Positions 1 through 64,000 of a stretch of DNA of 64,000 bases are shown here, piece after piece. Source of the stretch: an uncultured Actinomycetes bacterium (GTDB lineage Bacteria; Actinomycetota; Thermoleophilia; UBA2241); assembly GCA_963725665.1 (NCBI GenBank), contig CAVRZA010000002.1, positions 224,001-288,000 on the forward strand, given 5' to 3'. The notes beneath the pieces were generated by a model that did no database searches, was not told where the DNA came from, and was given only the letters and a program-made list of their open reading frames with translations. The position numbers and the translations under genes are program-made. Within the stretch, counting starts at the first letter, position 1. Each line of letters starts with the position of its first letter.

Positions 1-479
1 CGTGGCGCGCGAAGTCGGCCGCCCGCCGCAAGGCCGCCTCGCCCGGCTCTCCTTCGGCGCACGCCGACATCTCCGCGAACTGCACGAGCATCGGCACGCC
101 AGACTCCGACATGTACTGCCTGACCGGCTCCGCGAGCTGCCCCTGGCAGTGGAAGAACCCGACGAGGTCGGCGGCTGACGGCGGCTTCCTTGCAGGCCTC
201 GAGCCACGGCTGAACCAGCTCGAGATCAGTGGGAGCGGCGTGAGTCACGAACAGGGCCACCTGCCGGCCGGCGCACCTCTCCTCGATGAACTGCCGCACA
301 GCGTCGGGCGGCCCGAACTTGACGATCGGCATGCCGATGAAGACGAGGCTGCAGTCTTCGAGGGAGGGCGAATCGTCAAGGGCTGAGAGGATGACCTGAT
401 CACCGATCGCCTGAGCGATGGCGCCGCCGACTTTCGCCGTGTTGCCGGTCTCTGAGTAGTAGACGACTGCGATCCCCAT
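1..479 (-). CDS. flavodoxin-like protein (frameshifted, runs off window edge)
   Basis: Manual translation from ATG at 479 gives MGIAVVYYSETGNTAKVGGAIA...LVFIGMP, with the flavodoxin S-x-TGNT FMN loop. RBS-like GGAAGGGAG upstream. Frame break near 175. Confidence 0.75.
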   Translation of the reverse strand, partial: MGIAVVYYSETGNTAKVGGAIAQAIGDQVILSALDDSPSLEDCSLVFIGMPIVKFGPPDAVRQFIEERCAGRQVALFVTHAAPTDLELVQPWLEACKEAAVSRRPRRVLPLPGAARGAGQAVHVGVWRADARAVRGDVGVRRRRAGRGGLAAGGRLRAP

Positions 480-538
480 GATGACTCCCTTCCGCTCGCC
501 TCCCAGGCGAGCTCGTTTCTTGCTTGCGTTGGCTCCGG

Positions 539-575
539 GGGGCGGGGTGCGGGCGGAACGCCCGCACCCCGCCCC
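539..575 (-). terminator. GC-rich hairpin after MFS gene
   Basis: GGGGCGGGGTGCGGGCG-GAA-CGCCCGCACCCCGCCCC inverted repeat between MFS stop and flavodoxin start. Confidence 0.55.
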
Positions 576-605
576 ACGTGCTGAGCAGCGGTCGGCCTGA
601 TGCGC

Positions 606-2081
606 TCAGCCGATCATCCTCTCGTCGTCGCTCCTCACCGGGACGAGCGCCGGCTCGCCGAAGCGGGCCTCGAGCTCGTCACCGGTCGGCAGGTACGAGA
701 CCGAGTCGGGCACGACGTCCTGGCGCGGCGGGATGGCGATCGCCGCGAAGGTCGCGAGTCCGACCGCCGCGGCACCGACCCAGAGGGCGGCGATGAGACC
801 GTTGACGAACGATGCCGGCGTCAGGTAGCCGCCGACGGCGGAGAAGACGCTCGCCAGCACGGCCACGCCGAAGACGCCGCCGACCTCGCGCACGGTGTTG
901 TTGACGCCCGAGGCCTTGCCTTCCTCCTCCCGGCGCACGGCCGAGAGCACCAGGTTGGCGACCGGGGCGAAGTAGAGCGACATGCCCACGCCCGCCATCA
1001 CGAAGGCCGGCACCAGGTCGCCGTAGGCCACGGTCACCGAGCTCACGACGGCCAGCCAGGCCAGCGCGCCGCTCATGAGCACCATGCCGGCGATCAGCAG
1101 CGGACGGCTGCCGATACGATCGGAGAGGATGCCGGCGATCGGCGCCACCAGGATCGGCATCGCCGTCCAGGGCAGCGTGCGCAGGCCCGCCTGCAGGGGC
1201 GAGTAGCCCTGCACGATCTGGAAGAACTGCGCCAGCAGGAAGATCGAGCCGAACATGCCGAAGCTCATGAAGAGCGACGTCAGGTTGGCGGCCGAGAAGG
1301 CGCGCCGGCGGAAGAAGCGCATGGGCACCATGGGCGCCCGCGAGCGCAGCTCCCAGGCGACGAAGGCGACGACCAGCGCGGCGCCGGCGATCATGGGCAC
1401 GAGCACGCCGGCGCTCGTCCAGCCGTGGGCGTTGCCGCGCACGAGCCCCCACACGAGGCCGAACAGGCCGGTGCTGATCAGGGCCAGCCCGGGCAGGTCG
1501 AGCGAGCGGTTGGGTCCGCGCGTCTCGCTCAGGCGGAAGAACGCGACCGGCAGTAGCGCGATGCCGATGGGCACGTTGAGCCAGAAGATCCACTGCCAGG
1601 AGAAGCCGTCGACGACGGCGCCGCCGATGACTGGACCGAGCGCCACGGCCAGACCGGCGGTGCCGCTCCAGATGCCGAGGGCAAGCCCTCGGCGGGCCGG
1701 CGGCACCGCCGCCGACAGGATGGTCAGCGTCAGCGGCGTGACGATGGCGCCGCCCACGCCCTGCAGGGCGCGCGCCGCGATGAGCGCCTCGATGCTGGGC
1801 GCCAGGGCGGCGAAGGCCGAGCCGGCGGTGAAGATCGTGAGTCCCACGAGGAACATGCGCTTGCGACCGAAGCGGTCGCCCAGCGCGGCGCCGGTCAGCA
1901 GCAGCACGGCGAAGGTGAGGGTGTAGGCGTTGACGGTCCACTCGAGACCGGAGAGCGACGCCCCGAGGTCGCGCTTGATCACCGGCAGCGCGGTGGTCAC
2001 GACGAGGTTGTCGAGCGACACCATGAAGATGGCGACCCCGGTGACGATGAAGGTCCAGATGGTCATGGCCCTCTTGCTCAT
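606..2081 (-). CDS. DHA2 (EmrB/QacA) family MFS efflux transporter
   Basis: Motifs LDNLVVTTALP, WTVNAYTL, GALGDRFGRKR, GPVIGG and WQWIFWLNVPIG; multiple TM segments. Confidence 0.93.
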   Translation of the reverse strand: MSKRAMTIWTFIVTGVAIFMVSLDNLVVTTALPVIKRDLGASLSGLEWTVNAYTLTFAVLLLTGAALGDRFGRKRMFLVGLTIFTAGSAFAALAPSIEALIAARALQGVGGAIVTPLTLTILSAAVPPARRGLALGIWSGTAGLAVALGPVIGGAVVDGFSWQWIFWLNVPIGIALLPVAFFRLSETRGPNRSLDLPGLALISTGLFGLVWGLVRGNAHGWTSAGVLVPMIAGAALVVAFVAWELRSRAPMVPMRFFRRRAFSAANLTSLFMSFGMFGSIFLLAQFFQIVQGYSPLQAGLRTLPWTAMPILVAPIAGILSDRIGSRPLLIAGMVLMSGALAWLAVVSSVTVAYGDLVPAFVMAGVGMSLYFAPVANLVLSAVRREEEGKASGVNNTVREVGGVFGVAVLASVFSAVGGYLTPASFVNGLIAALWVGAAAVGLATFAAIAIPPRQDVVPDSVSYLPTGDELEARFGEPALVPVRSDDERMIG

Positions 2082-2106
2082 GCTTGTTCATCTCCTCTCT
2101 TCTAAC

Positions 2107-2120
2107 TTAGTAGTCACTTA
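2107..2120. promoter_or_regulatory. putative TetR operator (copy before MFS gene)
   Basis: TTAGTAGTCACTTA, near-identical to TTAGCAGTCACTAA in the tetR promoter. Confidence 0.55.
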
Positions 2121-2171
2121 CTTTGCAGGACAAAAAAGGGGAAGCTGAAGGCCGGCCGCTGCCGGCTCGCG

Positions 2172-2738
2172 CTACTTATGCGCCTCCAAGATCTCGCCGC
2201 CGATGCACATCCTGGCCCAGTCCTCATCAACGTTGCTCAGGTCCATGGCGGCGGCCACGTTCATGAGCATGCCCTGCGCGAGCCACTCCCTGACGTCGTA
2301 GTCGGCGGCGCCCGAGGCGCCTTGCACGAAGCGCACCAGGCGCAGGAACTCCTCGCGCACCGCCTCGCGCACGTCCTCGTCGCCGCAGGCGGCGTAGGCC
2401 TGCATCTGCATGAGCAGGAGATTTCTGTCTGCGAGCAGACGGTGGTAGGCCAAGCCCATGGCGATCAGGACGGTCTTCATGTCGGCGTCCTCGCCGGCCT
2501 CGGCCGCCGCGGTGCGGAAGGTGGCCACGGTGCGCTCGAAGGCCCGCCGGACGGCGGCGATGAAGAGGTCCTTCTTGGTGCCGAAGAGCTGGAACAGGTA
2601 GGGCTGCGAGACGCCGACCCTCTTTGCGATCGCCTCGACGGGCGTGCCGTAGAGTCCGCCTACGGCGAACTCACGGGTCGCCGCCTCGACGATCTCGCGC
2701 CGGCGCTCTTCCTTGCTCAGTCTCGTCGTTGCCTTCAT
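2172..2738 (-). CDS. TetR/AcrR family transcriptional regulator
   Basis: HTH region IVEAATREFAVGGLYGTPVEAIAKRVGVSQPYLFQLFGTKKDL. Start placed at ATG 2738, 7 nt after a TACAAT -10 (likely leaderless). Confidence 0.92.
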   Translation of the reverse strand: MKATTRLSKEERRREIVEAATREFAVGGLYGTPVEAIAKRVGVSQPYLFQLFGTKKDLFIAAVRRAFERTVATFRTAAAEAGEDADMKTVLIAMGLAYHRLLADRNLLLMQMQAYAACGDEDVREAVREEFLRLVRFVQGASGAADYDVREWLAQGMLMNVAAAMDLSNVDEDWARMCIGGEILEAHK

Positions 2739-2745
2739 GGCAGGC

Positions 2746-2775
2746 ATTGTACCCTAGTTAGCAGTCACTAAACAA
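2746..2775 (-). promoter_or_regulatory. tetR promoter with palindromic operator
   Basis: Minus strand TTGTTT-N18-TACAAT; imperfect palindrome TTAG-CAGTCA-CTAA at 2758-2771 lies within it. Confidence 0.55.
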
Positions 2776-3036
2776 GTGTTTGCGTCAAGGGGGTGCGCCA
2801 AGTGCTTGATCGGTCGCCCCACCGACGGGCGGGACTGGCGTCTGTCAAGGCGATGACCGGATGTCCCGCGCCTGCGGACTGGTCCCGCGGATGTGACCGT
2901 GAACCCTTCGTACACAGACTGTCCATGACACCCACGCAACCTGGTGCTAGGGTCCTCTGCATAAACAGGCGGTCGATGCCGAACACCATCCGCAGCCTGT
3001 CGAATCCTTGTTCGGCATACAGAGGAGGAGTAGGCC

Positions 3037-3245
3037 GTGGCCACCCAGTATGAGTACAAGTCTGTTTCCGGGAAATCAAAGGTGGGTGGCTGACCGGGAG
3101 ACTGAAGCCTGAGTATCGCGAGACAATCACACGGCATGCGCAGGACGGCTGGAGGTTTGTCCAGGCGTTCGCTCCCCCTGTTGGTGGCGTCGGTGAGGCA
3201 GACTACGTTGACCTGATCTTCGAGGGCCCATACGAGGAGTACTGA
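3037..3245 (+). CDS. DUF4177-like small protein (one frameshift); gene cassette 1
   Basis: GAGGAG RBS, then GTG: MATQYEYKSV / (shift) EIKGGWLTGRLKPEYRETITRHAQDGWRFVQAFAPPVGGVGEADYVDLIFEGPYEEY*. YEYK...GWRFV...LIFE is the DUF4177 pattern. Confidence 0.7.
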
Positions 3246-3246
3246 T

Positions 3247-3312
3247 GCCGAACAGGCAGATTGAACTGGCACACGGCTTCGCCGTGCGCAGCTCATCTGC
3301 TCAGCGTTGGGC
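3247..3312 (+). mobile_element. integron attC recombination site (66 bp)
   Basis: Begins GCCGAAC (R'') just after a stop codon and ends GTTGGGC (R', GTTRRRY) just before the next ATG. Internal imperfect palindrome GCAGATTGAACTGGCACACGGC-TTC-GCCGTGCGCAGCTCATCTGC with unpaired bases. Confidence 0.75.
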
Positions 3313-3317
3313 GTACT

Positions 3318-4166
3318 ATGACTGAGTCGACGAACATGCCGGCGGACAAGAGTCTCTTCTTCTACGGGTCGGTCTATCACCGGCTGCTGGACCCGCCGCT
3401 CGCCGAAGCGCGACGCGTTGCTGTCGACCTCGTCGCGGACGGCAGTTCAGTGCTGGATCTCGGCTGCGGCACTGGAGAGCTGTGCTTCGATCTGCTGGAG
3501 AAAAAGCACTGCCGTGTCGTGGGCGTGGATTTGTCGTTGCGGATGCTGGACTTCGCCCGTAAGGCCACCAGGTCCGCAGAGATCGCCTTCCTGCACTTGG
3601 ATGCGACGGACCTTGTGGGGATCGAAGACCATGCGTTCGATGTCGCTACGATTCTTCTTCTGGTTCACGAGCTGCCGATTGAAGAACGCGTGCGAGTCCT
3701 CGGCGAAGCACTTCGTGTGGCCAGAGCAGTCCTGATCATCGATGCAGCGGCCCCGCTGCCTTGGAACGGCGGCGGCATTGGGATTCGGACTGTTGAGTAT
3801 TCGTTCGGCCACGCGCACTATCACCATTTCAGGGACTTCCTTGCGCGAGGGGGCATTGACGGCCTCCTCGCCGAGTACGGTTGCGCCGGGGCGGTGGTGC
3901 GGCGTGAGCTGTTCTGGCGCAACTGCCGGGAGGCCGTGGTCGTTGCAGAGCGGAGGCATGATGACCTGCGCGCCGCCCAACAAGGGTCTCAACCGGACGC
4001 GCCCAAGCGCTCCGAAAGGCTGAAGCCGCAGCCCGCGCAGGGTATCCGCCCGGCGCTGGGTGCAGCTTGCGTCGGATCCTCCTCGGGGGAGTCCGCGTCT
4101 ATTCGATCTCCGCGTGCGAGCTGTCGCAGAACGGGGGATTGCCGGTCAGGCCGCAGTTGCAGATAG
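3318..4166 (+). CDS. class I SAM-dependent methyltransferase; gene cassette 2
   Basis: VLDLGCGTG motif I, VVGVDLS, FLHLDA. The C-terminal ~65 codons read through a degenerate attC and are probably not domain sequence. Confidence 0.85.
   Translation: MTESTNMPADKSLFFYGSVYHRLLDPPLAEARRVAVDLVADGSSVLDLGCGTGELCFDLLEKKHCRVVGVDLSLRMLDFARKATRSAEIAFLHLDATDLVGIEDHAFDVATILLLVHELPIEERVRVLGEALRVARAVLIIDAAAPLPWNGGGIGIRTVEYSFGHAHYHHFRDFLARGGIDGLLAEYGCAGAVVRRELFWRNCREAVVVAERRHDDLRAAQQGSQPDAPKRSERLKPQPAQGIRPALGAACVGSSSGESASIRSPRASCRRTGDCRSGRSCR
3975..4061 (+). mobile_element. degenerate attC site
   Basis: Starts GCCCAAC (exact complement of the GTTGGGC opening this cassette), followed by AAGGGTCTCAACCGGACGCG; ends CGCGCAGGGTAT...GCTGGGT (mutated R'). 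Confidence 0.5.
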
Positions 4167-4343
4167 CTTGTGCGATGGGCTCCTCGATCTTGAACTTGAC
4201 GGGGATGACCCCCGTCCCCGTGTGCGGCCGTCGCAATACGGGACTGTCCGCGTCCTGCCGCAACGGCACCATAAGTAGGTCCTTTTGCCGAGCTCGGTGA
4301 CCAGCGGGTGGCTTGTTGCCTCATCGTTCTCGAACCGCGTCAT
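4099..4343 (-). CDS. CDGSH iron-sulfur domain protein (frameshifted)
   Basis: LWCRCGRTRTVPYCDG, then after a frame change ICNCGLTGNPPFCDSSH: two CDGSH-type motifs. Confidence 0.8.
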
Positions 4344-4463
4344 GGCGGGCTCCTTCCTCCAGGGCTAGGCGGTCAATCATACGGGTGCGTTGTACAACAC
4401 GCACGCCTAAGCACCGCATCGAGCGGACGCCGTCGGCTACACTTGTCCCACCAGGATGAAGGC

Positions 4464-4965
4464 GTGGATACCCAGATCGTCGTCACCGTAGTAGCCGGGC
4501 TCCTGCTGGCCGTCGCTGCGATCGGGACGGTCTACCCGGTGCTACCAGGCAGCCTCCTGGCCATCATCACGCTGATCGCCTGGGCCTGGATCATCGGTTC
4601 ACCCGAGGCGTGGACCGTCGCCGTGATCGGCTCGGTCATCGCCGGGATGGGCTGGTCGGCGAGCGCGGTGCTCACCGGTCGCAAGCTGAGACAACAGCAG
4701 GTCCCCAAGCGCTCCATCGCCGTGGCCGTGGTGTCGGCCGTGGTGGGCATGTTCCTGATCCCGGTGGTCGGTCTGTTCGTCGGCTTCGGCGCCGGGCTGC
4801 TGGCGAGCGAATACGCCCGGCGCCGGGACTTCCGTGCGGCTCTCGATTCAAGTGTGGAGACGTTGAAGGCGACCGGCCTCGGCATCCTGGTGGAGTTCGG
4901 CCTGGTGTGCCTGGCCGCCTCGGTGTGGATGATCGGCGTGATCGTCTCACTTCACGACCCGGTAG
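4464..4965 (+). CDS. DUF456 family membrane protein
   Basis: GTVYPVLPGSLL...VGMFLIPVVGLFVGF pattern; hydrophobic. 3' end uncertain (frameshift near stop). Confidence 0.75.
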
Positions 4966-7417
4966 GCTTGCGCGGCGACCGCCGGGCCGTGGGCTTGTCC
5001 TCCAGCGTCTTGCTCTTCTCGGCCAGCTCGGCCAGCCGGTCGGCGACCATGCGGTTCACCGTGCCCGTCGGGGTAGCGGCCGTCGCCGCCGGGCTCGCCC
5101 GCGGGCAGGCCGGTCAGCACCTCGATCCCCTCGTCGATCGTGGTGATGGGGTAGACGGCGAACTGCCCGGCGGCGACGGCCTCCACCACATCCTGGCGCA
5201 GCATGAGGTGCTTGACGTTGGCCTCGGGGATCAGCACGCCCTGGTCGCCGGTCAGTCCGCGCGCCTTGCACAGGTCGAAGAAGCCCTCGATCTTCTCGTT
5301 GACGCCGCCGATGGCCTGCACCTCGCCGGACTGATTGACCGAACCGGTCACCGCGAACGACTGCGTGATGGGCACGCGCGCGATCGCCGAGAGCAGCGCG
5401 TAGAGCTCGGCGGACGAGGCGCTGTCCCCGTCGACCCCGCCGTAGGACTGCTCGAAGACCAGGCTCGCCCCGAGCGACAGCGGATGCTCCTGGGCGTAGC
5501 GGCCGCGCAGGAAGCCGGACAGGATCAGCACGCCCTTGGAGTGGATCGGCCCGCTCAGCTCCACCTCGCGCTCGATGTCGACCACCTCGTCCTTGCCCAT
5601 GTGGACGGTGGCGCTGATGCGGCTGGCCTGGCCGAAGCTGAAGGTGCCCAGAGAGAGCACCGACAGCCCGTTGATCTGGCCGACCTTGGTCCCCTCGGTG
5701 TCGATGAGTACCGTCTTGCGCAGCACTTCTTCCCGCATGCGCGCGGGCAGGCGGTCCGAACGGTAGATCTGGGCGTCGATCGCCTGCTGCACGTGGGCGA
5801 CGCTGACCAGCTTCGGCGCTTCTCGCGCCGCGCGCGAGTGGTCGGCCTCCTCGAGCAGGTCCACGATGGCCCGCATCTGGGCCGTGACGCGCTCCGAGTC
5901 GCCGACCAGGCGCGACGCGTGCTCGACGACCCGGCAGACGGCGCCGCGGTCGAGCGGCAGCAGCCCCTCGCGCTCGGACGATGGCCGCGATCAGCCGCGC
6001 GTACTGTCGGGTGGTCTCCTCGTCGCGCACGAAGTCGTCGTCGAAGTCGGCCGCGATCTTGAACAGCTCGTTGAAGTCGGGGTCGCTCCTGGGCCAGCAG
6101 GTAGTAGAGCTGGCGGTCGCCCATGAGGATCACCTTGATGTCCAGCGGGATCGGCTCGGGCTCGAGCGAGACGGTGCTGGTGACGCTGAGCATCTGCCCC
6201 GGCGACTCGATGCGGATCTGCTGGAAGCGGAGGGCGCGCTTCAGTCCTTCCCAGGCGTAGGGATTGGAGAGCACCTTGAGCGCGTCCAGGATCAGATAGC
6301 CGCCGTTGGCGCGATGCAGCACACCGGGCTTGATCAGCGTGAAGTCGGTGACCAGCGCGCCCATCATGGAGCATCTGCTCCACGCGGCCCACCAGGTTGA
6401 GATAGGACGGGTTGCTCTCGTAGATGACCGGCGCTCCGGCGGCACCGCTGGAATCGATCAGCACGTTGACCCGATAGCGGCGCAGCGCGGGCGGCTTGCC
6501 CGAGGCGTCGGGGATGGGCAGGTTTGCCGCCGCGCCTTCCTCGGGCTTCTCCTCGCCGGTCTCCAGGAAGTCGCTCAAGTGGTCGCCGACGCTCCTCTGC
6601 ACTGCCGCGAGGTAGGCCGCACACGTCGGGCAGGTCCTTGTACTTGACCAGCAGGTCGTCGACCAGGTCGTTGACCACCACGGCGGTGACCTCGTTGTTC
6701 AGGTCGCGCAGGCGGCTGCCGAACTCACGCTTCCAGCGCGGCACCTGCAGCAGCACCTTCTGCAGCTCCCCCTGCAGCGACTCGATCTCGTCCTCGAGGC
6801 GCTTCTGCTCGTCAGCGGGCAGCTTCTGGAACTCCTCGGGGGAGACGACCTCGCCGTCCTTCATCGGGGCGAACGCGAAGCCGGTCGGCGCCTGCAGCAG
6901 GGCCAGGCCGCGCCCGCTGCGCCTGCTTCTGCAGCTCGGCGAGGCTCTCTTTCTGGCGCTCCTCGAATTCCTCCTCCAGGGTGCGACGGCGCGTCGTGTA
7001 CTCGTCACTCTCGAAGGCGGACGAGAGGCCGGTGCGCAGCTCTTCCACCAGGCGTTCCATGTCGCGTTTCAGTTGCTTGCCCATGCCGGTCGGCAAGCGC
7101 AGGGCGCGCGGTGTGGAGGGCTGTTCGAAGTCGTTGACATAGCACCAGTCGTCCGGGGACGGTTCGTCCGCGGCGCGCTGCTCCACGAAGCGCTGGATGA
7201 CGGTGTACTTGCCCGTGCCGCTGGGTCCGAGCGCGAAGATGTTGTAGCCCTGGCGGTCGATGGTGACACCGAGCTCGATGGCGGCGATGGGGCGGTCCTG
7301 GCCGATGAACTCGATGTCGGTCTTCAGGTCGGCGGTCGTGGCGAAGTCGAGATGGTCCAGAGTGCAGTGTCTGTAGAGGGCTTCGGGCGGCAAGGGTCGT
7401 ACGGAGGCCACGGTCAT
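4947..7417 (-). CDS. Lon-like ATP-dependent protease (AAA + S16 domain), multiply frameshifted
   Basis: Fragments [66 protein letters not shown] and [12 protein letters not shown] lie in several frames. Confidence 0.88.
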
Positions 7418-7620
7418 GTCCTTTCCCTGGGTGCCGCCGGGCGGGCGACTGCCGCGGGGCGGGTGAGTGTCGGCGACGTGGTCATTCTACTCACCGGTCC
7501 GCTCCCCCGCGTGCATCGTGGTTCATCGCGGCGCCGACCGGCAATGATGCCAGGCGTACCCGGACGGCGGCGTCGGCGCTTGGGGGGACCTGAGCGCCTA
7601 GAGAAGGAGTCGATGACAAG

Positions 7621-8103
7621 ATGCCAAGGATCACCCCGTTCCTCTGGTTCGACACCCAAGCCGAGGAGGCAGCCCAGTTCTACGTGTCGCTCTTCAAGAA
7701 CTCACGGATAACCGAGGTCGTCCGCTACGGAGACGCCGGCCCCGGCCCCAAAGGTAGCGTTCTGACCGTGCGCTTCGAGCTCGACGGGCAGGAGTTCATA
7801 GGACTGAACGGTGGGCCGAGGTTCACGTTCACCGAGGCCGTGTCGTTCTCCGTGGACTGCACGACGCAAGAAGAGGTCGACGACTTCTGGGAGAAGCTCT
7901 CGGACGGTGGGGAGCCGGGACCGTGCGGCTGGCTGAAGGACAAGTACGGTCTATCGTGGCAGGTGGTTCCGAGTGTCTTGCCGCGGATGCTGAACGATCC
8001 CGATCCTGAGAAAGCGGACCGGGTCATGCGCGCGATGCTGCAGATGAAGAAGATCGACATCGCTGGGTTGCAGAAGGCATACGACGAACCGCAGGCCGCC
8101 TAA
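7621..8103 (+). CDS. PhnB-like VOC family protein
   Basis: ITPFLWFDTQAEEAAQFY...LNGGP...CGWLKDKYGLSWQVVP. Confidence 0.9.
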   Translation: MPRITPFLWFDTQAEEAAQFYVSLFKNSRITEVVRYGDAGPGPKGSVLTVRFELDGQEFIGLNGGPRFTFTEAVSFSVDCTTQEEVDDFWEKLSDGGEPGPCGWLKDKYGLSWQVVPSVLPRMLNDPDPEKADRVMRAMLQMKKIDIAGLQKAYDEPQAA

Positions 8104-8255
8104 CGTCCCAGGTGACCACGCGGCTGGTGACTTGACGCGGCAGGTGACCACGCAGCTAAGGCCACAGCGTGCGTGGCTCGTGGCGCACGGTATGGACCGC
8201 CCCCTCGCCGGGAACGTTCCCGCCGACAATCCCTACGAAGGCGAGGGTGCAAGCC

Positions 8256-8675
8256 ATGTCGAACGCCACCGCAGTCGGCTCGGGCACCAAAGAGGATCCC
8301 TGGGTGCTCAAGACGCCACCCGGCACCTCGGAGTACCTCATGTACCGTGACGAGTCGGCAGACCCGCCGGCGCTGGTCTGCATCGTAGGCAAGACGACGC
8401 TCGGCTATCGCCTGCGCGCGATCGAGGACCTGCACGCGTGGCTGAAGGAGCGCGGCGACTGGGTACCGCTCGGCGCCGCGGACGAACAGAAGCCTGCCGC
8501 CCCCGACACCGTGGAGGCGTGGGGTCGCTCCGAGGCCAACCCTGTAGGAGGCTGGTACGGACTCAAGAAGGGTCTGCGCGGACGCTTCGCGATGTACCTG
8601 CCGCCCTTGCTCGAGGCACTGGGGCTCGCCGAGCTCGAGCACAACCCCCGCAACAACCGTATGCGGGCGCTCTAG
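8256..8675 (+). CDS. conserved hypothetical protein (DUF6855-like)
   Basis: GTKEDPWVLKTPPGTSEYLMYRD...NPVGGWYGLKKGLRGRF...HNPRNNRMRA. Confidence 0.7.
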   Translation: MSNATAVGSGTKEDPWVLKTPPGTSEYLMYRDESADPPALVCIVGKTTLGYRLRAIEDLHAWLKERGDWVPLGAADEQKPAAPDTVEAWGRSEANPVGGWYGLKKGLRGRFAMYLPPLLEALGLAELEHNPRNNRMRAL

Positions 8676-8761
8676 TCACCGGCTGCAGAGCGTATCGGCG
8701 TTCTTCGCGGAGTCGGAGCGCGAGCTCCCGAACGGAGCGCGCAGGCTTACGGAGGTACCGC

Positions 8762-9586
8762 ATGAGTGGTCGAGCAGCACAGGATCCCATCGAGCGTCCG
8801 CTGGCTCTGGTCACGGGCGCCTCGTCCGGCATCGGTCAGGCCCTGGCCGAGCGCCTGGCGCGCGACGGTCATGATCTCATCGTCGTCGCGCGCCGCCGCG
8901 AGCGCCTGGAGGCGCTCGCCGAGCGGCTCGCCGCCGAGACCGGGGCGAGCGTCGAGGCGCACGTGGCCGACCTCACCCGGGACGACGACGTCGCTGCCGT
9001 CGAGCGGCGCATCGCCGGCGAGCCGCGCCTGTCGCTGCTTGTGAACAACGCCGGGTTCTCCGGCTACGGACCCTTCACCGAGGTCGATCCGGCGACGTTG
9101 CGGGAAGTGATCGCCATCCACGCCGTGACGCCGATGCGCCTGACCCGCGCGGCGCTGCCGGGCATGCTCGCGCGCGGGTCAGGCGCGATCGTCAATGTCG
9201 CCTCGCTGCTCTCGCTGAGCGGCCCCGTCCCTCTACGCATGGGAGGTCGGGCTACCTACGCGGGCGCCAAGTCGTTCCAGCTCGTCTTCACGCAGTCCCT
9301 GGCGCAGGAGCTCGATGGCTCGGGCGTGCGCGCCATGGTCTGCCTGCCCGGCATGGTTGAGAGCGAGTTTCACGGCATCACGACGGGTAACCGGCCGCCG
9401 GGCATGCCGCCGCTGATGAGCTCCGAGGATGTGGCTACGGCGATCGTCGCAGGACTCGCCCGCGGCGAGGTCGTCTGCGTGCCTGGGCTCGAGGACGACT
9501 CGGTGTTCGAGGAGCTCGCCGAGCTACAGCGGGCCGCGCTCGCCGGAGGGAACATGAGCGGACAGCTGGCGTCGCGGTACCGCTAG
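8762..9586 (+). CDS. short-chain dehydrogenase/reductase
   Basis: ALVTGASSGIG, LVNNAG, YAGAK catalytic motif. Confidence 0.92.
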   Translation: MSGRAAQDPIERPLALVTGASSGIGQALAERLARDGHDLIVVARRRERLEALAERLAAETGASVEAHVADLTRDDDVAAVERRIAGEPRLSLLVNNAGFSGYGPFTEVDPATLREVIAIHAVTPMRLTRAALPGMLARGSGAIVNVASLLSLSGPVPLRMGGRATYAGAKSFQLVFTQSLAQELDGSGVRAMVCLPGMVESEFHGITTGNRPPGMPPLMSSEDVATAIVAGLARGEVVCVPGLEDDSVFEELAELQRAALAGGNMSGQLASRYR

Positions 9587-9797
9587 AGCGGGGAACCAGC
9601 TACCTGGCGAGCTTCGACAGGGCCCCCTGCTCGGCAGCTCTTCGTACCTCGACCAAAGCTGCCTGACTCTGCGAAGACGGCGCAAGCTCAGGGTGCGCGC
9701 GCAGCCGAGGGGTTTGAGCGCCTTCTCGGGGGGTGAAACGCGTGAAGGCACCGAATCTGTTTGAGAAGCCCACCTCGTCAATCGAAGACCGACTGTC

Positions 9798-10730
9798 ATG
9801 GACAACCACGGGACCGCAAACCCCAGCACGGCTCCGATCGTGCAAGGCGAAGCGCTGACCAAGCGCTTCGGGACGCTGCTCGCCGTCGATGATCTCTCGT
9901 TCTCGCTCGCGGCGGGGACGATCACCGGCTTTCTCGGCCCCAACGGTGCCGGCAAGACCACGACGCTGCGCATGCTGCTCGGCCTCGCTGCACCGACGAG
10001 CGGGCGGGCGCTTGTCTTCGGCCGGCCGTATGCGGAGCTGCAGCGGCCGGCCCTTCGCATCGGCGCGGTGCTCGAGGCCACCGACTTTCACCCCGGCCGC
10101 ACGGGGCGCGACCACCTGCGGACATTGAGCCGTTCGGTCGGCCTGCCCGATGCGCGGGTCGACGAGGTGCTGCGCCTGGTCGAGCTCGACGGCGTGGCTA
10201 AGCGGCGCGTCAAGGGCTATTCACTCGGTATGCGGCAGCGGCTGGGGCTCGCCTCGGCGCTGCTCGGCGACCCGGAGCTGCTGATCCTCGACGAACCCGC
10301 CAACGGCCTCGACCCGGAGGGCGTGCGCTGGCTGCGCGACTTCATGCGCGCCTTTGCCACCGAGGGCAGAACGGTCCTGGTCTCAAGTCACGTGCTCGCC
10401 GAGGTGGCGCAGACCGTCGATCAGGTGCTGATCATCAACCGCGGCCGGCTCGTGGCGGAGTCTCCGCTCTCGCAGTTGACCGCCCGCCTCGGCGGTTCCG
10501 TGCGCGTACGCACCCCCGAGCCAGGGCGCCTGCAGGAGGCATTGCGACGCGAACAGATCGAGACCGCCACCAGCAACGGACAGGCGCTGCTGGCCTACGG
10601 AACGACGAGCGAGCGCGTCGGCGACATCGCGTTCGCCGCGGGCATCCGGGTGCACGAGCTCGTCGCTCAGAGCTCCTCGCTGGAGGACGTCTTCCTCGAG
10701 CTCACCGCGGAGGAGGCGCCGCAATCATGA
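9798..10730 (+). CDS. ABC transporter ATP-binding protein
   Basis: GPNGAGKTT, YSLGMRQRL, LILDEPANGLD. Confidence 0.93.
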   Translation: MDNHGTANPSTAPIVQGEALTKRFGTLLAVDDLSFSLAAGTITGFLGPNGAGKTTTLRMLLGLAAPTSGRALVFGRPYAELQRPALRIGAVLEATDFHPGRTGRDHLRTLSRSVGLPDARVDEVLRLVELDGVAKRRVKGYSLGMRQRLGLASALLGDPELLILDEPANGLDPEGVRWLRDFMRAFATEGRTVLVSSHVLAEVAQTVDQVLIINRGRLVAESPLSQLTARLGGSVRVRTPEPGRLQEALRREQIETATSNGQALLAYGTTSERVGDIAFAAGIRVHELVAQSSSLEDVFLELTAEEAPQS

Positions 10731-11461
10731 TCGGCCAGATGCGGGCAGAGCTGCTCAAGATGCGTTCGACGCGCACGACGCTCGGGCTTGTGCTCGGCAT
10801 GATCGTGCTCATCGCGCTCCTGGCCCTTGTGACCGCGCTGCTCAGCAAGGGCGCCGTGCTTGCCGGCAGTGAGAACCAGCGCGAGCTCCTCAACGTGGGC
10901 GGCCTCGCGGGACTCTTTGCGGCGCTCGCCGGAATACTGCTCGTGACCGGCGAGTTCCGCTTCGGCACGATCCGGCCGACCTTCTTGTTCGAGCCGCGGC
11001 GCTCGCGTGTCCTCACGGCCAAGGTCGGCGCCGGCCTGCTCGCGGGGCTCGTCTTCGGTGTCGCCGGCGAGGCGCTCGTGTTCGTGATCTACTACGCGGT
11101 CCTTCGCGGTCGCGACATCCCGTTCGTTCTCGGCGCCGGTGAGGTGACGCTTCTGGTGCTCGGCACCCTGGCGGGGGTCGCGCTCTGGGGCGCGATCGGG
11201 GTCGGGATCGGCGCCGTCGTGCGCAATCAGGTCGCCGCTATAGTCGGTCTGCTGGCCTGGGGCTTCGTTGTCGAGAACCTGCTCTTCGGCTTCGTTCCAC
11301 GGGTCGGGCGTTTCGGCCCGACTCACGCAGGAGAAGCGCTTGGTGGCCTCGGCGGCCCGCACGACTTGTCGCCTGCGGCCGGCGCGGCAGTCCTGGTGGC
11401 CTGGACGGCGGCGCTCGCGTTCGCGGGCATCATGCTCACGGCCCGCCGCGACGTCGACTGA
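10727..11461 (+). CDS. ABC-2 type permease
   Basis: Overlaps ATPase stop (ATGA); AELLK..., GEFRFGTIRPT, six hydrophobic segments. Confidence 0.88.
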   Translation: MIGQMRAELLKMRSTRTTLGLVLGMIVLIALLALVTALLSKGAVLAGSENQRELLNVGGLAGLFAALAGILLVTGEFRFGTIRPTFLFEPRRSRVLTAKVGAGLLAGLVFGVAGEALVFVIYYAVLRGRDIPFVLGAGEVTLLVLGTLAGVALWGAIGVGIGAVVRNQVAAIVGLLAWGFVVENLLFGFVPRVGRFGPTHAGEALGGLGGPHDLSPAAGAAVLVAWTAALAFAGIMLTARRDVD

Positions 11462-11476
11462 GAGCCGGAAGCGCTT

Positions 11477-12275
11477 CTAGTCGCCTCCGCCCTTTCCCCC
11501 GGCGTGACAGTGAATGCAGTCCGCCAACGCGGCGAGGTTCTTGCCCTCATGTTCGCCAAGGACGTTGGCCGGCGTGTGCCGGTGGCATCCGTAGCAGGTG
11601 TAGGTGCTGAGGTTCGTCGGATGGCACGTCTTGCATGTGGAGGCTTGCTGGTCGGTGCCGTGGTTGACCGGGAAGATCTTGTGGTCGAACGTCGCGTCGG
11701 CCCAGCTCGTCGTGTTGTGGCACTGTCCGCACAGCTGCCCGAATGACCCCCCGTGCTTGTCGTCCTTGGCGTGACAGGAGTAGCAGTCCTGAGGTGCGTT
11801 GCGCAGGTCCTGCAACGAGGTGGCGCTTGCGTGACACTGCTGGCACGGCACGCTGGCGTGCTTGCCGGTGAGCTTGAACGGAAACGAGCTGTGGTTGAAG
11901 TTGGCGGTCAGCGGGCCGTTAGGCCCGAGGTGCTCCGAATGGCAAGCCTTGCAGCTCGATGACATCGCCCCGAGCATGCCGCCGTGGATGCCGCTGTGGC
12001 CCTGGACCTGCGTGCGCACATCAGTGTGGCAGGCCATGCACAGGTCGTCCATGGACTTGGAGCTCCAGGGGGCGGCGTGACAAGCGCCGCAATCACGCGC
12101 TAGCTGAGCGTGACTGGTGACACCGCCCAGCGTCTGGGCCTTGGCCTGCGAGTTCAGCGCCCCTGGGCTGAACAGGCCCGGACCCATGACCAGCATCCAG
12201 GCGAGGAGGCCCAGGAGGGTGACGACGGCGACCAGGATTCGTGCGCCGGAGAGGAAGACGCGGTCCGTCTTTCAC
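11477..12275 (-). CDS. membrane-anchored multiheme cytochrome c (9 CxxCH)
   Basis: CGACH, CMACH, CKACH, CQQCH, CYSCH, CGQCH, CKTCH, CYGCH, CIHCH; N-terminal hydrophobic anchor. Probable 1-nt indel just after GTG 12275. Confidence 0.9.
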
Positions 12276-12295
12276 AGTCGCACCCTCACTTGTCG

Positions 12296-12946
12296 CTACC
12301 GGGCCGCGTAGTAGATGGCCGCGACCGTGTGGACGAGGGCGGTGATCACGAGCGCCCAGGTGAGGGGGACGTGGAAGGAACGCCAGGTCGCCAGTGCGCT
12401 CCTCCGCGCCGCGAGTCGATCAAACCGCTGGTCTGTGCCCGACGCCCCGTGAGGGGCGATGGGGGCTGTTTCGGGCGCAGTCGAAGCCATCGACAGCGCG
12501 GCGTACGAGCGTGCGAACCGGCGATCCAGCCCGATCACCTCAGGCTCTGCGCCTGCGACCACGCGAGGCACACTGGTGTAGATGTAGCGCCCCACGACGC
12601 CGCTGATCACCACGACGACGGTCAGGAGCATCGCCAGACCGGCTAGCCCCTGGAAGCGCATGGCCGTGTGCAGCAGCACCATGTAGGGGCCGACTATCCC
12701 GGTGACCATGTGGAACCTGAGCCAGCGCTCCATGCTACCCCAGCGGGCCTCGGTCGCGAGCTTGCGGATCGAGTACAAGGTCGCGGTCATCACCATGAGG
12801 ACGAAGCCCGCGATGCCGATCCCGTGACCCACGAGACCCGACGCCGAGGGGAACGTGCCCGCCTGCTGGTATGCGAGCACGTAGAGGCCCGTCGTGGCGG
12901 CGATCGCTACGAGTGCGTACCAGAGCTCCTGGTGTCGCCTAAGCAA
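12296..12946 (-). CDS. His-rich integral membrane protein (ferric-reductase/cytochrome b-like)
   Basis: TM helices with GHGIGIAG, WLRFHMVTG, VLLHT, WRSFHVPL and LVHT. TTG start overlaps the upstream stop. Confidence 0.75.
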   Translation of the reverse strand: MLRRHQELWYALVAIAATTGLYVLAYQQAGTFPSASGLVGHGIGIAGFVLMVMTATLYSIRKLATEARWGSMERWLRFHMVTGIVGPYMVLLHTAMRFQGLAGLAMLLTVVVVISGVVGRYIYTSVPRVVAGAEPEVIGLDRRFARSYAALSMASTAPETAPIAPHGASGTDQRFDRLAARRSALATWRSFHVPLTWALVITALVHTVAAIYYAAR

Positions 12947-14255
12947 ACTGCCACCTCGCGCTCGACCAGAAGTCGGCCACGATCTCGGCGATCGGAGCCG
13001 CCGGCTTCTGCAAGCTCGGCATGATGTCGGAGACGTCGGCGCGGGCGCCGACGAGCCCCTGCAGGGGGAAGGAGACCTCGTGGTCCCCCATGACGACGGC
13101 GCCGGCGATGGTGCTCTGCCCCAGAGCGAGCCGTATGTGGCTCTTGCCGCTGCGCGACTCGACGATCGACGCCTCGCCAAGCTCTGCCCACGTTTGGCTG
13201 TCGCCGCGGGAGAGTCCCTCCAGATCGGACCCCCGGCCTTCGCCGACGGTGCCGATGATCGTGATCTTGAAGCCGCCCAGACGGGTGACGTTCAGGGGGG
13301 TGCCCGTGTCGTAGACGTGGGCGGGTTCGGTCGCCATGTTGAGGCCGGCGATGCGGCCCTTGGCCACGGCCGAGCTCCACAGGACCTCCATGGTGCGCCG
13401 GTCGGTGCGCGCGGCGAGCACCTCGGCGACGTCGCCCGCCGCGAAGATGTCGTCGTCACTCGAGCGCAGGTACTCGTCGACGAGGATCCCGCGCCCGCAC
13501 TCGAGCCCGGCATCCTCGGCCAGCTCGATCTTCGGGCGGACGCCTACGGCCACGGCCACGAGATCGCAGGCGATCTGCGTGCCGTCGCCGGTCTCGACGC
13601 CTGTGACCCGGTCATCCCGACCGATGATCCGGGCAAGCTCGGTGAAGGTGTGGATCCGCAAGCCCCGCCCGACGAGCCCCTGCTCGACGAGGTGCGATTC
13701 GGACTCCGAGAGGACGTTGCTCCAGTAGCGGTCCTTGCGCATGAAGTAGTGCACCTTCATGCCACGGGCGCTCAGGCCTTCGGCGATCTCGAGGGCGGTG
13801 ATGCCGCCGCCGACCACCACCGCCGTCTTGGCGTGGCCGCTCCTGCGGATCAGATCGCGGGCGTCGTCCAAGTCGTCGAGCTTGACCACCCCGTCGAGTT
13901 GCGCGCCGGGCACGCTGGCGGTGATCGCCGTCGAGCCCGTAGCGATGAGCAGGCGATCGTAGGGAAGCTCTCGGGCGTTCTGCAGCGTCACCTTGTGGGC
14001 CGCGGGGTCGATGTGCACGGCGCGCTCGTGCAGCACCTGGAGGTTGAGGCGGGCGAAGTCCTGGGGTGTGAAGGGAAAGAGCCCTTCCTCGGGCAGCTCT
14101 TTGGTCAGATAGTAGGCGAGACCGGGGCGCGAGTAGTAGCCGTGGGGCTCGACGCCGACGATCACGATATCGGCCTGGTCGTCGCAGCGGCGGATCGTCT
14201 CAGCGGCCGATATGGCGCCGGGGCCACTGCCGATCAAGATGTGGCGCCTGGCCAT
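12939..14255 (-). CDS. FAD/NAD(P)-dependent oxidoreductase (NirB/rubredoxin reductase-like)
   Basis: LIGSGPGA, YDRLLIATGS, VVVGGGITALE, IFAAGDVAE. Confidence 0.9.
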   Translation of the reverse strand: MARRHILIGSGPGAISAAETIRRCDDQADIVIVGVEPHGYYSRPGLAYYLTKELPEEGLFPFTPQDFARLNLQVLHERAVHIDPAAHKVTLQNARELPYDRLLIATGSTAITASVPGAQLDGVVKLDDLDDARDLIRRSGHAKTAVVVGGGITALEIAEGLSARGMKVHYFMRKDRYWSNVLSESESHLVEQGLVGRGLRIHTFTELARIIGRDDRVTGVETGDGTQIACDLVAVAVGVRPKIELAEDAGLECGRGILVDEYLRSSDDDIFAAGDVAEVLAARTDRRTMEVLWSSAVAKGRIAGLNMATEPAHVYDTGTPLNVTRLGGFKITIIGTVGEGRGSDLEGLSRGDSQTWAELGEASIVESRSGKSHIRLALGQSTIAGAVVMGDHEVSFPLQGLVGARADVSDIMPSLQKPAAPIAEIVADFWSSARWQFA

Positions 14256-14256
14256 G

Positions 14257-14541
14257 TCAGAGGACCTTCTTGCTCGGCCGGGCGAGCACCGCGGTGGCCC
14301 TGATCGGTTCGAAGCGCAGCAGTCTGCGGGGGCAGCGTCTCACGCACTCGCCGCAGGTCAGGCAATGGCTGTTCGTCACCGGTTCGCTCCGCCAGACGTG
14401 CCGCCGCACGTCGATCCCCATGGGGCAGCTGAACGAGCAGATCCCGCACTGGACGCAGCGGCTCGGCTCGGGCACGACCCATCCTGCCGCGAGGGCCTTA
14501 TGGTCTGCTCTATCGGTTGCGAACCAGCCGAGGGGGCCCAT
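14257..14541 (-). CDS. 2x[4Fe-4S] ferredoxin
   Basis: CVQCGICSFSCP and CLTCGECVRRCP. Confidence 0.88.
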   Translation of the reverse strand: MGPLGWFATDRADHKALAAGWVVPEPSRCVQCGICSFSCPMGIDVRRHVWRSEPVTNSHCLTCGECVRRCPRRLLRFEPIRATAVLARPSKKVL

Positions 14542-14624
14542 GGTCACCCTTTCCACAGCGCGGGCAGTCGTAGGGCGAGACGTGGTGTGCAACGCACACC
14601 GCGCCTCGCCCCGTATTGCACATT

Positions 14625-15028
14625 CTACATCTGCGGCGGCTTATGTACACCGATGCGGTTGCCCTCGGTGTCCTTGAAGAAGCCGACGCTAGCCGACCAT
14701 ATCGCCCATGAACTGGCACCTCTTGCAGGATCTCCCCACCGGCGTCCGCGGCGCGCCGGAGCATGCCCTCCGGATCGCCGCCGCTGTTGAGGTAGATGGT
14801 GCAGCCGTCGGTGCTAGGCTTGTTAGCCGCCACGACGGCCAGGTCGAAGGCCACCGGGAACGGGGGCTCCATGGTCGAGGGGTCGAAGTCCGCGGGCGGA
14901 GCCTCGAGCGCGACGCCCTCCATACCCTCCATGCGCTTGAACTCACGTTGCAGGACCGCACCGTAGAACTTCATGGCGCGATCAAGATCAGTGACTGGGA
15001 TATCCGCCCAGACTACGGTGTTCTCCAT
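14625..15028 (-). CDS. VOC family glyoxalase (frameshifted)
   Basis: MENTVVWADIPVTDLDRAMKFY...; after a shift FFKDTEGNRIGVH. Confidence 0.85.
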
Positions 15029-15136
15029 GTCTCATCCTTTGCTCGTGCCGCTTGCCTTGATGGCTACTGTCCGACAGCGGGAACATCCCCCGGTGGTCGA
15101 GACCGCCTAACCACTCAAGTCAGGCCGGCACGGCCC

Positions 15137-15915
15137 TCACTTCGCCAGGCGCCGGAACGCCAGCAGCGTGCCGGTCTGCAGGATCGCGCCGACGATGAGG
15201 AGCGACAGCACGGCCTTGCCGATCGCGCGCCCAGTCGTAGCCCACGACCATGAGCCTGCGGATCGCCTCGATCTGGAAGGTGACCGGGTTCCAGTCGTTG
15301 ACCGTCTGCATCCAGCCCGGCATGACGGCGCGCGGCACGAAGGCCGTCGAGATGAAGACCACTGGAAACATGAGCAGCGATATCGCGCTCGCCGCCTGCT
15401 CGCTCTTGGTCAGCAGCGCGGCCATGAAGCTCACGCCGGCAAAGGCGATGCCGAAGAGCCCCGACAGGGCCAGGATGAGAAGCAGCCCACCGACGCCCGT
15501 GACGAGCGACGCGCCGAGCAGCAGGCTCACGACCAGCAGGACGCCGGCCATGATGGCCGCCTCGAAGAAGAGCGGCACCATCTCGCCGGCGAGGATCGAC
15601 TGTCGACCGATGGGGCTCGCCCTGAGCTTGTCGAGGTAGCCGTTGCGATACTCGACCAGCATGCCGTAGCCGGCCCAGCCCACGGCCAGGAACGACGCGA
15701 ACACGATCTGCCCCGGCGCGAGGTAGGCCAGGTAGCGTCTGGCGACCGAACGCCGGCAACTGGACGATGTCCTTGTAGAGCTGGCTGAACACGAGGAGCT
15801 GGATCAGCGGGAAGAAGATGATGCTCAGCCAGTTCGACGGCACGCGGAAGAAGCGGTGGGTGGTCCGCAGTCCCAGCCAGTAGGTCTCGTAGCCGAAGGC
15901 CGTCAGCGTGTTCAT
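15137..15915 (-). CDS. ABC-2 (DrrB-like) permease, frameshifted
   Basis: GYLDKLRASPI, FPVVFISTAFVP...MPGWMQTVNDWNPVT; split over several frames. Confidence 0.85.
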
Positions 15916-15922
15916 CGCTGCC

Positions 15923-16924
15923 TCACCATCCCATGATGATCGGTTGGTCGGCCGCCTCTTCGCGGATGTGACGGCCGGTGTACTTCAGGAACACGTCGTC
16001 CAGGCTCGGCTGATTCATCTGCAGTCCGGTGATGTGCAGGCCGTTGCCGTCGATGCGGCGCATGAGCTGCGGCACCGCCGCACTGGCGTTGGGCACCGCC
16101 AGGGCGACGCCGGCGGGGTGCGCCGTCACCGCCTCGCACGGGATCACGCCCTCGAGCAGGCGGCACACGGTGGCGACCTTGTCGCCGTTGCCGCCGTTGC
16201 TCGGCTCGAGCTGCAGCACGACCGAGTCGGCGCCGACCGTCTCCTTGAGCTCCTGCGGCTCGCCGTCGACCACGATCCTGCCGTTGTCGACGATGGCCAG
16301 CCGCGAGCAGAGCCGGTCGGCCTCCTCCATGTAGTGCGTGGTCAGCAGCATCGTCGTGCCCTCGGCGCTGATGCGTTCGAGCTCCTCCCACAGGGCGGTG
16401 CGGCTCTGCGGGTCGAGTCCCTCGGTGGGTTCGTCGAGGATCAGCAGCGGCGGCTGGTGCATCAGGGCGCTGGCCAGGTCGAGACGTCGCTTCATGCCGC
16501 CCGAGTAGGTGCCGGTGAGCTTCTTGGCCACCGACGCCAGACCCATCAGTTCGAGCAGCTCGTCGGCGCGACGGCGGAGCTGGCCGGCCGGCAGCCGGTG
16601 CAGCCGGCCGGCCAGCTCGAGCGTCTCGCGCCCGGTCGAGAAGGCGTCGAGGGTCGGCGTCTGCATGGCCAGACCGAGACGCTCGCGCACCTCGTGCGGA
16701 TGCGAAGCGACGTCGAAGCCGGCGACCCTGGCGACGCCCGAGGTCGGGCGCAGCAGGGTCGCCAGGATGCGGATCGTCGTCGTCTTGCCGGCGCCGTTCG
16801 GCCCCAAGAAGCCGAACAGCTCGCCGTGCGCTACGTCGAAGGTGATGCCGTCGAGCGCGCGCGTGTCGCGCCCGTAGACCTTCACCAAGTCGCGGACCTC
16901 GATGACGCTGTCAGCAGGTGTCAC
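15923..16924 (-). CDS. DrrA-like ABC transporter ATP-binding protein
   Basis: GPNGAGKTT, YSGGMKRRLD, LDEPTEGLD, LTTHYMEEAD. Confidence 0.93.
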   Translation of the reverse strand: MTPADSVIEVRDLVKVYGRDTRALDGITFDVAHGELFGFLGPNGAGKTTTIRILATLLRPTSGVARVAGFDVASHPHEVRERLGLAMQTPTLDAFSTGRETLELAGRLHRLPAGQLRRRADELLELMGLASVAKKLTGTYSGGMKRRLDLASALMHQPPLLILDEPTEGLDPQSRTALWEELERISAEGTTMLLTTHYMEEADRLCSRLAIVDNGRIVVDGEPQELKETVGADSVVLQLEPSNGGNGDKVATVCRLLEGVIPCEAVTAHPAGVALAVPNASAAVPQLMRRIDGNGLHITGLQMNQPSLDDVFLKYTGRHIREEAADQPIIMGW

Positions 16925-17034
16925 AGTGTCTCCTCGATGGCGCTGTCGCCGTCGTGATGGTGTTCTTCTGTACCGAGGCCATGCGGGAGGTTATGCCCCA
17001 GGACGCGCAGGCCAACCGGGGCGCCGCGCGGCCG

Positions 17035-17899
17035 TCAGGCCGCGCGGCGCCTGGCGTTGGCCTCCATCTTCATCCGCTGGCGCTCCTCCTGCTCCTGAAG
17101 CTCCGGCGTGAATGCCTCGCCGAACTCCTCCGCCTCGAACACCTGACGGATCTCGACCTCGGCTCCGTCGCCGAACGGAGCCCGCCTCATCCAGTCGATC
17201 GCCTCATCGAGCGACCTCGGTCTGGATGATCCAGTAGCCGGCGATCAGCTGCGTCGGCTCGGGGAAGGGTCCGCGAACGACACTCGGCGACCCGCTCGAG
17301 AAGACCACCCGCGCGCCGTCGGAGCTCGAGTGGAAGCCGTCGCCGGCCAGCATCACGCCGGCGTTGACCATCTCTTCGTTGAAGCGGACCATCTCGGCGA
17401 GCCCTTTCTCCTCGGGCATCGTTCCCGATTCGGTGTTCGCGTCGGACTTGACCAGGACCGCGAACCTCTTGGTGGCGGTCTCGCCTGCGCCGCTCGCTCT
17501 GCGGTCTGCTCCATGCGCTGGACCACGCGCAGCAGGTTGCCGTCGGGGTCGCGCATCTGGAACATCGGCGGCGAGTTCGGCCAGCGCAGGATCTCCGGGT
17601 CGACGTCGACGCCGCGGGCGCGCAGCTCGGCGTGGTCGGCCTCGACGTCGCCGGTCGTGAAGCGGATGCCGGTGTCGACGCCGGGGGCCTGTCCGGGGCC
17701 GGGAGGCGAGAGTGCGATCGTCGTCATCACTCCCGGCGCGGCCACCTCGATCCAGCGTCGACCTTGGCCGTAGGGCACGTCGATGCGCGTCTCAAAGCCG
17801 AGCTTGCCGCGCGTAGAACTCGAGCGCTCGGTCGACGTCGCTGACGGGTACGCTCACGGTGTGCACCTCTTCGATGTGCGTCCCGATCTTCTCGTTCAT
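17035..17899 (-). CDS. VOC domain + YciI domain protein (apparent fusion, frameshifted)
   Basis: N-part VSVPVSDVDRALEFY...RDPDGNLLRVV; C-part EMVRFNEEMVNAGVMLAGDG...GPFPE...AGYWII...VEIRQVFE. No stop or RBS between the two parts. Confidence 0.7.
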
Positions 17900-18074
17900 G
17901 TCGTCCTCCGGTGGGTCGGAAGGGATTCGCTTCAGTGACGACCTGTTCCCGCTGCCCGACGCTTGTATGCCTCTCGTCAGGTACTTGTGCAGCCACCACA
18001 CGGCGATGCGTACATGTTTCCTCAAGGGGGCTCTTCGGTGACTAGGAAGAAGACGCCAACCCGGAGGATCCCAA

Positions 18075-18533
18075 ATGGACAGTGCGCCGGACTCGATCAC
18101 TCAGGCAGCGCAGGTCAGCGTGTCGCCGCAACTCTCCGTTCGCCGCGGCCGCGAGGCGATCGAGTTCTACAAGGCGGCCTTCGGCGCCGTCGAGATCTAC
18201 CGCGTGGGCGGTACCGATGAACACGAGTCGGTGGTCGCCCAGCTCGCCGTGGGCACTGCCTCCTTCTGGGTCTCCGACGAGTCACCGCCCAACAAGCACT
18301 TCAGCCCCGAATCGCTGGGCGGCAGCACGGTGCGCCTGCTCTTGATCGTCGAGGATCCACGCGCCACGGTCGCGCGGGCCGTGAGCTTGGGCGCCACGGA
18401 GGTCTACGCGGTCGAGGAGGCACACGGCTGGCTGCTGGGCCGGGTCGAAGATCCCTTCGGGCATCAGTGGGAGATCGGCAAGCCGCTGATCGACTGGCCG
18501 CCGCCTTCGCACGCGACCCAGGGGAGCGAGTGA
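18075..18533 (+). CDS. VOC family protein
   Basis: AIEFYKAAFGA...GRVEDPFGHQWEIG. Confidence 0.9.
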   Translation: MDSAPDSITQAAQVSVSPQLSVRRGREAIEFYKAAFGAVEIYRVGGTDEHESVVAQLAVGTASFWVSDESPPNKHFSPESLGGSTVRLLLIVEDPRATVARAVSLGATEVYAVEEAHGWLLGRVEDPFGHQWEIGKPLIDWPPPSHATQGSE

Positions 18534-18893
18534 GCGTGCCGACCAAGCGCGTCGCCTACCTGGTGCTGGGCGCGCTTCTGACGGCGCTTGCCCTGTTCGA
18601 GATGGTGAAACACGGAGGCACGACGTGGGCCGCGATCGCGTTCGTCTTCCTTGCCCGACGTGGCGCTGATCTTTGGCGCCGGGTCCGGGCTCGAGCGCGG
18701 CCAGCTGCATCCACGTGCCGTGCGCCTTTACAACGCCCTGCACAGCTTCGTCGTGCCGATCGCCCTGGTGATCGCCGGCATCTGGCTGCCCCCCGTCGTC
18801 TTCGCCGGTGGCCTCGCCTGGGGCGCGCACATCGCCTGGGATAGAGGCTTCGGGTTCGGGCAACGCACGCGCGAGGGCTTTCAGCGGCCGTAG
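18530..18893 (+). CDS. DUF4260 family membrane protein (frameshifted)
   Basis: PDVAL...YNALHS...AHIAWDRGFGFG pattern. Confidence 0.75.
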
Positions 18894-18954
18894 GGTTGTC
18901 GTCGCGATCGGAGCGGGGACACTTCTCATCGAAACTCATCATGGAGGCCTTGTC

Positions 18955-19788
18955 ATGATCCTCGTTACCGGAGGGACCGGCCGCGTCGGGCGTCAGGTCG
19001 TCGCCGAGCTGCGGCGACGTAGTGCCGCGTTCCGTGTGCTGTCGCGCGATCCCGCTCGGGCTCGCGAAGTGCTCGGTGATGTCGACGTTGTCGAGGGCGA
19101 TCTCGATCAGCCCGACTCGCTCGACCGGGCGCTGGCCGGCGTCGAGCGCGTGTTCCTTCTCTCACCGGGGGCTCCGAACCAGGTGGAGCAGGAGGGAAAC
19201 GTGCTCGCTGCGTCGTTATGGACCGGCGTGCGCTACATCGTCAAGCAGTCGGTCATGGGCGCCTCGGTGCAGTCGCCGTCGGCGCTCGTGCGCTGGCACG
19301 CCGAGGCGGAGCAGCTCATCGTCTCATCCGGCATCCCCTTCACCTTTCTGCGTCCGACGATGCTCATGCAGCTCGCCGCCGAGCTGGTCGGCCCCGACGG
19401 CGCGATCTATTCCTCGGTCGGCGACGCGCGGGTGGCGTTCATCGACACGCGTGACGTCGCCGCGGTGGCCGTCGCGGCTCTGACGACCGATGCGCACGAG
19501 TGGAAGACCTACGAGCTCACCGGCCCCGAAAGGCTGACCTGGTTTGAGGTGGCCGAGCGTCTGTCGCGCGCCGGCCCGCCCGTTCGCTACGTGCCGGTGC
19601 CCGAGGAGACGGCGCGCCAGAGCCTGGCGCAGCGCCTGCCGGCGTGGCGAGTCGAGCCCACACTCGAGTTCAACCGCGAGGTCGCCGGCGGCCTCTACGA
19701 CGTGGTCACCGGCGACGTGGAGTCGGTCACGGGGCGGCCGCCGCGGAGCTTCGACGACTTCGTCGTCGACCTCGCGGCGGCCGCCTGA
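18955..19788 (+). CDS. NmrA-like NAD(P)H-binding protein
   Basis: MILVTGGTGRVG, FIDTRDVA, YELTGPE. Confidence 0.9.
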   Translation: MILVTGGTGRVGRQVVAELRRRSAAFRVLSRDPARAREVLGDVDVVEGDLDQPDSLDRALAGVERVFLLSPGAPNQVEQEGNVLAASLWTGVRYIVKQSVMGASVQSPSALVRWHAEAEQLIVSSGIPFTFLRPTMLMQLAAELVGPDGAIYSSVGDARVAFIDTRDVAAVAVAALTTDAHEWKTYELTGPERLTWFEVAERLSRAGPPVRYVPVPEETARQSLAQRLPAWRVEPTLEFNREVAGGLYDVVTGDVESVTGRPPRSFDDFVVDLAAAA

Positions 19789-19804
19789 GAAAGGACGGTA
19801 CGGC

Positions 19805-20209
19805 ATGGACTGGAAGCTTGAAGTGGTGGTCATCCCGGTCTCGGATGTAGACCGCGCGAAGCAGTTCTACAGCGAGAAGGTCGGCTTCGTCGTCGACAAC
19901 GACGTGCGCATGGGCGAGTCGTTCCGCGTCGTGCAGCTCACGCCGCCCGGTTCCGCTTGCTCGATCGCCATCGGCAGCGGGCTCGCCCAGATGCCGCCCG
20001 GGGCGGTCAAGGGCATGCAGCTTGTCGTCACCGATATCGAGGCGGCGCGGGCGGAGCTGGTCGAGCGTGGTGTCGAGGTCAGCCAGGTGCAGCACTTCGA
20101 CCAGGGTGCCCGCGTCGACGGGCCCGGTGGAGACTGGAACTCGTTCGTCTTCTTCAACGATCCCGACGGCAACGGCTGGGCCGTGCAGCAGGTCGGCCCC
20201 CGCGGCTGA
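19805..20209 (+). CDS. VOC family protein
   Basis: MDWKLEVVVIPVSDVDRAKQFY...QLTPPGSACSI...DPDGNGWAVQ. Confidence 0.9.
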   Translation: MDWKLEVVVIPVSDVDRAKQFYSEKVGFVVDNDVRMGESFRVVQLTPPGSACSIAIGSGLAQMPPGAVKGMQLVVTDIEAARAELVERGVEVSQVQHFDQGARVDGPGGDWNSFVFFNDPDGNGWAVQQVGPRG

Positions 20210-20245
20210 CGGGCACACGGAGCCGTGCCAGGCGGAAGGAATGCG

Positions 20246-20873
20246 ATGAACGACAGGCGCGTCGGGCGCGGCCTGCGTGACGTGATCCTGGCCTCGCCGC
20301 TCTTCATCACCGCGCCTCTGGTGCGCCGGCGGCATCTGCGCTGGGGAGCCACCGACGACGAGGTCGCCGGCGCCATGCCCGGTGACGAGATCGTCCCCAA
20401 GCCCTCGTTCAGCGCGACTCGGGCGCTCTCCATCGCGGCGCCGCCGGAGGCAGTCTGGCCCTGGCTCGTGCAAGTCGGATTCGGCCGCGCCGGCTTCTAC
20501 AGCTACGACATCTTCGACAACGCCGCCCGGCCGAGCGCCGACCGCATCTTGCCCGAGTACCAGGATCCGCGGGTAGGCGACTGGGTGCCGATGGCGAGCA
20601 AGGTCAACGAGACGACGGCTTTCGAGATCAAGGCCTTCGGACCCAACTCGTGGCTCCTGTGGGAGAAACCGAACAGCACGTGGTCCTGGAAGACTGACTC
20701 CCCTGGCCAGCGGCGGTACGAGGCTCGTCACGCGGCTGAAGCAGTACAACGATTGGAGCTCGCCCGGGATGGCGGCCGTGACGGTGATCCTGTTCGAGTT
20801 CGGCGACTTCCCGATGATGCGCAGGATGCTCCTGGGCGTGAAGTCGCGGGCAGAACGTCACAGCGCGCGGTAG
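20246..20873 (+). CDS. SRPBCC-like conserved protein (frameshifted)
   Basis: RWGATDDEV...PGDE...VWPWLVQVGFGRAGFYSYD...MLLGVKSRAE. Confidence 0.75.
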
Positions 20874-20957
20874 GTGAGCGCGGAAAGTCGGGCTGCCGGT
20901 CTTGGGTGCATTTGCGGGCGATGGCTGTCGGCACGCCGAGAGGAGGAGGACGACGTC

Positions 20958-21367
20958 ATGTTGCGTGACTCACAGATGCTCTGCCTACGTGCGGGTATCG
21001 AACGTCGAGCGAGGACGGCAGTTCTACGAAGGCGTCTTACGGGCAGCAGCCGCGCGAGGTCGGCGGAGGCCGGCGTTTCCTGTACGAGTGCGCCCAACGA
21101 CTCGACCTTCTTCATGTACCTCGGCGAGGGAACCGGTCGCTCGCGCGCGAGTTGCGCCTTCTGGTCGGTCGACCGGATCATCGAGAAGGAAGTCGCCGAC
21201 TGGCGGAGCGCAGCGTCAGGTTCGAGCGCTACGACTTCCCCCGGCTCAACGTCGGACGACGACATTCGTCAGCAGCAGCAGGAGCGAAGGCCGCTTCGTT
21301 CAAGGACCCTGACGGTAGACATCCTTGCCCCATCCAGGTTCCGGCCCCACCGGCCGCCCGAGAGTGA
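20958..21367 (+). pseudogene. VOC family protein, heavily frameshifted
   Basis: Fragments NVERGRQFYEGVL, FERYDFPRL and ASFKDPDG in different frames; may be sequence error rather than decay. Confidence 0.6.
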
Positions 21368-21375
21368 GGACGCCC

Positions 21376-21738
21376 ATGCCTCCCACCCTGGCGCACGGCA
21401 AGGTGTGCTACATCGAGATCCCCGCCACCGATGCGCAGCGCTCGGCCGAGTTCTACGGTGAGGTCTTCGGCTGGAACATCCGGCGCCGCGGCGACGGGCA
21501 TCTGGCCTTCGACGACGGGGTCGGCGAGGTGAGCGGCACGTGGGTCGTGGGCAGGCCTCCGTCGGACCGGCCCGGCTTGCTCATCTACGTCATGGTCGAC
21601 AGCGTGGCTGAGGCCTGCGAGGCCGTGGTGGCGCACGGCGGCGAGATCGTGCAGCCGATCGGCGGCGACGCGCCCGAGATCACGGCCCGCTTCCGCGATC
21701 CCGCCGGCAACGTGATCGGCCTCTTCGAGGAACACTGA
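21376..21738 (+). CDS. VOC family protein
   Basis: GKVCYIEIPATD...SAEFYGEVFGW...FRDPAGNVIGL. Confidence 0.9.
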   Translation: MPPTLAHGKVCYIEIPATDAQRSAEFYGEVFGWNIRRRGDGHLAFDDGVGEVSGTWVVGRPPSDRPGLLIYVMVDSVAEACEAVVAHGGEIVQPIGGDAPEITARFRDPAGNVIGLFEEH

Positions 21739-21894
21739 CTCGCGTACCTCACCCGCAGCCTGCGCCTCGTACGAGGTCCGTAGCGAACGGCGATGGGTGA
21801 CGGCTCTCGCGGGAATACCTTCGGTATCGGACTGGGAACCTAGGAGGCCCCGCGTGTCCGCCGTTCGCGGCGCGATGCGGGGGTAGGAGGAGCG

Positions 21895-23307
21895 ATGAGT
21901 GGACTCACCATCGACGCAGCTGCACGAGCGCGTGCGCGGCGAGATCATCACGCCCGACGACGAGGCCTACGAGGAGGCGCGCACGGTCTACAACGCCATG
22001 ATCGACCGGCGGCCGCGGGTCATCGTGAGGGCGGTGGACGTCGGCGACGTCATGGCGGCAGTCGACTTCGCGCGAGGGAATGGTCTCGTTCTCGCCGTGC
22101 GGGGCGCCGGCCACAGCGTACCTGGCTTCGGCACCTGCGACGACGGCGTCGTCATCGACCTCGGTGGCATGAGCAACGTGCGCGTCGATCCCGCAGGGCA
22201 GACGGCGCGCGCTGGAGGCGGCGCGACCTGGGGCGACGTCAACCATGCGACCTATCCGTTCGGCCTCGCGACGACCGGCGGCTTCGTCTCGACGACCGGC
22301 ATCGGCAGGCTTCACGCTGGGCGGCGGAATCGGCTACCTGTCGCGGAGGGTCGGCCTCACGATCGACAATCTCATCTCGGCCGACGTCGTGACCGCCGAC
22401 GGGCGTGTGCTCGTGGCCAGCGAAAGGGAAAACGAGGACCTCTTCTGGGCGCTGCGCGGGGGCGGCGGCAACTTCGGCGTCGTCACTTCCTTCGAGTACA
22501 AGCTGCATCCCGTCAAGGACATCTACGGCGGCCCCATGTTCTTCGAGCTCGACCACGCCGGCGACCTCCTTCGCTTCTTCCGCGAGTTCGTCGATGAGGC
22601 GCCGGAGGAGCTGGGCATGTTCCCGGGCTTCCAGATCGCACCGCCGCTGCCGTTCATCCCGGAGGAACGCCACGGCGACACGTTTATCATCATGGTCGCC
22701 GCTTGGGCGGGACCGGTGGCAGAGGGCGAGCGCGCCTTGAGGCCCATCCGCGACGTCGCTCCCGTGGTGGCCGAGCTCGTGGGGCCCATGCCGTACCCGG
22801 CGCTCAACGGCGCGTTCGACGCGCTGGTCCCGCCCGGGCTGCAGCACTACTGGAAGGCGAGGTTCGTCAGGAGCTTACACGACGAGGCGATCGCCGCGCA
22901 TCTGGAGCACGGGCCGAAGATCCCCACCGTGAACTCGGCGTTGCACATCTACCCCATCAACGGCGCCGTGCCAGCGCGTGGCTCGGACGCGACGGCCTTC
23001 GCCTACCGCGACGCCAACTTCGCCACCGTCATCGGCGGCATGTGGCCCGACCCGGCCGACAACGAGGCCAACATCAAGTGGGTGCGCGACTACTACGCGG
23101 CCACCGCGCCGCACTCGCAGGAGGGCGGCTACGTCAACTTCCTCGTCGGGCGACGACCAGAGCAAGATCCGTGCCAACTACCGCGGCAACTACGACCGTC
23201 TGGTCGATCTGAAGAAGAAGTACGACCCCGACAACCTCTTCCACCTAAACCAGAACATCAGTCCGACCGGCACCGTGCGTGGGGGGGCCGGAGGCGTGGC
23301 TGCCTAG
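21895..23307 (+). CDS. FAD-binding oxidoreductase with BBE domain (frameshifted)
   Basis: VRGAGHS, GFTLGGGIG, LFWALRGGGGNFGVVT, KKKYDPDNLF. Confidence 0.88.
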
Positions 23308-23330
23308 GGCGAGATCCTTCGGTCGCCTAG

Positions 23331-23437
23331 AGGGGCCGGGGCGAGGCGGCTGTGCCGCCTCGCCCCGGCCCTCGCCGCTTGCGCGGCGAGACGCGTCGGG
23401 CGCGGGCGGCGGCCTTTGGCCGCCGCCCCCGCCCGAC
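23331..23437. terminator. tandem GC-rich hairpins between convergent genes
   Basis: GGGCCGGGGCGAGGCGGC/GCCGCCTCGCCCCGGCCC and GTCGGGCG...GCGGCGGCC/GGCCGCCGC...CGCCCGAC. Confidence 0.55.
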
Positions 23438-23451
23438 TGACTACCCACGTG

Positions 23452-23870
23452 CTAGGCGGCCTTTCTCAAGGCCTCCAGGCTGGGTGAGACGCACAAGATG
23501 TTGCCTCCCGGATCCTTGAACCAGGCTGCCTTGAAGGCGCCTTGCGTGGCGATCCCATCTACGGTCTTGATGCCGGGGAGATCGTACGTCCTCCAGCTTG
23601 ACGCCCTTCGAGCGCAAGTGACTGATCTGCGCTGTCGACGTCGTCGGTCAGCAAGCTCGCCGCCGTGTGATCGGACGTACTGGCGTGGTCGCTGCTGTGC
23701 AGGCCCAACTTGGTTCCGTGGCCGGCGTGGATGACGGCGTTGCCGGGCATTTCGGGGATCTCCTCTACCCTGAGCCCCAACGTGTCCCGGTAGAAGGCCA
23801 GAGCAACTGTCGTAATCCGTGCAGAACAGGTCGGGTGAGACTCGCTGCGCGAGAAGATGCTTTCAGCCAT
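23452..23870 (-). CDS. VOC family protein (frameshifted)
   Basis: ALAFYRDTLGL...HTAAS...YDLPGIKTVDGIA...KAAWFKDPGGNIL. Confidence 0.75.
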
Positions 23871-23959
23871 GTAGTTCACCCCCTTTCATTCGTCACGCAT
23901 TTCCACTTTCTGCGCAGCGATAACAGTTCGAGCAGCGACGGTCGCCCGCTCCACCTCCC

Positions 23960-25569
23960 CTAACAGGTTCCCAGCACCTCGTCGCAGGGCTCTTCGCGGT
24001 CTTCATACACCGCCGAGGAGAGAGCGAAGCGACCCGGCGTCCGGGTGGTGATCAGCGCGACGACGAAGCCGGACAGGACGACTCCGGCGGCCACGAGCAG
24101 GCCGGTCGAGAACCCCACGGTCAAGGCGTGGTCCAGGACGGCCGTCGGCACGCCGGGGACGGCGCTCGACGCGCTCCCCGCGGCGCTACTGGCGGCCGTC
24201 CCGCCCGCTGCCGCGGCCGCCGCCATCTGGTGGGTGACGCTGTGCGCGACCGAGGTCCAGGCCATGGTGCCGATGGCCGCCAGGCCGATGGCTCCTCCTA
24301 TCTGCTGGCCGGTGTTCAGCATGCCGGAGGCGACGCCGGTCTCCTGGGAGCGACGTGCGAGACGACCATGAGCGTCAGCGGCACGAACATGAGCCCGAGG
24401 CCGCCGCTGACCATCAGCATGGGCAGCAGCAGGCTGGTGAGGTAGCTGCCGTCGACGCTGAGCCGCGACAGCCAGATGTATCCCGCCGCGGCGAGCAGGG
24501 GGCCGACCATGAGCATCGGGCGCACGCCGACGCGCGTCACGAGCACACGGGCGACGAGCGTGCTGACGATGATGATCGTGATGGGGAACGGCAGCCACGC
24601 TATGCCGGCCTTGACCGGGCTGTAGCCCCACACCGTCTGGATGTAGATGGTCAGGAAGAAGAACACGGCGAACAGGGCCGTGGCGATCAGCAGCATCATG
24701 ACGTAGGCGCCCGAGCGGCGGCGCGAGCGGAGCAGGTGCAGCGGCAGCTCGGCGTGCGAGCTGCGCCGCTCGATGACGAAGAAGCTCACGAGCAGCACGG
24801 CGGCGGCCACCAGCGAGGCGATGGTGACCGGGCTGCCCCAGTGCGAGACGCCGTCGCGGCCGGCGGCGGCGTGGGTCAGGCCGTACACGAGCAACGCCAG
24901 CCCGGCCGTGCTCGTCACGACGCCGGGAATGTCGAGGCGGCTGCGGAGCCGCAGCGAGGGAACCAGGGCGATCGGCGCCAGCGCGACGACGGTCAAGCCG
25001 ATGGGGACGTTCACGAAGAACACCCAGCGCCACGAGACGTAGGACGTGAGGATCCCCCCGAGGAGCAGCCCGATGGCGCCGCCGGCGCCGCTCATGGCGG
25101 CATAGACGCCGAGCGCCCTGTTGCGGGGTGGTCCCATGGGGAAGGTGGTGGCGATCAGCGCGAGGGCGGTCGGCGCGGCGAGAGCGGCGCCGGCGCCCTG
25201 CACGGCGCGCGCCGCGAGCAGCCACCACTGACTGGTCGCGAACCCGCCGACGAGCGAGGCGAGCGAGAAGACGAGCACGCCGGCGATGAAGATCCTGCGG
25301 CGGCCGTACATGTCTCCGAGCCGGCCGCCGAGCAGCAGCAGGCTGCCGAAGGCCAGCGAGTAGGCGGTGACGATCCATTCGAGGCCGGCGCCGCTGAAGC
25401 CGAGCGCGCGCTGCATGTGCGGCAGGGCGACGTTCACGATGGTGGCGTCGAGGACGATCATGAGCTGGGCCGCCGCGATCACGACGAGCGCCAGGCCGAG
25501 GTGGCGCGGCACGCGCGGTGCGGGCGGTGATTCCGCTTCCGGATCGACTGTGAGGGGTTCTGCAGCCAT
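23960..25569 (-). CDS. DHA2 family MFS transporter (frameshift near 3' end)
   Basis: LDATIVNVALP, GGRLGDMYGRRR, WRWVFFVNVPIG. Confidence 0.9.
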
Positions 25570-25699
25570 GGCTACTCCAGTTGCGAGGCCGCTGCCCGAG
25601 CAGTCGGAGGCCGGCGGCGGCCGTTTGCACGATTTCTCCGGTGGTACCTCGAGCGGGCGCAGACCAAAACCCTATGAAGCTAGTGTTTAGGCGCGGGCG

Positions 25700-26245
25700 T
25701 CAGATGGTTCGCGAGCTGAGCTCCACGAGCGTCGTCACCGTGCGCCAGTTGCGGGTGGTGGCCGCGGTGCGCAGGGCGCGCTCGAAGTAGGCGTTGCTGA
25801 GCTTCGAGCGTCCGTAGCCGTGCGGCACGTGGAGATAGGCCACCTGCTCGCCCAGCGCGGCCTGCTCGCCCTCTTGCGCGGGCAGCGCGAGCGCGGCGAA
25901 GCCGGACTCCGTCACGGGCTCGAAGAGGAACGTCGCGTGGAGGAATCTCGGGTCCGCGCCGGCAGCGAGGAACGGGTTCGCGCGCGCGATGCGCGCCAGC
26001 TGCGCCGCGCTGAGGACGAGCACCTTCACGTCGAGATCGAACGCGCGCGCGATCGCGCCCTGGATCGCCGCGGCGTGCAGCGCGGGATCGTCGTCGGCGG
26101 CGTCGAACACGACGTTGCCGCTCTGCACGTAGGTCTGGACGCCCGTCAGTCCGAGGCCCTCCAGGCTGCCGCGCAGCTCGGCCATGGCGACCTTCACTCC
26201 GCCCACGTTCACGGCCCTCAGGAGCGCGACGAACGTGCTCATCAC
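25700..26245 (-). CDS. DUF1697 family protein
   Basis: ALLRAVNVGG...TYVQSGNVVF...TTRNWRTV. Confidence 0.9.
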   Translation of the reverse strand: MMSTFVALLRAVNVGGVKVAMAELRGSLEGLGLTGVQTYVQSGNVVFDAADDDPALHAAAIQGAIARAFDLDVKVLVLSAAQLARIARANPFLAAGADPRFLHATFLFEPVTESGFAALALPAQEGEQAALGEQVAYLHVPHGYGRSKLSNAYFERALRTAATTRNWRTVTTLVELSSRTI

Positions 26246-26341
26246 AGCGCTCCTGGAGTCTGGTCCTCACCGTGCGAAGGACCTCCAGCAGGCGTGTGGG
26301 CGCTGGTCATCTCTTCTCCTCGCGTCACCCACATGGTCAGG

Positions 26342-26848
26342 TCACAGCTCCTTCAAGTCATCGGCGAACATGCGGGCAGGGCTCTCCCACAGGTGGCGAC
26401 CCTTCCGCAGGATGGCGACGCTCTTACGGATCCGGGCTGCGCGCGTCGCCGGCCGTTTGGCTTCGTCCAGGTAGAACACGAACTCCTTCTGATGCGAGGG
26501 GGGTAGTCCTGCGAACGTCTCGGACGCGGCAGCATCGCCTTGGATTGCTTCCAGCAAGTCGGTAGGGATCTCGATGTCGAGGATCGGCTCGTCGAGGACC
26601 TCGGCCTGGAGCTCGATCGCGACTGGACCATCGATGCCGAGAAAGGCCCGCATCTGACGGTTAACGGTGACCACGTGCGTGCCGTTCTTCCAGGGATTCG
26701 CGGTGGCAGCGAACGGTTTGCCGTTCAGTGTCCCCCGCAGCCAGACCCTCCTTCTGACGTCGCCGAGGAGCTCATCGGGGACGTGGAGAAAGAGCCATCC
26801 CTGACGCGGAACATCTAGCCTCGTGCGGAGAGAGAAGCGAGTGGTCAT
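26342..26848 (-). CDS. DUF1905 / YdeI-OmpD-associated protein
   Basis: From MTTRFSL; IPTDLLEAI...FAGLPPSHQKEF...EAKRPATRAARI. Confidence 0.85.
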   Translation of the reverse strand: MTTRFSLRTRLDVPRQGWLFLHVPDELLGDVRRRVWLRGTLNGKPFAATANPWKNGTHVVTVNRQMRAFLGIDGPVAIELQAEVLDEPILDIEIPTDLLEAIQGDAAASETFAGLPPSHQKEFVFYLDEAKRPATRAARIRKSVAILRKGRHLWESPARMFADDLKEL

Positions 26849-27099
26849 GGCCTCGGTCCGTCGTCGCGGTCCAGATCTACTCGCCGTTGACGGCTTCTTG
26901 CCGCCGTGTGACGCTCGCTCTATTCCCTTAGCGGCGGCGTTTGCGAGCCTCTCCGTTCGTGCGGCGACGGGGGGACCGCTGACGTCGGCTAGTGGCTGAC
27001 GTCCGCACCGACCTTCGGGGGCGCATCGACAATGGGGGCGGGGAGCGCCTTCCGGCGCTCCCCGCCCCCGCGGGTGTTCCTTTTCGTGGGCGGATGCCG

Positions 27100-30000
27100 T
27101 TAGTCGGTCTTGGGCGTCTCGTCGCCGGCTTGCTGTCTCCGTGGCCGCATCCGCGACCTCGCCGGTCGCGGCGTCGGCGGCCACGGTCTCACCCGTCTCG
27201 CGGATCGTGCCCGTGCCACCGTCGCGGACGAGCCGCCGTTGCCGCCACCTGTCTTCGCTGTGGCGCTCGCATCCCCGGATGCGCCGGTCGTGCCGGGGGC
27301 GCTCGCGCTCGTCCGGCGCGCCGGCCTGCGCCGGCGCGTCCGCGTCGTCGGGTCCGGCGGACGCCGCGCTTGGCGCACCGCCGCCGTTCCCGTTCCGGGC
27401 CGCCTCGCTCTTGAGGTAGTCGATCATCGGGTCGGTCACCAGCGGCACGACGTCCGGGATCATCTGCGGCATCAGGTTGTCCATGACCTTGGGCATCAGG
27501 TCGGGCATCTGCTCCTCCATGTAGTCGGGCATCGGCACGCGCTCGGCGACCCGCTCGAGCATCGTCGGCATGACCTTGGGCATCATCATCGGCAGCAGCC
27601 GCGGGAAGAGGATCGGGAACATCGGCTTCATCGCCTCGAGCGCGCCCGGGCACCTTGCCCATCACGCGCATCATCGGCCCCATCCCGAACGGCATGGCGT
27701 CGATCAGCTCCGGCCACATCGTGCCCATCAGGTCGGCGAAGCCCTGCGGCGTCATCAGGGCGATCATCGCCTCGAACACCGCCCACTGCGCTCGCACCTC
27801 GGGGTTGGGGTCGGGCAGCTCGTAGCCCAGCGCCGTCGGCGCGAAGTGGGCCAGGTCCTCGACTCGACGATGTCCTTGCCTTCGTCTGCGCGCTCACGCG
27901 CAGCTGGAACTGGCAGCACGGGCAGAGCGCGAGCACTTCTCGGCGCCGACCTCCACGGCCTCCTCCAGCCGCATCGTCGCCGATCTCGTGCGCCACCGGC
28001 GGCTCCTTGATGCAGCGTGAGCACGCTGCCGCAGCAGAGCGCCTTCTCGCGGTTGTGCTCCATCTCGACGAACTCGACGCCGGGGATCGCCTTGATCAGC
28101 TCGCGCGGCGGCTCGTAGACGCCGCAGGCGCGGCCGATGTGGCAGGAGTCGTGCCAGGTGACCTTCTGCTCTTGGCGCCCGTCTTCGCCGGGGAACGTGA
28201 ACTCGCCCGCCTCGATCTTCTCGGCCAGGACCTCGCTGTAGTGCTTCGCCGTGATGCCGTACTCGATGCCGAGCTTCTTCGCCCACTCCGGGTAGACCTT
28301 GCGCCACATCATGTCGCAGGCCGGGCAGGAGGTGATCACCGTGTCCGCGCCGGCGTCCTTGACGTCCGCGATGTTCTTCGCTCATCGTCTCGCTCGAAGC
28401 GCTCCCACTTGCCGGCGACGAGCATCGGAGTGCGCGCAGCAGTTCTCCTTCTCGCCGAGGTAGGTGAAGTCGACGCCGGCCGCGTCGAGCAGCCGCACCG
28501 CGCCGATGCCGATGTCCTGCTCGACGTAGCTGAGGCGGTGCAGCCGGCGAAGTAGACGATCTCGGCCTTGTGCTCGGGGCCGTGCTTCTCGAGCAGGTCC
28601 TCGGGGAACCAGTCCGCGCGGTCCTTGCGGTAGCCGGCCCAGATGTTGCCCTCGGCGCGGAGCGCCGCGCCCATCATCTCGAAGGGCGGGAAGGTCATCC
28701 GCTTCTCGTCCGTGGATCAGCTTGCCGCGCAGCTTCATCCAGCGACGGCTCGATGGGCAGGGCCGCCGAGCAGCGGACGTTGCACAGCTCGCAGGTGGTG
28801 CAGGCGAGGAAGCGTGTCGACCATCTTCTGGTTCCACTTCTCGCGGCCTTCCATGTACTCGCGCAGCCAGTACCACTTGCCGCGCGGGCTCTGGCTCTCC
28901 CAGCCGCGGCCGTAGAACTGGTCGCACTCGTCGACGCAGTAGCCGCACTGCGAGCAGGCGTAGGCGTACCAGGCCACGTCGGCCGGGATGCCCTCGCACG
29001 GGCTCCGTCGGGCGCTCGCCGACCTGGGTGATGACGCGGTTGCCGAAGGGGCGGATCAGCGGCTCGAACGCGCTGGCCAGCGCCAGAGCGCCGTGCCCAG
29101 CAGGCCGCTGCCGAGCACCTTGCCCGGGTTCATGATGCCCTTGGGGTCGACCTGCTCCTTGAAGGCGCGCGATGCGCTCGACGCGCTCCGGCGCCCAGGA
29201 CCTCGGTCGGCCTTGCTCGTGAAGTAGAGGCCGGTGGCGTAGGCGCGGCCGCCGTTCTTCTCGGCGATCTTGATGACGGTGAGCGCCAGGCCGAAGACGA
29301 AGTTGTAGCTGAACTTGCGCTGGTCGGCGGGGATGAAGCCGAGGATGACGGCCTCCGGCTCGCCGCTCGCGGCCCTTGCGCGATGACGACGCCCTCCTTG
29401 ACGACCGGCTGATCGATCTTGCGCTCGATCTCGCTCCAGCACGTCGCCCAGGCTTGGCCAGCGGGACGACGACCTCGGTCGGCACCAGCGACGGGCCGAG
29501 CCGCTTGACGAGCATCAGCTTGAAGCGGTGCTCCCACTCGTGCTCGGCGATGCGCTCGCTCGAGGATCTCGCGCCTCGCAGGGCTTGACGAGCAGCTCGA
29601 GCTGTGGCCTCGATCCGCGCACGGTCGGCCTTGCGCGAAGGCGAGCGTGACGATGTAGGCGGCCGGGAGCAGGACGCGCTCCTCGACCGGGTGGCCGTGG
29701 TGCTCCATGAGCGGCGCGCGGTTCTTCAGCTCGGCCATGCGCGGGTTGATGAAGGTGACCGACCAGATGGGCAGCTCGGTCGGCGACGATGCGCTTGCAG
29801 CAGCTCGCTGCAGGTCGTGCGGCGTCGGAGCAGGCGACGGCCATGACGTCCGCATCCGTCCAGCGGCCTGCACCTTGCAGCGTGACCTGGCTGATGAGGC
29901 CGGTGATGCCCTCGGCGTCGGTGATCAGGTCGCAGATCGTCGCCGCGAGACGTCGCGCACCTCGCCGCTGGGCAGCACGACGCGCGCCGCGAGCACGTTC

Positions 30001-30513
30001 TCGCGATGAACCAGCCGTACTCGTAGGAGCCGATGCCCGCGCCGCCCTGGGCCAGCCAGCCGCCGACCGTGGAGCCCGGGTAGCTGGTGGGGTAGAGGCG
30101 CAGGGTCAGCCCCTGCTTCTTGAGCTCGCGGTCGAGCTGTCTCCCAGACGATGCCCGGCTGGACGGTGACGGTCTGGCGTCGGCGTCGACGGCGAGGACC
30201 TTCTTCATGCGGTAGAAGTCGACGACGACGCCGTTCTTGACGGGGATGACGCCGCCGTAGCCGGACGAGGCCTTGCCGCGCGGCGTCAGGGGAATGCGGT
30301 GCTCGTTCGCCCAGCGCGACCAGCTCGACGAGCTCGCTCCTCGCTCGCGGCTGGACGACGGCGTCGGGCGTCGTGTCGCCGCACCAGCGGCTTGATCAGG
30401 CTGGGCATCGCGGCGATGTCGTGGCCGTAGAGCTTGCGCTCGAGGCGCTCGAAGGTGACGCGCTCGCCGAAGAGCGCCTCGAGGTCTTGCTTTTGCGACG
30501 TCGAAAGGCTCAT
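27100..30513 (-). CDS. FAD-binding (GlcD-like) + [4Fe-4S]/CCG (HdrD/GlpC-like) fusion oxidoreductase, heavily frameshifted
   Basis: TPRGKASSGYGG, STVGGWLAQGGAG, DPKGIMNPGK, CSQCGYCVDEC, YFAGC, ITSCPAC, TWHDSCHIGR, LCCGS, CPCCQFQL; Met/Pro-rich C-terminus. Confidence 0.82.
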
Positions 30514-30525
30514 GGCTCGCTTTCC

Positions 30526-30912
30526 TTAGGAGTTGGCGGGGGAGGAGACGGGAGCGGATGGCGCGGCGAAGGCCTGCGCCAGCTGGGCCTGCTGCTCCAG
30601 CGCGCCCATGAGGACGCCGCGCAACAGGTCGAGGGCGTCGATCACGCGGTGGTCGCTGAGCGAGTAGCGCACGGACGAGCCGGAGCGCTCGGCGATCACC
30701 AGCGACTGGTCGCGCAGCACCTTGAGATGGCGGGACACGGTCGACTGCGGTGTGTCGAGGAACTCGGCGAGCTCGCTCACGTAGTGAGGTTCGTCGGCCA
30801 AGGCGTAGAGGATGAGGATACGCTTGGGGTCGGCGAGCGCTTGGCAGACGTGGGCGTGCAGCAGGTTGACTTCGGCTTCGAGGCGGGCGTCCAGCTTCGG
30901 GTGGTCCTCCAA
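30526..30912 (-). CDS. ArsR/SmtB family regulator
   Basis: CQALADPKRILIL...VSELA...QSTVSRHLKVLR. TTG start after AGGAAAGGAG. Confidence 0.9.
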   Translation of the reverse strand: MEDHPKLDARLEAEVNLLHAHVCQALADPKRILILYALADEPHYVSELAEFLDTPQSTVSRHLKVLRDQSLVIAERSGSSVRYSLSDHRVIDALDLLRGVLMGALEQQAQLAQAFAAPSAPVSSPANS

Positions 30913-30990
30913 GGGGCGGCTCCTTTCCTCTAGCAGGCCGTCGCCGACGGCGTGCACATGCTGTCGTTCTGCCCGCATTTCGCGGAAGAA

Positions 30991-31012
30991 CATATGCGGA
31001 TAAGCGAATATG
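30991..31012. promoter_or_regulatory. putative ArsR operator
   Basis: Imperfect palindrome CATATGCG-GATAAG-CGAATATG upstream of the ArsR operon. Confidence 0.55.
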
Positions 31013-31173
31013 TGCACTGTAGCACAAGCGGCCTCGCTGTCAACGGCCCGAGTCCGCCGCCGCCGGTCGCCGACGGCCGACTATACTGTTCGTGCCCTGG
31101 GGTACAAAAAGGATGGCGCCTCGGACGCCCGGGCGCCGGCGGTCTCGAGAAGATGGACAAGGAAGGAGGGTCG

Positions 31174-32192
31174 ATGGCACTGCCAATGCGCAAGCTCGGC
31201 CGGGACGGGCCGCAGATCACGACCCTTGGCATGGGCACGTGGGCGCTCGGCGGAGGCGGCTGGGCGTTCGGCTGGGGCCCGCAGGACGACGCCCAGTCGG
31301 TCGCGGCCGTCAGACACGCGGTGGAGCGGGGTGTGAACTGGGTCGACACGGCGGCCGTGTACGGGCACGGGCACTCCGAGGAAGTCGTCGGCAGGGCAGT
31401 GCGCGCGCTGCCCGAGGCGGAGCGTCCCTACGTCTTCACGAAGTGCGGCCCGGCGTGGGATGAGAGCGACCCCATGAAGGACGCCCCCTCGGATCTCAGC
31501 CCGGACGTCCATCCGCCGCGCGTGTGAGGCGTCTCTGCGCCGTCTCGGCCTGGACCACATCGACCTCTACCAGTTCCACTGGCCCGACGAGAGCGGCGTG
31601 CCGGTCGAGGAGTCGTGGGCCACGATGGCGGCACTGGCCGACGAGGGCAAGGTGCGCTGGTGCGGGGTCTCCAACTTCTCGACCGAGCTGCTCGACCGCT
31701 GCGAGGCGGTCAGGCACGTCGACTCCCTGCAGCCGCCGTTCTCGCTCATCGAGCGCGAGGCGGCGAGCCGCGAGCTGCCGTGGTGCCGCCAGCACGACAC
31801 GGGGGTGATCGTCTACAGCCCGATGCAGTCGGGTCTGCTCACGAGCTCGTTCTCCAAGGAGCGCGTCGCGGCGCTGGCCCGACGACGACTGGCGCAAGCG
31901 TGACGACGATTTCCGCGAGCCTGCTCTGTCGCGCAATCTGACGCTGCGCGACCTGCTGCGATCGATCGCCGAGCGTCTCGGCGCGACGGTCGAGGCGGTG
32001 GCGGTGCGCTGGGTCCTCGAGTGGGAGGGCGTGACCGGTGCCATCGTCGGCGCCCGCTCGCCGGAGCAGGTCGACGGCTGGATCGGCGCCGCGAGCCTCG
32101 ACCTGAGCGACAAGGACCTCGACGACATCGCCACGGCGGTCATCGCCTCGCAGGCCGGCAGGGGGCGCGAGCGCCCGCGGCTGGGGCACTAG
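31174..32192 (+). CDS. aldo/keto reductase (frameshifted)
   Basis: GMGTWALGG, NWVDTAAVYGHGHSEE, GVSNF, YSPMQSGLL, AIVGARSPEQ. Confidence 0.88.
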
Positions 32193-32222
32193 GCTCGGGA
32201 GCCAGGGGCGCGAGGAGGTGCC

Positions 32223-32405
32223 GTGCCGAGTCCGCGGCGGATCAGGTGGATAGGGATCGTCGTGTCGGCTGCGCTCTACGTGCTGCTCGTCGGCGTCGGT
32301 CTGCTCCTCTTCGGCGGCTGGCACCTCTGGTGGCCGTTCGTGTCGGCGGCGATCGCCGTCGCCGTCGGCTTCCTGGTCGTCTGGCTGCTGTTCCGCGCCA
32401 AGTGA
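32223..32405 (+). CDS. small two-TM membrane protein
   Basis: GAGGAGG RBS, two hydrophobic segments, 60 aa. Confidence 0.55.
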   Translation: MPSPRRIRWIGIVVSAALYVLLVGVGLLLFGGWHLWWPFVSAAIAVAVGFLVVWLLFRAK

Positions 32406-32568
32406 CGCCAGGGACCCGTGCCGCCGGCTTCGGGGCCGGTACGGAGGCGCACGGGCTGACACCCTCGTTCGCCGTTCGATATCCTTGAGCGAGCGGCGGG
32501 ATCGCCGGTCCGGCCTGCGCCGCTCGTTCACCATGTGGAGTGCTCGTCGAGCAGAAGGAGGCAGCCGC

Positions 32569-33976
32569 ATGACCATCCCCCGTCTGTCGATCTGGGACGA
32601 GAACGACTGTCGCCGCGTCCACGAGGCCACTCTCACCGTGCTCGAGACCACCGGCGTCGAGGTCAAGCACGAGCGCGCGCGCGAGCTGCTCGCGGACGCC
32701 GGGGCGCGGGTGGAGGGCACGCGGGTGCGCCTGGGCCGCGAGCTCGTCGCGCGCGCGCTCGAAACGGTGCCACGGCGGTCTCGAATCGCGGCGCGCGGGG
32801 GAGACGGCGAGCTCGACCTCGAGTTGACCGTCGAGAACTCCTACTTCGGCACCGGCTCGGACTGCCTCTTCGTGCGCGACCCGGACTCAGGCGAGCGACG
32901 CCGCGTCCGCGTCGCCGACATCGAGGGCATGGCCGCTCTCAGCGAGAGGCTGCCCAACATCGACTTCGTCATGTCGATGGGTCTCCCCGAAGACGTGGAG
33001 CAGGACGATCGACGACGTGGCCCCGTTCGTGGCCATGCTCAAGGGGACGCGCAAGCCGATCCTCGTGGCCACGCGCGACGCGCGGCCGCTGGCGCTCATG
33101 AAGGAGATGGCCGCGGCCGCCGGCGCCGGCGACAGCTTCGGCGTCTACGCGATGCCGACGCCGCCACTCATGCACGACTTCGAGGGCATGGACAAGCTCA
33201 TCACGTGCGCCGAGCTCGACATCCCGTTGGTGTACGCTCCGGCGCCGAGCGTCGGCGCCACCGCGCCGGCTTCGGTCGGGGCCATCGCCGTCACCGGCAA
33301 CGCCGAGGTGCTCTCGGGTCTCGTCGTGCACCAGCTCGTGAAGGCCGGAGCGCCGTTCGTCTACGGGTGCGGGGTAGGGAAGATGAACATGCGCACCTTC
33401 GTCGACACCTACAACCCGCCGGAGATCTTCGTCGGTCACCAGGCGGAGTCGGACCTCTCGCGCTGGTACGGCCTGCCGAGCTTCGCCTACGCCGGACACT
33501 CCGACTCCAAGCTGCTCGACGAGCAATGGACTGCCGAGGCGGCGTTCTCGACCATGCTCGGCGCTTTGTCGCGCGCCACGCTCCTGCACGACGTCGGCTA
33601 CCTCGAGACGGGGCTGCAGAGCTCATACGAGACCATCCTGATCGGCGACGAGCTGATCGGCTACGCGCGCGCCTTCATGAAGGGGCTGACGACGGACGAC
33701 GAGACGCTGGCCCTCGACGAGATCATGACCGTGGGGCCGGGCGGCGATCACCTGGGGCGCAAGTACACGCGGCAGCACCACCGCGACTTCTGGCAGGCGG
33801 GATTGTGCGATCAGCGCATCTACGACCGCTGGCTCGAGGATGGGGCAAAGACCATGAAGCAGAGGGCGAAGGAGCGCGTCGCCGAGCTGCGCTCGGAGCC
33901 GCGCTCCTTCGCCCTCGACGACGCCCAGATCGCGCGCCTCGACGAGCTGCTGGCCGAGGTGGCGAAGACGCGCTGA
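32569..33976 (+). CDS. trimethylamine methyltransferase (MttB superfamily), non-pyrrolysine, one frameshift
   Basis: VHEATLTVLETTGV, TAPASVGA...NAEVLSGLV...GAPFVYG, YGLPSFAYAGHSDSK, LHDVGYLE, VGPGGDHL. Confidence 0.88.
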
Positions 33977-33990
33977 CCGGCTCAGAGCGT

Positions 33991-34041
33991 GAGGGGCGGC
34001 GGGGCGGCGGCGCGATCGCGCCGCCGCCCCCGCCGCCCCTC
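33991..34041. terminator. long palindrome between convergent genes
   Basis: GAGGGGCGGCGGGGCGGCGGCGCGA|TCGCGCCGCCGCCCCCGCCGCCCCTC. Confidence 0.6.
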
Positions 34042-34052
34042 GCTCACGGGCG

Positions 34053-34521
34053 TCAGTGCGGCGGGTGCGACCAGTCGACCGGCCCGACCGTGAAGCGGTA
34101 CTCGAGCCGGGCGAGCACGGTGCGCCAGGCGCGCGTGAAGTAGTGGAAGACGTCGTCCCACTGGTCGCCTTCGCGCCAGCCGAGATGGGTGAGGGCGACC
34201 CTGATGCGACGCGGCGCGACCTGCTCGAACTGCACGACGACCCATGTCTTCTGACCGCGCACCTGCGGGTACTCCGGCGGCGCGGTCCACGTGAACGAGA
34301 GCATCTCCTCGGGCACGTAGCTGAGGATCTTCATGCCCTCGCTGCCGCGTAGGCCCTTCGGCGCCTCGGGGTCGAAGTAGGCTTCGAAGGGGCCCCCGAG
34401 GCGCAGCTCCACCCTGGCCTTCGGGGCGAGGAAGCTCTGCAGGCCCATCGACGGTGGTCCACGTCTCCCACGCCTCGAGCGGTGTCGCCTCGATGGTCAC
34501 GCCGTCGCGGATCGCCTTCAC
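34053..34521 (-). CDS. SRPBCC/AHSA1 domain protein (frameshifted)
   Basis: AWETWTT..GLQSF...GSEGMKILSYVPEEMLSFTWTAPP...YFTRAW. Confidence 0.82.
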
Positions 34522-34603
34522 CGTGCCTCCGTGTCCGGTCGGAACGACGAACGCTTTCGTCTCAACTGTACCCCGGCGGCAACGACGAGCCGGGAGCTCT
34601 GCG

Positions 34604-34708
34604 GGTCGGCGAGGGGCGGGTCGGCGAGGGGCAACTCCGCGGTCGGCGAACGGCAACTCCGCAGGTCGGCGAGCGCCAACTCCGCAGGTCGGCGAGCGCC
34701 AACCCCGC
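34604..34708. repeat. ~23-bp degenerate tandem repeat (4-5 copies)
   Basis: Unit GGTCGGCGAGCGCCAACTCCGCA at about 34619, 34641, 34664 and 34687, plus a partial copy at 34604. Confidence 0.8.
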
Positions 34709-34769
34709 GAGCCGGCAGCCTCAACGTCCTGACTGCCTGTGTTTCGCCCCCGGACACCGCGGTATAAAC

Positions 34770-34784
34770 TGAAAATGGTTTTCA
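34770..34784. promoter_or_regulatory. Zur/Fur-family box
   Basis: Palindrome TGAAAA-TGG-TTTTCA directly after TATAAA, upstream of a Fur-family gene; matches the actinobacterial Zur box pattern. Confidence 0.75.
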
Positions 34785-34800
34785 AGAAGGCCGCGATCGC

Positions 34801-35325
34801 GTGGTCTGTGGGGGTGACGGCTTGGGCGAGACGAGAGCGACGGCGGCCGGCGTGACCGGCGCCGCCATCGGCGGCATCGACGCGACGGGCGGCAAGACGG
34901 CCGCCGGACCGAGGCGCGCGACGCGCTCGAGGCGGGCGATCGCCGAGGCGATCGCCCGCCTCGAGCGCTCCGTCAGCGCCCGCGAGCTGCACGACGTGGT
35001 CTGCGCTCAGGGGCCCTCCGTGGGCCTCACGACCGTCTACCGCACGCTCGCGTTGCTCCTGGCTGAGGGCCGCGTGCGCGAGGCGGGCCGGCGAGACGGC
35101 GAGATGCTCTACAACGCCTGCACCGTGACCGGCCATCACCATCACCTCGTCTGCGAGCGCTGCGGCACGGTCGAGGAGAGCAGCGTCTGCCGCTGCGATG
35201 AGCTCGGGCTCGAGCTGGGTGAGTCGCACGGGTTCGTGCTCTCCCACGCGGCGGAGACCTACTACGGGCTGTGCGCCGAGTGCGCCGACGCCGCCGCCCG
35301 GTCGAGCGGGAAGAGGGGCCGGTGA
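34801..35325 (+). CDS. Fur family regulator (Zur-like)
   Basis: GLTTVYRTL, HHHHLVCERCG, YGLCAEC. Start uncertain. Confidence 0.88.
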   Translation: MVCGGDGLGETRATAAGVTGAAIGGIDATGGKTAAGPRRATRSRRAIAEAIARLERSVSARELHDVVCAQGPSVGLTTVYRTLALLLAEGRVREAGRRDGEMLYNACTVTGHHHHLVCERCGTVEESSVCRCDELGLELGESHGFVLSHAAETYYGLCAECADAAARSSGKRGR

Positions 35326-36092
35326 GCCATATCCACATCCCGGACGGGGTCCTGCCTCTGTGGCTCGTCGGCCTGGGCTGGGCGGTGACGATCGTCCTGC
35401 TGGCCGTGGCGCTGCTCGCCCTGCGGCGAGCCGACCGCGGCCAGCTCATCCCGCAGCTCGGCATCGTCTCGGCGCTGCTCGTCGCGGCCATGTCGACCGA
35501 GATCGTGCCCATCGCCTACCACGTCAACCTGACCGTGTTCGGCGGCATCATCCTCGGCCCCGCCGCCGGGTTCCTGGCCGCCTTCATCGTCAACGTCATC
35601 CTGGCGCTCTTCGGCCACGGCGGGGTCACGGTGGTGGGTCTCAACACGCTCGTCATCGGCGCCGAGTGCGTGCTCGGCTACGCGTTCTTCCACCTCCTCG
35701 CGCGGGTGCTGCGGCCGCGCATCGGCCTGGCCGCCGGCCTCGCCACCGTGCTCACCCTCTTCCTCTCGACGAGCCTCTCGGTCGGCATCGTCGCCCTCGC
35801 CAACGTCAACCCGGCACAGGCACGCGACACGGGGGCGCTCAACCCGGCGACGCTCTCGTTCTCCAACCCCTTCAAGGAGGGCCTGCTCGCCAACCGCATC
35901 GTCACGCCCGAGCAGGAGGTGCAGGCGAGCTCGCACATCTCCGTCGCCCGTTTCGCCGTCGTCATCTACGGACTGGGATCGGTCGGCTGGGCGCTGGAGA
36001 GCCTCATCGTCGGTTACCTCGTCGCTTTCGTCGCCCGGGTGCGACCGGGGCTGCTGCGCCACCCCCTGCTTGGAGGGCTCTCGTGGACGTAG
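35322..36092 (+). CDS. ECF transporter S component (CbiM/NikM family)
   Basis: N-terminus (M)SHIHIPDGVL, YHVNL, LFGHGGVTVVGLN. Confidence 0.88.
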   Translation: MSHIHIPDGVLPLWLVGLGWAVTIVLLAVALLALRRADRGQLIPQLGIVSALLVAAMSTEIVPIAYHVNLTVFGGIILGPAAGFLAAFIVNVILALFGHGGVTVVGLNTLVIGAECVLGYAFFHLLARVLRPRIGLAAGLATVLTLFLSTSLSVGIVALANVNPAQARDTGALNPATLSFSNPFKEGLLANRIVTPEQEVQASSHISVARFAVVIYGLGSVGWALESLIVGYLVAFVARVRPGLLRHPLLGGLSWT

Positions 36093-36934
36093 CGACGGTC
36101 GACTACTGGGCTACCTCGGGACGCAGCCGTCTGCACCGCGCCTCGGCGCCGGCGAAGATGCTCGCCGCCGCCGTCTGTCTGGCCGCGGTGGTCGTCCTGC
36201 AGAACCTCTTCGTCGTCCTCGCTCTCTTCTTCCTCATGCTCGCCGCGGCGCGACGGGCCGGCATCCCCGTGGGCAAGTTCAGCCTGGCGGCCCTCTACCC
36301 GGCGCTCTTCGCCTTGCTGTTCGCCATCGCGCAGTTCCACGGCGACTTCATCGTGCCGGCGACGACGATCGCCAAGGCCGTGACGGCCGCCTCGATCGTC
36401 GTCCTGCTCATCGCGACGACGCCCTACCCGCGGCTCTTCGCGGCGTTGCGACCGGTGCTGCCGGCCGTCATCGTCGAGGCCCTGTACATCACCTACCGCT
36501 CGATCTTCATCCTCCTGCGCATCCTGGGAGACGCGTTTACGTCTATGCGCCTGCGCGGCGGCTTCATCGGTGGAGGCGTGCGAGCGCGGCTCAAGAACCT
36601 GGCCGCCGCGCTCGCCTTGGGCGCCGTGTACTCCTTCGACGTGAGCGAGCGCACCTACACGGCCATGCGCCTGCGCGGATACTCGGGACGCATCTCGGGC
36701 GAGGACCCCGGCCACGTGCAGGCAGGTGACGTGCCGCTGCTGCTGGCCGCCGCGCTCGCGAGCGCCGTCGGGTTCCTCTTCCGCTTCGAGTGGCGCGCGC
36801 TCAACCCGTACAGCTGGCTGCCTCTCGCCGTGGCGCTTCTCGTGCTCGCGTTCGCGCTCGCCGTGCCCCTGCGGCCCGGCTCGCGCCCCGCGGCCGTGCA
36901 GCCGTTCACCGAGACGCTGAGGGGCGACCCATGA
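36083..36934 (+). CDS. ECF transporter T component (CbiQ-like)
   Basis: SRLHRASAPAK, ATTPYP, YRSIF, SMRLRGG, AMRLRGY. Confidence 0.85.
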   Translation: MDVATVDYWATSGRSRLHRASAPAKMLAAAVCLAAVVVLQNLFVVLALFFLMLAAARRAGIPVGKFSLAALYPALFALLFAIAQFHGDFIVPATTIAKAVTAASIVVLLIATTPYPRLFAALRPVLPAVIVEALYITYRSIFILLRILGDAFTSMRLRGGFIGGGVRARLKNLAAALALGAVYSFDVSERTYTAMRLRGYSGRISGEDPGHVQAGDVPLLLAAALASAVGFLFRFEWRALNPYSWLPLAVALLVLAFALAVPLRPGSRPAAVQPFTETLRGDP

Positions 36935-37926
36935 GCGGACCGCTCGATAGCGGAGCGCCCGGCAGTGCAGCGCCCGGCGGTGCAGTGCCCGGCATCGCAG
37001 CCCCCGACAGCGGCCCGCCCGATAGTGGAGCCCTCGGCATCGCAGCGCCCGACCTACCCGAGACGGCCGCGCGCATCAGTTGCGTGAAGCATCGCTACGA
37101 GGACGGCTCGAAGGTCGAGCTTTGCGGCCTCGACTTCGTCGTGGGGCGCGGGCGGCGCGTGGCGCTGCTGGGGCCTAACGGCAGCGGCAAGACGACCCTG
37201 CTCTTCCACCTGGTGGGGATACTGCGCCCCTCCGAGGGATCGGTGAGCGTGATGGGCATCGACCCCGCGCACGACTTCGCCAAGGTGCGACGGAGGATCG
37301 GGGTAGTGCTGCAGAACGTCGACGAGCAATTGCTCGCCCCCACGGTCTGGGACGACGTCTCGTTCTCGCCACGCCAGTACGGGCTGCCCACGGAGGAGGT
37401 GCGCGAGCGCACCGAGCGTGCCCTGGATCTGCTGGGGATCGGCCATCTGCGCGACAAGGTGCCGCACTATCTGAGCGGCGGCGAGAAGCGCAAGGTGGCC
37501 ATCGCGGGCGCGCTCGTGCTCGACCCCGAGCTCCTGATCCTTGACGAGCCGTTCGAGGGTCTCGACCCGCGCGCCCGCCGCCAGGTCCTCGACCTTCTGA
37601 ACCGGCAGGTCGCCGAGCGCGGGATGACGATGATCGTCTCCACGCACGACGTCAACTTCGTGCCCGAGATGGCCGACGAGGTCTACGTGCTCGCCCACGG
37701 CGGCCACATCGTGCTGCACGGCTCGCCGCGCGACATCTTCGTGCGCGCCGACCTGCTGCGTGAGTCGAACATCGAGCCGCCGGTGCTCTCGCAGCTCTTC
37801 GAGAACCTGGCGCGTCGCACCGGACGGGAGCTGCCGGCACCGGCGACGATCACAGAGGCGGCCGACGCGCTGGCGCGCCTCGCTGCCGAGGATGGCGGCC
37901 TGGCCGGACCCCGGTCCGAACGGTAG
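36931..37926 (+). CDS. ECF transporter ATPase (CbiO-like)
   Basis: GPNGSGKTT, QNVDEQLLAPTV, LSGGEKRKVA, LDEP; low-complexity repeated N-terminus. Confidence 0.9.
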   Translation: MSGPLDSGAPGSAAPGGAVPGIAAPDSGPPDSGALGIAAPDLPETAARISCVKHRYEDGSKVELCGLDFVVGRGRRVALLGPNGSGKTTLLFHLVGILRPSEGSVSVMGIDPAHDFAKVRRRIGVVLQNVDEQLLAPTVWDDVSFSPRQYGLPTEEVRERTERALDLLGIGHLRDKVPHYLSGGEKRKVAIAGALVLDPELLILDEPFEGLDPRARRQVLDLLNRQVAERGMTMIVSTHDVNFVPEMADEVYVLAHGGHIVLHGSPRDIFVRADLLRESNIEPPVLSQLFENLARRTGRELPAPATITEAADALARLAAEDGGLAGPRSER

Positions 37927-37935
37927 AAGCAGGGC

Positions 37936-38613
37936 TCAGCCGGCGGCGCCGAACGGGCAGACCGCCACGCAGATGCCGCAGATCCCGTGGAACTTCTCGT
38001 TGCCGTCGAGGTGGTGCTCGCAGGCGCGCTCGTCGTAGAGCTCGTCGCGCGCCATGCCGGCCCGCCACTGCACGTCGCGGCCGGCCTCGGCCGGGCAGGC
38101 CTCGACACAGCGCAGGCAGGAGCCGCAGCGGCCGTCGGTCAGCGGCACGCCGACGGGGAGCTCAAGGTCGGTGAACACGGTTGCCAAGCGGAGCTTGGGG
38201 CCCAGCTCGGGTGAGACGAAGAGGGCCGTCTTGCCGATCCATCCGAGCCCCGCTTGCGTGGCCGCGGTCTTGTGCGGGAACACGCCGGCCGCGCCCCAGT
38301 CGTCGACGTCGGCGTCGGCCATCGTGGGGCGCACCCTCTCTGCCTTGTGGCCGGCCAGATGGAGCCACGCCACGAGCGACTCGGTGATCTGGCCGAGGGC
38401 CAGGTTCAATCGGCGGTAGTCGTCGAGGTAGGCCTGGGTGGGTCCGTCCTCGACGCCGGCGAGGGCCGTAGGCTGGAGGCGCATGGCGATCGAGATGGCT
38501 GTCGGGAGCGCCGGCGCGAGAGGGAGCGGCGGGTCATTGGCAGCCACGCCCCAGAGGTCCACTCCCGCCTGCCTCAGGCGTCGCTCGATGTCGCCGACGG
38601 TGATCGTCCCCAT
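37936..38613 (-). CDS. QueG-like 4Fe-4S protein (epoxyqueuosine reductase family)
   Basis: HKTAATQAGLGWIGK, GPKLRLATVFTD, CGSCLRCVEACP, CGICVAVCP. Confidence 0.8.
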   Translation of the reverse strand: MGTITVGDIERRLRQAGVDLWGVAANDPPLPLAPALPTAISIAMRLQPTALAGVEDGPTQAYLDDYRRLNLALGQITESLVAWLHLAGHKAERVRPTMADADVDDWGAAGVFPHKTAATQAGLGWIGKTALFVSPELGPKLRLATVFTDLELPVGVPLTDGRCGSCLRCVEACPAEAGRDVQWRAGMARDELYDERACEHHLDGNEKFHGICGICVAVCPFGAAG

Positions 38614-38775
38614 GCTCCCCCTCTTATCGCGGGTGGCGCGCGTCCTTCTTGAGTCCGTCGCTCCTCAGTCATCCCGGCCTGTACTGCCGGCCGGGTTGAT
38701 TCTACGGCTCGGAGGTGTGCGCAAGAAGCGGTCCGGCAAGCTTCTGCTTCGCCGCCCCGAGACGCCGCGCTCTCG

Positions 38776-41229
38776 TCAGGTCGCCTTGAAGCGCCGCAGA
38801 CGCAGGCTGTTGCTCACCACGGTGACGCTCGAGAGGCCCATGGCGGCGGCGGCCAAGATGGGGTTCAGGAGGATCCCAAAGGCGGGATAGAAGACGCCGG
38901 CGGCGAGCGGTATCAGGGCGACGTTGTAGGCGAAGGCCCAGAAGAGGTTCTGCTTGATCACCTGGATCGTGCGCCGCGAGAGCGCGATCGCGGTCACGAC
39001 GCCGTTCAGGTCGCCGGCGATGAGCGTCACGTCGCTCGCCTCCATGGCGACGTCGGTGCCGGTGCCGATGGCGATGCCCACGTCGGCCCGCGCCAACGCC
39101 GGCGCGTCGTTGATGCCGTCGCCGACCATGGCCACGCGCTTGCCCTCGTCCTGCAGGCGGTGCACCTCGGCCGCCTTCTGGCCGGGCAGCACCTCGGCGA
39201 TCACGTCGTCGACGCCGACCTCGCCGGCGATCGCCTGTGCCGTGCGCCGCTGGTCGCCGGTCAGCATGAGCACCTGGAGGCCCAGCTCGTGCAGGCGGCG
39301 GATCGCCTCGGCCGAGCCGGGCTTGACCGTGTCGGCCACCGCCACGACGCCGGCCGGCCGGCCATCGATGCTCACGTAGATGGCCGTCTTGCCGGCGTCA
39401 GCCAGCAGGCGCGCGTGCTCGCCGGCGCCGTCGAGCGCCGTCGCCCGCTCCGCGAGCAGGCGCTCGTTGCCGGCGAGCACCTCGTGCCCGTCGACGACGG
39501 CGCGGATGCCGTGGCCGGCGACGGCCTCGAAGCGCGCGGCCTCGCCGAGGGCGAGGCCGCGCGCTTCGGCGGCGCGCACCACGGCCTCGCCCAGCGGATG
39601 CTCGGAACCGCGCTCGGCGCTCGCCAGCAGGCGCAGCAGCTCGTCCTCTGTGATCCCGTTGCTGACCACAACGTCGGTCACGGCCGGCCGGCCCTCGGTG
39701 ATTGTGCCTGTCTTGTCGAGCACCACGGTCGTTAGCTTGTGCGCCGTCTCGAGCGACTGGCCGTCGCGGATCAGCACGCCGTTCTCGGCGCCCTTGCCGG
39801 TGCCCACCATGATCGCGGTCGGCGTCGCCAGGCCGAGGGCACAGGGGCAGGCGATGACGAGCACGGCGATGAAGTTGAGCAGCGCGTAGTTGAGCGCCGG
39901 CGAGGGACCCAGCAGGAGCCAGACGATCAGCGTCAGGGTGGCGATGCCGATCACGGCGGGCACGAAGTAGCTGGCGATGACGTCGGCCAGGCGGGCGATG
40001 GGTGGCTTCGACCCCTGGGCCTGCTCAACGAGGCGGATGATCTGCGCCAGGGCCGTCTCGGCGCCGACCTTGGTCGCTCTGAAGGTGAACGAGCCGCTGC
40101 CGTTGACGGTCGCCCCGATGACCTCGTCGCCCTCGTCCTTGCTCACGGGGATGGGCTCGCCGGTGAGCATCGACTCGTCGACCGTCGAGGAGCCGCTCAC
40201 AACGACCCCATCGACGGGGATCTTCTCGCCCGGGCGCACGCGCACGAGGTCGCCGTGACGCACCTCGGCCACCGGCACGTCGGCCTCGACGCCGTCGCGG
40301 ATGACGCGCGCCGTGCGCGCCTGCAGGCCGATGAGCTTCTTGATCGCCTCGCCGGTCTGGCCCTTGGCGCGCGCCTCGAGCATGCGCCCCAGCAGGATCA
40401 GGGTGATGATCAGGGCGGCCGAGTCGAAGTAGCGCGGCATGCCGAGGCCCTGGTGCATGAAGGCGGCGGGGAAGAGGACTCCGAGCGCGCTGTAGACGTA
40501 GGCCGCCGAAGAGCCCATGACGATGAGTGTGTTCATGTTCGTGGAGCCGTGGCGCAGCGCGGCCCAGGCGCCCTTGTAGAACTGCCCACCGACCCAGAAC
40601 TGCACCGGCGTCGCCAGGGCCCAAAGCACCCAGCCGTTCTGCAACCAGGCGGGCACGAAGCTGAACTGCATGCTGCCGAGGAAGATGAACACGGACAAGA
40701 CGGCGCCCACGATGACCTTGCGGCGCAGGGCGAGGTAGGCGCGCCGGCGCGCGAGCTCCTCGTGGTCGACGAGCGCGGCCGCGTCTGCCGACGCGGCCGC
40801 GACGTCCTCGTCGACCTCGTAGCCGGCTCGCGCGACGGCGCGCACGACCTCCTCATGCGTCACCTGGCCGGGAACGTACTCGACCGTCGCCTTCTCGGTG
40901 GCCAGGTTGACCTCGGCCTTCAGCACGCCGGGCACGCGGGCGAGCGCCTTCTCGTTGCGCGCCACGCAGCTCGCGCAGGTCATGCCGCGGATCTTCAGGA
41001 CTTCGGTCTGCGAGGGCACGCCGTAGCCGACCTTCTCGATCGCCTCGCGCAGGTGTTCGAGGTCGACCAACGCGGGGTCGTAGGTGACCGTCGCCCTCTC
41101 GGTGGCGAAGTTCACGTTGGCCTCGCTCACGCCGTCGACCTTGCGCAGCGCCTTCTCGTTGCGCGCCACGCAGGTCGCGCAGGTCATGCCCGTGATGGGG
41201 ATCTCGACTGTCGTTGCGTTGCGGTCCAT
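38776..41229 (-). CDS. copA: Cu(I)-translocating P1B-type ATPase
   Basis: Two GMTCxxC HMA domains, [32 protein letters not shown]...MGLSS. Confidence 0.95.
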
Positions 41230-41288
41230 CGCCTCGTCGTCGGTGCTCCGCCGCCTCGCTGTCAGTGTCGCAGCGTCTCGCCCTCAGT

Positions 41289-41305
41289 ATACCCCTGACG
41301 GGTAT
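41289..41305. promoter_or_regulatory. CsoR-type operator
   Basis: ATACCC-CTGAC-GGGTAT palindrome 60 nt upstream of copA. Confidence 0.7.
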
Positions 41306-41479
41306 GAAAGCGGAGCGGTTGACTCCTATTTTCCGCGAGCGAAACGAGCGCTTACGTGACGCCGCCGGCTCGGCCTGGCGGCTGGTCGCCGGCGCCCCAC
41401 TGCGGGCCGTCGGCGACGAGCAAGGTGCGGCCCGGGTTTCGATGCCCCGCGCCGAAGGTACTAAGATGATGAGAACCTC

Positions 41480-42994
41480 ATGGCCGGGAGGCCCATCATG
41501 GTCAACGACCCACGCGCCGACTCGTACATCCGCGACGACATCGAGCTGCCGGCCGGCGAGTACCGCGACGGCGAGATCATCGACGGCGGCCGCTCGCGTG
41601 TCGAGAGCGACGCCATGGGCCAGGTGCGGGTGCCGGCCGAGCGTCTCTGGGGAGCGCAGACGCAGCGAGCGCTGAAGCACTTCGCCATCGGCGACGGTCG
41701 CCTGCCGTTGGCCGTCTACCGCGCCTACGGCCAGGTCAAGAAGGCGGCGGCGATGGTCAACCGCGACGAGGGCGGGCTGGCGCCCGACAAGGCGCGGTCC
41801 ATCATCGCCGCCGCCGACGAGGTCATCGACGGCCGGCTCGACGCCGAGTTCCCCCTCTTCGTGGCCCAGAGCGGCTCAGGGACGCAGACCAACATGAACG
41901 TCAACGAGGTGATCGCCAACCGGGCCATCCAGCTCGCCGGAGGGGTGCCGGGGACGAAGCGGCCGGTGCATCCCAACGACGACGTCAACATGTCGCAGTC
42001 GACCAACGACACCTTCGTCACGGCGATGCACGTGGCGACCGTGCTCGAGCTCGAGGACGAACTGCTTCCCCAAGTCGAGGCGCTCGCCGACGCGCTGTGG
42101 GCGAAGGCGGTGACCTGGGTCGACGTGGTGAAGATCGGCCGCACGCACTTGCAGGACGCGACGCCGCTCACCGTGGGGCAGGAGTGGTCGGGCTACGCGG
42201 TCCAGCTGCGCGACGCCCTCGGGCGGGTGCGCGCGGCGCTGGCCGGTCTCTACCCGCTCGCCGCGGGGGGTACGGCAGTGGGCACGGGCATCAACGCCCC
42301 GCCCGGGTTCGGGCAGGCCATCGCCGCGCGCCTCGCCGAGCTGACCGGTCGGCCCTTCGTGACGGCGCCCAACAAGTTCGCCGCGCAGGGTTCGCTCGAC
42401 GCCATGGTGGCGTCGAGCGCCGCCCTGCGCGGCCTCGCCGTGGCGCTCTACAAGGTCGCCAACGACCTGCGCTGGCTGGCCTGCGGACCGCGAGCGGGCC
42501 TACATGAGCTGCGGCTGCCCGAGAACGAGCCCGGGTCCTCCATCATGCCCGGCAAGGTCAATCCCTCCCAGGAGGAGGCCACGATGATGGCCTGCGTCGA
42601 GGTCATGGGTCTCGACGCGGCCACCGCTTTCGCCGGTTCTCAGGGCAACTTCGAGCTCAACGTGATGCGCCCGCTGGTCGCCGACAACGTGCTGCGCTCC
42701 GCGCGTCTGCTGGCCGACGCCTGCGACAAGCTGCGTCGCTTCAGCGTCGAGGGCGCGGAGATCGATCGGGCGCACATCGACCAGCACGTGCAGAGATCGC
42801 TCATGCTCGTCACGGCGCTCAGCCCCGTGATCGGCTACGACAAGGCAACGGAGATCGCCCACAAGGCCCATGAAGAGGGAACGACATTGCGCGAGGCGGC
42901 TCTTTCGACGGGATATGTGACGGCTGAGGAGTTCGACCGCACCGTCGTGCCCGCGCGCATGGTCGGTGACCCGCACAAGGACCTGGGCGCGTAG
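41480..42994 (+). CDS. fumC: class II fumarate hydratase
   Basis: GSGTQTNMNVNEV, HPNDDVNMSQS, KIGRTHLQDATP, GSSIMPGKVNP. Confidence 0.92.
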   Translation: MAGRPIMVNDPRADSYIRDDIELPAGEYRDGEIIDGGRSRVESDAMGQVRVPAERLWGAQTQRALKHFAIGDGRLPLAVYRAYGQVKKAAAMVNRDEGGLAPDKARSIIAAADEVIDGRLDAEFPLFVAQSGSGTQTNMNVNEVIANRAIQLAGGVPGTKRPVHPNDDVNMSQSTNDTFVTAMHVATVLELEDELLPQVEALADALWAKAVTWVDVVKIGRTHLQDATPLTVGQEWSGYAVQLRDALGRVRAALAGLYPLAAGGTAVGTGINAPPGFGQAIAARLAELTGRPFVTAPNKFAAQGSLDAMVASSAALRGLAVALYKVANDLRWLACGPRAGLHELRLPENEPGSSIMPGKVNPSQEEATMMACVEVMGLDAATAFAGSQGNFELNVMRPLVADNVLRSARLLADACDKLRRFSVEGAEIDRAHIDQHVQRSLMLVTALSPVIGYDKATEIAHKAHEEGTTLREAALSTGYVTAEEFDRTVVPARMVGDPHKDLGA

Positions 42995-43011
42995 GTCGGG
43001 CGAGTAGCGTC

Positions 43012-43704
43012 TTAGGACTCCGCTTCGGGGTCCCAGTCGCCGTCTGGGATCGCCGCGATGCCTTGCGCGAAGCCTTCCCATGCCTCGCTCAGCAGGCCGA
43101 TCGCGTGCTCCACGTCACCCGCTTCAAAAGCGTCGACGATGGCTCCGTGGAGGCGGACCGAGTCCGCCGTGTAGGCGTCGGGGTACTGGAGTCGTATGAG
43201 GCGGTGGACTCGGCTCAGGTACGACGCCATGAGCTCCATGAGGTGTTCGCTCCCGGCTCGTCGCACGAGCACGGTGTGCAGACGGGCGGTGGCGTCGGCG
43301 GCGCCGTCGAGGTCGCTGGTCTCGATGGCCTCGGCGAGCTCGCGCCTCGCAGCGCGCATCTCGCGGATGTCCAGCTCGGTGAGGTGTGGCGCGCCCCATC
43401 TGTAGGCGGTGTCGACCAGCACCCCGTAGACGCGCACTAGGTCGATGGCGCCCTGCATGGTCAGGGGCGCCACCATCGCGGGCCGGTTGGCGCGCCTGAC
43501 GACGAGGCCCTCACCGGCGAGGATCGCCAAAGCCTCGCGGATCGGCGTGCTACTCACGGCGAGCCACTCCCCAAGTTCGTCCACGACGAGGGACTCGCCC
43601 GGCAAAAGGACGCCGCTGATGATGGCTTCGCGCAGCGTCACCAGCACGTCCTCGTGGACTCCGGCCCGCTCCGGCCTTCTCCGTGTCCGTTTCGGGATCG
43701 GCAT
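43012..43704 (-). CDS. GntR (FCD) family regulator
   Basis: LREAIISGVLLPGE...VSSTPIREALAIL. Confidence 0.88.
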   Translation of the reverse strand: MPIPKRTRRRPERAGVHEDVLVTLREAIISGVLLPGESLVVDELGEWLAVSSTPIREALAILAGEGLVVRRANRPAMVAPLTMQGAIDLVRVYGVLVDTAYRWGAPHLTELDIREMRAARRELAEAIETSDLDGAADATARLHTVLVRRAGSEHLMELMASYLSRVHRLIRLQYPDAYTADSVRLHGAIVDAFEAGDVEHAIGLLSEAWEGFAQGIAAIPDGDWDPEAES

Positions 43705-43866
43705 GGTTCCCCCGTGCGCCCGCCGCCGCTTCGATTTCACGGCGGAGCATAGTACTTTCCGCCGTCCGGCTCACGTTCCGGCTCCGTCTGGCTGCGATCA
43801 GTGGGAGCGGCGGCGGCCCACGCTGGGGTAGACTGCCACGGTGAGTCCCGCACGAGAGGACGGAAG

Positions 43867-45210
43867 TTGCGGATCTGGGACGTCCCCAACGAGACCATGG
43901 CGAGGCCGGAGCTCGAGGCGCTGCAGTTGGAGCGGCTCAAGCGCACGGTGGCCTACGTCTGCGACCGGGTACCGACGTACCGGCGCAAGCTCGACGAGGC
44001 CGGGCTGACACCGGCGAGCGTCCGCAGCCTGGCCGACCTGCGCCGGTTGCCGTTCATGACGAAGGACGACTTCCACGACAACTACCCCTACGGCCTGTTC
44101 GCCGTGCCACTGCGCGAGGTCGTGCGCATCCACTCCTCCTCGGGCACCATCGGCAAGCCGGTGGTGACGGGCTACACAGCCAACGACCTCGACACCTGGG
44201 CGGAGCTCACCGCGCGCCTCGTCACCGCCGCCGGGGTGACCGCGGACGACGTGGCCCAGGTCGCCTTCAGCTACGGCATGTTCACCGGTGGCTTCGGCCT
44301 CCACTACGGCCTCGAGCGGGTAGGCGCGACGGTCGTGCCCCACTCCCCCGGCAATACCAGCCGCCAACTCCAGTTCATGCGCGACTTCGGCGCGACCGTG
44401 CTCGTGGCGACGCCGTCCTACGCGCTCTTCCTGGGTGAGATGCTCGACAGGCGTGGCGTCGACCGCTCGCGTCTGAAGCTCCGTATCGGGCTCTTCGGAG
44501 CCGAGGCGTGCAGCGAATCGATGCGCCGCCAGATCGAGTCTCGTCTGCCGATCTCGGCCACCGACAACTACGGGCTCACCGAGGTCATCGGTCCCGGCGT
44601 CGCCGGGGAGTGTGAGCTCAAGACCGGCATGCACGTCTCCGAGGACCACTTCATCGTCGAGGTCGTCGACCCCGAGAGCGGAGAGCCGGTGGAGGAGGGC
44701 GAGCTCGGCGAGCTGGTGTTCACCTCGCTGAGCAAGGAGGCTTGCCCCGTCCTGCGCTACCGCACGCGCGACCTCTCGACGCTCACCTCCGAGCCCTGTG
44801 CCTGCGGGCGCTCCACCGCCCGCATCGGCAAATTCCGCGGGCGCACGGACGACATGTTCGTCATCAGCGGCGTGAACATCTTCCCCTCGACCATCGAGGG
44901 CATCCTCTTCGAGATCGAGGGCGTGGAGCCCCACTACCAGATCGTCCTGCGTCGCAAGAACGGCCTCGACAGCTTCGAGGTGCGGGTCGAGGTCACCGAG
45001 GAGCTGTTCGACGGCTGGCAGGACGACCTGGTGGCCTTCGAGCGCAAGATCGCCGACGAGCTGCGCTCGGAGCTGCTCGTGCGGCCCAGGGTGAAGCTGG
45101 TCGAGCCCGGGTCGCTCGAGCGTTCGACGGGCAAATCGCGGCGCGTCGTGGACCTGCGTGAGGGTGGGGAGGAGGCGCCGGCGGCGGCGCAGCCGCCCGA
45201 CGGCGCCTAG
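43867..45210 (+). CDS. paaK: phenylacetate-CoA ligase family protein
   Basis: RIHSSSGTIGKP, YGMFTGGFGLHYG, YGLTEVIGPGV, RYRTRDL, GRTDDM. Confidence 0.88.
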   Translation: MRIWDVPNETMARPELEALQLERLKRTVAYVCDRVPTYRRKLDEAGLTPASVRSLADLRRLPFMTKDDFHDNYPYGLFAVPLREVVRIHSSSGTIGKPVVTGYTANDLDTWAELTARLVTAAGVTADDVAQVAFSYGMFTGGFGLHYGLERVGATVVPHSPGNTSRQLQFMRDFGATVLVATPSYALFLGEMLDRRGVDRSRLKLRIGLFGAEACSESMRRQIESRLPISATDNYGLTEVIGPGVAGECELKTGMHVSEDHFIVEVVDPESGEPVEEGELGELVFTSLSKEACPVLRYRTRDLSTLTSEPCACGRSTARIGKFRGRTDDMFVISGVNIFPSTIEGILFEIEGVEPHYQIVLRRKNGLDSFEVRVEVTEELFDGWQDDLVAFERKIADELRSELLVRPRVKLVEPGSLERSTGKSRRVVDLREGGEEAPAAAQPPDGA

Positions 45211-45246
45211 ACGGCCGGCGACGAGAGCGGCGCAGGGCGCGACGGC

Positions 45247-46179
45247 ATGCCCGAGCTCCCCGAGGCCGAGGTCGCGCGCGCGACGCTGGCGCCCCACGTG
45301 GTGGGCCGGCGCATCGAAGAGGTCGTCTTGCGCATGCCGAGTCGCGTCAGGCGGCCCTTCAAGCTGCCGCGCGACGAAGACGAGCGCGCCCTTGCGGGCT
45401 TCGTCGCCGGCCTGCAGGGCCGCCTGATCACGGGCGTGGAGCGCCGCGGCAAGGGACTGCTCTTCGCCCTCGATGACGGCCAGGCGCTCGACTTCAACTT
45501 CGGCCTCTGGGCGAGCGTCACCTTGCGCGAGCGCCTGCCCGACACGGGCGAGAGCCTCGATCCTCCGGTGAAGAGGCTTGGCCTCGCGCTACGGCCGTCG
45601 CAGGGCGCAACTGGAGAGGGCCTCGCCACGGACGGTCGCACAAGGGAGGCCGGGCCGGACAGTGATGGGGCGCCGCGGCCGTGGCTCGTCTTCGCCGACA
45701 TCACCTTCTCGACCTACGGGCTCGCGGTCTACGCGCCGCCGCCAGGCCCTCCGCCGTACGACGCTCTCGATCTGGCGCTCACACCCATCTTGCTCGCCGA
45801 GCTCGCCGGCCGCGCCTCGCGGCGGTCGGGCGAGCTCAAGCCCTTCCTCATGGACGAGCGCCTGCTTCTCGGCGTCGGCAACGGCTACGCCGACGAGATC
45901 CTGTGGCGCGCGCGCCTGCACCCGCGCCGGCTCGTGACCGGCCTCGGTGAGATGGAGTGGGGGACGCTGCTCGCCGCCCTGCGCGACGTCCTCTACGAGG
46001 CCGTCGCGCAGGGCGGCGAGCCCGACTTCCTTGATGCCGAGTGCCGCCGGGGGCGTTTCGAGAGGCGCATCCACCACCACGCGGGCGATCCCTGCCCACG
46101 CTGTGGAGCGGCCCTCGCCGGCTACGCGCGCTCGGGCCGCGAGACGGACTTCTGTCCCGTCTGTCAGGCGCGGGTGTAG
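45247..46179 (+). CDS. Fpg/Nei family DNA glycosylase (divergent)
   Basis: MPELPE, RRGKGL, GVGNGYADEIL, CPRCG...CPVCQ zinc finger. Confidence 0.85.
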   Translation: MPELPEAEVARATLAPHVVGRRIEEVVLRMPSRVRRPFKLPRDEDERALAGFVAGLQGRLITGVERRGKGLLFALDDGQALDFNFGLWASVTLRERLPDTGESLDPPVKRLGLALRPSQGATGEGLATDGRTREAGPDSDGAPRPWLVFADITFSTYGLAVYAPPPGPPPYDALDLALTPILLAELAGRASRRSGELKPFLMDERLLLGVGNGYADEILWRARLHPRRLVTGLGEMEWGTLLAALRDVLYEAVAQGGEPDFLDAECRRGRFERRIHHHAGDPCPRCGAALAGYARSGRETDFCPVCQARV

Positions 46180-46360
46180 GCCGGGCGGGCAAGGCTTCGG
46201 GCCCTTTTTGGTGAGGCAGAAGGACCCGAAACTGCCGCTGGTGGTGTGACTCTTGCCGGCACGGCGGAGGTTCCTTCCCTTGACCCTCCGCTCCCCTCTC
46301 CTGCCGGGTCTGACGCTCTCAGGTATCGGGGGCGCGCGCCGGAACCTGCATAGAACGGAT

Positions 46361-46432
46361 GTCTACCCGTCGCGCGCAGAGCGCGCGCGCCGCGAGGTCT
46401 ACTCTTCGCGCACAGAGCGCGCGCGCCGTGAG
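46361..46432. repeat. 36-bp tandem duplication covering the stop of the SDH protease gene
   Basis: GTCTACCCGTCGCGCGCAGAGCGCGCGCGCCGCGAG / GTCTACTCTTCGCGCACAGAGCGCGCGCGCCGTGAG. Confidence 0.7.
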
Positions 46433-47256
46433 GTCTTCTCGTCCTTCGAGGGCGAGGGCAGCGGCACGTAGAAGACCGAGGGACGGCGCCGCGGCGGCTG
46501 CGGGAAGAGGCGCATGAGGTGGTAGAACTCCTGCGGCATGTCCGTGCTCACGTCGAGACCCAGGGCCCGGGCCTGATCGACGGTGATGGGAAAGTCGTGC
46601 GTCCAGCGTCCCTCGGTGAGCGTGCGCGCCAGCCGCTCCGCGTCGGCCTTGGGCAGCCGCTCGTTGAGGATGGCCGTCACCGTCTCGGTCATCTGATCGA
46701 TCGCCTTGCGACTCACGTCGGCCAGGATGAGCGTGTCGTCGTCTACCTCGTTGCGGTCCTTCTCGGCGACGGCGGCGAGGATGGAGGCGGCGGGGTACCT
46801 GCCCACCTGCGGGTCGACGGGTCCCAGCACCGCGTTGGGGTCCATGACGATGGCGTCGGCCGCCAGGGCGAGCAGCGTGCCGCCCGACATGGCGTAGTGG
46901 GGCACGAAGATCGTCACCGGCGCAGGGTGGCGGAGCAGGGCGAAGGCGATCTGCTCGGTGGCCAGCACGAGACCGCCCGGCGTGTGCACGATGAAATCGA
47001 TGGGCACGTCGGGCGGTGTCAGGCGGATCGCTCTCAGGATCTCCTCGGAGTCGGCGATGTCGATGTAGCGGAAGACGGGCAGACCGAGCAGGGCCATGAC
47101 CTCCTGGCGGTGGATGAGGCTGACGACGCGGGTGCCGCGCGCCTTCTGGATGGCCGCCATGGTGCGCGAACGGCGCAGGTCCATCAGCTTGAGCTGCACG
47201 ATCGGTGACAGCGCGAGGATGACGAGGAAGATGAAGAGCAGGTCGACGACACTCAT
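46399..47256 (-). CDS. SDH family Clp-fold serine protease
   Basis: LIHRQE, HTPGGLVLA, PHYAMSGGTLLALAAD, LGPVDPQ, WTHDFPI. Confidence 0.88.
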   Translation of the reverse strand: MSVVDLLFIFLVILALSPIVQLKLMDLRRSRTMAAIQKARGTRVVSLIHRQEVMALLGLPVFRYIDIADSEEILRAIRLTPPDVPIDFIVHTPGGLVLATEQIAFALLRHPAPVTIFVPHYAMSGGTLLALAADAIVMDPNAVLGPVDPQVGRYPAASILAAVAEKDRNEVDDDTLILADVSRKAIDQMTETVTAILNERLPKADAERLARTLTEGRWTHDFPITVDQARALGLDVSTDMPQEFYHLMRLFPQPPRRRPSVFYVPLPSPSKDEKTSRRARSVREE

Positions 47257-47412
47257 GGGGCCACGCCTCGCGTCACGACGCTCACTTCGTAGCTGGCGTC
47301 AGAATGGTATCACCCGCACCCGGCGGGCAAACGTCGACGACACGGCGTGGCGGGCCTCCGACCCCGACGCCAACGACACATGCCGGCCGCGGTCGGGCCT
47401 GACGGAAGACGA

Positions 47413-49464
47413 TCAGACTGTCACGCGGATGAGCTCGAGATAGCTCGTGACGCCCTCGAGCACCTTGCGCATGCCGTCTTGGCGGATGCTTTCGACGCCG
47501 GCCGCGCGTGCAGCGCGAGCCAGCTCGACGAGCGAGGCATTGCGGGCCACCATCTCACGCATCTCCTCGTCGATCGGCATCACCTCATAGAGGCCGACGC
47601 GGCCCAGGTAGCCGGTGCCGAAGCATTTGCGGCAGCCGACCGGTGCCCAGACCTCCATGACGGCGGCGGGCGCCGCTCCGAGGCCCAGCCCCTGCCAGGT
47701 CTCGGCCGCGAGGAGCTCGCGCTTGCGGCAGTGTCTGCAGAGGCGGCGCACGAGGCGCTGGGCGACGATGCAGCGGAAGGCGGCGGCAACAAGGTAGGGG
47801 GGCACGCCCATCTCGATGAGGCGGCCGATCGAGGACGGCGCGTCGCTCGTGTGCAACGTCGTGAACACGAGGTGACCTGTCACAGCAGCGTCGGCCGCCA
47901 TCTTGGCCGTCTCGAGGTCGCGCACCTCGCCGACCATGATGACGTCGGGGTCGGCGCGCACGAGAGAACGCAGCGCGCGGGCGAACGTGAGCCCGATGGC
48001 TGGCATGACTTCGGTCTGCACGATCCCCTGCAGCTTGCGCTCGACGGGGTCCTCGACGGTGTAGATCTTCGTCTCCGGCCGCTTGATGAGCTCGAGCGTG
48101 GTGTAGAGGGTTGTCGACTTGCCGCAACCCGTAGGGCCGCAGATGATCACGCCTCCGTCGGGCTTGGCGATGGCCTCCTCGTAGCGCTGCAGACCGTCGC
48201 CGCTGAAGCCCAGCGAGCCGAGGGTGGGCGGCAGGGGCGAGACCTCGAGCACGCGGACGGTGAGGTTCTCGCCGAAGAGGCTCGGGATCGACGCCAGGCG
48301 CAGGTCGACCACGTCGCCGTCCGGGGTCTCGAGCGATACGCGACCGTCCTGCGGCAGGCGACGCTCGGCGATGTTCATGTCGCCCATGATCTTCACACGA
48401 CTGATGATCCCCGGCACGAGCTGAGCGGGGTATTCGCGCAGGTCGTGCAGCACACCGTCGATGCGACAGCGCACGTGTAGCGTCTCCTCTCGCGGTTCGA
48501 GGTGGATGTCGGACGCTTTCATGCTCACGGCGTCGTAGATGAGCTCGTCGACGATCTCGATGATCGACGTGTCCTGGGCGAGAGCCACGTCGTCGGCCGG
48601 TTTGACCGGCTCGCCCCCGCCGGTCTCCCTGAGCTTGCCGCGGGCGGTGAGGTGGAGTGTGACGGCTTCGTCGAAGGCCGACTCCCCGCAGATCGCGGCC
48701 TTCACCGCCCGCTTCGTGCGCAGCCGTATCTCATCGAGCGTCACCACGTCGAGAGGGTCGGTCATGGCGATCACGAGGGTGCCGTCGTCGTCGAGGCGGA
48801 AGGGCAGCAGGCGGTGACGGATGATGAAGTCGCGCGGCAACAGGCCGATGGCGGCCGGGCTGGGCGAGACCTGGCTCAGATCGGCGATCTCAAGATGAAG
48901 CTGCCCCGCCAGAGCGCGCACGAGGTCGGTCTCGGAGACGAAGGAGTCGCGGACCAGCACCTCGCCCAAGCGCCGACCGTCGGCCTTCTGGCGGGCGAGC
49001 GCCGACTCGAGCTGGGGCTGGTCGAGGAGGCCGCTGGCGACCAGCAGCGCGCCGAGCTTGAGGCGCCCCGCGTTCCTCTGGCGCCGGCGGTCGGTGGCCG
49101 CTCGCAGCTTCTCGCGCAGCTCGTCGAGCAGGAAGGGTTTGGTGACGAAGTCGGCGGCGCCGTAGCGGTGCGCGATCTCGAACGAGGCGAAGTCTTGCCT
49201 TGCGGAGAGCACGACGAACGGCACGCTGCGGAGCTCGGCGCCGGTCAGGGCGCGCAGGACGGCGTCGCCGTCGAGGTTGCCGAAGCTGACCTCGGTGAGC
49301 ACGACGTCGGGCGGGTTCTCGCGCAGGGTTCGCAGCGCCGCGGCGTTTCCCCGATGGACGTCGACCTCGTAGAGATCGGCGAAGTACTGGGCGAGCTCAT
49401 TGCCCAGATCGGAGTCGTCGTCGATGACGAAGAGACGTTTCTTGGCGGCTTGAGCCAGGGTCAC
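47413..49464 (-). CDS. GspE/PilB-family ATPase with N-terminal receiver and MshEN domains
   Basis: REC (VIDDD...FVTKPF), MshEN (LGALLVASGLL...RLGEVLV), ASDIHLEP, RLPQDG, GPTGCGKST, EDPVE, DPDVIMVGEVRD, TGHLVFTTLH, CRHC/CRKC. Confidence 0.9.
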   Translation of the reverse strand: MTLAQAAKKRLFVIDDDSDLGNELAQYFADLYEVDVHRGNAAALRTLRENPPDVVLTEVSFGNLDGDAVLRALTGAELRSVPFVVLSARQDFASFEIAHRYGAADFVTKPFLLDELREKLRAATDRRRQRNAGRLKLGALLVASGLLDQPQLESALARQKADGRRLGEVLVRDSFVSETDLVRALAGQLHLEIADLSQVSPSPAAIGLLPRDFIIRHRLLPFRLDDDGTLVIAMTDPLDVVTLDEIRLRTKRAVKAAICGESAFDEAVTLHLTARGKLRETGGGEPVKPADDVALAQDTSIIEIVDELIYDAVSMKASDIHLEPREETLHVRCRIDGVLHDLREYPAQLVPGIISRVKIMGDMNIAERRLPQDGRVSLETPDGDVVDLRLASIPSLFGENLTVRVLEVSPLPPTLGSLGFSGDGLQRYEEAIAKPDGGVIICGPTGCGKSTTLYTTLELIKRPETKIYTVEDPVERKLQGIVQTEVMPAIGLTFARALRSLVRADPDVIMVGEVRDLETAKMAADAAVTGHLVFTTLHTSDAPSSIGRLIEMGVPPYLVAAAFRCIVAQRLVRRLCRHCRKRELLAAETWQGLGLGAAPAAVMEVWAPVGCRKCFGTGYLGRVGLYEVMPIDEEMREMVARNASLVELARAARAAGVESIRQDGMRKVLEGVTSYLELIRVTV

Positions 49465-49620
49465 TCCTCGGCCGTTTCATGGAGTCAATCGGTCGCCGCG
49501 ACCATCCGCTTGAGCATCTCCTGCCGCTCCGGGCGGCGGATAGCGGGAGTTGGGGTCGATGGGCGGCTCGCTATGCACCGGCAGGCGACGAAGGCCGGCG
49601 CCGACGGAAGCGAAGTGTGG

Positions 49621-49676
49621 GCGCTGATCGCCGCACAAGCCTAGCCCGCGTGCGCTGATCGCCGGACAAGCCTAGC
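49621..49676. repeat. 25-bp direct repeat, period 31
   Basis: GCGCTGATCGCCGCACAAGCCTAGC (49621) and GCGCTGATCGCCGGACAAGCCTAGC (49652). Confidence 0.75.
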
Positions 49677-49794
49677 TCGGCTCGGTCGGGAGGCCCAAGC
49701 GTTCCGCCCGCGACAGGCGATGACGTTGCCCGCGGCAGAAGGTCGACAAGGGGGGCGGAGTCGTGCGCGCCGTGTCGTGGCTGGGAGATGAGGG

Positions 49795-49988
49795 AGAAAA
49801 CGCCGGGCCGGTTGGGGGGCCTTCATGTGATGCGGGCTCTCGGAAACGGCGGAAGGAACCGGCCCGGCAGGAGAGGGGATGATATTCAGGCCCGAAGGCC
49901 TGGTCCGATATCGCTGCTCCTTTGACCTCCTCACGGAAGACACGAGGAGACGGGCATCGCTCTTGAAATGAACCCGCCTCTCACACCG
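49795..49988 (-). ncRNA. candidate structured sRNA or leader RNA
   Basis: Follows a sigma28-type promoter; several hairpins including CAGGCC-UUCG-GGCCUG; terminal 12-bp stem GCCGGGCCGGUU/AACCGGCCCGGC followed by UUUUCU. Confidence 0.5.
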
Positions 49989-49995
49989 TTAAGTC

Positions 49996-50022
49996 TTGTC
50001 GGCACCGGGGCGGCGGCCTTTA
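49996..50022 (-). promoter_or_regulatory. sigma28/WhiG-type promoter
   Basis: Minus strand TAAA-N15-GCCGACAA versus consensus TAAA-N15-GCCGATAA. Confidence 0.65.
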
Positions 50023-50089
50023 CCCCACGGGCTCAGAGAAGGCGTTGGCAGCCGTGATAACGGCCCGCGAACTGGTAAGCTTCCGCGCG

Positions 50090-51430
50090 ATGTTCGAGAA
50101 GGTCCTCATCGCCAACCGGGGCGAGATCGCCGTGCGTATCATCCGCGCCTGCCGCGAGCTCGGCATCGCGACCGTCGCCGTGTACTCGGAGGCCGACGCC
50201 GAGTCGCGGCACGTGACCTTCGCCGACGAGGCCGTCTGCATCGGGCCGCCGCCGGCGATCAAGAGCTACCTGCAGATGGATGCGCTCATCACGGCGGCCA
50301 AGACCCACGGCGCGCAGGCGATCCACCCGGGTTACGGCTTCCTGGCCGAAAACGAACGGTTCTCGGCGCTCTGTCGGGAGGAGGGCATCGCGTTCATCGG
50401 CCCTGCGCCCGAGTCGATCGCGCTCATGGGCGACAAGGCGGCGGCGCGGGCGACGATGACGGCCGCCGCCGTGCCAATCACGCCGGGGTCGGACGGCATC
50501 GTCGCCGACGTCGCCGCCGCGGAGCGGGTGGCGGGTGAGATCGGCCTGCCGCTCATGGTTAAGGCGGCCGGCGGCGGCGGCGGCAAGGGCATCCGCATCG
50601 TGCGCGATGCGGATGCCCTTGCCGCCGCCGTGCGCCAGGCGCAGAACGAGGCCGAGGCCGCGTTCGGCAACCCTGCCGTCTACCTGGAGCGCTACATCGA
50701 GGAGCCGCGCCACGTCGAGATCCAGGTGCTCGCCGATGCGCACGGCCACATTGTCCACCTCGGCGAGCGCGACTGCTCGATCCAGCGCCGCCACCAGAAG
50801 CTCATCGAAGAGGCGCCCTCGCCGGCCGTGGATCCGGAGACGCGCGCGGCCATGGGCGCCGCCGCCGTCGAGGCCGCGCGCGCGGCGGGCTACCAGGGCG
50901 CCGGCACCGTCGAGTTCCTCTTCAACGGGGAGGGGCGCTTCTATTTCATGGAGATGAACACGCGCGTGCAGGTCGAGCACCCCGTCACCGAGATGGTGAC
51001 CGGGATCGACATCGTCAAGACGGGCATCGCCATCGCCGCCGGTGAGCCGCTGCCGTTCACGCAGGATGACGTCGTGGTCGAGGGCCATGCCATCGAGTTC
51101 CGCATCAACGCCGAGGATCCCGCCAACAACTTCCTGCCCAGCCCGGGGCTCGTCGACGAGTGGGCTCCTCCCGGCGGCCCCTGGGTACGGATCGACAGCC
51201 ACGTCTACCAGGGCTACACGGTGCCGCAGTTCTACGACAGCTTGCTGGCGAAGCTGATCGTGTGGGGTCGCGACCGCGACGAGGCCATCCGCCGCGGGCG
51301 CTGGGCCCTCGCGCAGTTCAGGGTCGGCGGCGTCAAGACGACCATCCCCTTCCACCAGCATGTCCTCGACCACCCGCTGTTCGTCGCCGGCACCGTCTCG
51401 ACGCACTTCATCGACGATCACTTCGGGTGA
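50090..51430 (+). CDS. accC: biotin carboxylase
   Basis: KVLIANRGEIA, HPGYGFLAEN, GGGGKG, ERDCSIQRRHQK, EMNTRVQVEH, YDSLLAK. Confidence 0.93.
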   Translation: MFEKVLIANRGEIAVRIIRACRELGIATVAVYSEADAESRHVTFADEAVCIGPPPAIKSYLQMDALITAAKTHGAQAIHPGYGFLAENERFSALCREEGIAFIGPAPESIALMGDKAAARATMTAAAVPITPGSDGIVADVAAAERVAGEIGLPLMVKAAGGGGGKGIRIVRDADALAAAVRQAQNEAEAAFGNPAVYLERYIEEPRHVEIQVLADAHGHIVHLGERDCSIQRRHQKLIEEAPSPAVDPETRAAMGAAAVEAARAAGYQGAGTVEFLFNGEGRFYFMEMNTRVQVEHPVTEMVTGIDIVKTGIAIAAGEPLPFTQDDVVVEGHAIEFRINAEDPANNFLPSPGLVDEWAPPGGPWVRIDSHVYQGYTVPQFYDSLLAKLIVWGRDRDEAIRRGRWALAQFRVGGVKTTIPFHQHVLDHPLFVAGTVSTHFIDDHFG

Positions 51431-51573
51431 GAGTCGCCGACGAGCGGTCCAGTCCCCGCGCGTCCCCCGGGGGCGCACAAGGCCAGGCTCGCGAGTGTGG
51501 CGCTCATCGGCGGGGTAGGATAGGTGGCGAGTACGCTCGACCGTCTGAGGCGAGAGCACGATGAGGAGGGGCC

Positions 51574-52251
51574 ATGGCCTTGCTGCGCGATGAAGACGCC
51601 GCCAAGCTGCGTGAGATCTTCGAGGAGCGGCTTATGGGCGACGTCACGCTGGTGCACTACACGCAGCAGGAGAGCCGCCTTCTCGTGCCCGGCGCCGCTC
51701 AGTGCCCGTCGTGCAAGGACGCCCAAGCGCTCCTCGAGGAGGTCAGTGCGACGAGCGACAGGATCGAGCTCGAGGTGCACGACTTCGCCGCGGAGCTCGA
51801 CGAGGCGCAGGCGGCGGGGATCGACAAGATCCCGGCGACGCTGGTCAAGGGTGAGATGAGCGACGGGCGGGTGCGCTTCTTCGGACTGCCCTCGGGCTAC
51901 GAGTTCGCCAGCCTCATCGAGGACATCATCGACGTCGGCAGCGGCAGCAACGACCTGCCGATGGACACCCTGGAAGCCCTGCGCGGGCTGCAGAAGGACG
52001 TCCACATTCAGGTCTTCGTCACTCCTACCTGTCCGTACTGTCCTGCTGCGGTGCGCACGGCACATAAGTTCGCCATGGCGAGCGAGCACGTGCGCGCCGA
52101 CATGGTGGCGGCCGGCGAGTTCCCCCAGCTCTCGCAGCGCTACCAGGTCATGGCCGTGCCCAAGACCGTGATCAACGAGACCACGTCGTTCGAGGGCGCC
52201 GTGCCCGAGGATGCCTTCCTCCAGCGCGTGCTGGAGGCGGCCGGGAGCTAG
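51574..52251 (+). CDS. protein disulfide oxidoreductase (double thioredoxin fold)
   Basis: CPSC and CPYC motifs, RFFGLPSGYEF, AVPKTVIN. Confidence 0.88.
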   Translation: MALLRDEDAAKLREIFEERLMGDVTLVHYTQQESRLLVPGAAQCPSCKDAQALLEEVSATSDRIELEVHDFAAELDEAQAAGIDKIPATLVKGEMSDGRVRFFGLPSGYEFASLIEDIIDVGSGSNDLPMDTLEALRGLQKDVHIQVFVTPTCPYCPAAVRTAHKFAMASEHVRADMVAAGEFPQLSQRYQVMAVPKTVINETTSFEGAVPEDAFLQRVLEAAGS

Positions 52252-53144
52252 CTCTCGTCTTCGCCGGAGTCTTCGGCGACGGCGAAGCCGGCGGCCGCGA
52301 TCGCCTCGGCGAGCGCCTTGAAGGGCGCCGAGAGCAGCGTCTCGAGCTCGCTCGGGTCGGAGGCGCGTGCCGAGAGGGTGATGCGCAGCGCGCGCGCCTC
52401 GCCGAACTGCCGCGCGCGCGACTTGACGTAGACGCCCGGGTTGGCGGCGTCGACCTGCCGCAGGATGCCGGCGATCACCGACTCGTCCTGGAGCTCAGGC
52501 ACGACCAGCGAGCGCTCGTCGTAGCACGCGGGCCCGAAGAGCGCCGCCAGTCGCGGGGCGAGCGACTCGGAGACGATGGCGCGCAGCTCGCCGGGCACGC
52601 CGGGCAGCGAGACGACGGCACAGTCGTCGGTCTCGAGCCAGACCCCCGGGGCGCCGCCGACCGGGTTGACGAGCGGCTCGGCGCCGCCGGGCAGGAAGGC
52701 CATCTTGCGCCGCGCGTCGTTCATCTCCGCGGTGGGCACGTGCCCCGAACGGAAGAACTCCTCGTACTTCGCGCGCACCAGTCGCTCGGCCTCGGCGTTG
52801 AGCTCGAGGGGGTGGCCCGTGGCGAGGGCGACCCCGCGCAGGGTGAGGTCGTCCTCGGTCGGGCCCAGACCGCCGACCGTGAAGACGAGCTGCGGGCGGC
52901 GCGTCAGCGCCGCCCGCAGCTCGTCGGCTATCGCTTCTACCTCGTCGCGCACCAGGACGCAGCGACGCACCTGCCCGCCGAGCGCGGTCACTCGTCGGCA
53001 GAGCCAGTTCGAGTTGGTGTCGAGGACATCGCCGAGCAGCACCTCGTTTCCGGCGGCGAGGATCTCGACCGCCGGTGGTCCCTCGCGCGCCTCGGCCGAC
53101 GGGCGCAGCGGCGGTCCCTCGCGCCTCTCGGCCGACGGGCTCAT
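52248..53144 (-). CDS. CinA-like molybdopterin-binding domain protein
   Basis: GNEVLLGDVLDTNS, GGLGPTEDDLT, NPVGGAPG, LPGVPGE; 12-aa tandem repeat at N-terminus. Confidence 0.85.
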   Translation of the reverse strand: MSPSAERREGPPLRPSAEAREGPPAVEILAAGNEVLLGDVLDTNSNWLCRRVTALGGQVRRCVLVRDEVEAIADELRAALTRRPQLVFTVGGLGPTEDDLTLRGVALATGHPLELNAEAERLVRAKYEEFFRSGHVPTAEMNDARRKMAFLPGGAEPLVNPVGGAPGVWLETDDCAVVSLPGVPGELRAIVSESLAPRLAALFGPACYDERSLVVPELQDESVIAGILRQVDAANPGVYVKSRARQFGEARALRITLSARASDPSELETLLSAPFKALAEAIAAAGFAVAEDSGEDES

Positions 53145-53602
53145 CGGCGGAACACGCCGAGCAGGAGCCCGGAGAGGACGACGACGGCGACGACCCCCGC
53201 GAGGACGAGCAGCAGCAGGAGCAGCTTCACGATGAACGAGAGGACGACGAGCCCCGCCAGTGCCGTGAGGATGATGAACAGCCAGCGGCGCATGTTGCGC
53301 GCCTTCGTCTGGCCGGAGTAGCCCTCGACGAAGCTGGCCACCGAAGGACCGACGGCGCCGATGAGCAGCATGATCACGAGGACCATGCGCATGGCCGGAC
53401 CGGCGAGCAGGTAGCCGACGAAGATCGCGACGACGAGGATGATAGGGCCGTAGACACTCAGGATGGCCAACGGATCGCGGGAGCGCCCGGCCTTCTGCAG
53501 CTGGTGACGCCCGCGCAGCGCGCGGTAGAGACCGAGGGCGAACACGGCTGCGAACAGCCAGTAGACCCAGCTCAGGATGACCCCCTCTTCAGGGCATGAC
53601 AC
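53141..53602 (-). CDS. hypothetical membrane protein
   Basis: Four to five hydrophobic segments; overlaps the cinA-like start. Confidence 0.65.
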   Translation of the reverse strand: MSCPEEGVILSWVYWLFAAVFALGLYRALRGRHQLQKAGRSRDPLAILSVYGPIILVVAIFVGYLLAGPAMRMVLVIMLLIGAVGPSVASFVEGYSGQTKARNMRRWLFIILTALAGLVVLSFIVKLLLLLLVLAGVVAVVVLSGLLLGVFRR

Positions 53603-53666
53603 AACAAGGGCGCGAGAGGCTCGGGTCTCTCGCTTTGGCGTAGCTTACTAAAGCCGCCGGCGCCTG

Positions 53667-53768
53667 AAAAAAGGCAGCCCCACGGGGGGCGTGGGGCTGT
53701 GAAAGGAGCCATGGGGTGGTACCTGGGGGGGTACCTGCAATCCGAGTGGGGGCTCGGACTGCAAAACG
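53667..53768 (-). ncRNA. 6C-like small RNA (three C-loop hairpins plus U tract)
   Basis: UGCAGUCCGAG-CCCCCA-CUCGGAUUGCA; GGUACC-CCCCCA-GGUACC; CAGCCCCACG-CCCCC-CGUGGGGCUG then CCUUUUUU. Confidence 0.65.
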
Positions 53769-53771
53769 TGT

Positions 53772-53797
53772 ATCCCCCTGAGCGCTGCGGCTTAAAC
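53772..53797 (-). promoter_or_regulatory. SigB/SigF-like promoter
   Basis: Minus strand GTTTAA-N14-GGGGAT immediately upstream of the C-loop RNA. Confidence 0.55.
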
Positions 53798-53914
53798 CGG
53801 ACAATTTCGGTTTTCTTGCCGCGCTGAGCTTCCGCGTCGTGGGCTCCGGGCCCGGCCGGGCGACAGGCGTTCAGGCTCTGGCCGCCACGTGCCGACAAGA
53901 GGAGCGGCGGACCA

Positions 53915-55450
53915 ATGGACGGCGCACGCACAACATCCTTCGACGTCGAACGCGAGCGTCGCTCGCGCATCTGGCTGCTGTTCGGGGTCCTGGTCGTCCT
54001 GTTCTTCGCCGGCGTCTGGATCGTCGTCCTCTGCGTCGGCCTGGCGGCCTCGACGCTGCTCCTCGACACGCGGGTCCTCTGGCTGACGTTCACCCTTCCC
54101 GGCCTCGTCACCCTTCTTCTGGCCGCCGCGGGTTTGGCTTGGCTCTACTGGCGGCTGAGCCGTCTCGGGGCCGAGCAGCGCCTGCTGGCCGCCATGCACG
54201 CACGGCCGCTCGACCCGCACGATCGCTACCACCAGCGCCTCCAGAACATCGTCGACGAGATCGCCATAGCCGGGGGCTGCCCTCGTCTGTACTGCGTGGT
54301 CGTCCCCACCGTGGGGATGAACGCCTTTGCCTTCAGCGACTTCGCCGGCGGCGGCACCATCGGCGTGACCGAGGGCGCCCTCGCGCGGCTCAGTCGGGAG
54401 CAGCTCCAAGGGGTGGTGGCCCACGAGGCGGCTCACGTCCTCTGCGGCGACTGCGCCACGGTGACCGCGGCCTGCCTGTTGTTCGGTGTCTACTCCAGCG
54501 CCGTTGCCGGACTCGGGGGCGTCGAGTCGTGGTCCGATGGCGACCGTGAGTCGACGGGCCTGGCACAGGGGCTGTTCGCCCCGCTGGTCCTGGCCTCGGC
54601 TCTCATCAGCAGCGCCATCTCGCGGCAACGTGAGTACAGGGCCGATGCCGCGGCTGTGCGCTATACGCGAGACCCCCTCGGCTTGGCTCAGGCACTCGGC
54701 ATGATGGCGCGCCACCCGAGCGGGGCCGGCTGGATCCCTTACGGACTCGCCGCACTCTGCATAAGGCCGACGGGCTGTTCTGCCTTCGACTGGCTGGACC
54801 GTCTCGCGGAGACCCACCCGCCCACAGACAAGCGCATCGCCGTGCTGCTGCAGCTGGGAGCTGTCAGCACGGCCTCGTTCGTGTCGCGCTCGTCTGAGGC
54901 CGAGGAGGCCTTGGAGCAGCGGGAGCATCTCAGCCGGCCGCCGGCGACCAAGGCCGGCGTAGCGGTGGCGGCCGGTCTTGGCCCCGGAGTGCTCCAGGCG
55001 GCCACGGACGTGACCGGCACGGCGAGCGCTGCGGCCACATCCTCCGCGGCCGGCCCGCACTGTCCGGCCTGCGGCGCTACGCTGCGGCCCGCCGACTACG
55101 AGGGCGTGCCGGTCCTTGCTTGTGCGGCTTGTGGGGGCCGACTGGCATCCCCGCAGGCGATCGGCAAGATCCTGGCGCGGCGGGAGGTGGGGTTCACGGA
55201 TGAGCAACGGCGTCTGGCCGTGTGCACCGCGAGCGAGGGCGATCACCTGCGGCGCCAGGTGGTCCTATCGCGCGGGCGTGACCCACGCGGCCACAAGCCC
55301 TGTCCTCTGTGCGGGAAGAAGATGGTGCGCCGCCACTTCGATCTGCAGCACGCCGTCGAGGTCGACAGCTGCGTGGTCTGCGACCGGGTCTGGTTCGAGA
55401 AGGACGAGCTTGAGGTCCTCCAACTGCTCGTGGAGGGTGAGGTGGGCTAA
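53915..55450 (+). CDS. HtpX-like M48 metalloprotease with C-terminal zinc ribbons
   Basis: NAFA, HEAAH, SRQREYRADA, THPP; CPACG...CAACGG and CPLCG...CVVC-WF. Confidence 0.88.
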   Translation: MDGARTTSFDVERERRSRIWLLFGVLVVLFFAGVWIVVLCVGLAASTLLLDTRVLWLTFTLPGLVTLLLAAAGLAWLYWRLSRLGAEQRLLAAMHARPLDPHDRYHQRLQNIVDEIAIAGGCPRLYCVVVPTVGMNAFAFSDFAGGGTIGVTEGALARLSREQLQGVVAHEAAHVLCGDCATVTAACLLFGVYSSAVAGLGGVESWSDGDRESTGLAQGLFAPLVLASALISSAISRQREYRADAAAVRYTRDPLGLAQALGMMARHPSGAGWIPYGLAALCIRPTGCSAFDWLDRLAETHPPTDKRIAVLLQLGAVSTASFVSRSSEAEEALEQREHLSRPPATKAGVAVAAGLGPGVLQAATDVTGTASAAATSSAAGPHCPACGATLRPADYEGVPVLACAACGGRLASPQAIGKILARREVGFTDEQRRLAVCTASEGDHLRRQVVLSRGRDPRGHKPCPLCGKKMVRRHFDLQHAVEVDSCVVCDRVWFEKDELEVLQLLVEGEVG

Positions 55451-55491
55451 GAGGGGCAAGAGCAGGGCCCGATGCGGATACAATGCCCTCC

Positions 55492-56709
55492 ATGCCCGAC
55501 GTGTTCGACAGCGCCGCCGTGCCCCGCCCCGGCGGCACCGCTGCTGTGCCGCGATCCCTCTTCATCACCAACGACTTCCCGCCGCGCGTGGGCGGGGCGC
55601 AGTCCTACTACTGGCGGCTGATCCAGACGCTCGATCCCGCTGAGGTGGTGGTGCTGGCGCCGGCCGACCGCGACGCGGCCGACTTCGACGCCGGGCATCC
55701 CTACACTGTGGTGCGCACGAAGACGTCGATCCTGTGGCCGCTGCCCGCCCTTCGCCGCCTCGCCGGCGAGCTTATCGAACGGTACGGGATCGAGCTCGTG
55801 CAGCTGGGGCACCCGCTGCCGGCGGGCATGGTGGGACCATGGCTCAAGTACGATCTGCGCGTGCCCTATCTGGTGTTTCTCGGAGGGGCGGAGGTCACGG
55901 GGCCGGGCTCCGTGCCGGGCGGGCGCGAGCTGCTGCGCTGGGTGCTGGGTTCGGCAGCGATGCTGGTCACCGTGAGCGAGTTCACCGCTTCGGCTGCGTC
56001 TCGTCAGGTGGGCGGGCGCGTGCCGGCTTGCGTGATGCGGCCCGCGATCGACCCCGAGCGCTACACGCCGGCGACGGCCGCCGAGGCGGCCGCCGAGAAG
56101 CGTGCGCTCGGGGTGCACGGGCCGCTGGTCGTCTGCGTGGGGCGCCTGGTGCTGCGCAAGGGCCAGGACAGGCTGATCGAGGCCCTTGCGCGGCTGGATC
56201 CCGTGATCGGCGACGCCCTGGGACCGGTGGAGCTGGCGCTGGTCGGTCACAGCCCGACCGGGCCTCTGTATCGTCGTCTCGCCGCGCGCGTCGGGGTTGC
56301 CGACCGCGTGCGCTTCGTCGGTGAGGTCTCCGACGAGGACCTGCACCGCTGGCTGCGGGCCGCCGACGTCTTCGCCATGCCGAGCCGCACGCGCCTCGGC
56401 GGCCTCGAGGTCGAGGGCTTCGGCCTCGTCTACGCCGAGGCGGCGCTCGCCGGCCTGCCGGTCATCGCCGGCTCGTCCGGCGGCGCCCCCGAGGCTGTGG
56501 TGGCGGACGACGACGGCGTCAGCGGCCTCGTCGTCGACGGCTCTTCGGCCGCCGAGGTCGCCGCCGCCATCGGCGTCCTGCTCACGCTGAGCGACCAGGA
56601 GCGGCGCGTGATGGGCGAGCGCGGCCGCAGGCTGGCGCTCGCCCGTCACGCGCCGCAGGTCGCCAGAACGCGCTACCGCGAGCTGCTGCGACGAGCAGTC
56701 GGTGGGTGA
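55492..56709 (+). CDS. GT4 glycosyltransferase (PimB'-like)
   Basis: ITNDFPPRVGG, RLVLRKGQD, EGFGLVYAEA, SGGAPEAV. Confidence 0.88.
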   Translation: MPDVFDSAAVPRPGGTAAVPRSLFITNDFPPRVGGAQSYYWRLIQTLDPAEVVVLAPADRDAADFDAGHPYTVVRTKTSILWPLPALRRLAGELIERYGIELVQLGHPLPAGMVGPWLKYDLRVPYLVFLGGAEVTGPGSVPGGRELLRWVLGSAAMLVTVSEFTASAASRQVGGRVPACVMRPAIDPERYTPATAAEAAAEKRALGVHGPLVVCVGRLVLRKGQDRLIEALARLDPVIGDALGPVELALVGHSPTGPLYRRLAARVGVADRVRFVGEVSDEDLHRWLRAADVFAMPSRTRLGGLEVEGFGLVYAEAALAGLPVIAGSSGGAPEAVVADDDGVSGLVVDGSSAAEVAAAIGVLLTLSDQERRVMGERGRRLALARHAPQVARTRYRELLRRAVGG

Positions 56710-56766
56710 GGGTCTTTCACAAGCGGGCATCGTCGGTGTAGCCTCTGCCCGTTGAGAGGAGGCAAC

Positions 56767-57471
56767 GTGTCGCCGAGACGACATCCTGTGCTGTTCGCCC
56801 TGGTCGCGCTGCCAACGGCGTTCGCCGTCGGCTGCCTGCCGACCGCCCGGCTGGTCATTTGGCTCTTTGGGGGCGGGCGGGAGGCCGTCGTCGAGGGCAA
56901 AGCGGGCGCCGACTCGGTCCGCCGCAGCGTGGGCGTCGGACCCGCCATCGCCACGGGCGTCATCGATGCCTTAAAGGGCTACACCATCGCGCGTCTCGCG
57001 CGGCACTACGGCGCCGGCCGCAACCTCACCGGTGCGCTCGCCGTCGCGCCGCTCATCGCGCACGTGATGGTGGTCCGTGGACGAGGCGCGTCCACTGCTG
57101 TCGGCACAGCCTTCGCCATCGACGAGCCGACGATGCTTGTCGCAGGGGTACCCGGCGTCGCGGGCAGCATCGCCAAACACCACGCGTTCAGCGTCATGAT
57201 CGGAGCCATCACCTACGTGCCCGTCCGCTGGGTCTTCTGCCGCGCCTGGTCGGCTCCGCTTTGGGGCCTCGTCATGGTCTGTGTACTCGCCTATGCGCGC
57301 CTGCGCGGCGAGGGCAACGGCCTGCCGCGACGCCTGACGCGCGAGCTCGCCTGGAACCGCTTCTGGTACGACAACGACCGCCCGCGCCGGGCGCCGGGCG
57401 CCGAGCCCGAGACGGCGGTCGACTCGGCGGAGACGGAGGTTTCGCCGGCTCACGTGGCGGCGCAGGAGTAA
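56767..57471 (+). CDS. PlsY-like glycerol-3-phosphate acyltransferase family membrane protein
   Basis: GCLPTA...GADSVRR...DALKG...H...RGRGAST resemble the PlsY motifs. Confidence 0.65.
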   Translation: MSPRRHPVLFALVALPTAFAVGCLPTARLVIWLFGGGREAVVEGKAGADSVRRSVGVGPAIATGVIDALKGYTIARLARHYGAGRNLTGALAVAPLIAHVMVVRGRGASTAVGTAFAIDEPTMLVAGVPGVAGSIAKHHAFSVMIGAITYVPVRWVFCRAWSAPLWGLVMVCVLAYARLRGEGNGLPRRLTRELAWNRFWYDNDRPRRAPGAEPETAVDSAETEVSPAHVAAQE

Positions 57472-57529
57472 GGCTCCTTCTGGCCGGCGTCTCCTACCGG
57501 CTGACGCCCGTCCTCACAATGCTCTGTCG

Positions 57530-60500
57530 TCACCCGGTCCGACCCGGCCGCGTGCGGGGCTCGACGACCGGCAGGTCGTCAAGCCCCTCGGCCGGGTCGG
57601 CCTTCGGCCAGCGGTGGTCCTGCCGTGAGGGTGCGGGGTAGCGCGGGTCGGGCGCCATCGGCCCGAGCCAGGGGCGTTCCGGCGGCGGTCCCGTGACCGG
57701 AGGGTGCTCTCCTCCCCCGGTTGTGTGGCGGTCGCCGCGCGGGAGGGTGCCACGGTCGCGGGGGGCCGACGGGGCGGTCGGTCTCTGGACGGTCGAGCGG
57801 CTTCCGTTGCCCGCTCCTCGCTTGAGGATCCCCGGGTCCCTGATCGCGGCCATGAGATCGAAGATGCGCTGCGCGACGACGGCCAGGCCGCGCTCGTCGT
57901 TGTTCTGCAGCTCGCCCTCGACGAGCAGGTAGACCGTCTCCTTAAGCAGCTTGCCGTAGCGCAGGAAGACGTCGTTGAAGACCACCACCTCGGCCATGCC
58001 GGTCTCGTCCTCGAGGGTGAGGAAGAGGGTGCGGTGACCGGAGCGGATCCAGGGCATCTGCGCCCGCTCGAGCACGCCGGCGAGGCGGATGCGCGTGCCG
58101 TCGCGCACCTCGACCAGGCGCGCGAAGGGCACGCAGCGCAGGCGCCGCATGCCCTCACGCGCGAAGGCCAGCGGGTGGGCGCTCACGTTGAGGTGCAGCA
58201 CCTCGAGCTCGGCGCGCACGCGGTCGGCGTCGCTCCACGAGGGGATGAAGGGCATCGGCGCCAGCTCGTCGTCGACGACGAGCGCCGTCTGCGCCGATGG
58301 GTCGGGGTTCGCTGGGCCTGCGGGCGGGGCGGGGGTCTCGGGGGGGCGGCCTCGCGGTGATAGACCTGCGGGTGGGGGTGGGGCCTCAGGACGCCCGCTC
58401 GCGCCTGCGGCGCTCACTAAGCGTCCTTCGACCCCACCCCCACCCTCCGGCCTGCGCGAGTCGCGCACTGAGTCCCCGCCCTCCGGTTCCCGTTTGGCAA
58501 CCACCCACCGGGGCAAGCCGACGTCGCCGGACGGCGACCGCTGCAGGGAGCCGGGCTTCACCCCCATGACGCGGGCGTGGATGAGCGGCACCTGCACGAG
58601 GAGCTCCTCGCGGCGCACGCCGAGGGCGTCGAAGGCGCCCACGCGCACCAGGTTCTCGACGATCTCGACGCTCACCCGCGTGCGCTCGCAGAAGTCGCCC
58701 AGCGAGCGGTAGGGTCCGCCGTTGTCGGGCGCGCGCTGCGCGATGATGGCCCGCATCGCCGCGCCGCTCATCTCCTTGACGTACTTGAGGCCGACGCGCA
58801 GCGCGCGCCCGTCGTCCTCGGGCGAGAAGCCGGGTTCGCTCAGGTTCACGTCCAGAGGCCGGATCGCGAGGGGCCAGCGACGCGCGTCGTTGAGCACCAC
58901 GCGGGGCGAGTAGAAGCCCATCGGCCAGTTGTTGAGGATGCCGCAGAAGAACTCGGCCGGGTAGTGCGCCTTGAGCCAGGCGCTGGCGTTGCAGACGACG
59001 GCGAAACAGGCGGCGTGCGCCTTGTTGAAGCCGTAGGCGGCGAAGCCGCGCAGCTGGCGGAAGACGTCTTCGGCGGTCGCGCGCTCGACGCCGTTGGCGA
59101 CCGCCTTCTCGACGAACAGGCGGCCGAGCTCGTCCATCTCCTCCATGGAGCGGTCGTGCGTCATGGCGCGGCGCAGCATGTCGCCCTCCGACAGCGAGAA
59201 GCCGGCGATGGCCGAGGCGACCTCGATGACCTGCTCCTGGTAGAGGATGACCCCGTAGGTGCGCTGCAGCGCCGGCCACATGGCGGCGTGCAGTACGGCG
59301 GCGGGCTCCTTGCCGTGCCGGCGCCTGATGAAGGGTCCGATCATCTCGGCCTGCAGCGGCCCCGGGCGAAAGAGCGAGATGGCGGCGATCACGTCTTCGA
59401 AGTCGCGCTCGCGCAGGCGCGTGGCCAGGTTGCGCTGCCCCGAGCTCTCGAGCTGAAAGACGCCCACTGTGCGCGCCTCGCGTATGAGCTTGTAGACCTC
59501 GGGATCGTCGCGCGGCAGGGTCCAGGGGTCGATGCGCTCGCCGGTGCGCGCCGCGATGCTTGCCACGGCCTCGGCGATGGCGGAGTGCATCTTGAGACCC
59601 AGGATGTCCATCTTGACGAGGCCCAGCGTCTCGACGTCGTCCTTGTCGAACTGGGCCACGATCACACCCTTGGCCGCCCACTGCAGGGGCACGCGGTCGG
59701 TGAGCCGCTCGCGGGCGAGGATGAAGCCGCCCAGGTGTGTACCCAGGTGCATGGGGTAGCCGGCGAGGCGCTCGGCGAGGGCGACGAAGCGGCTGTAGTG
59801 CGGGAGCTGGAACTCGTGGTCGGCGAGCTCGGGGCGCTCAGCGACCATCTCGCCGAGGTTGGAGGCGCTCCCCCAGGGGACGCGCCGGGAGAGGCGGTTG
59901 ACCTCGCCCGGGGTGTGGCCGAAGGCCTTGGCGACGATGCGCACCGCCGAGGGTGCGTGCACGGTGTTGACGGTGGCCACCATGGCCACCTTGTCGTGGC
60001 CGAAGCGCTCGTAGATGAAGGCGATGACCTCGTCGCGGCGCGCGGAGTCGAAGTCGATGTCGACGTCGGGCATCTCGCGCCGGGAAGGATTGAGGAAGCG
60101 CTCGAAGAGGAGGTCGTGCGCGATGGGGTCGGCGTCGGTGATGCGCAGCACGTAGCTCACGATGCTGTTGCCGGCCGAGCCGCGGCCCGAGTAGAGGATG
60201 CCGCGGGCGCGCGTGAACTCGACGATGTCGCGCACGGCGAGGAAGTACTCCGCGAAGCCGAGCTCCTCGATCACCTTGAGCTCGCGGTTGAGGCGGTCGA
60301 GCACCTCGGGCGTGAGCGGGTCGTAACGCTCCTGGGCACCGGCGAAGCAGTGCTTGCAGAGGAGCGAGAAGGCGGTCTCGCCGGGCGGCAGGGGATAGGC
60401 GGGGAAGAGGAGCTGCCCGAGGCCCAGGTCGAGGGTGCAGCGTGCGGCGATGCGTTCGGCGTTGCGGTAGGCCTCGGGGTGGCGGCGGAGGAGGCGCCAC

Positions 60501-61770
60501 ATCTCCCCCGGTGACTTGAGGAAGAGCTCGGCGTTCTTGCGCCCGAGCGGGTTGGGGAGGGGCTGGTTGGCGGCCTCGGCGGCGAGGATGTCGTGCAGCG
60601 GCGCGTCGGCCCGGGTGACGTAGTGGACGTCGTTGGTGGCCACCGTCGGCAGGCGCAGCTCGTGGGCGAGCAGGTCGAGCTCGCGCAGCAGCTTGTCGGA
60701 GTCGGGCAGGAGCTCGTGCTGGAGCTCGAGGTAGAAGTTCTGCGGGCCGAAGGTCTCGGCGAGGCGCGTGGCGGCTTGCCGGGCGCCGTCGCGATCGCCC
60801 TGGAGGAGGAGGGAGGCGACCTCGCCGCGGCGGCAGGCCGAGAGGGCGATGAGGTGGTCGGCGTGCTCTTTGATGGTGGCGAAGCGGGCGAGGGGCGGCT
60901 CGCCGGGGTGCTCGAGGTGCGCGGCGCTGATGATGCGGCAGAGGTTGGACCAGCCGGCGGAGTCCTTGGCGAGGAGGATGAGGTGGAAGCCGCCGGCGGT
61001 CTGGGCGGCGAGGGAGGCGGGGGGGACGGTGGCGGCAGACTTGAGGTGGTGGATGGCGTAGACGGCGTCGGGTCGGGGTCGGCCGGGGCGTCGTCGGATC
61101 GCGGCGCTGAGGGCGGGGAGGGGGCCTTCGCCCCTCGATCGTCAACCGGGGGCGCTGCGGGCGGGGCGGGGGCCTCAGGAGGGCGGCTTCGCCTCCTTCC
61201 GGCCGCGTCTTCGTCGCGGCCTCCAGAGCCTCCTTCGACCCCCGCCCCGCCCTCCGCGCCGCGATCGTCAACCTCGCGTGCGGCGACCCTGTACTCCCCT
61301 TCGCACCACGATCGTCAACCGCCTCCGCACCCCCGTCGTGAACCCCGCCCTCCACACTCCCCTTTGAAGACCCGGGGGCCGGCGCGACTCCAGCGCCCGG
61401 CGGCGCGCCGCCGGGTCACCTCCGCCGGCCGGCCCCTCGCGCCGGTCGTCAACCCTCGGGTTGACGACCGACGAGGTCGCACCAGGTCCGGTGTAGTCAG
61501 GGCTGGCAACAGCGGCGTTTTCGGCCGATTTTCCGGCTCGCCGTCGGCGTCGAGCACCGACTCGACCGTCAGCTCGACGCCGACGATCGGCTTGATGCCG
61601 GCCTTCTGGCAGGCCTCGTAGAAGCGCACCGCTCCGTAGAGGCCCTCGTGGTCGGTGACGGCGAGCGCCTTCATGCCCATCGCGCGTGCCGCATCGACGA
61701 GGTCGTCGATGCGGCACGCGCCGTCGCCGAACGAGAAGTTGGAGTGGACGTGAAGATGGACGAAACCCAA
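57530..61770 (-). CDS. dnaE2: SOS-inducible DNA polymerase III alpha (DnaE2-like) with two low-complexity insertions
   Basis: FVHLHVHSNFS, AVTDH, GRGSAGNS, LLFERF, MPDVDIDF, HLGGF, KMDILGL, FAAYGFNKAH, PMGFYS. Frame breaks lie within the N-terminal insertion (about 61000-61550). Confidence 0.85.
58370..58445 (-). repeat. palindromic element copy B inside dnaE2
   Basis: GGGUGGGGGUGGGGUC-GAA-GGACGC...GCGUCC-UGA-GGCCCCACCCCCACCC. Confidence 0.7.
61159..61252 (-). repeat. palindromic element copy A inside dnaE2
   Basis: GGGCGGGGCGGGGGUC-GAA-GGAGG...CCUCC-UGA-GGCCCCCGCCCCGCCC. Confidence 0.7.
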
Positions 61771-61833
61771 GAGGACCTTCCGGAGGCGCTCAATGCCACT
61801 CTTGCTGTGCGGGGAGATGCCCCAGCAAAGCCT

Positions 61834-61855
61834 AACACGAACATACGTTCGTGTT
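61834..61855. promoter_or_regulatory. LexA SOS box (Gram-positive type)
   Basis: Palindrome with perfect 9-bp arms, AACACGAAC-ATAC-GTTCGTGTT, containing CGAAC-N4-GTTCG upstream of dnaE2. Confidence 0.85.
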
Positions 61856-62048
61856 CAATGTCGCCATCTATGCCTGTGCCTTCCTTGAAAGACAGACGGG
61901 CAACACCTGCGCCCCAGCCGCTGTTCAGGCGGTGATCAATAGCGGTCAAGGTCCCGATAACGAGAGGTAGAATCGGCATCACAATCCGCCCGTCCGCAGG
62001 AGCTCCGATCGGAGTTAGCGTGCGGTCAAGGCGTGAGAAGGAGAGCGT

Positions 62049-62689
62049 GTGACGGAAGTACGCTGTCCCGTGTGTGACTCGCTCGTCAACAGCGCGGCTG
62101 CCGGGTGTCCCAACTGTGGCGCTTCACCGCGCCTCTCGCCGAAGAGGCAGAAGCGTTTCGTCTTGCCCTCGCGGATTCAAATCCCTCAGAACAGGCCAGA
62201 GACTTCGTCATGCTCCCGGGCTGGAGCCGGCGAACGCGGTTCCTCACGGCAATCCCCGCTCTGCTACCCGGCGTCATAGTCGCGGTATTCGGGCTCGTGT
62301 GGTTCGTCTCTGAGGCCCGCTTCTACTTCTCGCTCGGAATGTCTGAGAGAATGGCGGACGGGGATCCGCTCCGCGCGGACACTGGAATGGTGTTCGCTGC
62401 CGTCGTCATAGTCGCGGGACTTTTGTGGCTGGTGCCGGGGCTCGTGACGACCCTGCCCAAGCGGTTCAACCTCGCCCTGATGGTTGCGGCGATTATTCTC
62501 GGAGCGATTCCGCTGGTTCTCGGGATCAGCTTCTTGCACCGGATCTACGTATGGCTGCCGTTCGCTGCCTACGCTCCTGTCCTCGCAGTGCTCCGCTTCT
62601 TCCTGCAGAGCCGGGGAGACAGGCGATACACGAAGACCCAGCCATCCCAGGGGGTAGCGCAGTCCCGGGTTCCTCACATCGCCCTCTAA
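62049..62689 (+). CDS. zinc-ribbon membrane protein (frameshifted)
   Basis: MTEVRCPVCD...CPNCG in one frame, followed by about four TM segments in another. Confidence 0.6.
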
Positions 62690-62873
62690 GACGGTTTGCT
62701 CTTCTTCCTTCACCGGCACAACTCGTCACGGGTCAGCGAGAAGCATCAAACCCGTGGCAGCACGCGCGGGTACACTGTGCGTGGCGGCGGCGACCGCGAA
62801 TAGCGGTCCGCATCCGTCGGCTCGTCGGTGTGAAGCCGCCGCCGCACAACCAAGGTGCCCAGGGAGAGCGCCA

Positions 62874-63486
62874 ATGGCGGGTGTAGAAAGGAGCGATGCA
62901 AGCGAATCTGCGCCCAGGCGGGGTGATCTGCACACGCGACCAAAGGTCGTGGCGCTCGTCGGCAGTCCGCGCCGAGGCGGCAACACAGCATTCGCGGCGG
63001 GTGTCGCTACGGAAGAGCTCGAGCGTCGCGGCGTCTCCTGCGAGACGATCGAGCTCTCCGACCTCCCGCTGTTCCCCTGCGGCATCGACCCAGGCCGAGA
63101 GACGCCACCGCGCGCCGCGGACGATGTCGAGGCGCTGCTCGACAGAGTGTGGGCCGCAGACGGACTCATCCTGGCGACGCCGGTCCACTTCTGCAACGTG
63201 AGTGCGCAGATGAAGGCGTTCATGGATTGCACGAACGATCGCTACCTGAACCGAGCAGTGGCTCACGCCGAAGATCGTCGGCCTGCTCGTCATCGGGGGA
63301 CAAGGTGGCTTTTCGGACACCGTCGCTGCGTTGCGTCGCTACCTCGACTTCATGGCACCGTCGCAGCCCCCGGTCGAGGTGGCGAGCGGTCATGCCGACG
63401 CTCGCGGTGAGGCGCAGCGGTCCGCAGAGGTCAAGGCGTCAGTCCGGGCGATGGCAGCACGCATGGCCGACGTCCTTATGGGCTGA
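62874..63486 (+). CDS. flavodoxin-fold NAD(P)H-dependent FMN reductase (frameshifted)
   Basis: VVALVGSPRRGGNT, ADGLILATPVHFCNVSAQMKAFMD. Confidence 0.82.
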
Positions 63487-63850
63487 TAGCCGGAACGGGC
63501 GTGTCGGCGCACGAGCCGGCTCGTCGAGAGGCCCGGCTTGGGCAGCCCGCCATGGGAACGCAGGCCGCTGCGGCGGGCTGTTGAGTAGGTGGCCGCCGCC
63601 GGGCACGGCTTGCGCCTCTGTCTCCTTGCGAGGGTTCAGGACGGATTGGCGCTGGTTCGGGGTAGAAGAAGAATCAGTCTTCAGGATGATGCCGCTCGCC
63701 GTGTGCACAGCTCGTCATGAGGGCCGTAGCGGCACGGTGCGTGGACCCAGCCGGTCGGCGGAGGCGAATTCCCTGGGGTGGTCATCAGTTGAATGACCGA
63801 AGGCTCCCTCGACGACGGGTTCTCGAGACGAGACTCGACGCAGTTGGTCC

Positions 63851-64000
63851 TCACCCCACCCCGCGCTCGCGGTCGGCGCGCTCGACGATGGCGTGCACCT
63901 GTCTCGCGATGTCGGGATCGAGCGGGTCGGGCTTGTGCGTCTCGAGGATCTCGAGGGCGCGCGCGTGAGCGCGCGCGTAGGCGTCCGTGGCGCCGTCGGC
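63851..64000 (-). CDS. C-terminus of probable second MttB-family methyltransferase (partial)
   Basis: ADGATDAYARAHARALEILETHKPDPLDPDIARQVHAIVERADRE resembles the MttB C-terminal helix region. Confidence 0.6.
   Translation of the reverse strand, partial: ADGATDAYARAHARALEILETHKPDPLDPDIARQVHAIVERADRERGVG

Follow-up and report, generated by a model that had tools for sequence, protein, structure and literature searches.

Background

In the available text of Nivina et al. 2016 (PMC5027507), the L'' arm of an attC site carries the extrahelical bottom-strand bases G16 and T23/24, with a 6-bp stem between them. Two surveys of complete genomes, published in 2016 and 2022 (PMC4889954, PMC9024848), describe the Actinobacteria, in the portions accessible, as nearly devoid of integrons, and report for the phylum a few CALINs, one In0 and no complete integron. 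A permafrost MAG study from 2026, as far as its available text goes, found Actinomycetota nearly without integrons and treats the reason as an open question; a 2021 review counts Actinobacteriota among the phyla with integrons. The literature on integrons in Thermoleophilia and Gaiellales, searched at the level of titles and abstracts, consisted of resistome surveys only. The premise behind the original prediction, that integrons are nearly absent from actinobacteria, agrees with the published surveys within the text accessible.

Layout of the locus

The whole stretch of DNA that was analyzed, hereafter the window, is 64,000 nucleotides long and belongs to the genome labelled G000; other G-numbers denote genomes of relatives. 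In all likelihood, positions 2913-4061 of the window correspond to a native integron platform without an integrase, composed of an attI-type docking site and two gene cassettes. Observed in this analysis were the attC sites and the family to which they belong, the lack of intI, and a docking site homologous to DNA located close to intI in relatives. In IntegronFinder terms the locus is a CALIN, with two attC sites on the + strand, 663 nt apart, and no intI; the arrangement of a complete integron, in which an intI over the profile cut-off adjoins attI and attC, was not found in G000. The features of the locus are given below, where R1 is a covariance model trained on 10 attC sites from four relatives and on no G000 sequence.

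2172..2747, - strand: left flank, chromosomal, divergent TetR-family regulator gene (Pfam TetR_N, 44.5 bits)
2913..3016, + strand: predicted attI-type docking site with a promoter-like motif (element A), from homology to DNA after the intI stop of relatives
3011..3306, + strand: cassette 1, 296 nt, from TTCGGC to the G of the next GTT (attI junction and attC1)
3037..3245, + strand: DUF4177 gene, frame broken, with RBS GAGGAGGA at 3022-3029 (Pfam PF13783, 39.6 bits, translation of 3090-3242)
3247..3312, + strand: attC site 1, 66 nt, GCCGAAC-AG-GCAGAT[T]GAACTG[G]...CAGCTCATCTGC-TCAGC-GTTGGGC (R1, 31.4 bits, E 1.5e-6)
3307..4055, + strand: cassette 2, 749 nt (7/7 junction with the attC2 5' box)
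3318..3961, + strand: class I SAM-dependent methyltransferase gene (Pfam Methyltransf_25, 66 bits)
3975..4061, + strand: attC site 2, 87 nt, of the main sequence type of the family, decayed (R1, 51.4 bits, E 1.9e-12)
4099..4343, - strand: right flank, CDGSH iron-sulfur gene with a one-base frame break at about 4216-4235 (two zf-CDGSH matches in two different frames)

The motifs on which the original prediction was built were all found in place (GCCGAAC at 2978-2984 and 3247-3253, GTTCGGC at 3010-3016, GTTGGGC at 3306-3312, GCCCAAC at 3975-3981), and the block was indeed lower in GC than its flanks (0.59-0.62 over 2701-3900 vs. 0.65-0.74 in most flanking segments). The designation as a CALIN was likewise confirmed by two attC sites of a validated family, a genome without an integron integrase and no intI remnant within 4 kb. 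The description of two tightly packed ORFs was correct as to spacing, with attC1 beginning 1 nt past the DUF4177 stop, but in the assembly the two ORFs are not both intact. A further claim, that 2978-3016 is a shortened attC, had to be abandoned: this segment scored 9.7 bits with R1 (E 3.7) and is part of the attI-type site.

The locus lies on a 593-kb contig that also bears rpoB. Public 151-nt contigs span both the attI/cassette 1 junction and the attC2/right-flank junction with 0 differences, the latter by a contig over 3985-4135 that runs from attC2 into the right flank. The DUF4177 frame break was reproduced with 0 differences by a contig over 2976-3126, and the CDGSH frame break was repeated by one over 4175-4325; the contigs matching these two breaks exactly came from runs of two different studies. 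Because 151-nt contigs from two studies reproduce the assembly exactly, at least one of the two frame breaks is probably real, unless those runs fed the assembly. Each public run contained less than half of the sampled words, and joints of cassette excision or insertion were absent from the contigs, which are therefore uninformative on mobility.

Structure of the attC sites

In a search of both strands of the window with R1, performed with filters off, the two best matches were the two sites originally proposed, namely the complete 66-bp attC at 3247-3312 and the downstream site that begins with GCCCAAC at 3975 (match at 3975-4061), both at exact coordinates; the third-best match was a palindrome of 23 bits. 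Sites at four other G000 loci were also detected with R1. Folding of the bottom strand of 3247-3312, which had been proposed as a check, gave -18 kcal/mol (z -3.2), a value matched by 1 of 200 shuffles.

The attC sites of relatives have a 5' box RYYYAAC, a 3' box GTTRRRY and a stem with compensatory changes. In the family alignment, which comprises 24 pairs, 89% of the cells were paired and 8 pairs had changed on both sides; the observed score was reached by 0 of 500 shuffles, and slid controls gave 20-43%. Both the family consensus and attC2 have top-strand bulges C16 and A23 (bottom strand G16 and T23) with a 6-bp stem between them. Bulges at 16 and 23 enclosing a 6-bp stem are also present in attC1, where the bases (top-strand T16 and G23) are unlike those of the family. 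As for the boxes, GCCGAAC of attC1 agrees with the consensus at 6/7 positions (G at a Y position) and its 3' GTTGGGC fits; in attC2, GCCCAAC fits and the 3' box GCTGGGT has no GTT, so that only half of this feature is found. Approximately 6 of the 24 modelled pairs of attC2 are broken, as read off the R1 alignment, and its free-energy fold leaves the ends unpaired. This site is homologous to copies in contigs C1 and C11 of G000 and in G001, G007, G012 and G020. Both window sites fall within the attC length range of 57-141 nt. An Rfam scan of 2500-4600 returned three chance-level matches only (E 3.8-5.6) and is uninformative for attC.

Cassette junctions

The core sites had been predicted to be cross-complementary, and both junctions in the window were exact: the attC1 5' box, once reverse-complemented, equals the GTTCGGC at 3010-3016 (7/7), and the attC2 5' box GCCCAAC in the same way gives the GTTGGGC at 3306-3312 (7/7), while the own two boxes within each site agree at only 6/7 and 5/7. 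The matches stand as described, but 7-mers alone are weak evidence. The core 7-mers occur at 0.07-0.18 per kb in G000, and exact 7/7 complementarity was found in 21 of 134 non-adjacent site pairs of this genome, which were used as a control (16% background). Among the other G000 arrays only 2 of 7 junctions were 7/7. Both junctions of the G012 array were exact (2/2), with rarer boxes, and the attI/first-cassette junction was exact in 3 of 4 relatives, with a different box in each. The 10-mer ATGCCGAACA, present in three copies within 280 nt, was also considered as a dispersed repeat or operator, a candidate that was rejected as the 28 other genomic copies look coding by eye; the copies at the locus are the attI inner box, the start of cassette 1 and the attC1 5' box.

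In the proposed mechanism, each cassette would have entered as a circle through an IntI-type tyrosine recombinase, which would join the folded bottom strand of the cassette attC to the double-stranded attI at G^TT. Such an insertion would explain why each cassette opens with six bases to which the 5' box of its attC is exactly complementary.

A reading without integrons, in which intrinsic terminators or chance palindromes lie between the genes and the 7-mer matches are coincidental in a GC-rich genome, draws on the commonness of the core 7-mers, on the background of matching unrelated box pairs and on the many hairpins of GC-rich genomes, of which the third R1 match in the window, a plain palindrome, is an example. 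The probability left to it is close to nil. An independent model picked exactly these two sites on the cassette strand, with scores of 31 and 51 bits, homologous sites occur in arrays behind intI in relatives, the bulges lie at positions 16 and 23, and a terminator scan found nothing at either attC site; this reading is effectively refuted by the R1 matches together with the intI-linked arrays of relatives.

Cassette genes

Translation of the DUF4177 gene from GTG 3037 ends at TGA 3091-3093, and the rest lies in another frame that ends at TGA 3243-3245, with the break near 3084-3093. The methyltransferase ORF as assembled reads through attC2 to 4166. The ends of its homologues imply a one-base indel near 3948, a position that the public 151-nt contigs leave uncovered, with the stop then falling at 3959-3961. 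The two nearest homologues, 215 aa long and 93% and 88% identical, end 5 residues past VVVA, and the alternative frame reads ...AEA followed by two stops. Among the 88 family relatives searched, none had a methyltransferase homologue (E<=1e-20), and more distant homologues include a Syntrophales-labelled MAG protein (58% identity). When 40 relatives were searched at the DNA level with 2750-4400, no synteny was detected, the attI and attC parts alone being matched.

The attI-type docking site and its copies

Segment 2913-3016 (element A) is a predicted attI-type site. Its components are as follows.

2913-2924, + strand: left box CACAGACTGTCC
2925-2930, + strand: ATGACA
2945-2953, + strand: promoter-like component TGc-TAGGGT
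2978-2984, + strand: inner box GCCGAAC
2994-3002, + strand: CAGCCTGTC
3010/3011, + strand: conserved end ...AATCCTTG with the putative crossover G^TT

The ~100 nt downstream of the intI stop in the complete integrons of G057, G005, G012 and G016 can be aligned with element A. Further copies were located in G000 at C11:457758-457861(-) and at C4:339748-339821(+), the latter with C4:338254-338289. The likeness among copies ends right after GTT; this property of attI junctions, similarity that ends at G^TT, is present in the window, with no adjoining intI. The conserved motif TGnTAnnGT suggests a candidate outward-facing promoter within element A, from which transcription would be driven through both cassettes. 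A scan of 2700-4400 for the sigma-70 consensus returned no promoter.

The three attI copies of G000 are each without intI and each followed by 2-3 attC sites, and their first cassettes differ while the G^TT junction is the same. At the family level, the attI core pattern gave 31 matches in 25 of 89 genomes, compared with 2 for a reversed-pattern control, and 10 of the 31 lie directly behind intI. At least nine further attI copies without intI, each followed by an attC, were found in relatives. Of the 18 orphan copies examined, 9 are followed by a same-strand attC at a distance of 300-650 nt; upstream of them, no attC was found. Four intI-bearing genomes (G057, G078, G079 and G091) have two attI copies each, the extra ones being far from intI or on other contigs. 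No description of attI copies that lack intI and each head attC sites was found in the literature searched.

Integrase content of the genome and the family

The lack of an integrase, originally noted for the locus, was confirmed genome-wide: the best match of G000 to TIGR02249 (NCBIfam type 'subfamily') scored 86 bits against a cut-off of 265, its best recombinases were classified as Xer-type, and no intI remnant was found by tblastn within 4 kb of any G000 attI copy. As the assembly is 97.5% complete, in 12 contigs and with 5% contamination, an intI may have been left unassembled. The search for IntI among relatives that had been recommended identified 47 of 89 family genomes with a TIGR02249 match above the curated cut-off, mostly at 435-489 bits. 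The IntI of G012 scored 478.6 bits in one stretch and fell below the class 1-type equivalog NF011946 (368 vs. 435). Several of the family intI genes are located hundreds of kb into large contigs. The layout in relatives consists of intI, an attI ~10-500 nt from the intI stop and then same-strand ('inverted-integrase') arrays with homogeneous attC sites, which on large contigs reach tens of attC downstream of intI. The other 42 family genomes have no IntI over the cut-off, most of them still bearing attC, and the same attC family is present in 78 of the 89.

Two origins had been offered for the block, an unrecognized integron system of this lineage or the import of cassettes. The occurrence of IntI and attC in the family, together with the long intI-linked arrays, supports the first; foreign import is unsupported because the attC type and the docking site are both the family's own. 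That the block is a piece of a mobile (e.g. class 1-type) or foreign-phylum integron, horizontally acquired and unrelated to the host lineage, is highly improbable. Its GC below that of the flanks, the methyltransferase missing from relatives and the Syntrophales-labelled distant homologue would be compatible with such an origin, but one would expect any integron to carry cassette cargo of low GC and patchy distribution. Moreover, attC2 is of the sequence family that fills the arrays of relatives, the docking site is homologous to their intI-proximal DNA, and no transposon or IS genes flank the block. The element belongs to an integron system that is particular to its lineage, an uncultured family of Actinomycetota.

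Because the genome is without intI, the array would now be frozen, and it appears to be decaying, with the DUF4177 frame broken and the last attC devoid of GTT. If instead the array were not frozen, the orphan attI copies would function as docking sites for an IntI acting in trans, which could be encoded in the unassembled 2.5% of the genome or on a mobile element, or be acquired transiently. We consider this unlikely. It would account for the three attI copies of G000 with their attC sites and different first cassettes behind the same G^TT, for the extra copies away from intI in the four intI-bearing relatives and for the attC sites located downstream, and never upstream, of orphan copies. 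IntI was, however, undetected in G000 by HMM and tblastn, the last attC of the window and the DUF4177 gene are degraded, the public contigs lack excision or insertion joints, and the 42 genomes without IntI yet mostly with attC are explained equally well by repeated loss. A further reading, possible although we would not favor it, is that of a distributed integron in this family: in place of a single intI-attI platform with one long array, several dispersed attI-plus-promoter copies per genome would head short expressed arrays served in trans by one often-lost integrase, the locus being a satellite docking site and not deletion debris.

Host phylum

The host is Actinomycetota by GTDB phylum. 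WhiB-like genes mark Actinomycetota, and the predicted actinobacterial host was corroborated by WhiB in 44 of 81 genomes sampled from the GTDB phylum of G000 (41 of 78 when the unpublished G115, G131 and G159 are left out); among 14 controls it was found only in Corynebacterium. WhiB was missing in G000 and in 5 of 5 genomes of the same class, and profile searches of G000 for Pup ligase, Omp85 and LpxC gave none over the cut-offs. The suggestion that the host is not an actinobacterium, which arose from these G000 results alone, was overturned by the phylum-wide WhiB test. RpoB of G000 was non-discriminating among ten named genomes, with 60-63% identity to the proteins of Actinomycetes and Acidimicrobiales and ~61% to that of a Chloroflexia MAG, and its fumarase had matches of <=68% identity scattered over many phyla. 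A host phylum where integrons are routine had been named as an argument against the prediction. Integrons are indeed routine at the family level, but only there, as IntI was found in 7 of 81 genomes at the phylum level; it also occurs in WhiB-bearing families of the phylum other than this one.

Comparison with known systems

The data describe an uncultured actinobacterial family in which roughly every second genome has textbook IntI/attI/attC integrons and almost nine in ten have attC sites. Because this family and other WhiB-bearing families have IntI, the supposed integron barrier is one of cultured classes and not of the whole phylum, and the family offers a natural Gram-positive-type system for testing hypotheses on host factors. 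The recurrent attI copies without intI represent a layout invisible to CALIN-type annotation, and suggest another route by which small cassette clusters may arise and be expressed.

With the attC sites of Nivina et al. (PMC5027507, available text) the window sites share the RYYYAAC/GTTRRRY boxes and their AAC/GTT triplets, the extrahelical positions 16/23, the 6-bp stem and a length within 57-141 nt. They differ in the spacer between the R and L boxes, which is short and asymmetric here (2 nt vs. 5 nt) compared with the 5-6 nt per arm given there, in the bottom-strand bulges of attC1 (A and C, not G and T) and in attC2, which has GCT in place of GTT. Compared with the complete integrons of relatives, the window attC sites are of the same homogeneous array type, whereas the window, and G000 as a whole, is without intI.

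With CALINs, as defined in the accessible text of PMC4889954 and PMC9024848, the locus has in common two or more attC sites in the same orientation, cassette ORFs and no intI nearby. Its small size is typical, as 1362 of 2961 CALINs have two cassettes according to the available text of the preprint of Loot et al. In contrast to the definition of a CALIN in those texts, the locus keeps a recognizable attI-type site and a promoter-like motif at its head, and this head is one of three in a genome wholly without intI. The attG cassettes and SALINs (Loot et al., 10.1101/2022.09.11.507474, available text) are similar in that cassettes are found outside a complete integron, with no nearby integrase, and downstream of a resident promoter, which in the window is a predicted one. 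As far as that text describes them, they differ in their target: cassettes in the window follow not an arbitrary site but a copy of the attI module native to the family, which has repeated boxes and the conserved ...AATCCTTG^TT end.

Organization of the locus

The original observation was confirmed. The region is a native integron platform that lacks an integrase. It consists of attI, bearing a putative promoter, and two cassettes, one with a DUF4177 gene and one with a SAM-methyltransferase gene, and it sits in a family of Actinomycetota where integrons are common. The features of the region were the following:

2172-2747, minus strand: TetR-family gene, left flank of the region
Plus-strand region, ahead of the DUF4177 gene: non-coding stretch of ~290 nt
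2913-3016: element A, attI-type docking site
From GTG at 3037, plus strand: DUF4177 gene, with a strong ribosome-binding site in front and a frame break near 3084-3093
3247-3312, plus strand: attC1, an imperfect palindrome of 66 nt, beginning one base past the DUF4177 stop codon
From ATG at 3318, plus strand: class I SAM-dependent methyltransferase gene
3975-4061, plus strand: attC2, an 87-nt element
4099-4343, minus strand: CDGSH iron-sulfur gene, right flank, split over two reading frames

The C-terminal 51 residues of the DUF4177 gene matched PF13783 (39.6 bits). All the motifs quoted in the original prediction were found in place, and the block was indeed less GC-rich than its surroundings (0.59-0.62 across 2701-3900 vs. 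0.65-0.74 in most flanking windows).

Identity of the attC sites

The 7-mers among these motifs occurred at 0.07-0.18 per kb in this genome (68% GC), and by themselves are not beyond chance. When 40 related genomes were searched at the DNA level with the stretch 2750-4400, matches were confined to ~2913-3016 and ~3971-4060, and additional copies of both stretches were present within the studied genome itself. In four relatives (G001, G007, G012 and G020), copies of the second stretch lay 360-600 nt apart; their boxes read RYYYAAC (5') and GTTRRRY (3'), and their inner arms were paired. A covariance model (R1) was built from an alignment of ten such sites from relatives, with none from the studied genome. 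In the consensus hairpin 89% of the cells were paired, with compensatory changes in 8 pairs; the observed score was reached by none of 500 shuffles, and slid controls paired 20-43%. The 5' arm of the consensus carried two single-base bulges, top-strand C16 and A23 (bottom-strand G16 and T23), separated by a 6-bp stem. It thereby shares the bulge arrangement of attC sites given, together with the box consensus and a length of 57-141 nt, in the available text of Nivina et al. 2016 (PMC5027507).

R1 was run across the entire window on both strands with filters off, its E-values being rough. The top match was attC2 (plus strand, 51.4 bits, E 1.9e-12), followed by attC1 (plus strand, 31.4 bits, E 1.5e-6). 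AttC2 kept C16 and A23, with ~6 pairs broken as read from the R1 alignment and GCTGGGT as its 3' box; attC1 kept the family geometry, but had T16 and G23 at the bulge positions. The third match in the window was a plain palindrome of 23 bits. This score was obtained on both strands at 50575-50630, a perfect GC-rich palindrome with 17-nt arms. This false positive illustrates the background of R1 in this genome.

Complementarity between cassette boundaries

Cassettes that enter as circles opened at G^TT would be expected to begin with the complement of their own attC's 5' box, and this beginning is at the same time the 3' box of the upstream site. Both junctions in the window agreed with this rule at 7/7 positions, while the two boxes within each site matched each other at just 6/7 and 5/7. 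Across the genome, 4 of 9 adjacent junctions matched at 7/7 vs. 21 of 134 non-adjacent pairs. The matched core sites of the original prediction stood at both junctions. The genome-wide signal, although real, is modest because the boxes of this attC family are alike. In the relative G012, two consecutive junctions were exact, with rarer boxes. Judging from the anatomy of the locus, the cassettes would have been inserted at G^TT by IntI acting on attI and attC.

The attI-type docking site

Element A had two more copies in the studied genome, one at C11:457758-457861 and one on contig C4. The three copies agreed until ...AATCCTTG, continued with TTCGGC, TTGGGC or TTAGGC, and were unrelated thereafter. 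In intI-bearing relatives, the ~100 nt past the intI stop codon aligned to element A and closed with the same ...AAT..T.G^TT.GG, where similarity ceased. The 5' box of the first attC was the exact complement of the attI junction in three of four relatives, with a different box in each, and matched at 5/7 positions in G012. Since element A corresponds to the relatives' post-intI DNA, GCCGAAC...GTTCGGC at 2978-3016 represents the inner box of an attI-type site plus the crossover box, the final six bases of which are part of cassette 1. R1 scored it at only 9.7 bits, and its earlier reading as a shortened attC was discarded.

Features shared by the attI modules were boxes of GCAGWCTGC, repeated boxes of the TTACGCAGA type, and TGnTAnnGT, a conserved motif and putative extended -10 element of a cassette promoter; a sigma-70 consensus scan detected no promoter in the region. 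The C4 copy was split, inside the -10-like motif, by a 1.46-kb insertion with imperfect inverted ends (C4:338254-339821, locus L019), which resembles an insertion sequence and would have broken the putative cassette promoter. A public contig (run X1) matched the module from exactly 2913 and had a different upstream flank; it is another module copy in that metagenome, with an equally sharp left boundary.

The core pattern CTGNNNAATNNTNGTTNGG gave 31 matches in 25 of the 89 family genomes, vs. two for the reversed control: three in the studied genome, 10 directly behind an IntI match and 18 elsewhere. No IntI remnant was found in the ~700 nt upstream of any of the latter 18. Judged by eye, ~15 of them were full modules, two were doubtful and one (G063:C32) resembled a chance match in a coding sequence. 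Nine of the 18 had a same-strand attC (28-88 bits) 300-650 nt downstream; none had one upstream. At least 11 attC sites were present in the studied genome, in five loci (two in the window, three on C11, three on C4, and 2+1 on C1), and attI headed three of these loci. In a genome without IntI (G024, contig C4, loci L010 and L020), the half comprising the promoter-like motif and hairpin occurred alone in five copies, without the ...AATCCTTG^TT end, before unrelated genes. AttI may have arisen from this half as a reusable promoter/5'-UTR module, or the derivation may have run the other way.

Integrase distribution and host phylum

The best match in the studied genome to the integron integrase profile TIGR02249 scored 86 bits, below the cut-off of 265, and its two best recombinase loci classified as Xer-type. 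Moreover, tblastn with 12 relatives' IntI proteins uncovered no remnant less than 4 kb away from any of its attI copies. The assembly, in 12 contigs, reaches 97.5% completeness, and an intI may lie in the part left unassembled. With two attC sites recognized by R1 and no integrase match over the cut-off, the interpretation as a CALIN (attC sites clustered together with no integron integrase) was upheld and sharpened. The IntI gene sought in the genome and its relatives, not found in the former, was above cut-off in 47 of the 89 genomes of the same GTDB family, most at 435-489 bits (478.6 bits in one stretch in G012), and several of these genes lay hundreds of kb inside large contigs. With R1 at E ≤ 1e-6, 78 of 89 family genomes had attC sites, up to at least 45 per genome among the 49 candidates scored in each, which puts a ceiling on the counts. 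The relatives' arrays lay on the strand of intI and downstream of it, a layout shared with the 'inverted-integrase' one described in the available text of PMC13323075. In two genomes, the DNA after intI held small paired genes instead of the attI module (L028 in G101, L029 in G023); our impression is that they resemble toxin-antitoxin or AbrB/Fic-type modules.

Within the class sample, IntI was above cut-off in 17 of 121 genomes and concentrated in the family of the studied genome (by family, 14/20 in f1, 3/20 in f4, 1/20 in f6 and none in all others). In the phylum sample it was above cut-off in 7 of 81 genomes, from three other families; full-length IntI was carried by G122, G124, G136, G152, G157, G164 and G166.

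WhiB (PF02467), which we take to be a marker of Actinomycetota, was found in 44 of the 81 genomes sampled from the GTDB phylum (41/78 without the unpublished G115, G131 and G159) and, among 14 controls, in Corynebacterium only. The host phylum is Actinomycetota. WhiB was detected neither in the studied genome nor in the five sampled genomes of its class, Pup ligase, Omp85 and LpxC gave no match over cut-offs in the studied genome, and RpoB identity to named genomes did not discriminate. Two of the three other IntI-bearing families (f15 and f17) were WhiB-positive in 5/5 sampled genomes; IntI is therefore not restricted to the WhiB-less class.

Cargo genes and frame breaks

The closest homologues of the methyltransferase, from metagenomes (93% and 88% identity), were 215 aa long and ended five residues past VVVA, exactly where the window ORF diverged and read through attC2. 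An alternative frame gave ...AEA followed by two stops (3959-3964), 11-13 nt ahead of attC2, which together with the homologue ends points to a one-base indel near 3948, a position outside the coverage of public contigs. The possibility that relatives carry both genes syntenically without the sites was not borne out: no methyltransferase homologue was found at E ≤ 1e-20 in the 88 family relatives, so the gene is accessory.

Pieces of the window were matched exactly by public contigs of 151 nt, which came from four runs, each of a different study; the matches ran across the DUF4177 (2976-3126) and CDGSH (4175-4325) frame breaks as well as the attI/cassette-1 (2904-3054) and attC2/right-flank (3985-4135) junctions. 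As one run is possibly the assembly's own source, at most one is non-independent, and therefore at least one of the two frame breaks is probably real. No excision joint was found in the matching contigs. Elsewhere in the window, a LonC-type protease gene (4947-7417, minus strand) was scattered across at least four reading frames. Given the exact public match across the CDGSH break, not every frame break in this assembly need be a long-read error.

Comparison with known systems

For complete genomes of Actinobacteria, the available text of two surveys gives no complete integrons, one In0 and a few CALINs (PMC4889954, PMC9024848), and that of a permafrost study a 'virtual absence' of integrons in Actinomycetota MAGs (PMC13323075); Actinobacteriota are listed among integron-positive phyla elsewhere (PMC8618304). 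Close homologues of the relatives' IntI already carry the JGI label 'integron integrase', and a MAG protein at NCBI bears the name Aeromicrobium sp., so the genes themselves are present in databases. In the literature searched, the prevalence of integrons at family level appears not to have been reported before, nor do these types of attC and attI or the layout with orphan attI. No description was found of a family attI heading arrays in multiple intI-less copies, and no paper on orphan attI turned up. A paper of 2026 reportedly deals with 'delta-attI-type cassettes' of mobile integrons.

By IntegronFinder's categories, this locus counts as a CALIN. For CALINs, two origins are discussed in the available text of 10.1101/2022.09.11.507474, namely loss or rearrangement of intI and insertion of cassettes at genomic attG sites. 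Here the array is headed by an attI that belongs to the family itself and occurs, without intI, in several copies per genome.
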